Shown piece by piece: positions 1 to 64,000 of a stretch of 64,000 nucleotides of DNA. The translations under genes and the position numbers were made by a program. A model generated the notes under the pieces. That model was given only the letters and a program-made list of their open reading frames with translations, made no database searches and was not told the DNA's origin. Source of the stretch: Lama glama (Eukaryota); assembly GCA_028534125.1 (NCBI GenBank), contig CM052824.1, forward strand, positions 60,636,001-60,700,000. The letters run 5' to 3'. Each line of letters begins with the position of its first letter. Position 1 is the first letter of the stretch.

Positions 1-1482
1 GGGCGACACCTCTTACTTCTCGCTCATCAGCAAGCAAAGGGCCCCCGTTCAGTGAGCCATCTACACAGTGACCAGAATTAGCGTAAGCCCATCTCCAAAG
101 GTCTGCACATCACCTGAGACCCTCCGCGGTAACAAGGCACAGCAAAGGAGTCAAAGGACAGGGCGTGGGAAACGCAGGACCCAGCGCCTGCAAGGTGTCC
201 TGCCTCTGCCCATCGGTAAGGTCTCCACCCCAGGTCGGGTGACACCTCTGCAGCCACGCCCCCGCCACCTCCTCCTCCAGCAACCGAGCGACCTGGAGAA
301 ATGCATTCCTCTTAAATTATGGTTGGTGACAACTGGTTCGAAGGACACCATCAACCGGGCGTCAGGACCCGACGTCTGCACGGGGCCAGGTGAGCAGCAC
401 AGGTGCCTCCTCCATCAGCTCCTGGAAGGCGGTCTGCCTCTCCCGGGAAGCAGCTTCACTTCTGGACACACAGGCTCCACAGATCAGCCCAGGGGCCGCG
501 TCCCAGTCTCATGGGTATGAGCACACACCCTCCAGGTGAGCAGGGGCCCCCATGTGACGCTCACATAGAGCTGCGTTTGGCCCTCCCGATGCACGTGCTC
601 TGCTGCGTCACACACCTGCCTGCACCCCTCCCTTACCCTCTTCTGTATCTTTTCCATCACCCCCTCCCACACCCTCTGTCACCAGGTCGCAGCTAGCGAG
701 GAGGGGAGCCTCCCAAGGGCACACGGAGAGCCGCGCTGCCGGCCGGGGAGAGCAGCCAGTCTCAGATCTGAGCTGGAGGCAGCTGCTCACCCACACGGCG
801 CCTGTACCACTCTGCCGGCGCGTGCACGGTCAGGCGACAGGGACAGCTGTGTACTAAGGGCACAGGCCGGCTGTGCTCACCCAACACCCAAGGAGCTTCT
901 AATTTCAGGGAAGGTTTCTGGGAAGTGCGGGGTGGACGGGGGAGAGGGACAGCCGCTGTGTCCTGTCCAGGAGGCACAGCCTGGGGGTAAGATCTCGGGC
1001 CAAGTCGCAGCACCAACCTCCTCCAGGAAGCCGTAAATGACAGCGCGCCCCTGGAGGCCAGCATGGTGGAAGCGGCAGGAGCACCCATACGCCCAGTTCT
1101 TAAACAGGAGATAGTGGCCCCAGCCAGGCCCCCGAGGGCCGCGAGCGAGGTGGCTGAGCTCAGTCCGACGCGTGGCTGCAGGGGCTGCTGTTGGAGCAGC
1201 ACCGCCACGGCTACGTGAGCTTCATTTCCGCGCGGTGGAGAACACAAGGCAAAACTCGGCTCTGGCTCCCACATGTCCCGCCTGCGCCACGACCTGGGGA
1301 CGCCCCGTCACATGTCCCGAAGGGGAAGGCTGTCAGCGCAGCTCCCTACAACCAGCTGCTCCCTCACACCGACCATCTCGGAGAAAACCGGGCTGCCCAC
1401 GGTAGTTAAGGTTCGGGTGGTGAAGGCACCAGGAAGGGTCCTGCGGCCCGAGCCCCCGCCCCACCAACGCCTGGACGACACC

Positions 1483-2660
1483 AAAGCACAAGAAACAAAA
1501 GATGAAACAGGAAAGGGGGGTTCGTCAAAATCAAAACTTCTGTGCTTCAAAGGACGCCACCAAGAAAGTGAAAAAAACAGCCCACAGAATGGAAGAAAAA
1601 AGTTGCAAATCATGTCTGATAAGGGACCTGTATCCAGATAAAGAGCTGCCAAGCTGACAAAAAACCACCAACAAGGCAAAGGACTTGAACGGGCACTTCT
1701 CCGAAGACACACCCACGGCCAACAGGCACAAGACGACGCCCCCATCACTGACCGCCGGGGAAACGCACGTCACATCCGACTATACCCCACGGCGGCTACG
1801 AGCAGAAACCAGCAAGCAAGTGCTGGTGAGGACGGAGGGGAACTGGGAGCCATCGTGCCGCTGGTGGGAAGGTAACGGGGGCAACTGCCAGGGAAGCAGC
1901 CTGACGCTTCCTCAAAAAGTCAAACGCAGAGCTACCACGTGATCCAGCAATCCCAGGCCTCCGTGAACACTGGAAGGGATTGAGAAGAGGGACCCCCAGG
2001 CCTTGCCCTGTAACTTTCCAAGCTGTCACAACTGCAGGAACCCAGGCCGAGGAGCCAGGAGCACCCGATACCCCTTACACCTGCGCGTTGAGTCCACAAC
2101 TACCTCAGTGAAGAGCACAGTTCACAGAGCACGGCGAGGAGCCCCTCTGCCCCCACGCGACGGCCGTAGCTGTGTCAAGCGGGACACGGAGTGCTGCTGA
2201 GGATGTGGAGAGCCTGGAACCTGCCGCACCACTGGTGGAGGGCACGGCGTCACAGCAGCACTAACGTAACAGCCACAACATGGAAACGACCCAAATGTCC
2301 ATCAGCAGGTGAACGGATACGCAAAATGGGATCCGGGCCATCCACACATTGGAGCATCACTTGGCCTGGACAAGGAGTGAGGTGCTGACACTCCGACACT
2401 GTGGCACCTTGCACACATGGCACTCAGTGGATGGAGCCAGACACAGGCCACCGCGTGGGGTTCCACTGATGTGAAGCATCCAGACAAGCAAATCCATAGA
2501 CAGAAAGTGACCAGTGGGTGCTGGGTGTGGGGGTGCTGGCAGTGTTCTAACATGAGGTTAATGGTGACGGCTGTGCACAGTAAAAACCACTGAGCTGTAT
2601 GTACTCTCTGAAGGGGTGAACGCCATGGTGTGTGATTACATCTCAATAAAGTTGTTATGG
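1483..2660 (+). mobile_element. Old LINE-1 (L1MB-like) ORF2 3' end and 3' UTR fragments
   Basis: L1 hallmarks such as aaaacttctgtgcttcaaaggac, cagcccacagaatgg, gatccagcaatccca, cccaaatgtccatca and terminal atctcaataaagttgtt. Confidence 0.85.
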
Positions 2661-5600
2661 TGCCTATTAAAAAAAGGAAATTAATTGTTGGTTGAAAAAC
2701 CAAAGCACTGAGGTCAGTGGTTCCGACACACATTCCTCCCAGCAAAGGACGAAGCCCCGAGGAGCAGCTCCAGGCGGCCATGGGAGCAGCCACGAGAAAC
2801 ACCAGATGCGTGGCAGAGGTCATGGGAGGTGCAGTTCTCTGCAGAGGGTGGGCAGCCCTCAGGGAGGGGGGACAAGCATGACCTGGAGGCCACTATGTGC
2901 TGGGTGGGGGGCAGGCCCCTGCATCAGGCCTGGGCGGGCAGGCAGCCAGGGTACCTACCGGACGACAATGTGGCCCTAGCCAGGGTCCTGCAGGGGAGGC
3001 TGGGGCAGCTCACACGCAGGGGTTCAGGCCAGAGGGGTGTCCTCAAGATCCCAGAGGCCCAGCCTGGCCCCCATGGGAGCCCGACCCCCAGCTCTCAGAC
3101 CTGGTGCCAATTCACACACTGGGGCAGATGGCACCGCTCAGACAGCAGTTCACACAGCAGCGGACAGGGGGTGCTCTCAGGTCATCGGATGGCATCCACC
3201 TCCCTCCACTGCAGGTACCCACCCCCTGACCCTTGGCACTTGAAGACCCACGTACCCCTAGATGACATGGCCTCCTCCAGGCTGGACGCCCGGGGGCAGC
3301 GTATTCTGGAGAATCGACTCCGGCGTCATCTGTGGTGGCGCCACCATCTCGTGAACCACTCAAGGACCTTACACCCCTGAGAACACGGCTGCGCCCCTCG
3401 GACAGAAGCCTCGGAAAAGCGGTAAGAGACATTCTTGCAAGCCTACAAATAGGCAAAACCGTGTCTGAGTGTTAACGGAGCATTTTTTCAAGTTACAGGT
3501 GTCCTATGAAAACCACGTTCAGGACTCTTGGCACAGTGCCATCTATTTCTAATTTACAGGCTACAACAAAAATACAACTTTTTTCAACGGGCAGATTTTA
3601 GCACGGAATTCCACTCCTAAGTGATATTCCCCAGTTAGAAATTCGCTGCACACTCAGAGCTGAGGCAGGAATAAGCGTTTACATTACCCACGGATTCCAG
3701 GTGAGGAGTAACACAACACACTTGGAAGCGTCACTGAGATTTCCAAGCCCCCAGGGGCAGGGACCAGTGGGGTTTCGTCCCCAGAGCAAGGACAGGTGAG
3801 TGTAATGACCACAGCCCAGCGGGCTCGAGGCGGGGGCTCCAGGAAGAGCACGGGGAAGCCAGCAGCCAGGCCAGGGGGGCCGGGGGTCTCCCCATGACAC
3901 CGGGTTGTCGTTTTGTAATTCTTCTGTCATTTTGCAGGTCAGCAGAAAAAAAGCCCGAACCACAAATAAAGAGATGGCAAGTTCATGAGGGACAGCGTCC
4001 TACCCAGGGGGGCTGTCACAACAGCCAACCCCAAGAAGCTGCCAGGCCACGACCGGGGAGCGGGCGCGGCAGCATCCTCCGCAGCTCTCGACCCCGGGGA
4101 CGGCCCAGCAGCCCCTCACGTGGGGCCGAGCTCAGGAGGAAACGCCCTGGCCGCAGGCCCAGAGGAGGGGCAGAGTGAAAACCCCGGCACAAGACAGTCC
4201 CGCCGCGCCCCCGTGGGCCCGTGCGGCCAGGGCCAGTGCGAGCACACGTCCTCACCCCGTCAGGACGCAGGGAGGGCCCCCGACAACGGGTAACCGCAGA
4301 CCGGCATGGACCCCAGAGATGGACAGGTGGGTGGGGGTCACCACGCAGACGCCCACAGACCCTACACACGAGGGGTGGGGGCCCCTAGAGTAGGACCCCC
4401 AGAACAGGTCCAGCACAAGAGAAGCAAATGCAGAAGGAACCCATGTGTGTGGACGGGCCAGGGGCGCGGACCCCGCCAGCTCCCGGGCACGTCACCCCAC
4501 CCAGAAATGCCCACGTTGCCGGGACCTCCTGCCACGGGGCAAGCTGGGTGCTGAGAGGGCCAGAGCAGCACCCTGGGGGGTGGGATGTGGGGGCCAGCCC
4601 TGCCGGGCCCAGAGCTCACTGGTCAGATGCTGCGGGCCCCCCACCCCGAGGCCTGCAGAGAAAAGCAGCCCCTCCCCCAGCGAGGGCAGGGCCTCCGGGG
4701 CCACAGCCCCTAAACCCGTGCTCCGCGGCAGGGCCCGCGAGAGCCCCCGCCGCCCCCCAGGCCAACCCTGCGGCCCAGGCTCAGCACCGGCGCCTGAGCC
4801 GGCCCAGGGCCTGCGCTGGGGCCCCGGTCTGGGCGCTGCAGGGCTGTTTCTGTAAGCGCCATTACTGCTGTCTGCGTGATGGTACATGCTGCATGTTATG
4901 CTTGAGTTGACCTATTTTCTGTTTATCGTGGAACAGAGGAAGCAGGTTAAATCTGCAAGACTACCCCAAACCCCAAAATGAAGCGAAAATAGCAATTTTA
5001 AAGATTCGCTCTGATTTTTTTTTAATTTAAGTAGGTCATCGTTTCTGTTACTTCCACACTGTCGATAAGAGTAAGTCAAGACTTTCCTAAGGAAACAACC
5101 CTTGCAGGACGCTCGGTGCCATTTGGCACGTCTCCTCCCCAAGGAGTCGGGACACCACACAGGACAGACCCTCCGGGCTCCAGGTGCCAGAAGGAAGCTC
5201 CCGGGGTCAGGTGTGCCACCAAGTTCCCAAGCCCACCTGGAAATGCCCACCAGCCCATGTCTGTCAAAACACAAAGAAACCCACGCACGTGGAGAGAGAT
5301 GCTGGGGAAGGAAGGGGTGGGCGGCCATCCCTCCTGCAGAGACTTCAGGAAACGAGGGGAGAGGGGGCTCACCCCACGGGGGCAGGGCGTCTGGGAAGCA
5401 GTTTCCAAGAAGGGGCGTGAGGCGCGACCCCGTGGCTGTGGTGCGCCTAGTCCCCACTGTGCCATGGGCCTGTGGCCACCAAGGCCTCCCACACCCGTAG
5501 CCCCACACCCCTGCAAAACCTGTTACAATTAGGAAGTGAGTGGGAAGTCCCCCGACGGACCAGGCAGGGTGGAACAGAATCTTTCTTTTCCTTTGCAGTC

Positions 5601-8600
5601 ACTGGAAAGAAACCGTTAAAAATATTCTTCAAAAAAACCCAAAAAAACCAGAACCCCAAGAACAATTAAGCTGTTTTGCAAATCCATGGGCTTTGTTCTG
5701 GGGCTTATTTCAATTCTACAACAATGTTCTTATTTCTTGAGGGGTGGGGAGCAAACGGGGCTTCTCCCAGCACCCTGACTGGCCAGGAGAGGTGGCCACG
5801 GGCACGTGGCCCGGGCTCAGCAGAGGTGGCAGGGACACACGCCACTCCATCCAGAACGAGGAAGCGCGGTGGCACAGGACGCTGCGGCCGCCCTTCCTGG
5901 AAGGCTGACTCAGAGCCGCCTTCACGCGGAGAGTGTTCCATGTGGCGGCGGGTGGGGGGGCCCCACGCCACCGGCCCACGGCCCTCACCCTCACCTGTGA
6001 AGGCCGCTCAGGAGGATCAGCCCCCCACCTCCAACAAGCCTCTGCCCAGGAGCCACCAGGACACGTGCGTGTGGTCTGCAGACAGGTCCCTGCGGGAGCA
6101 GCTGGCACTGGGGGAGGGCAGGCCCAGCGTTCCACAGGGGACAGTCCAGGGGACGCCAGCAGCTGTGCTGGGATGCTGGCTGCGCTGGGCCGGGCCTCTC
6201 CCCCCAGCACTCGGAGCAGCGGCCCTGAGTTTCTGCTCACCTCATGCAGCCACAGACACACCAGACACACAAAACACCAGGTGCCGCCATGCGCCCACAC
6301 AGTGGTCTCGGCTCCCCTCTCCTGACCACGCCCCACCTGCCCTTCCCCCATCGGGGCAGCAGGGGCAAGCCCCCAGTCCCCTGCTCTCCTCACCACACCC
6401 GTGGCCCTACAGGCCCCACACGGTCACCTGCCCTAACCTGCCCCCTCCTCCAAGCTGCACGCCTCCTAGGTGGGGCCCCAGGCTGCCCTCAGCTGCCTAA
6501 ATCCACAGCACACCCCCACCGCCTTGCAATCCGACCCTGACAAAGACCTCATCCCTGACTCACGGGACACCTGTCAGGCTGAGACCAGGGGCATATGTGG
6601 GTGTGCATATATGTACTCACACGCGGGCACGGAGCATGCAAGCGTGGAGCGTGTGCACGTGTAACAACACACACGTGTGTAGTCTGTCACCTGCACTGGG
6701 TGAACAGCTCAGGGAAGACCGGACAAGGGTGGCCTTGGGGATCAGCGGGGGCACAGTTGAGAGGAGGCCTTTCACAGGCCAGAGCGGGGAGAAGCCTTTC
6801 AGCCCCAGACACAGGCAGGCTGCTGGGGCGGCTCCCGCGGGGCCACAGGACAGGTACCAGCCGAAGAGACCCCGCCCCGCACACATCAGACCACAGCCCT
6901 GCCCCAGACGCGGCCAAGGGCTGGGCCTCAGGGCGCTAGAGATGGGGGCCGCAGAGACCACTGGGACCCAGCGGCCTCCCACCTTGTTCCAGCAAACAGC
7001 CTTCTTGCTCCACAGAACACCAGGTGTGGAGGAGGAGATGTTACTCTCTGTAGAAGAGACCGGCAGGTGGACAGTGGAGCACCTGGGGGCCCAGGTGAGC
7101 AGCCCCAAATTGCACGGAAGGCAGTGGGGGCTGCCGGCATCCCACCCCACAGGACACCGACCGGCGCCATCTCACCCATCCCCCGGCCCCGTGGGAGGAG
7201 CGGCTGCGCCCTGTGGTGAACCACGCGTAACCACCCCGGTCCACGGAGGGCGGGCAGCGGTGAGGAGCCGGGAACCTGATGGCCAGGGTCCTGGGGGAGG
7301 TGACAGAGGTGCTGCCGGCCCGGCACAACGTGGCACCGCCATGTGGGCATGAAACAGACACACGGGGTGGGCTGGCCGGTTTTGCGGGGGAGCTCCAAGC
7401 ACCGAGCACTCCAGGCTGGGAAGAAAGGCCTGTATCCCAGCAGCCATCAGTCCCGAGGGCACTGCCACGGCCCCAACGGGCCAGCCCTGCAAACCTCAGA
7501 GCTGGGCTCATGCGCCTCCCACGGTCAGCTTCCCAACGCACAGACACACACCCTCCAGAGAAGCAGGTGTGCAGGCCCTGCTCGAGGGCAGCAGAGCCCC
7601 TGGGGGAGTGATGGTGCCTCCGGCTCTGCGCATCTGAGGCCCGCGGGAAATGGCAATGCACCCACCCCCCAACCCAAATTTCAACGCTGACCGTGCAGGC
7701 AAGTCACCAGGCAGGACCAGGAGTGGGGGTGTCCCTGCTCCTTCTGAAACAAGCCCGCACCCCACCGGGCCCCAGCCCCCCCGCTCCCCTGGGAGGCCCT
7801 CAGAGGATGGGGCCCACAGCCCACAGCCCACACACCCATCCCACAGAGGGTCCCCCCGCTGCCTGGCTCCAGGCTCTACCTCCTAACATGTCACGTCCGT
7901 GGGGAGCAGACGCTCCCAGCACCCACTGTGAGGCGGGCCCAGAGCTTGCCACCGCTCCTGGGTCGGGGGGGTGGCGGTGCCCGGGACCAGGTTCTCGGAG
8001 GCCAAACTGCCACGTCAAGAGATTTCCATCTCTCTCCATGTAAGGATTTTTCCTGTCCAAGGCCAATGCTTTCTCTGTCTTCAAAATCTGAATAAAAATA
8101 CCCCCAGTGGTATCTACTTGCAGCCGGTGTCCACTCAGGTCAGGGAACGTCCTCCAGGCCCTCCGAGCGGCACCCGCACGGTACGGCAAGGCTCCTAACC
8201 CAGGACATTGGACCCCGGGGCAGGGGAGGGCGGAGAGGCAGTCTGGGCACTCATGCACTGGGCCTCTGCTCCTTTACCTCTCACCCTGAAGGTGAGATGC
8301 GCAGGGCTGGCTTCAGGCATGCATCGTTCACTGGCCTTCATCTCCACTGCGGTCATCCGGGACTCTGATAACCCCACCTTCCATCCAGTGTTACTATGCA
8401 TGTGGAGTCCATCGGGGTGGGTGTGCCCGGAGCCAGGGTGAAGCAAGACCCCAATGCCAGGGCTTCCCTCTGTCAGGGAAAGGGCCATGCGTCCCCCACC
8501 CCACATAGCCCAGAAGGAGCTGGAGACAGAGACCTGGGGGGGAGAGACAGGTGCCAGGCTCCCAGTCCTCACGCGGAAGGCGGTGGGTGTTGGGGAGAGG

Positions 8601-11600
8601 GCCGAGTCAGCTTGCAGCTGCGTCTCCACCATCCGGGTGGCAACAGAGCGCACGTGCACGCGTGGGCACAGAAGAGAGCCGTGCGGTCAGTGACCCAGCA
8701 CCACGCTCAACATGCTCACATCTGCACTGAAAACTGGCACCGCACAGAGAAGGACAGACAGACCCAGGACAGTAATTTACATGTTTAATTTCTCTCCACT
8801 TGAGATGACATTAAGTGTCGACGGGCCCTGCCCCCGTGCGTTGAGGGACCTCAGAGAGAGACCACGGGCAGGCACCACAGGGGCTTGGGCTCTTCCTCCT
8901 GCTTCGGGGGGGGGGGCCTCCTCCGCTCACTCGGTCCTCGGACCCGGGGCCACCCAGCCCAGGGCCTCGCGGCAGAACCTCAGCTCACACCGGACGAGGG
9001 AGCTTGGAAACCACTTTCTAATCTCTCAAGAAAAATCCCTCAAAGGAAGAGTCCGAGAGCAGCGAAGAGCCGGCATGGGGAGGCGGGACATCCCTGGAGA
9101 GACGGCGGCTGGGTCGCACCTCATTGCAAACGCTTCAGGCTGCCCCTGAGCAGAGCTCAGCACACCACGCAGACCCCGCGCCCGGCCGGCGCCCGACAAC
9201 ACCTGAGCAGGTCCAAGCAGAGTGGTAAAGCACACCTCTGGGCTCCCAACTCGAGTCACGGTGGAGGTCACTTCTTACCTCTAAGCACCCAGGACCTAGC
9301 TGGGGGTCCCTGAACTCCCCTGCCCGCAGGGCCACTGACAGAGCCACAGGGCTGCAGGGGGAGCGCGGACCCCGCCTGTCGCTGCCCCCTCCCCAGACAC
9401 TGGTCTCCTGGGGCAGGAGGAAGGGGCTCACACCAGGGAGCTTCCTCAGGGCATCGGGTGGCAGGAGACGCTGGGGTCACTGGAAGGGCTCTTGGCGGGG
9501 CCCAGGCAGTGGACCTGGTGCATGGAGCGAGGGGGAGATGGGGACGCAGCCTCGGCAGTTGCCTTCACAGTGGCCGTCATACCCACACCTGCAAACTGCC
9601 CCGGGAGAAAGGAGGACCAGTGTCCAGAACGAGCAGGAGGACGACCCTGAGCTGCTGTCACATGACAGCCCCAGCCAGACCCTCTCAGCCCAGCTGCGCT
9701 CCCCCTGTAGGGGCGGGCCCCAGGCGGCTGCCCCCACCTCCGCAGCTGCCAGAGGCAGCCCCCCGGGGCCCAGGGGCCCACGTGGAGGAAAGGTGGTGCG
9801 GGCGGCTCAGCCACTGCCTCTGCGGAGACGAGGCCCAGCGGGCAGCTGGGGGACCACGCAGGGCCACTGCCTCCCAGCCAGGAAGCGGCAGGGCGGCCCC
9901 GCCCACGCGGCCAGGTCTGTTTTGCTTCCTCGGCGCCTGCGCCACCCCCCCTCCCCCTCCTGGCAGACATGGGCTGTTTTCTCTCCATAGAAACCGACAC
10001 AACACTCAGCGGCTTGGCCAGCCCGGGACAGGGCAGCCGCGGGGCAGCTCAAAGCTCGAGTGATAGCCGCTTCCACTTCCGGCTGTGGCAATGAGGCCGC
10101 CAAGGGACCAGCAAAGTCATCGCTGGCGTGCCCCTGGCGTATCCCCAGAGCCCAGGCTGGAAGACAGTTCACGGGTCCCCGAAGGTATGACTGGAGACCC
10201 AGAACCGGAGCCCAGAATCCATCAGCCTGTCCCCAGCCCTGACCCTTCGACACCTCCTACCAGCATGCAGAAAGGTAGGGCCCCCAGGGTGAGTCCTCGT
10301 AAAGGGACAACATCACACCACACAGATGGCACCACATCACTTCACGCCTGGACGAGGGTCTCCAGGGGGACCTGGCCCCTCCTGCCCGACACTCATCACT
10401 GCTCAGTGGGGTGGGGAGGGGACATGGGCCCTGGACAGCCCCAGGGAAGTGGCTGTGTGGGCCAGGCTGGGCCCAGGGGGACCCTGAGAGGACCCAGGAC
10501 GTGTGCTACAGGCCTGAGCACGGCCCAGATGGAGACCCACACACCCACTCTTCCGTCTTGGAGACCAAGCGATAGAGGCTCTGGCATCTCAGAGCCACAG
10601 GCGGTGGAGCTCAGTGTCGCAGGGTCACTGACCCCGAGCACGCCCCCCCCCCAGGATAACGATGTGGCCCTCCCCTAGCTGCCCTGAGACCCTACTGCTA
10701 CCCCTAGCAAAGCACCCCAGGACAGCCCCCAACCCAGGACCTGACCCGACCCCACCCCAGCCCTGGCCGGTGCCACCAGCACAATGTCGTCCCCTCACTA
10801 CTACCCGCCCCCCGGGCCCCTCCTCCCGCTGCATGAAGGCAAGGACCACCTCCCTGCACGGGGGTGGAGGGCAGGGCCTCTCACACCAGGCGTGGACCTG
10901 CTCTGCTCACGGTGGTCTGGGTCACAGCAGAGACCCCCCACCCCACTTCGTCTCTGACCCTCACTTACTCGTCAGATGATCAAATTAGGAAGACTGGCGT
11001 CTCCTGTTCTATTTCTAACACCCGCACTACAGTTGTCTTCTCAGCTGTCTCCTCCAATGGGCTCACCTTTTAAAAACGTGCACATGCGAGGGCCAGGCTC
11101 CCGCAGGGACGGCGAGGATGCTCAGCCCCTCCCTTGGCGACAGTGACTGCGACAGTGAAAGGGGCTGCAGTCAGCCCACGCAGGAGCGTGTCACGGGTGG
11201 AAGGGGTATCACCCCGACCACTAAACGTGTCTCCTGAACAACGATGAACACAGATGGCTGGGGAGGAGTGCCCCCACTTCACCTGCTTTTTAAGAGACCC
11301 CACTTTAAGCAGCTAGAAGACAAACAACTCACTTCCCTCAGAGGAGACCGCCGACTCCAGCCTCGACATCCCCTCTCGCGGGGTGTCCACGAGGGGCCAG
11401 AATGAGGGAGAAAGAGCCCTTCTGTCTGCAGCGCTGGGAGGTGCGGGTTTGCCTTGGCGGGGGGACAACTTTCCGCCGCCCGTGCCCCTCCCCAGCCCTG
11501 CACTTGCAGCTGGAGCTGTCCTCGGAGGGAAGGAGGCATTTCCTGCGTCCCCCTCCCCCTAATTTCCCGACATTCTTGGCAGGCCCAGAGAGGAGCAGCA

Positions 11601-13483
11601 AAAACCGAGGATGGGGCCGGGTGCCCCAGGCGCCAGGGCTGGGAAATGGGGGATGGAGGACACGGTGCCCAAAAAGCCTACGGGGCTGAAAGGGGTTCTC
11701 GTCCTGGTCCCCTCCCTCCAGGGTGTCTGCCAATGCCCCTAAAGACCCAGCAGGAAGGGGCCGCAGGCCACTGGGGGCAGGGATGCCCAGAGGCTCGGAG
11801 GAGACCTGGACCAGCGAAGCGCCCACACACCACAGGGTTTCAGGACGGCGGCTACGGGAGGCCCTCCTCCCAGACACGAAAACGACTGTCCAGTCATTGG
11901 ACACTAAGCCCCAACTGTGCCCCACTGGCCCTACCCAGCATCTCAGCTGCCCTAGCTCGACTGGGAGGCCCAGGGTAGCCCCGCTCTGCTACTGATGAAC
12001 CCTGGGGCCACCAAGATACCAGGCCTATGACAATCGCTCCAGAAACACCTGCAGTGTGTGCAGGGCCAAGAGTGACCGGAGCTCCAGGAGGTGGGGTGGC
12101 AGCTCCTCCCTAGGGCTGTAAAAATGCCCTCTCCACCCGAGGACACAAGATCCCAATCTTCCTCTGAAGTCAGCGGGCGACAAGATTTCTACCTGGCTCG
12201 GAACTCAGTCGGGAAATTGACTTACAAGCTCAAGCAGGGAGGGACCCAGCTGGCGTAGCAATGCCCCTGGGGCCAAGTCATAAGAACCTGGGCGGTGTCA
12301 CTCCTTGGGGTCCACATGGCCACACAGCTCTGGGGGTGCAGCAAAGCCTGAAGGGGCATCTGTGGACGCATCCATCTGTCCCATGCAGCCCAGCTACAGC
12401 TGTCATACGACCCGGGTGTCTTGGGGACACCAGGGTTTTCCCTGGGTTCTGGCCTTCCCCAGTCCGAGCTTCCTAGGGGTTAAGGCAATGGCTGCCACAT
12501 GGTGACCATCTCCTGCTCCAGGGTCCGCAGCTCCGGGTGATGGGAACACAGCATTCCCAGGCCACTCTCTGGAGTTCAGCCAGTGCTGGCCGTCCAGCGG
12601 GCGCCTGAGCCCTAGGGAGGCCAGGATGGTCTCTTTCCCTGGCGGGGTGTTAGGGCTGCATCCGGCTGTAACAAGGAAGCCGGACTCAAATCTCGGGGCC
12701 CACCCCCAAGGCCAAGGCTGATCTCGCAGATGCCCTGGGTCTCAGCGGGGCTCCTGCCCACCCCCTGGCAGTAGGCACAGGCAGCAGGTCTGCATGGGAC
12801 CCCAGTGGGCACCTATGAAAAGTCAAAACACCACACCGGTGGCTGACAGCCTGGACCTCTGGGCAGCATGACCGCGCACAGCCCCTGCTGTTCAGCCCTG
12901 GGGCAGCTCTGTCTCTCCTCACCTTGCCAGGGCCATGCTGAGGCCTCTGTCTTCACAACAGGAAGGACAGGCCCCCTACCCCGAGGAGGGTGGTGCGAAG
13001 TGAGGGACTTGAGTGGCCACGCAGGGATTTCTCCCTGGGAGTGGTCTTCAAATCAGGTTTAGGAATCTGCACGTTGCTGGTCTGGCCCCAGGGCCCATCT
13101 CAGCTGCTGGACTGCAGGCCCTGCGGCAAGGACAGAGAAGGCCAGGCCTGAACCTGCACACCCTGCTCAGCTTAGAAGATGCCTTGTAAGGAGCTGAGGC
13201 CAAAGGACTGCGTCCTGTCCTAAGGCTGAAAGCAGGGTGCCAGCCTCTTTGGTGAGTGGGTGAGAAGGCTTCGCCTGAGCAGCCACTTTGGGCCAAGAGG
13301 CATGAAGCAAGAGTGATACAGAGATAGGACAGGACAGGAGCTCCAGGCTGCACTCACCAGCAAATGGAAAGGCCAGTGTGCTCGTTATCTGCACAGGCTG
13401 CGAGCAACCTCAAAGCAGGGGATGTCTTCAAGGACGGACATGCACCAAAATTCTAAGCTTAGAAAGTTTAAAATAGTCTTTCT

Positions 13484-14540
13484 TAGGCAACCTACAGAAT
13501 GGTAAAAGGTATTTGCAAAAGATGAGACTGACAAAGGCTTGATCTCCAGAATATACGAACAGCTCCTATAACTTACTAAGAAGAAAAGCAGACAACGCAA
13601 TCCAAAAATGGGCAGAAGAGCTAAACAAGCAGTTCTCCAATGAAGACGTACAAATGACCAACAAGCACATAAAAAAATACTCAATATCGCTAACTATCAG
13701 AGAAATGCAAGTCAAAACTACAGTGAGGTATCACCTTACACCAGTCAGAATGGCCGTCATTCACAAGTCCACACATGATAGATGCTGAGAGGCTGTGGAG
13801 AAAAGGGATTCCTCCTTCACTGTTGGTGGGAATGCAGTTTGGTGCAGCCATTATGGAAAATAGTACAGAGATCTCTTAAAAAACTAAAAATAGACTTACC
13901 ATTTGATCCAGCAATTCCCCTCCTGGGCATATATTAGAGAGAACTTTAATTCAGAAAGACACCTGCACCCCAGTGTTCACAGCAGCACTATTTACAACAG
14001 CCAAGACATGGAAACAGCCTAAATGTCCATGGACAGATGGCTGAATAAAGAAGTTGTGGTCTATTTACACAATGGAATACTATTCAGCCATTAACAAAAT
14101 AAAATAATGCCACTTGCAGCAACATGGATGAACCTGGAGAGTGTCATTCTAAGTGAAGTAAGCCAGAAAGAGAAAGAAAAATATCACATGATACCACTTG
14201 TAAGAGGAATCCAAAAAGAAAAAAAGACAAAAGAACTTATTTACAAAACAGAAACAGACTCACAGACATAAAAAACAAATTTATGGTTACCACTGGAGGA
14301 AGAGGGGAAGGGATAAATTGGGAGTTCGAGATCTGCAGATACTAATATATGTAAAATAGATAAGCAAGTTCATACTGTACAACACAGGGAACCATGTTCG
14401 GTGTCTTGCAGTAACCTGTGGCGAGGAATGAGAACAAATGCATGTACGTTCCCATGTGACGGAAGCACTGTGCTGTGCACCAGAAACTGACACAACACTG
14501 TAAACTGACTGTACTTCAATAAAAATACGTTTTAAAAAAC
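13484..14540 (+). mobile_element. Younger 5'-truncated LINE-1 (cetartiodactyl/camelid-type 3' end)
   Basis: AT-rich, well-preserved ORF2 C-terminus (caacctacagaatgg...agagaaatgcaagtcaaaactacagtgaggtatcaccttacaccagtcagaatggcc...), with a 3' UTR ending gactgtacttcaataaaaa. Confidence 0.95.
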
Positions 14541-17500
14541 AGCTTCTCTTTTTAAACAAAGCAGTCTTCTCCACAGTCAGCTTGAGACCCTTCCCTGCAG
14601 TGTGGCACTTGGTGGTGGTGGGCACCCCATCTCCTCGCTCTGCGGGGTAAGTCTGGGGGCGTAAACACCCCCACCCCCACCCCATCCTCGCAGGGCGAGC
14701 AGCCAGAGGCCAAGAGACACAAACACGACACCCACTCCAAATGCACACGCAGATACAGGGACCCAAGAATCCCTCAAGTTTTGGAACAAAAGAGAAATGC
14801 CTCAAAGGCCAGGGATCCTGAAAGTGTTAGGACTGGAGCTACAGGAGAGGTCACACCTTTTCCGTGGAGAGCCAGCAGCACTCACAGACGAGACCAAGCA
14901 CCACCTTGGGCAGAGCTTGCCAGCCAAGTAGGGGCATATCGTGCTCTCCACACTTCTCACCATCCGCTGACCCCTGTCGGGTGGGCCTGGAGGACCCCGG
15001 GGCCGTGGGGGAGGGCAGGCACTCTGACCTCCCTCTGGGGCTCCAGCCGCCCAGGCAGCTCCTATTTTAACTCTCTGGCCCTAGCCCCTTTTGGAGACAA
15101 ATGCTGAGCACCAAGAAAATGATCTGATTGTAGCAGGTGACTGGAGAGAGCGGAGAAGGGGTCCTGGTACACCTGGGGCGGGGGCGGGGGGGCCCTGCCC
15201 TACCGCCCCCAGAGGGGAGGACCACCGCCCTCCAGGAACCTGCGTCACGTGCCCGGGCTGTGGGCACAGCCAGCGAGGGCCTGATCTGCACCAAAGCAGA
15301 CAGCAGGTCCTGCGGCAGAGATGAAGGCCCCTCCACCCCGAGCGCAAAAGGCAGAGGACAACCCAGGCGTCCTGCAGGCCGGACAGGCCTCCCCTCAGGG
15401 CCCCATCCCACTTCCGGCCCAGCCACAGGGGCCTGCAGGGGTCCCTGCACAGGCATCACAGGTGTTGGGAGGAGGCGCGAGGAGGGGCTCTCCCTGGGTG
15501 AGCTGCTCTGCTGTCTGCTGGGCCAGGCCCCTCCCCAAGGCCCCTCCTCAGCTTCCAGCAAATACTTAAAGATGCAGAATGTTCCTGGAGAAGCCCAAAC
15601 CCCCACAGCCGCCTCCTGCCCCAGGACTCCGGGGGGCTGAGACAGAGGGCAGGGCAGCACGCAAAGCCACCCCAGCCACCCACCCCAGCCGCCCGCCCTG
15701 TTGTGCCGAGGTGCGGGGGCTCCTCCTCGGGGGAACCCAGCTGGGGCTCTGGACCTCTGGAAACACAACTCATGGGTGGGGACGTGGTCAGAGCCCGCTG
15801 CCCAAGGCCAAACGAGCATCCTTCCTGCTGCAGTGTCAACTAGGCAGGGCTGGACACTCCAACACTGGAGCCCCTCCTCCACTCCCCCATCACCTCTCCC
15901 ATGGCGGGCCCCAAGGCGAGCCTGTCCAGCTGAAGCAGCCCCTGGATTCCCCTACACAGCTGCTCCTGCCCCAGGTGGGGCCACGGAACTGTGCTCAGAA
16001 CAGCAAGGAGGCCACAAACATGGCCACGGGCTGACCAGAGGGCGTAATGACAGGTGGATGCGGGGCAGGGGGTGTCCACACTTCTAGCCTCCCTCCCGCA
16101 GTCCCTTCCAGGCCCACTGACTGACCAGTGACCAGCATGGGGCTGACGGTAATGTCCATCTCGCTGGCCCTCACACCATGCAGGCCCTGACCTGAATCCC
16201 ACATCAGGAAACACGTCACAGGGATGCACGTGGCCGGGCGTTGCCAGGCCCCCTGCTGTGGGGACATATGGCCACAGCATGGACCCAGAACCTTGGACAC
16301 CACGTGAGAGAAGGCCCCGTCTGCCTGATCACAGGCAAAGCACGCACAGGCTCTGCTGCTGAGACGCCCTGGAACCCACAGAAGGGACCAGAACCAACGT
16401 CTGGGGGAGGTTTCCCCAAATACAGGAGCACTTCCAGCCTTGCTCACAGCAAACACAAAAAATGAAGGACAGAGCTGGGAGCTGGGCAGAGCAGCGGAAG
16501 CAAGAGGCTGCCCCTCGGCAGGCTAGGGGCAGCGGGGAGCTGTGCCCACTCAGCCTGTCCAGGCCGCCCGCCCTGCCCCTCCTGGTCCTGCAGCTCTGTG
16601 CCCCACCCGGGCCACCCCCACCCTGGAGCCCAGCCTGCCTCATGCACTGTGGGCCACCAGGCTGCACACGGCGGGATGCCGTGATGACCACTTCCAGAGA
16701 CAAGGGCCCCCTGGGGTCACCCAGGGGCCCACCCATAGCCAGCCCTCAGGCCGAGCTCAAGGTCCACCCGACACTCTCTTTTGAAGGGCAGGCAAGAAGC
16801 CTACTGCACACGCCTCCCCGACACCCGACCTGCCTCTGCATGCAGGGCAGCACGTGGCGGACGAGGCGGCCGCTGTCCCAGGGTCGAGGAACCTGCCGGG
16901 AGTCCTGGTGCAGAGCCAGAGCAGGCCCAGCCACGGGGACACCAAGCCTCCAGGGAGGGGTCAGGAGGTCAGCACAGGCGCAGACCAGCACAGACTGCTT
17001 CCCTGACCAGATCCCAGCCCAGCCACCTCGCCCCTGGCCACTTCTTGCCACATCCTTCGTCCCGAAATTCGAGGCTCCATCCCACAGCACCTGGCCCAAG
17101 ACGACAGCCCAGGTGGGCCAGACAGAAAACCACTGGGGTCAAGACTTCAGCCGGCTCGGCCAGCTGCCCCCAGCCCGGGGTGCGTGCAGACCCACCAGAA
17201 GTGATGTCCACCCCCACGGAGACACAGAGTCCTGGCCTCGCGTCCCCAGCGCACCCGAGCGCAGTGTGAGCAGCGGGATGGAAGCCAGTCCTCGCGGATC
17301 AAAACGTGGGGGCCCCTCCGAGCTCAGGGAGCCGCCGCAGGGCTGCTGGGCTTTCAGTGCGGGGCCAGCAGGCGAGGGGCCCCCAGCGGCCTGGGAGGAA
17401 GGACCGGGCGCTCCCCTGCGGAGGGAGAGCCTGGGGCGACGCGACACCAGGCAGCCCGTGCCCGACTCCCAGCACCACAAGGCGGTTCCCGATCTGGGAC

Positions 17501-20500
17501 CCTGGGCTCCGGCCACCTGATCCGCCCCTGGGAAGGGGCACATCGAATGGAGGCGGCAAGCCAGAGCACCTTGGGTCACGTGGGCTAGCTGCAAGCACTG
17601 TCAGAGGTCATGGCGTGGCTGAACCATGGTCCTGGGAGCACAAACATTTCCCCTGCTCCAGGGTCCAGAGACGCCAGGCCAGCGCGGGTAGGAGCAGGGG
17701 CGGGGAGAGAAACGGGGCTCTTGAGAGGAGATGAAGCGCTGGCGCGGTGGCGGGGAAGCTCGGTCTCCACTAAACACGCAGGCATGTCGAGGAGAACGCC
17801 AAGGGCACAGGGCGGCACTTCAGTTTTTCAGGCAATCAGTCGCCATGTGAAAACATGGACTTGCCCACTCTGATTTTTTTTTTTTAAGAAAAGTCCCAAA
17901 GGCCTTCCCGTGCCTGGGCCCACAGAAGCCCGCATCCCTGCACATCCGAACGCGGCCCCCAGAGCCACCTTTCCCGTGGCTTCAGCAGGTGGTGCCGTCC
18001 CCACTGCTCTGGTGTCTCTTTGTCCTAGGCCCAGACATACAATGTGTGTTTTTTCTCAGTTTTAACACCGTTTTTCAGCTACTGAAACATTTCACCTCAG
18101 TGGCTTGCAATTCAGATCTTTCAGTGTGTTTTTCATCCCTGAAAGGCCATGTCAAGCCCCAGCCTGGACCGTCTGTGCGGAGGGCGAAGGGTCGTGAGAA
18201 CACACGACTCGGCATAAAAATCAGGGCAGTGACCTTTCGACCTGGCCTCTCTGCAGGGCCCGGGCCTGCAGGGCCAGGGAGGGCCTGGGGGGCAGGGCAC
18301 TGCCCCCCAGGCCCCTGGGCTCAGCCCTGCACCTGCCCCAAGGGCCATGTCCCTGGGAAAAGAAACAAGCAAATGGGAGAGCACATCCTCAGCCCCGCCC
18401 CTCGCCCCCAAGACGCGCCTGTGCTTTGGGGACCGGGTCCCCTTTCCAAGAAGCCAGTTTCTGTAAACTTGGTTGGGTGGCCGTCCCCCCACATCTGCCA
18501 TCTGCACAAAGGTCACAGCATCTCCGACCCAGACAGGAGGAGGGGCACCCCGGGTCCCCCAAGTCCCTGTGGGCTGGGTAGCCACCCAGGAACCCCCAGG
18601 GACCAGGGCTTCATCTCAGCCCTGGAGGATCCACAGGGACGGAGCAGAGTCTGGGCGCTGATGGGTTCAAAGGGACAAAGGGTCCGGCAGGCAGGAGCAG
18701 CTCGGCACAAAGGAGTCCAAGTCAGCGCAGGACAGCTGGCGAGCACTAGGGCCTCTGCCTCTGTGCTCAGGGTCCCGTGGCTCCAGGCCCCGACCTGGCC
18801 CTTCACCCAGCAGGCCGCCCGGAAGGACAGCTCCAAAGGCACGAGCGCCAGGCCGCCCGCTAGGCCGCAGGACAGGGGCTGCGCACCCCGACTCTGCCCC
18901 ATGCGGAGTCTTCACCCACAGCACACCTCTTGGGGGCAGGTGCCCTCCACCTGGCACTGCAGGGAAGGCAGGCATGGAGGAGACAGTGGCAGCTGAGGGC
19001 TGGCCTGACCGCAGGTGAGGTCATGTCCCAGGGGGCCCCATTCCAGCCACCCACAGTGGACAGAGTGCACCGCAGACTGTGACCGCAGGCCCCAGTCGTC
19101 TGACAGGCCTGGCCAGCTCGTGGGACCGTGTCTGTCTGCCCTGAGGCCCAGCCCCGCGGACAGATGGTCAAGCTGAGTCCTGCAAAGAACACCACCCCCA
19201 GGACCCATGGCCGAGGACAGGAAGCAGGCTGCTGCCCCGCCTCACCCCCAGTTCCCTCCAGAGACCAGCCTGAACTTTTCACCCTCGGCACAGACATCGG
19301 GAGAGGAGGGCACAGAGGTGTCTGCCCGCAGGCGCCGAGGAGGGCGGCCCCTGGGCCCCTGACACCGTCTGCAGTTCGCTCCCCCACCATCCCCCCTCCA
19401 AAAATGTGTATTGCCCGTTTTACAATCGCCAGATGGCGGCCCAGGGCCTGCTGGCCTCATCACCCACTGTGACCGCCTGACCTCTCATAAACGGGGACAG
19501 AGGGGGACCTGTGGCCACGCCCCCGCACCTGGGAGGGGCCCGCGAAGGTCACCAGGGCTGCATCCAGCCCCTGGCCTGGGTGGTGGACAAGCGGCTCCCA
19601 GACCAACTCACGTGAGACGGGATGAGGGACAGAGGGCAGGACGGGCAGGGCGGCCGGAGCAGGAGGGCCCCTCGCACAGGACGACAGCAGGTGCCACTGG
19701 CGTCCACCCGACAGCACGTCCACGTGAGACCACGTCCGCCAGGGCACGGTCACCAAGGGAGGGGCGCGTGGGGACGCCAGGCGTCTGTGCAGAGACCGTG
19801 AGCACTCATCCAGTCCGCCCTCCACGGGGCTGCCCCCGCAGTCCAGCCCACGCACCACGACAAGCGAGGCAGGAGGAGGCCGGGCTGGCCACCGCCACCC
19901 CGGCGGGTCCTCAGCAGCGGCATGAGCCTGTTCTCCGTGGGGGAGAGCCCACGTCGTTACAAGCCAAGACCAGACGTTGCCGGAGCCTCGTCCGTCCACA
20001 GGGGCAAGCCCGAGCCACCGCGCGACGCCAAGACGCCAGCCGGGGGCGCGGCCCAGCCGCAGCCGCGGTGCCCTCCTGGGGCTCTGCAGCTGCCGGAGCA
20101 CCTGCTGCGCGGCCCGACTTCCGAGTCAACACTCGTGTCTCTGAGAAGCCATCGTCATCCTAACCGGTTCACTTGGGGCACAGGGAGTGAGAGCCTGAAC
20201 CACACCCTCCCTCCCAGAGCTGAAGCAAGAGCGGCTGGGACACAAGCCCCCGCCCAGCCCCTGGCTCTGTGGCCTCCTCAGGGCTTGCTGGACGCTGCCC
20301 AGACACACACGACGGACATCACAGCAGGTCCCGAACAGCCCAGGGAGCCAGGCGCGTGCGCTTCCAGAGCCCCAACTGCCCGGCCACACCGGGGGCCAGC
20401 GCGGCCAGGACACCTGAGCAGAACTGAGCAGCCACCGTCATGAAGGGCAGCGGGACGCCAGCACGAGCATCCTGGGGCCTGGCCAGGCGATCCTCAGCTT

Positions 20501-22270
20501 TCAGAGAGCAGCTCTGACCTGCTCCCCACTAAGGGCCACTGGGGCCCTGCTCTGCAGCCCTCCCCCAGCTAGTAAGGGAGAACACCACACACGCCTGGGA
20601 GAGGACCTTGCTGTCAATCCAGGCCGGGGGACTCGTCCCCGCCCCCACAAACCAAATCAAATATGATTCAGGATGGTCTTACTGAACGACTCAGGGCCCA
20701 CGGCACCAACCAGGGGGGTGGGCACCAGGCAGTGGTCTTCGCCAGCCCCACCTGCCTTCCTCGTCACGGCCAGCACTCACAGCCTCCTGCCTCGGGGCTC
20801 CCTGCGGTCAGCGCGGCACTGTGGGGAGCTGGACGAGGCCCTGTGCCCCTGGACACCACTGCCCTGGTGGCCATGAGCCCCTGAGGGCCCTTTTCGACTT
20901 AGGAAGCAATCGGCCCGGCAGCCAGCGCTCCCCACCCCAGGTGCTGCGCTCCACCCCGACTCAGGTGCAGCCGTGGCCGGCCCACCCCAGCCCCCAGCAG
21001 AAGCCCCTCACCCAGACGCCAGCTGGGCCCGTGCAGAGCCTGTACAGAGGAGCGGAGTGAGGGGTGCACACGCACCCAGGAGGCCGCCCGGCAGGGGCCA
21101 GGCACACCTGGGGTGGGTGTTTCCAGGGGTGAGTAACTTCCACTGGGGGGGGCAGCAGCAGGGCCTCCCCCGGCGCCCAGACCAGCACAGTAGCCACCAT
21201 GTCCCTGACCAGAGCCCAGGCCCAGGTCCAGGCCCAGGCCTGCACAGGCTGCTCAGGCTGGCCTGCAGCCTCCTAACACAGCAAGTGCTCGGGCGGCGCC
21301 TGCTCACAGGGGAAGCACTTGGATCTGGACGCCCAGGTCCCCCATGTCCCTGGAGCAGGCTCAGGACCGAGGGGCTGTGGCGTGAGCCCCCTGCTCAGAA
21401 CGAGCCCTCCCTGTTGCTCTGGCCACAGCCCAGTGCCTCCTGGACGAGCGAGGACAGTGCTGACCTGCCTGGTCCCCGGCCCCTCCCCCAAGGCATCTCA
21501 GGAGAACGGGGCACAGCCCCTCACCTGGCCAGCCCCACTGCTGCTGCCCGTGCCTCAGGACCTAGAGGACTCTGGATGTGGTCCTCGCGTGAGGCTGTGC
21601 ACAGAGGAACACAGGCCACTGTCCGCGCTCTCTCCAGCTGCAACAGCATCACCAGCGTGCCGCTCCCTCGCTCTGAAAGGGACGGCACCGCCTGGAAACC
21701 TCCAAAAACCAAGAGATGCACTCCACCTCTGCTCAAGCTGAAATCTGAGGGCACGGGGTGACACCCTCCCCCGGAGCCAAGTCCCAGCTCTGAGTATGGT
21801 CGGTCCTCACGGGTGCCACGAGCAGCTCGTGGACACCGAGCCTGTCACGGCGCTGGCTAGGCGCTGGCTCCACGCAGCTGCTGGTCTGAATAGTCGAAAT
21901 CATGGCGCTTTGTTCGTCATCAATTCTGACTAAAACTGCAAAGGCAGTAATGAAGATGTTAACAAAGATGAATTTAATGCAGCCAAAATTACTGCAAAAA
22001 GGAAAACATACCTGCTCACAATGGACGTGCCCGTCAGCACAATTCAGCGAGTCTTTAAAAGCTTCCACCTCTAGTCTGACTCCCTCATCTTCCTTCCTAA
22101 AGCGGAGACTGCCCCCAGGACCTGTCCTTCAAAGTTATTTCTCTGTGTGTGGAATTCGGACAGACTGGAGCAGCTCACACACCCGAAGGGACTCCTGTGC
22201 AGGGAAGGCCCCCAGGCTGCAGAGGTCTGCGTCCAGCGGGAAGACACTGACTCTTACTTACCTGTTGTCG

Positions 22271-22415
22271 TTTTCCTTTGCTTTTTGGCGGGGAGAGGGG
22301 ATTAGGTCTGTTTGTCTATTTTTTAACGTTTACTTTTTAGCAGAAGTTCTAGGGACTGAACCCAGGACCTCGCGCGTGCTAAACACACGCTCTACCACTG
22401 AGCTGTACCCTCCCC
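22271..22415 (-). mobile_element. tRNA-Ala-derived SINE (camelid Vic-1-like)
   Basis: Minus strand GGGGAGGGTACAGCTCAGTGGTAGAGCG...GAGGTCCTGGGTTCAGTCCC carries Pol III A and B boxes, followed by an A-rich body and tail. The family name is from memory. Confidence 0.88.
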
Positions 22416-22949
22416 AATTTTCATTTCTGATCTCACCTTTCTAATGTCATTTATGAAAAGAGAGCCCAACTAGAGAAGCTGGAAGTCGATTCTGGACAGG
22501 GCAAGAACCACACTGTGGAGAGAGGGCCCACCTGCAGCCCAGAGAACCAACAAGCCCCCGTCTGGAGGAGCCGAAGCCCAGACGAGACCCAGGCAGCCAG
22601 GGGCGCGACGCCCACAACTCGGAGACAAGCATGCTGAGAGCCCGGCTGCCCCCGCTCACAGCCTTGTTTCCAGGCAGTGGCGCAGGAGCAGGGGGATGCA
22701 GGGGGGCCAGGGACCCGAGCTGAGGAGACAATGCAGCCGGAGTTCACAGGACGGAGCCCCTCAGAGAGGACATGGCGTGCAGAGTGCAGGTCAGCACATG
22801 CGTGAGGACACCACCGAGAGGGTCAGAGGGAACAGAGCCCAGGGCTCACATGGCGCCGGGAGCAGCCCCTGTTCCAAACAGGCAGGCTGGAAAACCTCTG
22901 AATCCATGGAGTGCTCACTACTCAGGAAGGTTTTGCCATAGCCCAAGGA

Positions 22950-25900
22950 ATAATTAGCCCGAGAAGGAGCATTCCTCTGGACCCAACTGAAAAAAAATCA
23001 TAAAAGCAAGACCTGTGAGGATCAAACTGTCTCCACATAAGTAACCACACTCCAGGAAAAAGCCTCTGAGAAGATGTGCAGGAACACAGAGACAGTCAGC
23101 CTCAAAACAGGGAAACTTCACACCGTCTGCAGACGAGGACACAGGAGAACAGGAACCACACTGCAGAGATTCACGCACCCGCTGAAACTGACCAGAACTG
23201 ATAGAGACAGAGGAATTCACAAAGGACACTGAAACTGCTACTGACACTACATTCCACGCGTTCAGAACGTTAAACAGAGACAGAGAAGATCTGTGAGGCC
23301 CCAGGTGAAGCCTGTCCAGGGAGCAGATGACACTGGACCTGCAGGGAGCCGGAGACGTGGTACCTGACTGTTCCCAGCGCAACACAGAGAATCCAAAGGG
23401 GTGAGCAGGGCATCTCTGAGCTGGGGCCTGACATGTGGGTTCCCAAAGGAGGGAGGGGAGCAGAAAAAGTCTTCAGAAATAGAGGCCAAAAAGTTTCCAA
23501 ACCTCACAAAAACGATGCACCCCAAAGCTCAGTAAACCCCAAACACATGCAATTGAAAGGGAGCTACAGCAAAGTGCATCAAAATCAAGACATTCCAAGT
23601 ATCAAAGCCACCACAAGAAGAGGAGCCGAGGACGACAGCAGGGGTTCAAAGTGTCAAAGGGACACAAAGGGAACCTGGAACTCTATACGCCCTGCAAGTA
23701 TCTTTCAAAAACGAAGGGAAAACAAACACACAGAAAACTCATCGCCAGCAGACCCACGCTAACAAGGAACGCTAACCGAAGAAGGACAAAACCAGAAGGA
23801 CGTCTGGACCCACACAGAAGAGTGGACAGCACTGGGAATGACTACTGCCCAGGAAAACACATCAAGTTCTTCCTCATCGTTTAAATACCTTTAAGAAGCC
23901 GCTGTTTAATCACAAGCGGTAACAACGAACCACAGGGCTTATGACGTGTGTGACAGCGCTATCCGGCAGCAAGAAGCCAGGAAGGGAAGGCGGGGAGGCG
24001 CTGCGGGGGCTTCTGTCACTGCACTTGGGCTGGGTGCTGTGCCATCGCCGGGGGTGGACGGCACAGGTCAGAGGGGACGAGGGTAAGGGCGTGTACAAAA
24101 ACGCTCTGCAAATCAGTAAAGTGACAAAAACGACCACAGCAGATGAGCCAACAGGGAGATGTGATGGAATCACAAACCATCATTTTATTCATTCAAAACA
24201 CAGCAGAAATCCCTTAAAAAGGAAACAAATAGATAAAACAAATAGAAAACAAGATGAAACAAGATGATCAGTAATCTTACCGTAATTGCATTAAGTCTTA
24301 ACGGTGTGAACACCCCCCACTCAAAGGCAGAGGTGGTAAGTCTGGATAAGAAAGCCCTTTACAGCCTACAAGAAACCCACTTTAAATGTAAAGGTGGTTA
24401 AAGGGATGGAAAAAGAGATGCCTACTCACAACAGCAAAAAGCAAGCAAGCAGCCGTATGAGCATCAAAGTGGATGTCAGAACCAAGAGCATCACCCAGAG
24501 AGGAAGCCAACTTCACCCCTGACAAAAGGGTCAAGTAACTGAAAAACACCCATAAACACTGATGCCCCTAATGACAAAGCTGCAGTGCCTACGAAGCAGC
24601 AACCGATGTGACTGCAGAGACAGGTCCACAACTGCAGCCTAAGGCTTCAACTCTCTCCCACCAGCGACTGAACAGTGCCGGCGCACCGGCTCTGACCCGC
24701 AACTTCCAGAGCCCCCGCCCGCAGGCTCTTCCCGGGCGCACAGAGACGTTCTGAGATGGACTGTCCCCTGGGCTGGAGGCCAGCGCAGCTCCTGCACGGT
24801 CAAGCTACCAAGGTGCAATCCAACCACCACACAGGGACCTCTGCAAAACGCCCAAACACCTGGAAACTTAACACACTTCTAAATAACCCGTGAATCAAAG
24901 AGGAAGTCAACAGGTAATGAGAAGGCGTTTTGAACTGAATGAAAATTTAAACAACACATCACAGTATGTGCAAGACCCCCAAAACGGGACTCAGGAGAAA
25001 AACAATGCTTGTACCAGGAAAAAAGAAAGGTCTCAAGTAAACGACTCAGCATCCAACTTATGCAACTAGGAAAGGACAAACGTAGCCCAGAGTGTTAAGG
25101 AAAATACAAAGACCAAAACATAATCAATGAAACAGAGTACAGAGAAATAAGAGGAAGATCAATGAAACCCAAACCGGTTCTCTGAGATCAACAAGACTGG
25201 TGACCCTCCAGCCAGATGGGCCGGGAAAAGAGAAAAGGAAAGTGATGGGCGTCAGGAAGGTGAGAGGCAGCTCTGCCACTGGCTGCACAGCTACTAAGGG
25301 GAAGTAAGAGGGCGCTGTGCACAGCCGCTGACAGTGGGCTGGACGGCGCAGGCGTGGTGGGAGACTGCTTGCAGAGAGCCACCTCAGCCGAGAACCGATG
25401 ACCTGAAAAGCCCTTGGGTAGTTAAAACCTTTACCCAAAAACACCTCCAGACCCAGACAGGCCTCCATGGTAAGTGGTACCAAATGTTTTTTAAAGGAAT
25501 CGTAATTCTTTCCATTTTTAAGGAGGAAATATTTCCCAAATAATTCTATAACTCCAACAACACTCTGATACCAAAACTAGACGAAGATATTACACAAACC
25601 AAAAAAACCAAAACAAGACCAAAAAACTGCAGACCAATATCCTGCATGAATGTTAAATACAAAAAATTTTATCCAAACTCAACAACATTCTAAAAGGATG
25701 AGACACTGTGACCAGGGGAGGTTTACGTTCAGTATCAGGCAACGTAACTCACCACAGTAGTAAACTAAAAAGGATACTCACCAAATTAATAATCTCAATA
25801 AACGTAGAAGCAGCATTTGACAAAATCCAGCACCCATTCCTGATCAAACCAAACTCGGACAGAACGGGAGAGTCTTCTTCAGTCTAAGAAAGAGCACCTA

Positions 25901-27780
25901 TGAAACCCCAAACAAGGCACCTGACGGCGAGGAAGCGCGTGCTCGCCCCGAGGTCGGGACTGAGGCCACAGCCCGCACGACGCTGAAGTTCCAGCCAGCC
26001 CCCAGGCAAGGCGCAGAAAAGGCGTCCAGGTCAGCACAGAAGGAGTGACATGGCCCTACTTCCCCGACTTTACACTGATGGAACCTACAGAAAAGAGACC
26101 AGAGTGGGCTGCAGGGCTGCAGGTGCCATGTCTACCTACAAAAGTCAATTCTGCCAGCGACTTACAGTCCGCAACTGAAACTCAAGAAACAGCGCTACTT
26201 ACAGTAACACCAGAAAGAAAATGGAGAGGAAAGCTTGGAGATTAACGAATCAACCTGACAAACAGCCTCACAGACTGAAGACTACGGAACTATGAAGCAC
26301 GGCTGAGAAGAATTAGAAACAACGTGGGTAAACAGAGCAGCACACCTTAGCCGTGGGGGGGACCCAGCACTTAAATGTGTGTTCTTCCCAAATTGATCTG
26401 TCAATCCAACTCGATCCCAACCAAAACTGCAACAAGATTTTTTTCACAGAAATTGACATTGATTCTAAAATTCCTATGGAAATGCAGATGACCTAGAGCA
26501 GCTGTACCAGCTCCAAAAAGGAACAGAGCTGGAGAGTTGGTACCACCTGGTTTCAGGAACCACAAAGCTAACAATCAACACCAGCACAGCACTGACACAG
26601 ATGATTAGACCAACTGAACACGACAGAGCACAGACAACTGGTTTTTGACAAGAATGCGAAGGTAACGCAGTGAAGAACGCACAGTCTTTACAACAAGCGG
26701 AACTGGAACTGGACGTCCCGGTGCGAAACCACGAACCCGGATGCAGACCCTGCATCATACCCCAAAAGAAAGATCATGGACCCAAAAGGAAACTTTAAAG
26801 CTATAAAACTGCTAGAGGAAAACAGAAGAGAGAACCTCTGTGGCCCTGGGTTAGGGAAGGTTTCTCAGCTACAACGCCGGAAGCTCTTCAAATGGCACAG
26901 TGAAGACAGGAAAGTGACAGACTCAGAGAAGCTTCTGCAGAGTCTAACTGTGAAAAGGAACGCACATCCAGAGACATACAGAACCCTCAACGCACCAACA
27001 AGACGACTCCACTTAAACAACAGGCGGACATCCGAGCACACTTCTCCACGGGAGACACAGACGGCGAGTAAGCACAGGGAAAGATGCCCAGCAGCCCCCG
27101 TATGCAGGAGGCGCTGGTGAGGGCCGCGCCGCCGCCCCGCATCGGTCAGGACGGCTGAGACTCCAGGGAACGACCACACTGCACGCTGCTGAGGGCGCCG
27201 TGCGGGCACCTGGGACAGTGTGATGTTCTGAGCAGCCAGACACACGCGGGGAAACATGACGCAGCCGGTCCACACCCAGGCACCTACGCACAGGGGTGAA
27301 ACCGTGTCCCTGCAAAACCTGCCAGCGAGTGCTCGCCGCAGCTTTGTGGCTGACAGCCAAGACCTGGAAGTGGCCCAGGCCGTCTCAACAGGTGTGTGAT
27401 CAACACTGGGGCAAATCCACACGACAGGCCGCAACCCAGAGTGGAAGCAAAAGCCCCAGCTACCGACACAGCAACACAGAAGAGTCTCACAATGAGTACG
27501 CCGAGCGGAAGAAGCCAGACCAAAGACCCCAAAACTTCATGTACAGAAAGCTCTCGACAAGGCAACCCCACCCACACTGAGAGGGGCTGGCTGGCGGCCT
27601 CGGGGTCGGCGTGCGGGGGGCAGCAGGGAGGGGCCGCTGCGGGCACCGGGACCCTTTGTGGCGGAGGGGCAGGCTCCCCGTCTCGACTGCAGCCACGAGT
27701 TCGGCCACATCCTCACGCGGCTCTAAGCGTGCGCAGCTGTTGCGTTCCTCATGCCCTTAAAAGGCTGCCTTTAAAACGAC
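22950..27780 (+). mobile_element. Long, heavily decayed LINE-1 (L1M class) with ORF1, ORF2 endonuclease/RT and 3' UTR remnants
   Basis: ORF1-like sequence at 23.4-23.8 kb. Endonuclease start at about 24280 (cttaacggtgtgaacacc...cctacaagaaacccacttt, LNG.N.P...LQETH). RT region at 25.5-25.9 kb (ctgataccaaaac, agaccaatatcc, gcatttgacaaaatccagcacccattcctgat). 3' end at 27.0-27.8 kb. No intact frame. Confidence 0.88.
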
Positions 27781-29399
27781 TATACGGCAATGACCCCAAC
27801 CGCAGCCTTCACGGCCCAGGACCTGCTTGTCCTCCGGCTTTAAACAGTCCCCACGGGGCGACAGCCACTGCAGACCTCTTCCATCCCAAAAAGGTGTCCC
27901 GGAACACCGCCGTGGCGCCTGGAAGCCACTTCCTTCCCCAGGGCAGGAGCCTGCAAGCCTCCCCTTAAAGGCCCAACTGCTCCTGCGGCCTTGCGGACAG
28001 TCCTCACCACCACAGGCCCAGTGAACGCAGAGGAGAGTGGCCGCCAGCCACCCCCAAAGATAGAGTCCCCGAGGGCGGGGGCGGGGCTGCAGCCCAGTGG
28101 CTCTGCAGGGTTGGGGGGCGGTGCGCATCACCCGGGAACTTCCTAGAATGCAAATTCCCAGGACCCACCTCAGACCCCGGAATCTGAAACTCCGGGGGTG
28201 GGACCCACAAGCCGGGCATTTAAGAATCCTCAGCCTCCAGTTTCAGAGCCGAGAACGCCAGCAAGAAAGGTGGCCTGGTCCAGAACCAGGCGCAAGCAGG
28301 CGGGCAGCCAGCCCGCAGCAGGAAGCTGTAGCCCACGCCCCCAGGAGGCGCCGGCCCTTTGATGAAGCATGAAGCAAGCCCGCCGCCTCCGTGCGCTCAC
28401 GGGGAAGCTTTCAAAACAGAGAGAAAGGAAACGAGACTCCCGAAAAACCTGTCACTAATAGCTCTTGCTGGCTCTTCTCGCTCTCGACAAAGAGTTTTCA
28501 ACTCATTAAAAAAAACCATTACACAGTCATCTTGGTTCACCTTCTTTCTTGACTCTGCACTCCTCTCAACAGAATCTGAAACTCAGTCACTTCGGGGATG
28601 ACTGAATCCTAGACTAAGGGGCCTGAGCCATCCCCCCACATCACTCAGGCCCGTACTCAGCCACAGGCACTGCCTGCAAGGCCTTCGAGGATACCGAGTC
28701 CTGTGTGGACACGCACGCACGCCCGGCATGAAACAAGACACTTGGAGAAAATAAACCCTGGTTATCTGAGGGTGACTTCTGGTTAGAGTCACAAATAACT
28801 GGCAATACCACATTTTCCTTTTGAAGCACTCTTTATGCCCTTCCTTCCTGAGTGCCTGAAATGTCAAAACCTTTTGCAAATCCAGAGAAACACATCAAAA
28901 AGAGATAATAGTTAAAATGCATGACGAAGAAAGAGAGCCTGTTTCAAGATGGAGGAACAAAAACGCTTCAACCCCATCTCCTCAAAACCCTGCCAGAGCC
29001 CTGCTCTCCATGAAAGAAGAACCATGCTAACCCTGGGCAACCAGGGAGGGTGAGGGGCGGGGAGGAGGCTGGGCAGCCACCACAGAGACAGCCCCGGGAG
29101 ATGCCAGCCGCCCCGGGGGCAGAGAGGAAGCCTCCTGGGAGCACAGCCTGTGAGCCCCGGAGAGGAGCCACGCAGTGGACCCCGGGAGCCTGCTGCACCA
29201 CCACCACCCAGCGCGTCAGGAATCATCACCGTGGGGAGAGCCAGCCTGGCGAAGCCCAGGTCCAGAAAGAGACAGGATTTCCAAGGAAACCACTGTCAGT
29301 ATCCCTGGGGATGGGAGACAAGACACCACATCCACGAGACAAGAACAGGTCTGAATGTCTGCAAAAGAAAAAACAACTGGTTGTGGAGCTGAGCTGTTG

Positions 29400-29600
29400 A
29401 CTGACCTTAAATGCCGTTCTGCAAAAAAAGAAAAACACAAGATGTCTTCGAAATTAAAAATGAAATCACAAAAAGCCAAAGTCGACAGGTTAAAGAGCAA
29501 ATGTCAGATGATAAAGTGAAGGACATCTTCAGAAAGTGACACCAAGAGATGGTGAGAGAGCAGAACACGGCTGTCAAAGGCCAACATCCAGCCAGAGGCC
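29400..29600 (+). mobile_element. Possible ancient L1/HAL1 ORF1 fragment
   Basis: A-rich tract (gaaattaaaaatgaaatcac...gataaagtgaaggacatcttcagaaag) resembling L1 ORF1 coiled-coil DNA. Confidence 0.4.
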
Positions 29601-32600
29601 AAGACAGCGATGAACTGGTGGCCAGGAAGCACCGCCAAGCGTCCACACCTAGAGCAGGGCCTCTGGGAACCAGGGCACACAGGTGCCCAGCACGGGGCAG
29701 ACAGGACGCACCAGGCCTGCTGTGGCCACCTTCCAGACGCTGGGCTCAGAAGGCAAGGCAGATCAAGTGCCAAGGCCAGCACACAGGGACCCCCCCGGAG
29801 GGGACAGCAACACGCAGCGGGGCAGAAAACCACGACTGACCCAGGACCCAGGAAGGACAGGAAGCAAGATCGGGACACGTACGCCGGCTCAGGGTGAACA
29901 CGCCCAACAGGAGGGTCGTCATAATCAGCACAAAGGGTGATTTACCCAAACCTGAGATGCAAGGCGGTGAGCAGGCCTGGAGGGGCGGCAGGCACAGGTA
30001 ACGGGAAACACGGGGTCAAGAGGAAGACAGGCAACCAACAGGAAACCCCGCCCAAAGCCGAGCGGGAAGACAGGCCGGGATGCCAGCCGCCCTTTAGCCA
30101 CAGACCTCAGGCAAGGGCAAAATGCAAAGAGGACACTGCGCCAGGGTGAGAACAGACGTCAAAGCCTCCAGCCCCAACAGATGGAGGGTGGCATCAGCGT
30201 GCCCGGGGCGCAGGCCCACAACTGCTGTCTCATGACACAGCAGGCCTGGCTGGGCAGCGTGGGGCTGAAAGCCACCTGTGCCCGCCCAGAATGTCCCCGG
30301 GTCTGCATCGCCCATCCCGAGGCAGCGGTGGCAACCGGGAGTGCACGGAGGACAGTCTGGCAGCCAGGGGGCACATTTCGATGTGTCCAGGCGGAGCAGC
30401 AAGTAAATCAAAATGGAAAGCAGCCAAACACCTCACAGGGCCCCGAGTGTTCAGCCCAGCAGCTCCTGGGACGAGGCCGCTTCATGGAGGGCTACTCCAG
30501 GGACAGGGAGGTGACGAGACGGACCTGGGGGGCGGTGCGCTCCAGGAGGGTGGGGCCAGTGCCTCCATCAGCACCACAGCGGGTGATAACTCCTCTCTGG
30601 GCTCGTAGCCCGACGGTGTCTCATCTAAGGGAGGGGACAGGGCCAGTGCGCTGCAGAGGGGGACACAGGCCCGCCCAGCCAGCACTCCAGGCAGGTGCAT
30701 CCAGCTAAACTATGGCCCAATGTACATGGCGGAACTTCCAGACTATCCAGAATCAACATCTGGAGACAAACAGGCAGCTCCCACGTGCGTCAGGAAGCCT
30801 GGGAGAAACAGCCACCCCCGAGCCCACCAAGAGCCACTTACTGGTGAGAATCTGGGACAGAGAGCACACAGCACGCTCACCACGGCTCAGCCCCACAGAG
30901 GTGCTCAACACTACAGGACTGCAGCCCCGAAGGCTGCCCCCGCGGCCACAGTCCAGGTCCCCCACGGCCCAGAGACGGTCAGGCTGTCTTTGCTCTTGGC
31001 CCCTCTGGCCCTCCTCCGACTGCAGGGCAGGCAGCAAAGGACAGCACCAGTGAGCGCAGTCCCCCTCCGTGGCCGGGGCAAGGGCACACCACTAAGATGG
31101 CAGAGCAGTGGGGATGCATGGGCCTGAGATGGCCCCTCGGTCAGAGGAGGCCCTTGGAGTAATCAACACGGCAGGGGTGCAGCGTGGAGAACCAAGCCCC
31201 TTCCTCTACAGCGCTGGGCACTCCATCAGTGGTGCCCATGGACCACCAACACCAAGCCTGGCCCAGGCCTCTGCCGGCAGGTGTCTGCCCCCTCCCCCGG
31301 CACTACCGCCTGGCCACCATGAGGCTCGTCCCACAGGGGCAGCGCTCCCTGGGCCACATCCCACAGCATCCAAGTGATGATCTCTGGGCTCTACACACAC
31401 CACACAGACCCTGACACCAGGTGGGCAGGGAAGGGGCAGCACATGGCCACAGCTTGTTCTGCCCACTCACCTGCAACACCCCTGGGTGGGCTTCGGCGGG
31501 TGGGCGGGCCGGAGCGCACACAGCACCCACCTGAAAGCACCCCAGTGCCGCCGCCACCGCCTCCTCCTCCTCGGACAACTGGGCTGTGGAGCACATGGCT
31601 AGTTTATTAGCAAATGCACACGCATTGCGAACACGGCCCCGGGAACAAAGGCAAAGCCCCTGGTAGAGGCTGCAGCCTTGGGGACGAGGCGTGTGTGCAG
31701 GAGAAATTGAGAGAACCTCAGTTCGCACACCGTTCCCTCCAAGTGCCTGTCCGAGGACAGACCTGTGCTCACATCCTTCCCCATCGTGGAAGGCTGGCCC
31801 CCGGGACACACCACTCAAGGGCACGTGACAGACAGGAGGACGGACACTGATTGGGAGCCGTACCCAGGGAGGATGTGGCTCCCGGGCCCGGGGGCTCCCG
31901 GCCCGCGCCCCCACGCTGCAGGCTCGGACAGGGGAGGCTGGGCATTACGTGCCTGGCACCCCACGGAGCAGCTGGAGCAGCTGGGGCCAAACCGGGCCGT
32001 GAAATGCTCGATTAGGCAACCCTTGTTTTCTTCCTGAGGCTCCACATTCACAGCCTCCTACTGACAAGCTGGACTCACTGGGAGGCTCTTCTGGAGACAC
32101 TGCCAGACCCTGGCCTTGACCACGGAACCCGCCCAGGGACCGTACAGACAGGTGGGGACCCACGGGGCTGTGCATGTCTTCACACTCCGTCTTCTCTTCG
32201 GGTACAAATCGCAGGGCTGCCTGGCCTCTGATGAAAGTTCTGGCATCACTTTGTGGTCAGCAGCTCAAGCAGGTAACAGCCCTAAGCAGGTGCAAAGCAG
32301 GGAACCCTCAGGGACCCTGCATCCCGCTGGGTGGGGCCAGGAGCCCAGACGGCCCGGGAGGCCTGGAGTGGGGGCAGCCTCCCTGGCCGCCCCGGGACCA
32401 CCTTGCCAGGCCCAGGGGCGTTCACCCTACAACAGCACCTACTGCTCTCAAAACACTCACCTTTCTCTAGAGCAGCTAAAGACGAATCACCCTTTTATAC
32501 CTCACAGGGTTGTCAGAAATCTGAGGTAGAATAAAGGTTTATTTTTGAAATGAAACAAAAAAAAGGACAGTTTTCAATCCTCTCCATCCCACCTCAAAGC

Positions 32601-34804
32601 CAAGTGACAAGCACGTGCGGAGAGACACTGTCTTCAGCAGCCACCAAGGGTGGCCCCGTCATGACCCAACCCCGTGCTGAGATCGGCTCCCGCCCCCCAG
32701 GGGCTCCGGCTCGGGGGCGGACACGTCCACCGCAAGGGGCTGCGCTCAGTTAGCCCCGAGCACCCGGTAAGCAGCTCCCCGACAGCGAGCGGTCAGGAGT
32801 GGACGGGCCGTGCGTGCCACGGGGTGTGGGGGCGGCGAGGGGCTCACAGAAAAGACACCCGGAGGAACCGGGTCCCAGTGCGCGGCCAAAACAGGGACAA
32901 CTGCGGCATCAAGATAGCGATCAGAACAACCGCAACACTGCAAGGGGCTGAGCTGAGTTTGGTGACACTGCCCAGCAGGATGAGGGGGGCAGCACTCCCG
33001 GAGGCGAGAGAGGTGGGCAGACTGACCAAGCCCAGAGGGAGGATGAACCCACCGGGAGGACGTTCACGGGGCCGGGATGCTGACGGGGCCTAAAGTCTCC
33101 CCACAGATTACTTTTTAACCATGGAGGGCAAGGCGGACCCCACCCACGAGCATGATTCAGGATGCTGTCCCCAGGAGAGGTGACCATCCAAGCTGCCTGC
33201 ACAGGGCTCCAGTCCCAAATGCCACCTCTGTCCCACCAGAAGACACGCCAGGCACAGGCTGGAGGGGGAGTCCACGGGACAGCCCCGCCCTCCAAACAAA
33301 TATGGTCACGCGGACCAGAGCCAGGCAGGATCCCAGAGGACCGGGGCCCAGGAACAGACAGCCTGACCACAGGCAGGTCCTGGGAGGAAGCAAACCACTG
33401 AAGGAGGACAGAAGGGCGACGGGAGGAGGACTGGGCCCTGGGCAGCCGCTGGACCACAGCCACACACCAAGGGCCACAGGGGTGGACACATGCCAGTGTG
33501 GCAGGAAGCAGCAGCAGCGAGCCTGGTGAGCCCTGCTCTCCAAACTCCCCTGCAGGTCTGAAGACTTCTCAGAGTAAGAAGTCCTGAACCATGAAGGGGC
33601 ACCAGGCCGACAGATGCTGCAGCAGCCAGGGCACAGGGCCACCCTGCAACCTGGGGACACGAGGACATGTGGGAACACGTGCCAAGAGCCGACACCAGCA
33701 CTCGGGGATGCGCGCGTGTGCAGGACGACGGCCTCCCTCAGCACGCAAGGCACACTGAGTGGTTTTTCTGAAACACGGACCCAAAAGCATCAGAAACTTG
33801 ACAGCAGCTTGACAGCCAACTGAAAATTCCACATCTCCTGAACAGTAACAAACGCTGGTAGCCGACAACAGGTCTCCAACTCCAGTTCAGCTCTCTGTCA
33901 CGAGGAACACAGCCCCCGAGGACCTGGACCAACAGAAGCAGGCGGACAGAGAGCCCCACCTGCTGTAGCCAGGACTGCAGGACCGGGACCCCGACTCCTG
34001 TCCGGCCAAGGCTCTTGACCTGGGAAGTCAGCTCCGCGCCCCTGCCCCACTGGCCCTTCCCTCCAGAGATTGCTGCCCACCAGCGCCCAGGAACCTCGGG
34101 GCAGGGCTCTCCAAGCACCGGCTTGTTTGCACTCTCTGACAACCTCACTTTCCCCAACAAGAGCCACCCTGGGGTCAGTCTCGCCCCATTCAGAAGGAGA
34201 CTGCGGTGAGGGTGTGGGCTCATTTACCTAAATCATTGCTTGAAGGGTTATCCACCAACCTAGCTCTGAAACAGAATGCCGGTCTTCCCTCCCACCACGG
34301 GGTCGTCTGAAAGCTGAACTTGGCAGAGAAGGGACTCGCCACGCCCATCACCAGGCACGACCTACTGGCAGGGCAGGCCTAACACAGAGCCCGGAGCCCA
34401 GAGCCTCAGCCGGTGCCCCTTGGGCCCCCAGGACAGTGGTGGCTCCCAGCATCCCAGCAGGACCACACGCAGAGGCCCAGGTGAAATGCACCGACACGCC
34501 CCACCTCGGACAGCTCCTCACAGAAGGCAGCTGAGCTCTGGGAAACCCACGGGGAGGCCGGTGGGGGGCACACTGACAACAGGTGGCATGGGCCCCTGTC
34601 CACTGACGAGCCCGTCATGGCACAGGGAGGCTTCGGTGCCTGGCGCACACGCGTGCGCCGTCGTCCTGCACCTGCTGGCAACCATCCGCCTGGCCCGGCT
34701 GGACTCCTGGACGGCTTGTCAGCCCGCTGCCTCCTGTCAGACTTCTGGCCTTGGAAAGAGAGGGTGGGACAGCTGACGGCACGGCCACAGGGCTGAGGCA
34801 CCCT

Positions 34805-34895
34805 CATCCCTCCGTTTTACAAACGGGACAAGGCTCCAGAAGTGCCACGGCCTTGGATCCAGAGAGGCAGCCGAGCCAGGATCTGGGCCCAGGGA
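34805..34895 (-). mobile_element. Degenerate MIR fragment
   Basis: ccgttttacaaacgggacaaggctc...gagccaggatctg resembles the MIR core. Confidence 0.45.
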
Positions 34896-36589
34896 TCAGG
34901 TTTAGGAATCCATGCCCCTAGTCACGTGGTTACGCTGCCTCACTGAACTTCCAGAAACGTCAACTTAACCAGAAGAACCGAAGAGTCATACTCCCTGCTA
35001 TTTGCACAGAGAAGATGGGGGAAAGAAAACAGAGGTTAAAATCAGACCCAACCACAGAGATTTTTGATTCATTTGCGGAGGCAGGGATTTCCAACCCTCC
35101 GTTTCTACCCCAAACACCAGGAGCCACTCTCACTGCGGCCAGTGGTCACAGGAGGCCCTGCCCAGGTTCCCACTGCCAGGCCTGCCTTCTGACTCTGACC
35201 AGGGGGTCATCTCCACCCACCGAGTAGGCACCCAGCAGTATTTGCAAAACTAAACTCAAGGACTGCCCTTTCGAGATCTACCCCAAGGAGCCACCCTCAC
35301 ACCCCAGACTCTCACCCACATTCAACAGGAGACAAAGCAGGACAAAAGAGCAGGGAGTCACCCTGGCCTGGGATCCACCCAGGGTCCAGCCTGCTCCCGA
35401 CACAGGAGGCCAACAGCAAAGACAGCAGCTCAGTCAGTGCAGCCCAGGGCCCGGGATAGGGGCAGCGTGGATGCAGCCCGTCCTTGCCAAGGCGACCATC
35501 CAGGCCCCAAGGGTCACCCCATGACCTCAAGGCCACCAGGGGCTCCAGGGAAGGCGTGTAGCCCCCTCCTCGAGCCTCACGCCCATGGTCACTTACACAT
35601 GCTGGCCTCCCCGTGAGGTGCCAGAGCTTGACTGTGTGTGGCCCGCCTGGAGGACCAGTATCTCCTGGGCCACTGGGCTCCACGGCCTCCTGAAACCAGC
35701 AGACACAACGTGAAATCATGGCTGGGAGTCGGCCTGGACCGAACAGCCCGCAAGAGGGGCGCAAGCTGTGCAGACAGGGCCAGCCGCGTGGGAACAGTGC
35801 TCAGAGGCGGGGGGAGGGGGTCAAGCAGCCAGCGGCCCTGGGCGCAGGCTCCCCGAGCCAAGCTGGATGGGACTGCAGGGCCACCAGACCCGCTCCCAAG
35901 CACGGTGTCTCCCTCTCCCACCGGCACCTCTGGGCCCCTCTTCTACCCTCGGAGAAGTCAGCACCCGGCCACCGGGCTGCCCTGCCCCAAGCTGTCCCCA
36001 CACTGCTGGGGGAGGGGGGGTCCCTTTGCTCTGGGTCCCCAGGCCATCTACACTTGGTGACAAGATTAAGAGGAAAGGGACACAAGTGTGGTGAGCAGCA
36101 TCCTTTCAGTGAGTCCCCCATTTCTTGCTAAAAGAACTTTCTCCAGGAACTGGCAGGACACAGACCTGAGAGAGAAGGAAGCTCGGGCCAGGCTCACCAG
36201 GCCACCCTCAGAGCCTAGAGCCCGCCCCGCCCCTTGGCTGAGGCCAGCCGTCTGTCCAGAGCCCCGCGTCCCGGGCACAGGCACCCGTGCACCCACAGCT
36301 CTCCCACAGGCCTCCGGAGGCGCAGGCCGCCCCGCGCTCCCAGCCCCGGCCCTCTGCAGGCTCTGCCCTGGCCCCGGCCGCCACCTGCCAGGCGCACAGC
36401 AGGCGCCCCAGAGGAGACGACCTGGCCCACACCCAGGCCTGCCGGCTGCACCCCGCTGTCGGTAAGGACCCCCGCCCTGTGCCACTCCAGCCTCTGACGT
36501 CCCAGTGCCACACAGGTAGGACTAAACCACGGCGAACACAGCGGACAGAGCATCAGTCACCCACCACGTGATGTGCACGGGGAACAGGC

Positions 36590-37330
36590 AGAACTCCCAC
36601 AGCTGAGCAAAACCAAACAGCCGGCCCAATTCAGAAGGGACCAAGGACTTGACAGACCCTCCCCGAAGACGACCCGCAGGGCCCTCGCGCACACGAGGTG
36701 CTCAGCACCACCGACCTCCAGGGAAGCAAACCGCAGCGCAGCGAGACTCCACCGTGCGCCCGTCGGGGTGGCCACTATCGAAAACCAGAACAGCANNNNN
36801 NNNNNNNNNNNNNNNNNNNNNNNNNNNNNNNNNNNNNNNNNNNNNNNNNNNNNNNNNNNNNNNNNNNNNNNNNNNNNNNNNNNNNNNNNNNNNNNCTAAA
36901 ACACAGATTCAATCCGGGTGTCCACCTACAGAAGGTGGATAAACAAACCGTGGCCCAGCCACACAGTGGAGCATCATTCAGCCCTAAAGAGGAAGGAGAT
37001 TCTGAACGGCTACCACGTGGATGCACCTTGAGGACACTGCGCTCAGCGGAATAAGCCGTCACAACAGGCCACTGTGTGGCCCCACTTCTGTGAGGTCCCT
37101 GGAGGGGTCAAAATCCTACAAGCAACAAGTAGGAGGGTGGGGGCCTGGGGCTGGGGGGGTGAGGAGTGAGTGTTGAGTAGGGACAGAACTTCAGTTTGGA
37201 AGAGAAGGCTCTGGCAACAATGGTGGTGATGGCTGCACAACTGTGAATGTGCTGAATGCCCCAGAGCTGTGCCCTTAAAGATGGTTAAGAAATTTTCTGA
37301 TATGCATATTTCACCACACACAAAAAAATA
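36590..37330 (+). mobile_element. LINE-1 (L1MB-like) 3' end spanning a 100-N gap
   Basis: ggataaacaaa..gtgg, attcagccctaaagaggaaggagattctga, gatggctgcacaactgtgaatgtgct, cttaaagatggttaa and an A tail. Confidence 0.88.
36796..36895. other. Assembly gap of exactly 100 N (conventional unknown-size gap)
   Basis: Counted 100 N. Other N-runs are at 39644-39823, 43126-43256, 47871-48074, 48167-48322, 48885-49060, 49081-49359 and 59422-59553. Confidence 0.95.
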
Positions 37331-40300
37331 GGCAAATTACAGGAAAAAAATATTAAAAGTAACAAAACGGCCAACCCGACTAGAAAAAAACTAAACAATG
37401 AGATTTTCCCCTTTCAAATTGACAAGGGTATTCTGAACGGCAGTGAAGGCTGCGGGGAGGCAGGGAAGTGGGCAGGTACCCGGCACGTGGTGAGAGAAAA
37501 CGCTGGAAACAGAAAAACAAAGACCCTTAAAAAGGGCCCACATCTGGCCATCAGTCTACTGAGGAAATGACCAGAAACGTACACAGATTTAGGAAGAAAC
37601 AGCCGCCCCACATGACTGCAGACGAAAAGGAAACACACGGACACATACTGTGCGTCTGAGTGAGTAAATGAAACAACAAAAAAAGGCATCTCAAACAGGC
37701 CAGGGTGCGTCCCTCTGACCCACCAGATCTCCGACGAGAAGCGCAGTGACACTGAGCTGAGCCACCGGGAGACACAGGCCCTGTCCTCCCTGCAGGAGAC
37801 CGCCAGACAGCGCAACCGCTTCAGGGAACAGCTCAGAGTGACGCAACCTGGTCCGGCCCGCGCTCCCGACACACGTGCACACACCTGCACCTGGAACACT
37901 CCACGCTCCTGCTGGAGGGCACCCCGGGGGCCCAGCGCCCACCGACACAGGCACAGGCCAGCGCACGCACACAGCACCCGGGCCAGCAGACTGGGCACCC
38001 AGGGGCCAGGTGAGGGTGGCAGGTGAGCACCACTGACCATGCTGGACACAGGTCTGGGCACAGGGGCACGTTCAGGACGGCATCCCTGATGGGCAGAGGC
38101 ACTGGTAACCAGGTGGCAGGAAGCAGGTGGCTGCGGTGGACGGGGCCTCCCACGGACCACACGCTGCCGCACTGAGGTCTCTCTGCAGCATCTCCTGTCG
38201 TGGCAGAAATGCAGCCCAGGCCCGGGGCACTAAGTAAGTTCCAGAACCTCAACACCACGGATGACTCAAAATGCTCTGTGGCTGTACACATGCACACAGA
38301 GGCGCGTGTGCAAGGCAGGCCCTTCAACCGCACGCCACGGTGGCCCGGGCTCCTGCACAGCATGAGCAGAAGAGCAGGGTGGGCATGGGGGCCCTGGCTC
38401 TCACAGTTCCGTACCTATCACATGCAGAAACACTTCGATATAAAATAAGATGATGCCTGGGATTTGCTTTAAAAACGTTACGGCACCCTCACTGAAAGAG
38501 GAGGAAGAGGTTAGAGGGCCCAAGGGAGTACGGCACTGGTAACGGCGGAACTGGGCATGTGGGCTGCGTCAAGCAGCCTCTCTGCTCCAGGGCACTCGAG
38601 AAACTCCCCATCGGGGAACTGCACCCTTCTAGGTCCACAGACACGTAACCATGACCCCGAAAGAAACGTGCTGTTCGCTGGTCCTTTCGGTGGAGCAGAG
38701 GAACTTAGGCCACTCGCACTCCTGGGCGGTGACAAGAGCGAACCTGGCCTGGCCCTGCCCCACGGCCACGCACCCCTCCCTGTGCAAGCAGCAAAGGCAG
38801 AGGCCCAGGCAGGCAGGGCGACCACCAAGCTCTGCAACGCTCTGCTGAGCCCCCTCCTCACCTCTCCAGGCCACTCACCACCCCAGCCCAGGTCCCAGAA
38901 GGCTGGGGCCCCGAAGACAGCAGCCCACACTGTGGCACTGCCCTGCTGAGCCCTGGACCCAGTCCTTAGCCACCAAGGATCACAGGGTGAACCAAGACAC
39001 AGGACCCTGTCCCAGGGACTCCTGAAGAGAGAACAGACCCATAAAAAGAATCACAAGAATCACAGTTCAAATTTAAACATTTAAGAGAGAAAACTTAGAA
39101 CCTTACTATGTGAGAGGCACGCAGCTCAGTCAGGTGATTGAATCTGAGGGGCAATGACCCCCACAGAAGACCCCCAGGGACACGAGGCCACCGCCACAGC
39201 AGCGACAGGAAAAGTAAAGCAAATTCTTCCCAGACGGGAGGAGACTCCAACACGAATCTAACAGAAAGAGCAACGTGCCCCAACCTCTGGCTCCCACCTA
39301 GGACCGTCCCGCAGAGACTGGGTGCCAGGCCAGCCACAACCGTCGGGGAGCCCACTCTGCTCCGAGGGAGGCCTCCTTCCACCCCCCAACACCCATGTAC
39401 ACTGCCCAGCCCAGCTCCACTGCAAGTGGCCGGACCCAGCTGGGCGGAGGGTTCTCCGTGTCCTCTCACCAGACCCCCGAGACCACCGCCCGCCAGCCCT
39501 GGGACACACGGAACACGGCCTGACTCCCAGAGCCACACGGAGCCAACCCACAGGCTTACCTTGCTTTCACAGCTTGAAGAGCTTTATAAACGGAGACAAA
39601 ACCGACGAGGGTCAGGCAAGCCAGGCGACACTTATTACACACANNNNNNNNNNNNNNNNNNNNNNNNNNNNNNNNNNNNNNNNNNNNNNNNNNNNNNNNN
39701 NNNNNNNNNNNNNNNNNNNNNNNNNNNNNNNNNNNNNNNNNNNNNNNNNNNNNNNNNNNNNNNNNNNNNNNNNNNNNNNNNNNNNNNNNNNNNNNNNNNN
39801 NNNNNNNNNNNNNNNNNNNNNNNTTTTAATGGTTTGGGCAACGTGGTTCTAACGCCGGAAGTGGGAGGCAGGTGAGGCAGAGCCAACGTCCCCCATCCCT
39901 GCCGCCGCCCGCATCCAGGAGAGCAGGGCAAGGCAGGCTGAGGCCGAGACCCTGGGGACTTCACACCAGGTGCAGGGTCCCCTCCTCGGGAGGGCCACCA
40001 GCCTTGGGGAGGGGACCCTCGTCCGCCACACTCAGCCAACCAGCCCAGCAGAGACCCCGCTGGACACCTGCTGGCTGCCCAGCATCTCTGCCTCGACCTC
40101 CTCAGTGGGTAGCCCCGCCGGCCCCACTGCCCCGGTTCCTCCACGGGTGCAGCTAGCAGCAGCCCTGCCATCAACACACACTCGCCCCCCAGGTGGCGAC
40201 AGACCAGAATAGACAACCACACTGGCCTCACACAAACAAGCAGGAGGCCAGCCTGGCACACGTGCCTGCCTCCATGCAGGGAGGGGGAGCAGAAGGCAGG

Positions 40301-41971
40301 CCCCTAAGGCTGGAACCGTGACGCCGCGGGCGCCACCCTCAGGAAGGGCTCCGGCCAGCGCATGGACTCGGGGTGGGGGGCAGGCCCCACCGTCACCCAG
40401 GGCCCAAGCAAGAAGGAGGGCCGCGGACGTCTCGGGCTGAGGGGCTTCCGTGTCACTTTCAGCGCAGAGTCCATGTCAAGCCAGCCCATGTGGCTGGCGT
40501 CTTCCCTGCGTGAGGCGCCCTGCGCCACACAGGCAAGGGGGGTCTGCAGGGTGACAGCCACCCCTCACTCCAGGGGCTGGAGTGCAGCAGCAAGCTGACA
40601 GAGAGGACAATATTGGGGACATAAACGTGTCCACGGGGGCCATAAGAGAACCACAGCCCGCACCACCAGCAGCAGGAGGACCACCAGGACCACACGCGGC
40701 AGCGCCGCCCCAGCCAACCCCAGCTCTGTGCGTGGACAGCCAGGGAGTCGGGTCTGAGGCAGCGCACACGGCGGGGAGGCCGCGGCTGGTGCCAGCTGGC
40801 CCGTCACTGCCACTTGCCACATGGATGCCTCACCTACCAGCCAGGCCTGAGTCACAAACCACAGCCATGGGGCTAGGGTCACGCAGGAACACTGAGGTGA
40901 CAGCAAGTGGACGTGTGCCGTGCACAAGGAGCAGGCACTGCTCCCGGGGGAAGCGGGGCCTTGGCCCTGGACACTTGGTCCCGCAGGTGGTCCAGAATCC
41001 ACCAGCCTCAGAGCCAGGTGGGCCACCAGCCTCCCTGGGGCTCAGGGCCCTCCTGGTCGTTGGTGTCGGGTGTGGCCGTGATGGCCACGGGCATGGGGGG
41101 CTGGGGAATGGTCTCCTGCCCACAAAGCAGGACAGACCCCCCAGCTCCCAGAACACACTTCCTCCCCAACAAGCTACGTGTCCCAGGAGAGGCGTGGGGG
41201 ATGCCCCCGCCAGCTGGGAATGGTGGGGTGCAGCGGAGACAGTGCCTCCAGGCCCAGATTCCAGGAAGGCCCCCAGACACCAAGTCACAGCCAGCTGGCT
41301 CCTGGGATGCCAGAACCGACAGCTCCTCAGGCAGAGGGAGGCTAGCACGGGCACACAGGACCCTGATACCTGGTGAGTGACCCAAAAACATATCCACTTC
41401 CCCCACCTGCAGTCCCAACAGGCTTCTGGTGTGATCAGACCTGGGGTTGGGGCGCACAGCTAAGTCAGCACCCCAGTTGGCACCTCACATGTGGGCTCTG
41501 GGGCCGGGTAAGGAGGGCGAGGGCCACACCAGAGCCGCACTGGCATCCTGGGCCCTCAGACCACCTGGGCTCCAATTGCCCTCAAGCCCACCAGCCTTAC
41601 GTCCCTCCCCACCCCCACCCAGGGCCACCCACCTGCGATGTTTTCTCCGCAAACCAGCAGCATAGCGGCAGGAAGCCCATTTCCAGAGATGCTTCTTTCA
41701 AAGTAGCCAGCCAGCATCCCAGCAGAGGCCAAGTGTGGGTAGATGCAGGGCCAGGCCCATCCAGGTAGAGCCAGAGTGGGGGGCACCCTCGCATCACCCC
41801 CCAGGCAACGGCCCAGCGTCAGGCCCCAGCGGCCCTTGCAGATCTGAGAGAGGACGAGGATGCCCAACATCCGAAAGGCTGCTCCTCTCCGAGAAAGGCG
41901 CCGTCTCCTCTAGCCGTCAAGAGCAAAGCCGCCAATAAACCCTGACACCTAGTGATTTCAGGCTTCTGTGA

Positions 41972-42020
41972 GTCATTCAACAAGTATTTACTCCGGGCCC
42001 GGAACTGGGGACCCGGCCAT
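41972..42020 (-). mobile_element. LINE-2 3' end fragment
   Basis: tcattcaacaagtatttact resembles the L2 terminus cattcaacaaatatttatt. Confidence 0.5.
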
Positions 42021-42232
42021 GACCGAACTCCCCCACCCCCACGAAGCCAACAACACAACCACAAACACACAACCCCCAGGGCCGGCCGCAGCCAGGGCTC
42101 CCCGGAGAACCCAGACCGCTGTGGGCTGTGCGGCCCACGGAGTCACGCCAAGACTTCCTGAATTATTATCTGTAGCTGCAAAATCAAGAAGTCAGAGCAT
42201 TCTCTGAATCTTTCTAAGTCAAAAAGTAAAAT

Positions 42233-42485
42233 CAGGAAGGGATAAATCGGGAGTTCAAGATTTGGAAATACTAATACGTACAAAATGGATAAACAAGTTC
42301 ATACTGTATTCACACTGGAAACTCTACTCATTCTCTCGCAGTAATTTACGGTGAAAAACAACATGAAAACGAGTACGTACGTTCACGTATGACTGAAGCA
42401 CTATACTGTACACCAGAAGTTGACACAACTGACTGTACTTCAATAAACACGTACACGCACAAATAAATATACATACACAAAAAAT
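42233..42485 (+). mobile_element. Short LINE-1 3' UTR, same family as the copy at 13.5-14.5 kb
   Basis: Aligns by eye with 14305-14525 (gggataaat.gggagttc.agat...caagttcatactgta...caccagaa..tgacacaac...gactgtacttcaataaa). Confidence 0.9.
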
Positions 42486-44819
42486 AGTATCAGAAAAGAC
42501 ACAAATGCCAAATACCCAGACGGCACCTTGGCTGTTTCCAGGGTGCCCTCAGAGCTCTAAAAGCAGAGAGCTTCTACAACCCCAACCTCTAGTCACAGAA
42601 AAGCTGCGTAAAGGCTGTAGTTTGCTCCCTCGCCCACCCTGGAGCACGCTATGTGCTTCCTGAGTTCACCTGCACAAACTGCACCTGGTCGCTCTGGGGG
42701 CCTGGACTCCGAGGTCCGGAAAGTCTGGGGGGACCTGGGCCACGCTGGGCAGGCCACACGGCGGACACACGGCCCCGAGTCCCCCACCTGCCCCACACTG
42801 CTCTCACAGACATCGTCTGCAGCTCTAACCCACACCACCTGAAACTCACTTCAGACTACTCATGGCCCCGGCAGGGAGGAGCCACCCACCACAGGGGGCC
42901 CCCACTCCCAGGAAACGGCTTCCTGTCCCTTCTCTGCAACTCCAACCTGCCAGGCGCATCTCCACCACATGTGCAGAGAAGCTCTCCGTGATCTCACGGC
43001 CCCCCACCTGGTGTGCCCGCAGTGTCCCCGGCGACTGGCGGGGCAGGAGGAAGGGCCCTCGGGAGAAAGGAGCCCCACTTCTCCTCCAGCCCTCTCGGAT
43101 CTGAAGGAAATAATTCGGCCTCTGTNNNNNNNNNNNNNNNNNNNNNNNNNNNNNNNNNNNNNNNNNNNNNNNNNNNNNNNNNNNNNNNNNNNNNNNNNNN
43201 NNNNNNNNNNNNNNNNNNNNNNNNNNNNNNNNNNNNNNNNNNNNNNNNNNNNNNNNTCTCTGGGCCACAGAGAGTCCGGCCGCCGGCTGCGGCCACCTCC
43301 CGCCAGACAGCCAGGGTGCAGGGCCCGGAAGCACCGCCTCCCCCGGACCCTCCCACCGCCCAAGGGCCAGGGTGCGGGGCAGGGTTCAGTCACAGGGAGT
43401 GGCACACAGATGGACTGCGAGGAAGGTGGGGAGTTGATGGCCTTACCCTCAAAGCCCTGCACTGACTGAGGGGCCCCGGAGGGGCAGCGGGGACAGGGGC
43501 GAGAGCCACTCAGTCACCTGCTGCCCCAAGGCAAGACACCGGCCCCAGGGAAACCTCGAAGGCAAGGGCCCCTGCCCAGCTCCAAGGAGGAGCCTGGAAA
43601 CCAGCAGGACAGCTGAAGATGGCACATGCACAGATAAGCTGATGGCCCAGGCTTGGAGACCATGGCAAGGGCTCTGCTCACTGCACAGAAGGAGGGTGCC
43701 CGGCCCCCCACGCCCTCCCTCCCTCATACACGCCAACCACGGGTTAGAAACCAGAGGCCTCGCTCAAACTGCCTCCTCGTTTGAGAAGATCCCCCACCTT
43801 CACTCTGCAGCCTTCACCCTGGCGACCAGATGGACTCACAGACCCCATCCTTCAGGACATGGGTGTGGGATCCATCTAGGAGCCCCGCCTCAGAGCGTCA
43901 CCCAGGTTGGCACCCCAGCTTCTCACCCAAGCACCTGAAGCCAGGAAATCACCATGGGACCCATGAAAACCCAGAGCAAAGCAACTGCACCAAGGGACAG
44001 TGCAACCTCTCCATCTGTGCCCAGATCTGCCGGTACCCAGGTGAGCACAGCGCCCGGACAAAGAGCAGGTGTCGGAGAAGCACGCTGGTCAGAGTCCGTC
44101 CCAGCCTGACGGACGGTCCTGATGTCGTTCCTTCTCGTGGTCACTTCAGCTCAGAAGTACGACTCGCACCCCCCTTAGAGAATGTCCCTGGACCAGGATC
44201 CCCCACTCCCCAAGAGGGCCCGCGGGACTCGGTGCTCCTCCATTTGGATGGCCTGGCCAGGTCTCCTCTCAGAGAAAATACCGCTTTCAACACTAGAACA
44301 TACACGGATCCCACGGCGGAAGCCCACGCTGCCCGCTGCCCGCCACCAGCCCACGCCCCTGCCGTGCAGATCGGGCAGTTAGTTCCATGAAGACGACTCC
44401 TCCGAGAACCTGGCGTCCTGAGGACAGACATACAATAAACGGACACGATCCTGGTTCTCCAGTCCAAGGATCAGGCCGCTCAGGAGCAGCCGTTCCAAGG
44501 AGCCCATCACCCCACCGCAAAGGGCCGACCCTGTGCCGTCCACCCCAGGAGGCAGCGCCCCCCACAGGAAAGCCACGTCCCAGCCAGCAGCCGCGCCGAC
44601 AGCGCGATCTATCCCGTTAAACATCAGTCCTGTTCAGTCCCAACGCCGTCAGACAAGCACCGGAGGAAGGGACAGAGCCAACCGTGGGCGTGGGGAAGGC
44701 TCCAAGGTTCCTGTGTCTCACCACACGATCCCAGCAGAAAACAAGTCCTCGCCCTGCCCATGACACTCAACCGCTAAGACCCCACAAACAAACGCTGTCC
44801 ACGGCCGCTACTTCCTAAG

Positions 44820-44930
44820 GTGCCCACTTCACACTTGTGGAAACTAAGGCACAAACAGGTCAAGCAACTCGCTCGAGGGCACGTGGCCCACGAGGGACAG
44901 AGTGAGGATGCAGGGCTCCAGAGCCAGACC
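44820..44930 (-). mobile_element. MIR SINE fragment
   Basis: ggaaactaaggcacaaacaggtcaagcaactcgctcgaggg matches the reverse-complemented MIR core (gaaactgaggcacagagaggttaagtaacttgcccaagg). Confidence 0.7.
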
Positions 44931-47003
44931 GGCCACTGCAAGACCCCCAAGGAAAGCAGCCAGGGCGCCATGGCCCCAACAGCCATGGGACAGCCAAGAG
45001 CACTTCCTTGGGCCCCTGTGACGTCAGGGTGGGGATCACTGAGGAGGGACCCCAGCCTGCACACCTGAACTCGCCGTCTGCACAGCGTTTCCAGGCTCAA
45101 AGCTGGAGCCCCACTGCAAACACAGCTCCACGCTGGGGCAACCACAGAACCACCAGCCCTCTGTGGTCGGGCCGCAGGCACAGCAGGGCGCGCAAGAGCA
45201 AGCAGGCACCAGGACAGCACTGAAGTCCCGAGCCAGCCACCAACCCCGCCCATGCCGACGGCAGAGAAGTGCTGTAGGGGGACCAGGGCGCCACTTGGCT
45301 CACTTCACGTCACCAAGCAAGACCCAGGGGAGGCGCATCCCCACAAAGGGCTGCCCCAGCACATCTTTTGTTTCCTCTGTCCTCATCCTCAGCAAATCAA
45401 AAGTATTAAAATAAACTATAAGACAAATAATTAAGTCAAAACACGTCCCAAGAATAATCTGTCAAACTGCAGTGGGAGGATGGAACAGATAGACACGGTG
45501 CTGGAGAGGGGTCTTCCCTGGCAGCTTCATCCACAAGTAGGGTCTGGCAGCCACCCTGAAATTGACATCCCCCTCCTCACAGGGTGCCTCCAGCCTGTAA
45601 CCAGACAGGCGCACAGCTGTGCCGGGGAGACCTGAAAAGGACCGTGTGCCACAGAATTCCCAAACGCATGAACCAAGGCAGTGGCAGAGCCCCGAGAAGA
45701 GGATAACCGGGCAAGGCTGGTGGGCAGAGTGCCCCCCCGAGGTGGGGGAGCCGGCAAGACAGCACCCAGGAGCTCTGAGTGACTGGCGGACGGCAGAGGC
45801 CAGCAGCAGGCCCACCAGCCCAGGCCACCACTGTGAGGACAGGGCAGGGCTGACACTTAGGCCTGGAGACTCCAGCCTCTTACAACGATCACATTTTCAC
45901 CATTACGGGGGAGGTTCCTCTAACTAAGAAATGATTCCTGAGCAGCAGCAGGGAGAGCACTGAAGGAGTGCTGACCATCTGCTGACATCACCAGGGTGAA
46001 AGTACGCTCCGGCCTCTTCTCTGGGACTGTGGCTCAGGGGACCATCCTTGCCTTCTCCCTAGGCAGTGCCTCAGCCCACAAGCTCCAGACCAGTCCTTCC
46101 TTGAGCCTGTGAACACCTGTGTTCAGAACAGCAAGGGCTGCCACAAGAGAGCCTAGGCCCAGGTGTGCAGCTGAGACAAAAAGCCAACCCCAGGAAGACA
46201 GGGAGACCGCGGACACACACGATCCAGATTCAGACAGAGACACAGACGGATGCACCCCACCAGGCAGACCCTCTGCTGTCCACTCTGGATGTAAGTGACT
46301 TGCCACAGTTTTACCTACCACAATCCTGCACACAGGGCTCCCCTGGGCCATGCTAACCAGCACTCCCAACAGAAAAGCCCCCCGTTGACAGGGAGCAGCC
46401 ATCAAGCCACACACAGCCAACCCCCAGTCTGAAATGAGGGTCCGCCCGGCCTGCTGGGTCTGCCGTCAGCATCCTCCCCACTGGCACTGCCCGCTCAGAC
46501 CATCTCTCCCACCCCATCCCAGCCCCAGAGTCTGCAGACAGCTGCCACCTGGGCGCTGGTCTAGCCAAGGGCAGGAGCACCACCAGATCCACAAATGCAC
46601 GCGGTGGCCCCCTCTGAGCACAGGCGACAGGCCCTCACTTCCCCTCCCCTACTCCGCTCCCTGAGACTCTGACACTCTGCTGGAGGGGCGCCCAGAGAAA
46701 ACCGGGCGGGAGCATCTATTCACAGATTTGGAAAAAAAAGTTTGATGCAATAGCTGAATTAATTAGGCCTCCCAAGAATAGCTGAGCCGATGCAGCATTC
46801 TGTGTGCGCAGTTTAATAAGCCTGGATGTTTAAAAGAAAAGTTACAAACACTAAGGGATGGGGGGATGCCATGCAAAGTTGGTGAGGCCCCCAGTGAATG
46901 GTTCCGGCGTCTAGTGCCTGGAAGCTGCCAGGCTGGATCACACAGAACCTCCTCTTGGCAAACAACAGAGCCTCGGCCAGCGGCCTCCCTGCCGTACCCT
47001 TCA

Positions 47004-49537
<2,534 letters not shown>

Positions 49538-49542
<5 letters not shown>

Positions 49543-49700
49543 GAGCGCCGGCCGCTGAGCTCACGCCGCCGCCCCGCCCCGCGCCCCGCCCCGCTCCGCG
49601 CAACCGCCCCGCCCCGTGCGTCGTCTGGGGCCGCGCGTCCGCCTCAGCCGAGCGCCGGCCAGGAATGCGCCCGCCCCCCGGCCGGCTCTTCCAGGAACGC
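49538..49700 (-). promoter_or_regulatory. TATA-less SKI core/proximal promoter
   Basis: Inr-like YYANWYY at 49538-49544. Three perfect Sp/KLF decamers GGGGCGGGGC (minus strand) at 49571-49580, 49583-49592 and 49606-49615. TEAD-type GGAATG at 49662-49667. STAT GAS element TTCCAGGAA at 49689-49697. Confidence 0.65.
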
Positions 49701-49722
49701 GCGCTCCCCCCGCCCGCGCTGG

Positions 49723-49927
49723 GCACTCAGACCCACTCGGCCGTGCTCGGGCCCGACCGCCCCGGACTCGGGCCCCCTCGGCTCCGCTCGGCCCCGCCCG
49801 TCTGGGACTCGGCTCTGCTCGGCTCCTCTCGGGCCGGCCCGCCCAGGACTCGGGCCTGCTCGGCTCCGCTCGTCCCCTCCCGCCGGGGATTCAGCCCCGT
49901 TCGGCTCCGTTTAGCCCCGCCCGCCGG
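49723..49927. repeat. Degenerate tandem minisatellite, 5 x 41 bp
   Basis: Units start at 49723, 49764, 49805, 49846 and 49887 and align without gaps. Consensus is approximately GGACTCGG-N5-CTCGGCTCCGCTCGG-SCCCGCCCGCC-NN. Confidence 0.85.
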
Positions 49928-52831
49928 AAGGCGGCTCCGCGGGGGTGGCGGCGGCGCCCCGGGCCCCCCATCCGGCGGAGGCCGCTTCCTGCGCGGCTGC
50001 GAAGGCGCGCGGCCCCGTCACCGCCGGAGCCCAGTAACCCACACACAGACCCCACCACAACCGCAAACCAGCTGAGGGGCAGACCGGACGGGGCTGTGCA
50101 CCCTCCACCGCACACTCCCGGCCTCCGGGGTCCCCACGCACACGACGGGAACGCCACGCGACACACCCCGGCGGTCCCCGCACGCGACAAGGACGCCACG
50201 CAGTATGATCCAACTCTCACGTAGGACAGGAACACCAACGACACAACGTGGGTCCCTACACACATTACAGTTGCGACGCCCCGGAGACCCCACGCAGGAG
50301 ACAGACACCATGCAGCGTGTTCCGACAGCCCCACGCGATGCAGGCACCGCACAGCACCCCTCCAAGGGATGACTGGTGCAAGAGCGGCCCCCCTTTGACC
50401 CTGCATCCTGGTCCCTCCGCACGGCCAGCGACGTCATCTCCCACCAGCCCCGTGCAGAGCTGCGTCTCCACGGGCAGGGCTTGCACCCTCGGCGCTGTGG
50501 CCCGTGCTGTCCGGCCAGGTAGCCGCCAGGGCAGGCCCGTGTTGAGTCCTCAGGGACCGGGCTCCGTTCCTCCCGCAGACTGACGTGACCCCGTACAGCC
50601 TCCTTGTCCAGAGAGCCGTTCACACATCTGAGGGATACCCAGGGCATGGCCAGAGGGAGAACCCACTGTGTGTCCTTCCATAATCTGGCTGTATCGTTGG
50701 GGAGAGACCAACCAGAAAGTGCTGGGTGGGACAAGCCTGGGGCCTGGACTTGGACAGACTGTGCTGGGTGGCCCCCGGAGGAGGCAGCATCCAGCAGAGG
50801 CCTGGGGGCTGGGGACTCGAGGTGAGGAGGACAATTCTGGCTGCACTCAGCCCGAGGCAGAAGGACAGTCCAATCGAGCTGGGCAATGACCCCTTTTCCT
50901 CTACAGGACAAAGGCATCTAAGCTGGCCTGAACACGTGGGGAGTCGTGGGGGGTGCCCACAGTGGTGGGCAGGGGCCAGCGGGCCACACTCACTTCAGCC
51001 CTTGTGACCTGACGCTCATCGCCTGCTGCTGCCTCCCCAGTGGGGGCTGGAGGTGGCCCCAAAGCAGCACTCCTCAGGGGCCGTGTCTGCCCTGGGAGCA
51101 CCCGGCTGTGTCTGCAGGCCTCAACTGCCCCTCAGGCACGGGCAGGCATCTGGAGGGGCACCGAGGATGGCCAGGTAACCCCACACCTATATGGCAGACA
51201 CAGGCAGGTGCCTGGGCACCTTGAGGTTCAGAGGTAGTGCTCCGCCTTCAAACACCAGGCCTTTCTGTGAGGAAACCCTCGCCTGCCCTCGCCTGTGCCC
51301 TGGGGGGCTGTCCCTTCCACTCGTCAATCCAGTGCCCCCAGCACAAGGCTTTTCTAGGCAAACATGAGAAAACTAGGAAAGGGATATTTAAAAAACAAGA
51401 AAAGGGACTTCTTTGCTTTCAAAGGCTGTATTCATGGTCCTCATTTGGACCAAAAGCATGTCTGTGGCACCTGAGAGAGTTGATTCCTTCCACGTGGACT
51501 TGAGTCCCATGCAGACAGCCTGTACGTGAGAGAAGGCGGTTGGAGCTCCAGAGGGCCGGCCTGGAGGGGCTCCCGGCCGAGCACACAATTTCTCCAGCTC
51601 CTCTGGCCAAGCGGGCGCGCCCAGGTGGGCTCCGAGCCCGAGGCCCCCAAGCCCGAGGCCCCCCAGACGCGCAGGGCTGGCTCCCTGTGCTTCCTCCCTC
51701 TGCCCTCTGGCTTTGCAGGGTTCCAGGAAGGTGTCTCGGGAAGGGGCCAGGTGGAGGAGCCAACACTCCCACAGCTTCAGAGCCCAGAAGGAAGCCGAGG
51801 TGGGTGTGCAGGAGGGTGCAGGGGATAGGTGAAGGGTGAAGGGCCCAGAGAAGTAAGGAGGGACTGCTCTGGTCTCTAAAATGTCTCTGCCTCCATGGAC
51901 TTTGAGGTCGTCTTCCCCAAAAGATAATGGAGCTTCTGGAGCAGCCAAGCCCACCCTACCCACCAAGGGCCAGGGCAGCTGTGCCTGGAGTGAGTCAGGC
52001 AGGCCCTGTCTTCTCCACAAGCCCAGCTGGGGGGGGCTCCCACATGCTGGCCTTCCTGCCTCCAACCCATCCCAGCAGCTGCCCTGGCCAGTGGCCTGCT
52101 CCTCCCACTGTCCCCTGCCACAGGCCATGCACCACACTGGCAGGTGGGGGGTCCAGGCCACAGGCACTGCCATGTCAGGGGACGGGGACAGGAACCAGCG
52201 AGCAGCAGGCACCAGGCCCGCCCGGCTCACTCTCCAGCCCTTGCCATGCTGACTGACGGGTGTGGGCAGCTGGTGGTGCACACGCTCACCCCCGCATGCG
52301 CACACGCTTGTGGAGATTATACCCCCATGTGCACGAGCCAGGCCTTGGGACCAGGAGGATGGAGACCAAGTTCTGCCCCACGTGGCCTCCATCTCCTCCA
52401 GCTGAGGAGGCGAAGGATTGACAAACCTGCCTATAGGGGACGTGGTCACTCAGGTGCTGCGGAGGCCTCCAGGGGCTGGGGGCTGGCTTTGGAGCCAGCA
52501 GCGCTACAGGCCAGAGATGAGGGCGCTGGCAGTGATGGGGCGCCCCTGGCCTCAGGGCCAGCTCAGAGGCCCGGCTAGGGAAATGGGCTGGAAGGCTCAG
52601 AAAAGCAGGCCCCGACAGAGACCCCCGAGAGACAGCTTCTGGGGGGAATGGCTCTGCCCTGCTTGACTTCCACCTGCCACCTGTTCCCTGCTCCGTGGGA
52701 AGGAAACACCTGGTCTCAGACAAGCACAGCTGCATTGTCAGGAACGTGCTAAGATACTGTTCTAAAACCTTAAATTCTAAACAAAAATTACTCAGGTAAC
52801 ATGAGCTTGGTAAAAAGTTAGAAAAGACTTT

Positions 52832-53050
52832 TGTCTTAGTTTGGGTTCCACCAAAAGCAGACCCCAAGGCAAAGTTCTGAGTGCAGATCGTTTATTTGAG
52901 AGGTGTTTCCAGGACACACAGATTAGGGATGGAGAAAGGGAGGGAGGGAAGGCAGGACACCAAGTGCGTTACAAGCTTGTCACCCGGGCTCTTGGAGCTG
53001 GATCTTGGGGTGCAGAGTCATCTCGGGATGGGGGGGCAGCCCTGAGCAAG
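52832..53050 (-). mobile_element. ERVL-class LTR fragment (LTR16-like)
   Basis: tgtcttagtttgggttccaccaaaagcagacccc...gagtgcagatcgtttatttgagaggtg matches the LTR16 3' terminus in reverse, including its AATAAA. Confidence 0.78.
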
Positions 53051-53089
53051 ATCAGAGCCCAAGGTGGGGAGGGGACATTTGCTGGAGCG

Positions 53090-54285
53090 GGGAGATTGAT
53101 TATATATGGGATTGGCCAAATAAAGAAACACATTCCTCATGATAAGAGTCAGGGTTGTCACTGTTAGAGATGGGAATTAAAAATATGGGAAGAGATAAAC
53201 AAACGTGGCATTGGACTGGAGTCAGCAATCCCTGCGTGAACCCATGAATTCCAATGTTTATAAACAAGTAGAAAAACTATAGATGTAAATGTGTGTTTGT
53301 ACAGACATCCAGGTAATCCCTAACTCTGCCCAGGGAGAGGCCCTGAAAGAGGGACAACCCAGCAGCCGCAAGCACCCCGAGAACCTGGGTCTTGGCTTCT
53401 AAATTCCATCCTCCGTGGAAGGGAACCAGTGTTCTTTGAAGGAATGACTGGTGGCAGGGCTTGGACAGAGAGAGGAAATCTTACTGTGTCAGGCAGTATG
53501 GAGAGCTCAAAGCGAAACAGGAACGTGTTGAAAGGACTTTTGGGCAGCTCAGAGAGGAGATCACTGCCACATCTGAGAGCATAACGGTGATCGCGGATTA
53601 TAACCATGGAATCAGAAAACCGCGTCTGCATATTCAAGTATTTATTAAAATAAGCATATTCATAAGCTGAAAGTCTGATAAGAAAAGAGCTATTTGCATA
53701 GTTTTTTTTTGTTTGTTTTGCTTTTCTATGGAAATGTATAGTTTTAAAGTTCTTCCCCACAAGGCTCCTGTCAATTGCAAAGGGAAGGGTGAGTTCCCAG
53801 GGGAGACACCGCCAGGTACCACCATAATCAAGTGATCAAAGTGGAAACCGTCAGGCACTGGATGCACCGCAACCCTGCACTGCCTGGTGTGGTGGGACGG
53901 GCTGCTGTGGCTCTCCTGCCAAAAAGGCATGACCTGCATCTGACCATGACGAAACCTCAGACGCCCACACAGAGGGACTTTGTACAGAAGGATGGGCCTG
54001 GAACCTTCAGAGGTGACAGTGAGGAAAAGGCTGAGGAATATTCCAGACCGATGGAGAAGAACAAGACGTCAGCTCTGCGAAACCTGGGGACCCTTGCTGG
54101 ATCTCACTGCGATGTCAGTGGAACAACCAGAAAGCCCCAGATGTGGCCTGAGGACCGGACGATAGCGACCCTGCCCAGGACAGAGCACCATGTCAGCGGG
54201 GATCTCAAGCGCTTTATGGGGCGCGATGGGGGTTCCTGCACTGTTCTCGCAGCTTCTCTGTAAGCTTGAGGTTGTTAGAACACAC
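53090..54285 (+). mobile_element. LINE-1 3' UTR (L1MC3/4-like)
   Basis: cttggcttctaaattccat, aagggaaccag, caccataatcaagtgatcaaagt, ctcctgccaaaaaggcatgacctgcatct and a terminal cttctctgtaagcttgag. Confidence 0.72.
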
Positions 54286-55289
54286 AGAATTTATTTGAAG
54301 TGTCATGGGGAGGAGGCATGCATTCTCAGTTCGGCCCTGGTGCGCCTAAGCTGCCCAGTGGAGCAGGGCTGCTGAAAGTCCTACCGTTGGGCAAGGTGGG
54401 GGTGAGGCCTGGGGGCACGAGCAGGACCCTGAGAGCATCGGCTGCAGCTCCAGCCCAGATGGCAGAGAAACTGGCCCCCTTTCCTGGTCCAACACGAAAG
54501 CAGGTCAGAGAACACAGGTCTGCTCTTTAAATGTTTGAAAACGCGGAAGGCAGGAAGCTCCGTGGAGCCGGGAACGAGGAAGGCAGGCAAGTCACAGTGG
54601 TGAGCAGGATCGTGACTGAGCGGCCTGCATGAGCTTGCAGCTGGCCTCACACCCACTGAGGACCGGGAATAGAGGTCCACAAAGGGGACATGGAGATTCT
54701 GCCTACCAGCCTGGAGGTGGAGCCCAGAGAGCAACCAGCCCAGACCAGGGCAAGAGGGTAGAGGGTGCCAGAAAAACCAGGAACCGGCAGAATATAGGAC
54801 ACACTCAACGACCAAAAACTGTGTGGAAGAGGCTGGTGGATGATGTAGGTCTTTGCTGTAGGCACAGAGACAACCCAGTAGGTGAAACAGAAAGCAAGGC
54901 AACTGTTAACTTCAGGAAAAACAAAGGGAAAACCTAAGTGGGGCTCCCCAGTTGGCTTAGCAGTGCACAGTATCTACGTAGCCATAATAGTGTGCACAAC
55001 AGCTGAGCTCATTCGGGAAGATCGAAGAGTGAGCAGCGGGCGGGCAGGGTGCTGGGCAGAGCTCCTCCAGGGACATCTCACAATGTCTAAAACTCGTAAA
55101 TGAAGGGAACAGCAGCAAGAACACACAATGTGGAAAAATGGAGAAAAGTCAGACAAGAAACAGCTGGAAGGCTTGAGAGAGGCCGATGCCCTGAGGTCAG
55201 GCGAGGCGGCTCAGTGACCACTCCGGACAGGTCGGGAGAGTCCAGACCTTTGGGCTCCTTTTGTTCCTTTCATCTGTGTATCTGCCTTT

Positions 55290-55540
55290 CTTCGGCCAGA
55301 CTTAAACCAAAAGATCAAACCTCTGAACTAAGTAACTCTGAATGAAAATAACAACCAAAAAAGCAAACTCACTTTGCCACCAAAAAATGCCACAGTTTGG
55401 GACATTAAAAAACACATTTTGAATACGCCATTGATGAAGGAAGGACTCAAAGTGGGAATCAAAACGTTTTAAATCGGATGACGACGGAAATGCTGTCAGT
55501 CACAATGCCTGGGTGCAGCCAGCGTGGTCCTTGGTCATCT
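55290..55540 (+). mobile_element. Ancient L1 ORF2 fragment
   Basis: ggacattaaaaaacacattttgaatacgccattg...aatgcctgggtgcagcc resembles the L1 ORF2 'WKLNN.LLN..W' region. Confidence 0.55.
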
Positions 55541-56214
55541 TCAGATTCTACAGCAGAGACAAAAAACGTGAGGGAACTGCAGGTGTTTTTAATTTCTTCT
55601 TTGTGCTGACCTGCTTCCTCTGCCTTTCCGGAAAAGCCACTTCCAGGTTTATTGAACTTACCCGTTGTTCTTCCTGGACCATTCTGTCTGGGAGGGACTC
55701 CCCTTCTCTCGTGGAACCTTTGGCGGGGTCAGCCTTGTGGCCCACACAAGGGCTATTCATCCCAGGTGGCCTCCCCTGGGGTGGTCAGGGGCCGGGGTGG
55801 GAACAGGGCCACACAGGGTCCCCGTGTCCAGCTCTCAGCTGAGACCTGCCCCACGGGGGTCCGCGAGGTGGTGTTCAGGGGGCTGAGCAGAGTGCCTGGC
55901 CCAGGTGTGTGAGAGCCGCCACTGGCAATGAGGTGAGCCCAGTGCGCCGCCGCGCCCCAGGACCTGCCCATCTCCCGTGCAGGCAGCGCCCCCACAGGCC
56001 TGCCCCCTCCCCACCCAGGCGTTGCCCTTGTCCTCTTGGAGGTGGGGGAGAGGGAAGAGTGGGCTCCTTTCCCGCGCCAAGCAGAGCCACTCAGCTGCTC
56101 AAATGTCCACCCCACAGCCCCGAGGCACCACCGGCCCCCCCCCCAGGAGCCTGGCCTCAACTGCCAGATGAAGCTGATGGGGCAACATGGAGTCCGCCCA
56201 GCCTCCGGGGGCCT

Positions 56215-56239
56215 GGGCAGGGCAGGGCAGGGCAGGGCA
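56215..56239 (+). repeat. (GGGCA)5 microsatellite; canonical G-quadruplex pattern
   Basis: Five GGG runs separated by CA. Confidence 0.9.
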
Positions 56240-58525
56240 GCCATGGGAGCCAGAGCATGGCTCAGCCCCGTGTCTAGTCTCACACCCAGGGTGGGAGCAG
56301 CGTGGCCCCAGGCCACTGGCTCTGGAACCCCATGCCCTGGGGGAACCCCTGCCCGCCCCACTCAGCCAGCACAGGCCTCAGAGGAATGAGCAGGAATGAG
56401 GGAGGGGCGCACAGGCCTCGGCCCGCCCGGGGCTCCGAGCCCAGGGGCTCACTTCCTGGCCTGGCTCTGCGGACACATCCTCAGCCTGGAGGGCGCTCGT
56501 GGAGGAGCAGAGAGAGCCCGTGTGGGCGTCCTGCCCTGCGGACCCGCCCCTGCCCGCAGGACCCAGCTCCCTGAAGCGTCCTGTTCCGGCCGCCGCCACC
56601 CAGGCTCCAGCCACACCCCGCCGATCACAGGGTGGCCGCCTCCTGCCTGTGCCCTGCAGCCCTGGGCCGGCCAGGACCCAAGGCCTGGGCACAGGTCCTG
56701 TGCATGAAGCAGGAGGCACGGGAGTGCTGAGCTGCCGCAGAGGGGGAGCTGGGCCCCGGCCGGGGCCTTGGCGTTGGCAGCATCTTTCAGGGACCCTCTG
56801 TGGTCCCTTTGTCCAGCAATCATTGCTGAGTGCCACCAGCTGGGCACAGGGGGCACGACGAGGGCGGAAAGGTAGTCTTCCAACAGCACCCTCCAGAGAT
56901 GGCCCTCCAGGGGCCCAAACTGCCTGCTGCCAGTAACGACCAAAGGGCCCAGTGGTCAAAACAATCTCCCTGGGTGCCAAGGCTTGTGTGACACACTCAG
57001 AGGGTCATGGTGTCACCATCCTGTATCATAGCAGGGCCACCAAGCTTGGGTGGCCCAGGACCTGCCCAGGGCACCGTGTAGCAAGGGGGTGGGAGCCCAG
57101 GTGAGGCCCAGGCACCCATGGCAGGGTGTGGACAGGGGCCAGGGGTGCCCTGAGTGGCAGACCCACAACAAGGAGCCCCTCTGTGCAGGCCCTGCCTTCC
57201 AGACACACTCACTTGACCTCCCAGCAGTCAGGGGAAGCCTGAGATCCAGTGAGGGTCCCCCTCCTGGCCCCTCACCTCTGCCATGTCTGTCCCTTGCCCC
57301 CATATTTGCCCTCCTCCCCTCTCTTGGGCCCACAGCGCCCCAGCTCTCTCCATCTGTCCCAGCCACACTTGCTGGGACAAGGTCTGCCCCACCCTGGGCT
57401 CCCAGCCCTGTCCTGGCCCCTCTGTGCCCCAACCTCAGGTCCTGGGGTCACCTCCTTTTGAGTGTCCTGTGTCCCTTCCCTGTCAGGGACCCGAGGCAGC
57501 AAGTGGCGAGCAGGCTCTCACTAACTCTTGGCGAATGGATGATGGCAGTCAGAGGTGAGGCACATCTCCAGGCCCAGCCACTGGTGGGGTCAGCCGCCCC
57601 CAGCCAGGTGCTCCGCGAGTCGGCTCTTCCTGGCTGAGGGCGCTGGGCACTCCCTGAGCCCCTTACTCTCTCTGGGCCTGAGTGTGGCCGGGCTGGCTCC
57701 GGAGCTTGGGCCTGTTGCACATGAGGTGGGGGGATGCTCCACACCCAGAGAGGAGGGGGCACGCCAGGGCGGGGGACCAGGACCCCGGCAGGAGAAAGAA
57801 AGGGGAGGCCACCCTCAGAGCAGCATCCGCTGGGGCTGAGCATCCTGTCGTGGGGGGAGGAGCAAGAGGACAGAGGGCAGCTGGTGTCCAACCCTCTAAG
57901 TCTCTCCAAGCTGGTCCCTGAGGGTCTCGGGTGCCTTAAGAGGGCCCTTGCTCTGACCACGCGCCTGCCAGCGCCTGGCAGTGGGGGAAGCAGCGTGAAT
58001 CCCGGTCTGTAGCCTGCTGGGCCACACCAAGCGCTCAGGCCCCTCCAGCCCCAGGCCGGTACCCGCGGCCCTGTAGCCCAGGGCCGGCCGACAGCCCCCT
58101 CCTTGCACAGGCCCTGGGCCCCTCTCTCCTCGTAAATCGGTTCCCCGAGCCGGCCCCCTCCCGCCCTCCTGCCGTCATTGCTGGCAGGCTCTGCGGTGAG
58201 CTCACTCCTTACATAAGGCGTCTGAGCTATTTCTTGGGGGCAATGAGCTCCCCCCACAGGGGCTCCGTTTCCCCTTCTTCTCCAGCCATCAGCCACCACA
58301 AGCCCAGGGCATGAGAGGCAAGGCCCTTGTTCTCCCCGGGCCCCACCCACCCTGTGTGGAGAGAGGGGCTTCCCCTTACCCTGCAGAACAAAGGTGGAAG
58401 AGAAGAGACAGCAGCTCATTCCAGATTCCCTGGGGCGCTGAGGGCAGAGACCCAGCCCCACTCCCAGCCTCAGGCAGGAAGGGAGGAAGGAAGGGATTTC
58501 CCTGGGGTACTGTGAGTTGCTGTAG

Positions 58526-58559
58526 CTGTCGCTGTCCCCTGTCGCTGTCCCCTGTCACT
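58526..58559. repeat. 13-bp tandem duplication (ctgtcgctgtccc) x ~2.5
   Basis: ctgtcgctgtccc ctgtcgctgtccc ctgtcact. Confidence 0.75.
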
Positions 58560-59039
58560 TTCCCCAGTGGGATGGGGATGGGCTTGCCTCTCACTCGGGC
58601 CTGGGAGTCGCCCCCATGGGCACCCCCACCTGGTGCCCTTGGCCCCGAGTCCAACCACGTTTCAGCGGGGACCTGTGTTCTGGGAAGGAGTGGCGACCAG
58701 ATTTCACTTTGGTGTTCCTCGGTGAGGTGCCGCAGGAGCCCCCAGCAGGACGGCGCTGTTTCCCAGAGGTGGGCACTGGCCCAGGGAGCCCCCTGAGGCT
58801 GCAGAGGGTCCATCCTCACAGTCAGGGGAGAAGGGCCCCCGGCCTCCTAGCGCTGCCCCCTTTCTGTGGCCTGGAATAGAAGGCAGCCCGTGAGGACACA
58901 GCGGGCCCCCAGAGGACTCAGCTGAGGAGGCGTCCAGACAGCATGTGCTGGGCACTTCAGGGGCTCAGCCCAGTCTGGCCTGGGGAGGACCAAGACAGGT
59001 GCCTTCCTGGCCTGGAAGACAACTCCCAGGGTGGAGGGG

Positions 59040-59900
59040 TAGCCGCCAGGCCCGCCGCGAGCTTCTCCCCCGAGATGCCCCTTCCCCATGCCTCTGGGCC
59101 CGGGCTGCGAAGCCGTCCACCGTCGAAGCTGCTCTTGGCCTGGGCTCCGGGCTTGCACTTCCTCAGCTGCAGAAGAAAAAGGGGAGGAAAAGTGGCCCGG
59201 AGCAGCGGCTGCTCCCGCCCCGCCCAAAGGACGGACTCCCAGACGCTCCTGCCGGGAGCCTGTCGCTCGCCACGCCCTGCTTGGGGACAAAGCTCCCAGC
59301 AGCAGGGACGCTGGGGACCAGGGGCCAGCGGGTGGCGGCAGAGCCGGAAACTCCTCGGCCCCTCCTGCTGGACTCCCAGCCCCGGGCCTCTGTCCGCCTA
59401 GAGAAACGATGTTTTCCTTTCNNNNNNNNNNNNNNNNNNNNNNNNNNNNNNNNNNNNNNNNNNNNNNNNNNNNNNNNNNNNNNNNNNNNNNNNNNNNNNN
59501 NNNNNNNNNNNNNNNNNNNNNNNNNNNNNNNNNNNNNNNNNNNNNNNNNNNNNCCTGCCGCCCAGGCCTCCAGCCGCCGCTACGCTGCCGGGCCAGGGGC
59601 TATGCGGCGGCCCTGGGTGCCTTCCCAGGCTCCGCAGGCCCCAGTCAAGCCCCGGGGCTGTAGGCCATGGCCCGCCGTCCCTGCCCCCCACTGCCGTCAG
59701 TCAAGGCCTTCAGCGGGCAGCGTCTGGCCTTCCTCGGGCCCCTCCGGGTGACTGTGCTGCGGCCCCAAGGCAGAGGCCCCAGGCCCAGGAGCAGTCCGGT
59801 CCCTCCTGCTCCGGGATTCCTGCCAGGCTGGCCGTCCTGTGGGAGCTGCCGGGCCCCAGTGGCCGGGGAGGCAGGGCAGGCTGGCGCCGGGCCTTGGTGG
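59040..59900. promoter_or_regulatory. Second CpG-rich island about 10 kb upstream of SKI, with a central N-run
   Basis: CpG density is locally higher than in the flanks. Confidence 0.6.
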
Positions 59901-62741
59901 CTGCTGGGCCAGCAGTCTGTCTGGCCTAGGAAGCCCCTGTGGTCCCTGCATCAGAAACTGTTACGCGCCTGCGGCCCCTGGGCTTCCAGTCCCCTCTGGG
60001 AGGCTGTCACACTCCCTGGCCAGGGGCTGCTGCCCTCCTGTGTGGTCCCCAGGCCTCAGGCTCCACACCTTGGTCCTGGCCAGGCAGCTGTACTGGAGGG
60101 CCACAGCCCCTCCACCTGGGCCTAGGTCTCCTGCCGCTGGTCACCAGGCGTGTCTCTGTCCGGGCTTCACTTTACGCAGCACTCCCTGCGACGTCCGGCC
60201 TGAGGTCTGCCCTCAGCCCAGACCAATGACGTAGACACTCAGAGCTCGATGTCCACCTCTGACCAGGACAGGGTGGGAGAAGGGCCCCACTTCTGGGTAC
60301 TTGCTTTGTTGTAGACGCAGACACTTGCTGAAACGAAGTCTGGCAAAGCCTCCTAGGACAGGAGGGTGCAGTTTGCAGAGTCCTGTGTGCCCTGCATCCC
60401 CATCATGGTCAGAAGTTTTTCCTTGCGCAGAGGACCCAGCCCACCGAGCTCCTGGCCCTGCCTGCACTGGCTGCCTGGCCTGGTGGGATGCTGGGGTCCC
60501 ATCCCTTAAGCAGGCCCCGCCCTCTCCATCACCTCACGGAGCCCACAACAAAGCAAACTCCAGCCCCGCCCTCACAGCCTCAGCCAGAAAGCAGACGTTG
60601 GGTCCGGGGTCTAGGGGGAGGGGAGCAGGCAGGGCCGTGGGGGCACTGTGGGGGCCAGGCCAAGGGTCAGGGCCACCCTCCGTCCCGCCAGCAACATGAA
60701 GGGCAAGAAAATGTGCAGCAGATACCTCACTGGCTGACTTCACTGCCCCCAGAAATGACACTGAAGGAAGGTGGTTCCAAGGCCCACGCTCCTGCCCTCC
60801 TGCTGGATTTCAGGTATGAAGTCCCAACTCGCCTGTCTGACGCAGGCAGGTACGCTCACAGGTCTGGGCAGGAGGCACGCAGGTGGGCGGCCTTATCTCC
60901 AGAGCCCCACACAGACACGTTCACGAAAAAGGTGTGCAGAGAACCTGGCTGGGAGGGGGGTGCCGGTGGGCCTTTCAACTGGCCCCGCCCCCAGGAGGCT
61001 TCCTGTCCTTGGCTGCGGCCTCGAGCTCAGGCCAGGAGGAGGCCTCACGAGAGAGCCCACGGCAGGTCTGGCCGACCAAACGAAGCCAGGGTGTGGGCCG
61101 GCCCTGCTTCCTGAAGCCCAGTGGCTCTAGCAGCAGGGTGTCCACAGGGTCCCTAACCCAAGAAGCTCTGCCCGGACAAAGGCGCGGGGTCTAGGGGCCG
61201 TGGGACAGCGAGGGCAGGAGGCGGGCTTCTAGTCTGGGGGTGAACGGGCTGTGGCCCTGGAACCGGTCAGGGGGCAGCTGTGCTAGGCTCTCTGTGCCTC
61301 TGTCCTCTGCCCTCCTCCTTGGTGTTTCCATGTAACAGCTCAGGCTTCTGGGACGGCCCCGGCCCCGCCTCTTCCTCTGGACCCTTGGGGCCCCAGAGGT
61401 GGCCCTGGTCTGAGCTCTGGTCAGCCAGACGTGTCCTGCCCGGGCTGGGATCCAGGTAGGGGCTAGGGGGCTCTGGCAGTGAGGGGCAGTGAGTGCGTCT
61501 GGGGGGGGGACCCCGGCCAGGCATGAATGTGGAGTTGACTTCTCCCATCAAGACTATTGAAGGCCTACCTGAGACAAGTGTACAGACCAGCAGGAAAGAC
61601 TTCCTGTTCTCAAGTGCTTACAGATCCATGGGAGACAACAAAAAATTAAATTTCCACATGTTCTATGTTAGATGGGAGTACGTAGTCTTAGGAAGGATCC
61701 ACCAAAGTGAGGTGGGCACTACTTGAGTAAGAGGTGAGCCTTCTGGGCCTGGCACAGTAGGTGCAAAGTCCCTGAGGCCAGGGTGCATTCAGGTCCCTGC
61801 AGGGTCCATGCAGAGGGGGGTGACAGGTGATGAAAAGAGGGAGGCCTGTTGTCTGCTCCCAGCTAGGCTGCCCCCGGGGGTGGGGGCTTGGGGGGTGCTG
61901 CTCTGAGCCAGGGAGGCCCCAGAGCCACAGCCCCTCACTGATGGGCGGGGGTGGGGCGGGTGCTGGGTGAGCGGGTGGGCGCTTCCCCGGAGGAGGAAGG
62001 GAAGTTCAGTTAATAGCAGCCCTGTGCCTCCACTTCGCTGCTGGGAAAACTGAGGGTGAGATAAGAGAAATCGATTCGAAACAGATAGGCTATTTTTCTG
62101 AACATTTTGTTCCCCATCCTGCTCCCAGCCTGGCACAGGGCAGAAGCCACCAGCCGAGGGGAGGGTCCTTGCCCAGCCGGGCCCAAGCCCCTCTTCTGCC
62201 CCAGACGCTCCCCACCCCACTCCACCCAGGGACCCACTGCCCACCGTTCTGGCCGCAGCATGAAGGTCAAGTACACAGGCAACTTCAAAGGGTGGGGCAG
62301 AGGCCTGCGGGCTCCCTTCCTGCACCCCCACCCCACCCCCAGCGCCCACAGATGCCACAGGGAGGGTCCCCGTGGCCGTGGGCCTGGCATTGGCCTCTGC
62401 CCAGCACCTTCCCCAGACCGGTCCACCTCCAGGCCAGCGGGCCCTCATCTCCGTGAGTAATATTTAACTTGGATGGGCTGGCGGACAACTGCAGGGGAGA
62501 AGTTAACAACAAGTTTGGATTGCAATCTGCTTGCCAGAAAGGAGGGGGGGAGGGCAAAGTTGAGAAGGAGAAAGGAAGGCGGGAGGGGGTCCTGAAAGGC
62601 CAGCATCCCAGGAGGCTGGAAGGACTGCCCTGCACGCTGGGCATGTGGCTGAGCCCCTCCAGCCTCAGTATCCCCTGCAGGACACACCCAGGTTGGGAGG
62701 AGCCTTGGGATTCAGCTCTGGGTCTGAGAACACCAGACATG

Positions 62742-62765
62742 CACACACACACATACACACACACA
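62742..62765. repeat. Imperfect (CA)n microsatellite
   Basis: cacacacacacatacacacacaca. Confidence 0.85.
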
Positions 62766-64000
62766 GAGAACACGTGGTTGTGAACAGAAAGGCCCGCCTG
62801 CAGCTCTGAGGCTTCAACACAAGGATGGAAAACCCTCAGGGCGGGAGCAGGGCTGAGGTCTTGCCAGGGGGCACGGAGGGCAGAACTGCAGCCAGGCCAG
62901 GCCCCCCTCCCAGAGGTCTGTGCCCGCAGGATTGACCACCCAGTGCTCAGCTGAGCAGGGCCCCGGCCAGCGCACCTTCCCCCTCTGTGGGAAGGACGGC
63001 CTTGCTGGGCGGCTGCTCTGGGGGGCTCAGGACACTGGGCTCTTCTGCTGTCGCCCAGCCTCTCCCAGCTCCAGGTGTCAACACCTGAGATGGTTGAGGG
63101 GACCCTGCGAGGGCCCCACTCCAGAGGACCACGGAGAGAGATCCTCAGCTCCACCCTGAGTTGGGGACGGGTCACTGGGTCCCCATGCTTCGTGGGGCCC
63201 TCTTGCATCTACAAGGACCCATCTCCGCCAGCAGCCTCCAGCCTGGGGCCCCGCGCCATCGTGCCAGGCAAAAGGCTGCACCTCTCTTCTGGAATGTAGC
63301 AAATCTAAGATGTCAAACAGTTGATTTTCCACAAGCGTGCATTTTCCCAGGGAAAAACACACCTCTCCAACCTTGTAGTTTGTCCTGATTTGCTCTTGGG
63401 AAGAAACATCTACCCATAGTGGGGGCCCTGTCTCACCTGCCCTTAAGGAAGGGCACCAAAGCTGCCCGGGTGGGCACCCTGGCACCTGGCGGAGGGCGGC
63501 CTTGCCCAGGGGCCGGGCCCCTAACCGAGTCACACCATCTGGTGGAAGATGCTCAGAGCCCGCCCTTGCCACTCTGGTACCCTTGCTCCACTCTGCAACT
63601 GTCCTTTCCCTGGGTGAGACTTTCGCTTTGAATATCCTCTTGAGAACCCGACTCCCAGCCTGGACTGCCACGTCTCTGCCAGAGCTTCTGGACTCGTGGC
63701 CCCTCTTGCGGGCCCGGCAGACAGCCCGGGCAGAGTAAAGATAGTCCCTCCAGAATGTGTGTTTAATTGCCACATGCGGGGCTGTGGGGGGACCCGGGGC
63801 TCCAGGATGGGGGTCTCCCGTGGCTGATTCCTTCTTGGTACTTTGCTTCTCTGGAGGCAAGTCAGCTGCAACTGACGTTTCACAGCCAGGCCGGAGAGTG
63901 GGGTCTGGGAGAAAATCTGCAGGGGCTGCCGGCGGGCGAGCGCTCTGCTCCGCCCCCACCCCAGACGGCACCTGTGGTGAAAGTTATGGGAGCCACGGCC

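Follow-up and report, generated by a model that had tools for sequence, protein, structure and literature searches.

A degenerate 41 bp tandem array in the CpG island upstream of SKI

A five-unit array and its setting

The 64,000-nucleotide stretch of DNA analyzed here (the window) contains a 205 bp tandem array of five 41 bp units, located at 49723–49927, which is the strongest tandem repeat of the window as scored by Tandem Repeats Finder (TRF). The array is real, old, and apparently undescribed, and it is of a kind – the GC-rich promoter minisatellite – that is already known. Judging from the sequence, there is about an even chance that it is an ancient promoter minisatellite that likely serves as a flexible array of Sp/KLF-type GC boxes; a role as a nucleosome or phasing device of fixed length is improbable.

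A preliminary description of this DNA reported five consecutive units of exactly 41 bp (here U0 to U4) that align without indels, and all five are present, letter for letter, where it placed them. Several observations bear on the periodicity. First, TRF, one of the checks proposed at that time, recovers the 41 bp period (5.3 copies, 49708–49927, 73% matches, 1% indels, score 191), counting in a partial sixth unit at 49708–49722 that is represented by its GC-box end only. The program also calls the array at a period of 82 (score 229), and none of its remaining rows (107 rows in the window) scores above 99. Second, the units are 63–85% alike in pairwise comparisons made without gaps (26–35 of 41 positions), and the three 41-mers on each side of the array match the units at only 10–20 of 41. 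Third, the identity of the array with itself at a lag of 41 is 0.75, whereas the best of 5,000 dinucleotide shuffles, scanned over lags of 20–69, is 0.53; 20,000 shuffles of its pentamer blocks and 20,000 of its decamer blocks also fall short (maxima of 0.63 and 0.70, respectively). The period thus survives all three types of shuffle, and because the block shuffles never reach the observed identity, it is not just a by-product of the inner 5 and 10 bp repeat. An 82 bp dimer was considered as the underlying unit and rejected: identity at lag 82 (0.71) equals that at lag 41 in the same comparison (0.715), and only U1 and U3 are closer to one another.

Each unit opens with a 3-nt lead, followed by three decamers of the CTCGG type and a GC-box-like end, and the CTCGG-like pentamers at 10 bp spacing and the terminal GC-box-like run that had been reported are both evident in this parse. 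The unit can also be read as eight pentamers plus one base, with A or T in the fifth position of 21 of the 40 pentamers and T recurring at every fifth position; its length may come close to four helical turns just because it is built from eight pentamers of a CTCGG-type repeat and one additional base. The gene-proximal unit U0 (49723–49763) is the most diverged, with 10 differences from the five-unit majority. There are three differences in U1 (49764–49804), seven in U2 (49805–49845), four in U3 (49846–49886), which is identical to U1 at 35 of 41 positions, and eight in the distal unit U4 (49887–49927), the end of which is overlapped by an ETS-like CCGGAAG. All 32 are substitutions (10 of CpG type), there are no indels, and the two end units have the highest counts. 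A GC-box match at 7–8 of 9 positions is found in all five units, so that at the level of sequence there is one per unit, as in an Sp/KLF GC-box array; the perfect 8-mer, CCCCGCCC, is present only in U1 (at 49792) and U4 (at 49915), just as previously reported. Within the window, and with classes of columns that were drawn post hoc, 11 of 115 cells in the CTCGG and GC-box columns depart from the majority versus 21 of 90 in the linkers (p 0.011).

The downstream gene is SKI, a growth regulator and a dosage-sensitive brake on TGF-beta/Smad signaling. It is on the minus strand with its ATG at 48749, and its ORF has matches to Ski chains in the PDB (E 2e-28) and to the Pfam family Ski_Sno_DHD; the first coding exon (47781–48749, minus strand) extends for 323 codons to a GTGAGT donor and is partly N. 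The array is positioned 974–1,178 bp upstream of the ATG, with N stretches in between. Only this distance is firm, the start site being predicted and not mapped, and we use the term promoter to mean the upstream island DNA. The setting, a CpG island on the upstream side of a gene (GC 0.80–0.82 and CpG o/e 0.93–1.04 in the covering bins), is that of GC-rich promoter minisatellites, as are head-to-tail units that fall in the range of ~10–60 bp and are repeated beyond chance. Word shares in sequencing runs are at least half in 14 of 24 rows, of which nine carry a flag as a possible source and the remaining five (three organism codes, three studies) are at 0.85–0.96, and are 0.16–0.29 in six RNA runs; since these shares are not placed on the sequence, they have no bearing on the array or the start site.

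On its gene side the array is adjoined by a block (49575–49722) that contains GC boxes and a pair of CCAGGAA-led copies at a spacing of 32 bp, and on its distal side by the remainder of the CpG island (49928–50406), which serves as a control for rates. The motif CCGCCC is present eight times per 205 bp in the gene-proximal DNA versus four times in the array, and with twice as many copies nearer the gene the array may be redundant. Other repeats are present in the vicinity: a second and fainter set, CACG-led and with spacings of 42, 73, and 81, lies upstream of the array at 50134–50310; a pure CGG repeat of 8.7 copies lies on the gene side of the array, before the SKI ATG, at 49471–49496; and a two-copy, 27 bp in-frame repeat in SKI exon 1 (48530–48582) encodes an Ala/Pro-rich linker.

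Orthologous arrays in three relatives

Orthologous DNA from three relatives was read through spurious ORFs that are translations of public contigs, and the unit sizes are therefore inferred from protein. A close relative, P0002 (one Logan contig, the one match among 3,147 candidates, E 5e-35), tracks the minus strand of the window from 50406 to 49727. In its array a single residue is changed over 66 codons, without indels, versus 14 changes in ~160 codons and three frameshifting indels in the distal flank (Fisher p 0.073 for changes and 0.027 with indels; Poisson 0.021), although this is a single contig that was found with an array-containing query and is open to ascertainment. The two more distant relatives, P0003 (Logan, E 3e-11) and P0004/P0005 (ENA, one cluster of two, E 2e-5), are the only two matches among 1.84 billion representatives. 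Because P0003 and P0005 align to the window at the nucleotide level on both sides of the array, their orthology is established.

From anchor to anchor, the array is 205 bp long in the window and in P0002, and, as derived from residue counts, 178 bp in P0005 (27 nt shorter) and 252 bp in P0003 (47 nt longer). A wrap-around parse, using a parser that made 10 bp jumps cheap and contigs in which short-read assembly errors are possible, yields units of ~45, 41, 51, and 41 bp in P0005 and of 27 (partial), 42, 31, 31, 41, 42, and 41 bp in P0003; the translation of the window itself, parsed in the same way, yields 1+42, 41, 41, 41, and 41. In P0005 the ~45 bp unit is the counterpart of U0, and a 31-nt stretch across U2 and U3 is missing so as to leave a single 51 bp unit, which is directly visible as a 17-residue in-frame repeat step; U4 is 41 bp in all three relatives. 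As read from these contigs, the array is old; its units are most often of 41 bp, but both this size and the total of 205 bp are subject to change. The units differ from one another by 15–37% versus a flank difference of ~4% in the close relative (an estimate from residue changes), and the duplications would therefore be far older than that split.

These comparisons qualify the proposal in the preliminary description that the length of the array is conserved while its sequence drifts. The array is indeed old, orthologous in three relatives, and most commonly built of 41 bp units, but units of 31, 42, ~45, and 51 bp are also present; it is free of indels in P0002, but total length and unit size vary in P0003 and P0005, and so between lineages. 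The associated suggestion of selection on spacing may still hold: the array has changed more slowly than its flank in P0002 (p 0.02–0.07), but a strict 41 bp phase is not kept. Most of the changes in unit length are of whole decamers, as would be expected from slippage and from phase-keeping to the same degree.

The extent of conservation varies along the island. In the two distant relatives the minimum numbers of mismatches are 1/58 and 7/147 in the proximal block, 17/174 and 20/205 in the array, and 12/125 and 24/199 in the distal flank; by these counts conservation of the array is comparable to that of ordinary island DNA and falls below that of the adjoining proximal block. Among the detectable orthologue changes, 8 of 22 are in motif columns versus 48% expected (p 0.18, in four gap-free blocks of 80 codons with the gapped parts excluded), and the evidence for constraint on the motifs is mixed, if suggestive. 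The CCAGGAA-led copies in the proximal block (26 nt, 85% alike, 49659–49716) have diverged less than the array in the distant relatives, and from their sequence they appear to be the stronger candidate for a regulatory element.

CTCGG decamer runs elsewhere in the genome

A DNA search of the whole genome with the array returned five matches at three places, one of which is the array and the other two of which are copies of a single decamer run. A dispersed repeat family was rejected, there being no further genome matches in a search that skips simple repeats and thus leaves uniqueness unproven. The best other match is a run of 40 CTCGG decamers in a CpG island on C1050131 (L002 and L003; G000:C1050131, near 45.6 kb and 1.62 Mb). 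This island is an inverted duplicate with 100% identity over 3,116 bp, and the pair is either a large palindrome or an assembly duplication.

Four CTCGG pentamers at 10 bp spacing are found in 46 overlapping matches at 12 places, versus 20 matches for a reversed-pattern control. CpG o/e is at least 0.83 at 10 of the 11 places examined, the twelfth being the identical inverted copy. Two of the runs adjoin the starts of genes of the Tweety and COE/EBF families, and three adjoin ORFs that we take to be UBE2M, ZNF276, and PLPP5, although neither of the two that were tested was assigned to a family by Pfam. The commonest linker letters in the other runs match the middle linker of the SKI array, and none of the 11 other decamer loci examined has a 41 bp higher-order period with GC boxes. 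Triplets of CTCGG occur at 10 bp spacing in 87 matches at 33 places, at 9 bp in 24 matches at 24 places (17 if eight identical small-contig copies are counted once), and at 11 bp in seven matches at seven places, all place totals having been counted by hand; CACGG triplets at 10 bp spacing occur in 19 matches at 15 places. Relative to the reversed control, whose pattern is in part the same pentamer rotated, there is no excess of CTCGG triplets (control matches number 94 at 10 bp, 60 at 9 bp, and 48 at 11 bp, with 41 for CACGG).

Some of the individual loci have features of their own. A near-perfect nine-copy decamer run (L011 1200–1835; G000:C11) contains eight copies of GGCTCG and is flanked by several ETS-like CCGGAAA sites. 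Decamer or pentamer runs of CTCGG are also present in CpG islands at L006, L009, L016, L019, L023, and L025, four of which adjoin recognizable coding starts, and these runs possibly represent a small class of promoter repeats.

Possible origin and roles of the array

A plausible history for a flexible Sp/KLF-type array begins with a CTCGG pentamer repeat that decayed to decamers, followed by the tandem duplication of a block of three decamers and one GC box before the sampled lineages split. Units would subsequently have gained or lost whole decamers (giving 31, 41, and 51 bp), and the array whole units, by slippage or unequal exchange, and the end units would have decayed fastest. Binding of Sp/KLF proteins would be expected from established knowledge of GC boxes, and with one box per unit their occupancy could be additive; exact unit length and copy number would matter little, and the array would help to keep the SKI island open and unmethylated. 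A role for Sp/KLF proteins would be the simplest function that remains after consideration of the other readers and structures (ZBED6, (CCGNN)n, G-quadruplex, folding, and Rfam families). Several observations nonetheless count against a GC-box role, namely the similar divergence of array and distal flank in the two distant relatives, the p value of 0.18 for motif versus linker changes among the orthologues, and the presence of only two perfect GC boxes out of five together with more CCGCCC motifs nearer the gene.

A somewhat doubtful alternative is that the array has no job of its own and is the neutral relic of an old minisatellite that persists since unmethylated CpG-island DNA mutates slowly. 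Divergence in the two distant relatives like that of the distal flank, with many gaps, the variation in copy number and unit length, and the outcome of the motif test among orthologues would all fit this, and human AGCCG microsatellites, which are built from the same pentamer, score as less conserved in one study (regression coefficient −1.2; PMC3516246). It accounts less well for an array that is slower than its flank in the close relative, for a unit plan that survives in all three relatives, and for 32 substitutions without an indel, the chance of which is 0.02–0.2 at assumed indel ratios of 1/8–1/20. We regard it as unlikely that TCGG/CCGA, recurring at each helical turn beside the GC box, is read by a specific factor, with selection allowing mainly 10 bp changes, and with ZBED6 (core GCTCG) as a candidate. 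The inferred units do cluster at 31, 41–42, and 51 bp, and CTCGG triplets occupy more places at 10 bp spacing than at 9 or 11 bp, but identical 10 bp steps would be expected from slippage of a decamer derived from pentamers, unit-length changes of +1 and +4 also occur, and the reversed-pattern control is equally frequent at 10 bp (94 versus 87 matches). Both of these explanations remain because steps of 10 bp are expected from slippage and from phase-keeping alike. Distinctly unlikely is the broader proposition that CpG-island repeats of TCGG/CCGA, one for each helical turn, constitute an undescribed class of mammalian promoter element read by a specific factor, of which SKI would be the best-kept member, with units quantized at 31, 41, and 51 bp so as to hold this factor and Sp/KLF on one face and with unit number tuning SKI dosage between species.

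It is very improbable that the array is part of an upstream SKI first exon or of a divergent RNA and acts at the RNA level. The start site of SKI is only predicted, and similar decamer runs at other genes do sit between promoter motifs and the ATG, but there is no excess of folding (z 0.37), no Rfam match in 49560–50700, and the ORFs over the array break frame between relatives. Least probable of all, and extremely so, is a nucleosome device, whether by a single nucleosome being positioned over the 205 bp or by nucleosomes being excluded in the manner of (CCGNN)n. The original work on nucleosome-excluding (G/C)3NN repeats reportedly dates from 1996. The (CCGNN)n repeats, described as nucleosome-excluding, are like the SKI array in being 5 bp periodic, GC-rich promoter DNA (PMC1173084), and the five 41 bp units keep within 28 degrees of phase at 10.2 bp per turn, with a drift of 137 degrees at 10.5 bp per turn. 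However, the orthologous arrays of 178 and 252 bp depart from the nucleosome-repeat length that had been suggested for the 205 bp, and nucleosome positioning is poorly matched by six WW dinucleotides in five units and a T rhythm of 5 bp, not 10 bp. The array was also rejected as a (CCGNN)n-type excluding repeat: its longest [(G/C)3NN]n run is six pentamers, and its score of 24 is what base composition gives (shuffle mean 23.4, with 2,394 of 5,000 shuffles reaching the score), with scores of up to 30 in the neighboring DNA.

Three further candidates were rejected. A protein-coding role was set aside as ORFs over the array match only single-contig ORFs whose frame breaks between relatives; searches with these ORFs gave no hit among 68 candidates for proteins of near length, and in a profile search of 7,981 scored sequences returned only their own two members. 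There is no canonical four-tract G-quadruplex motif within the array (with loops of up to 12), such motifs being located nearer the gene. A hairpin is not indicated by the folding of the SKI-sense strand using DNA parameters, the z value being that given above.

The Sp/KLF-type reading has well-known counterparts. Mouse Dhfr has 48 bp GC-box repeats, and SV40 has its 21 bp repeats. Together with the Sp1 repeats of ALOX5, these resemble the SKI array in having tandem units near a GC-rich start, a GC box in each, and a variable copy number; the SKI array, which is known from its sequence alone, differs in its inner decamer repeat, in copies that are 63–85% alike, and in variation that is between species. 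The ALOX5 promoter is described as containing a tandem repeat of Sp1 sites (PMC13179450, PMC3566118), and G/C-rich tandem repeats are common at promoters according to one of these reports (PMC3566118). Promoter microsatellites of AGCCG/CTCGG likewise share their pentamer, their CpG-island context, and their start-proximal position with the array (PMC3566118, PMC3516246), and AGCCG microsatellites score as poorly conserved (PMC3516246); the array differs from them in its higher-order 41 bp repeat.

The authors of the preliminary description knew of no account of the array, and none was found in a literature search whose coverage lacks most subscription papers, including older work on the c-ski promoter; the accessible portions of PMC5909421 and PMC5976475 do not mention the repeat. 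Regulation of the Ski gene is characterized as poorly studied in a review, which names SRF, PPAR-delta, and retinoic acid (PMC5992185), and MYB sites have been mapped elsewhere in the SKI locus (PMC5976475). If the array is additive Sp/KLF padding or is neutral, then it is one more promoter minisatellite. As an orthologous array that changes by whole decamers, it provides a natural series with which to ask whether 10 bp steps derive from slippage or from selection for helical phase.

The candidacy of ZBED6 can be considered at individual sites. ZBED6 binds GCTCGC/GGCTCG (PMC2780926, PMC3979763), and the mouse ChIP table includes a Ski peak (34 reads) located at +328, which is downstream of the annotated start (PMC2780926 Table S1). 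The SKI array is like ZBED6 targets in its GCTCG core, present five times (versus four in the neighboring 205 bp), in its CpG island, and in the mouse Ski peak (PMC2780926, PMC3979763). It is unlike them in containing neither GCTCGC nor GGCTCG, while perfect sites are located ~200 bp toward the gene and in SKI exon 1, and the mouse peak, 328 bp downstream of the start, likewise appears to lie toward or inside the gene; with these defining motifs absent, the array was rejected as a ZBED6 target element. In the same table a peak is present at one of four other array-bearing genes, with that at Ebf3 being additional. Upstream of the COE/EBF-family gene in this genome (L022 1200–1835; G000:C23), five perfect GCTCGC sites lie beside a decamer run, and the mouse Ebf3 gene has a strong ZBED6 peak at −478 (PMC2780926 Table S1). 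By its sequence, this locus appears to be a better candidate for ZBED6 than the SKI array.
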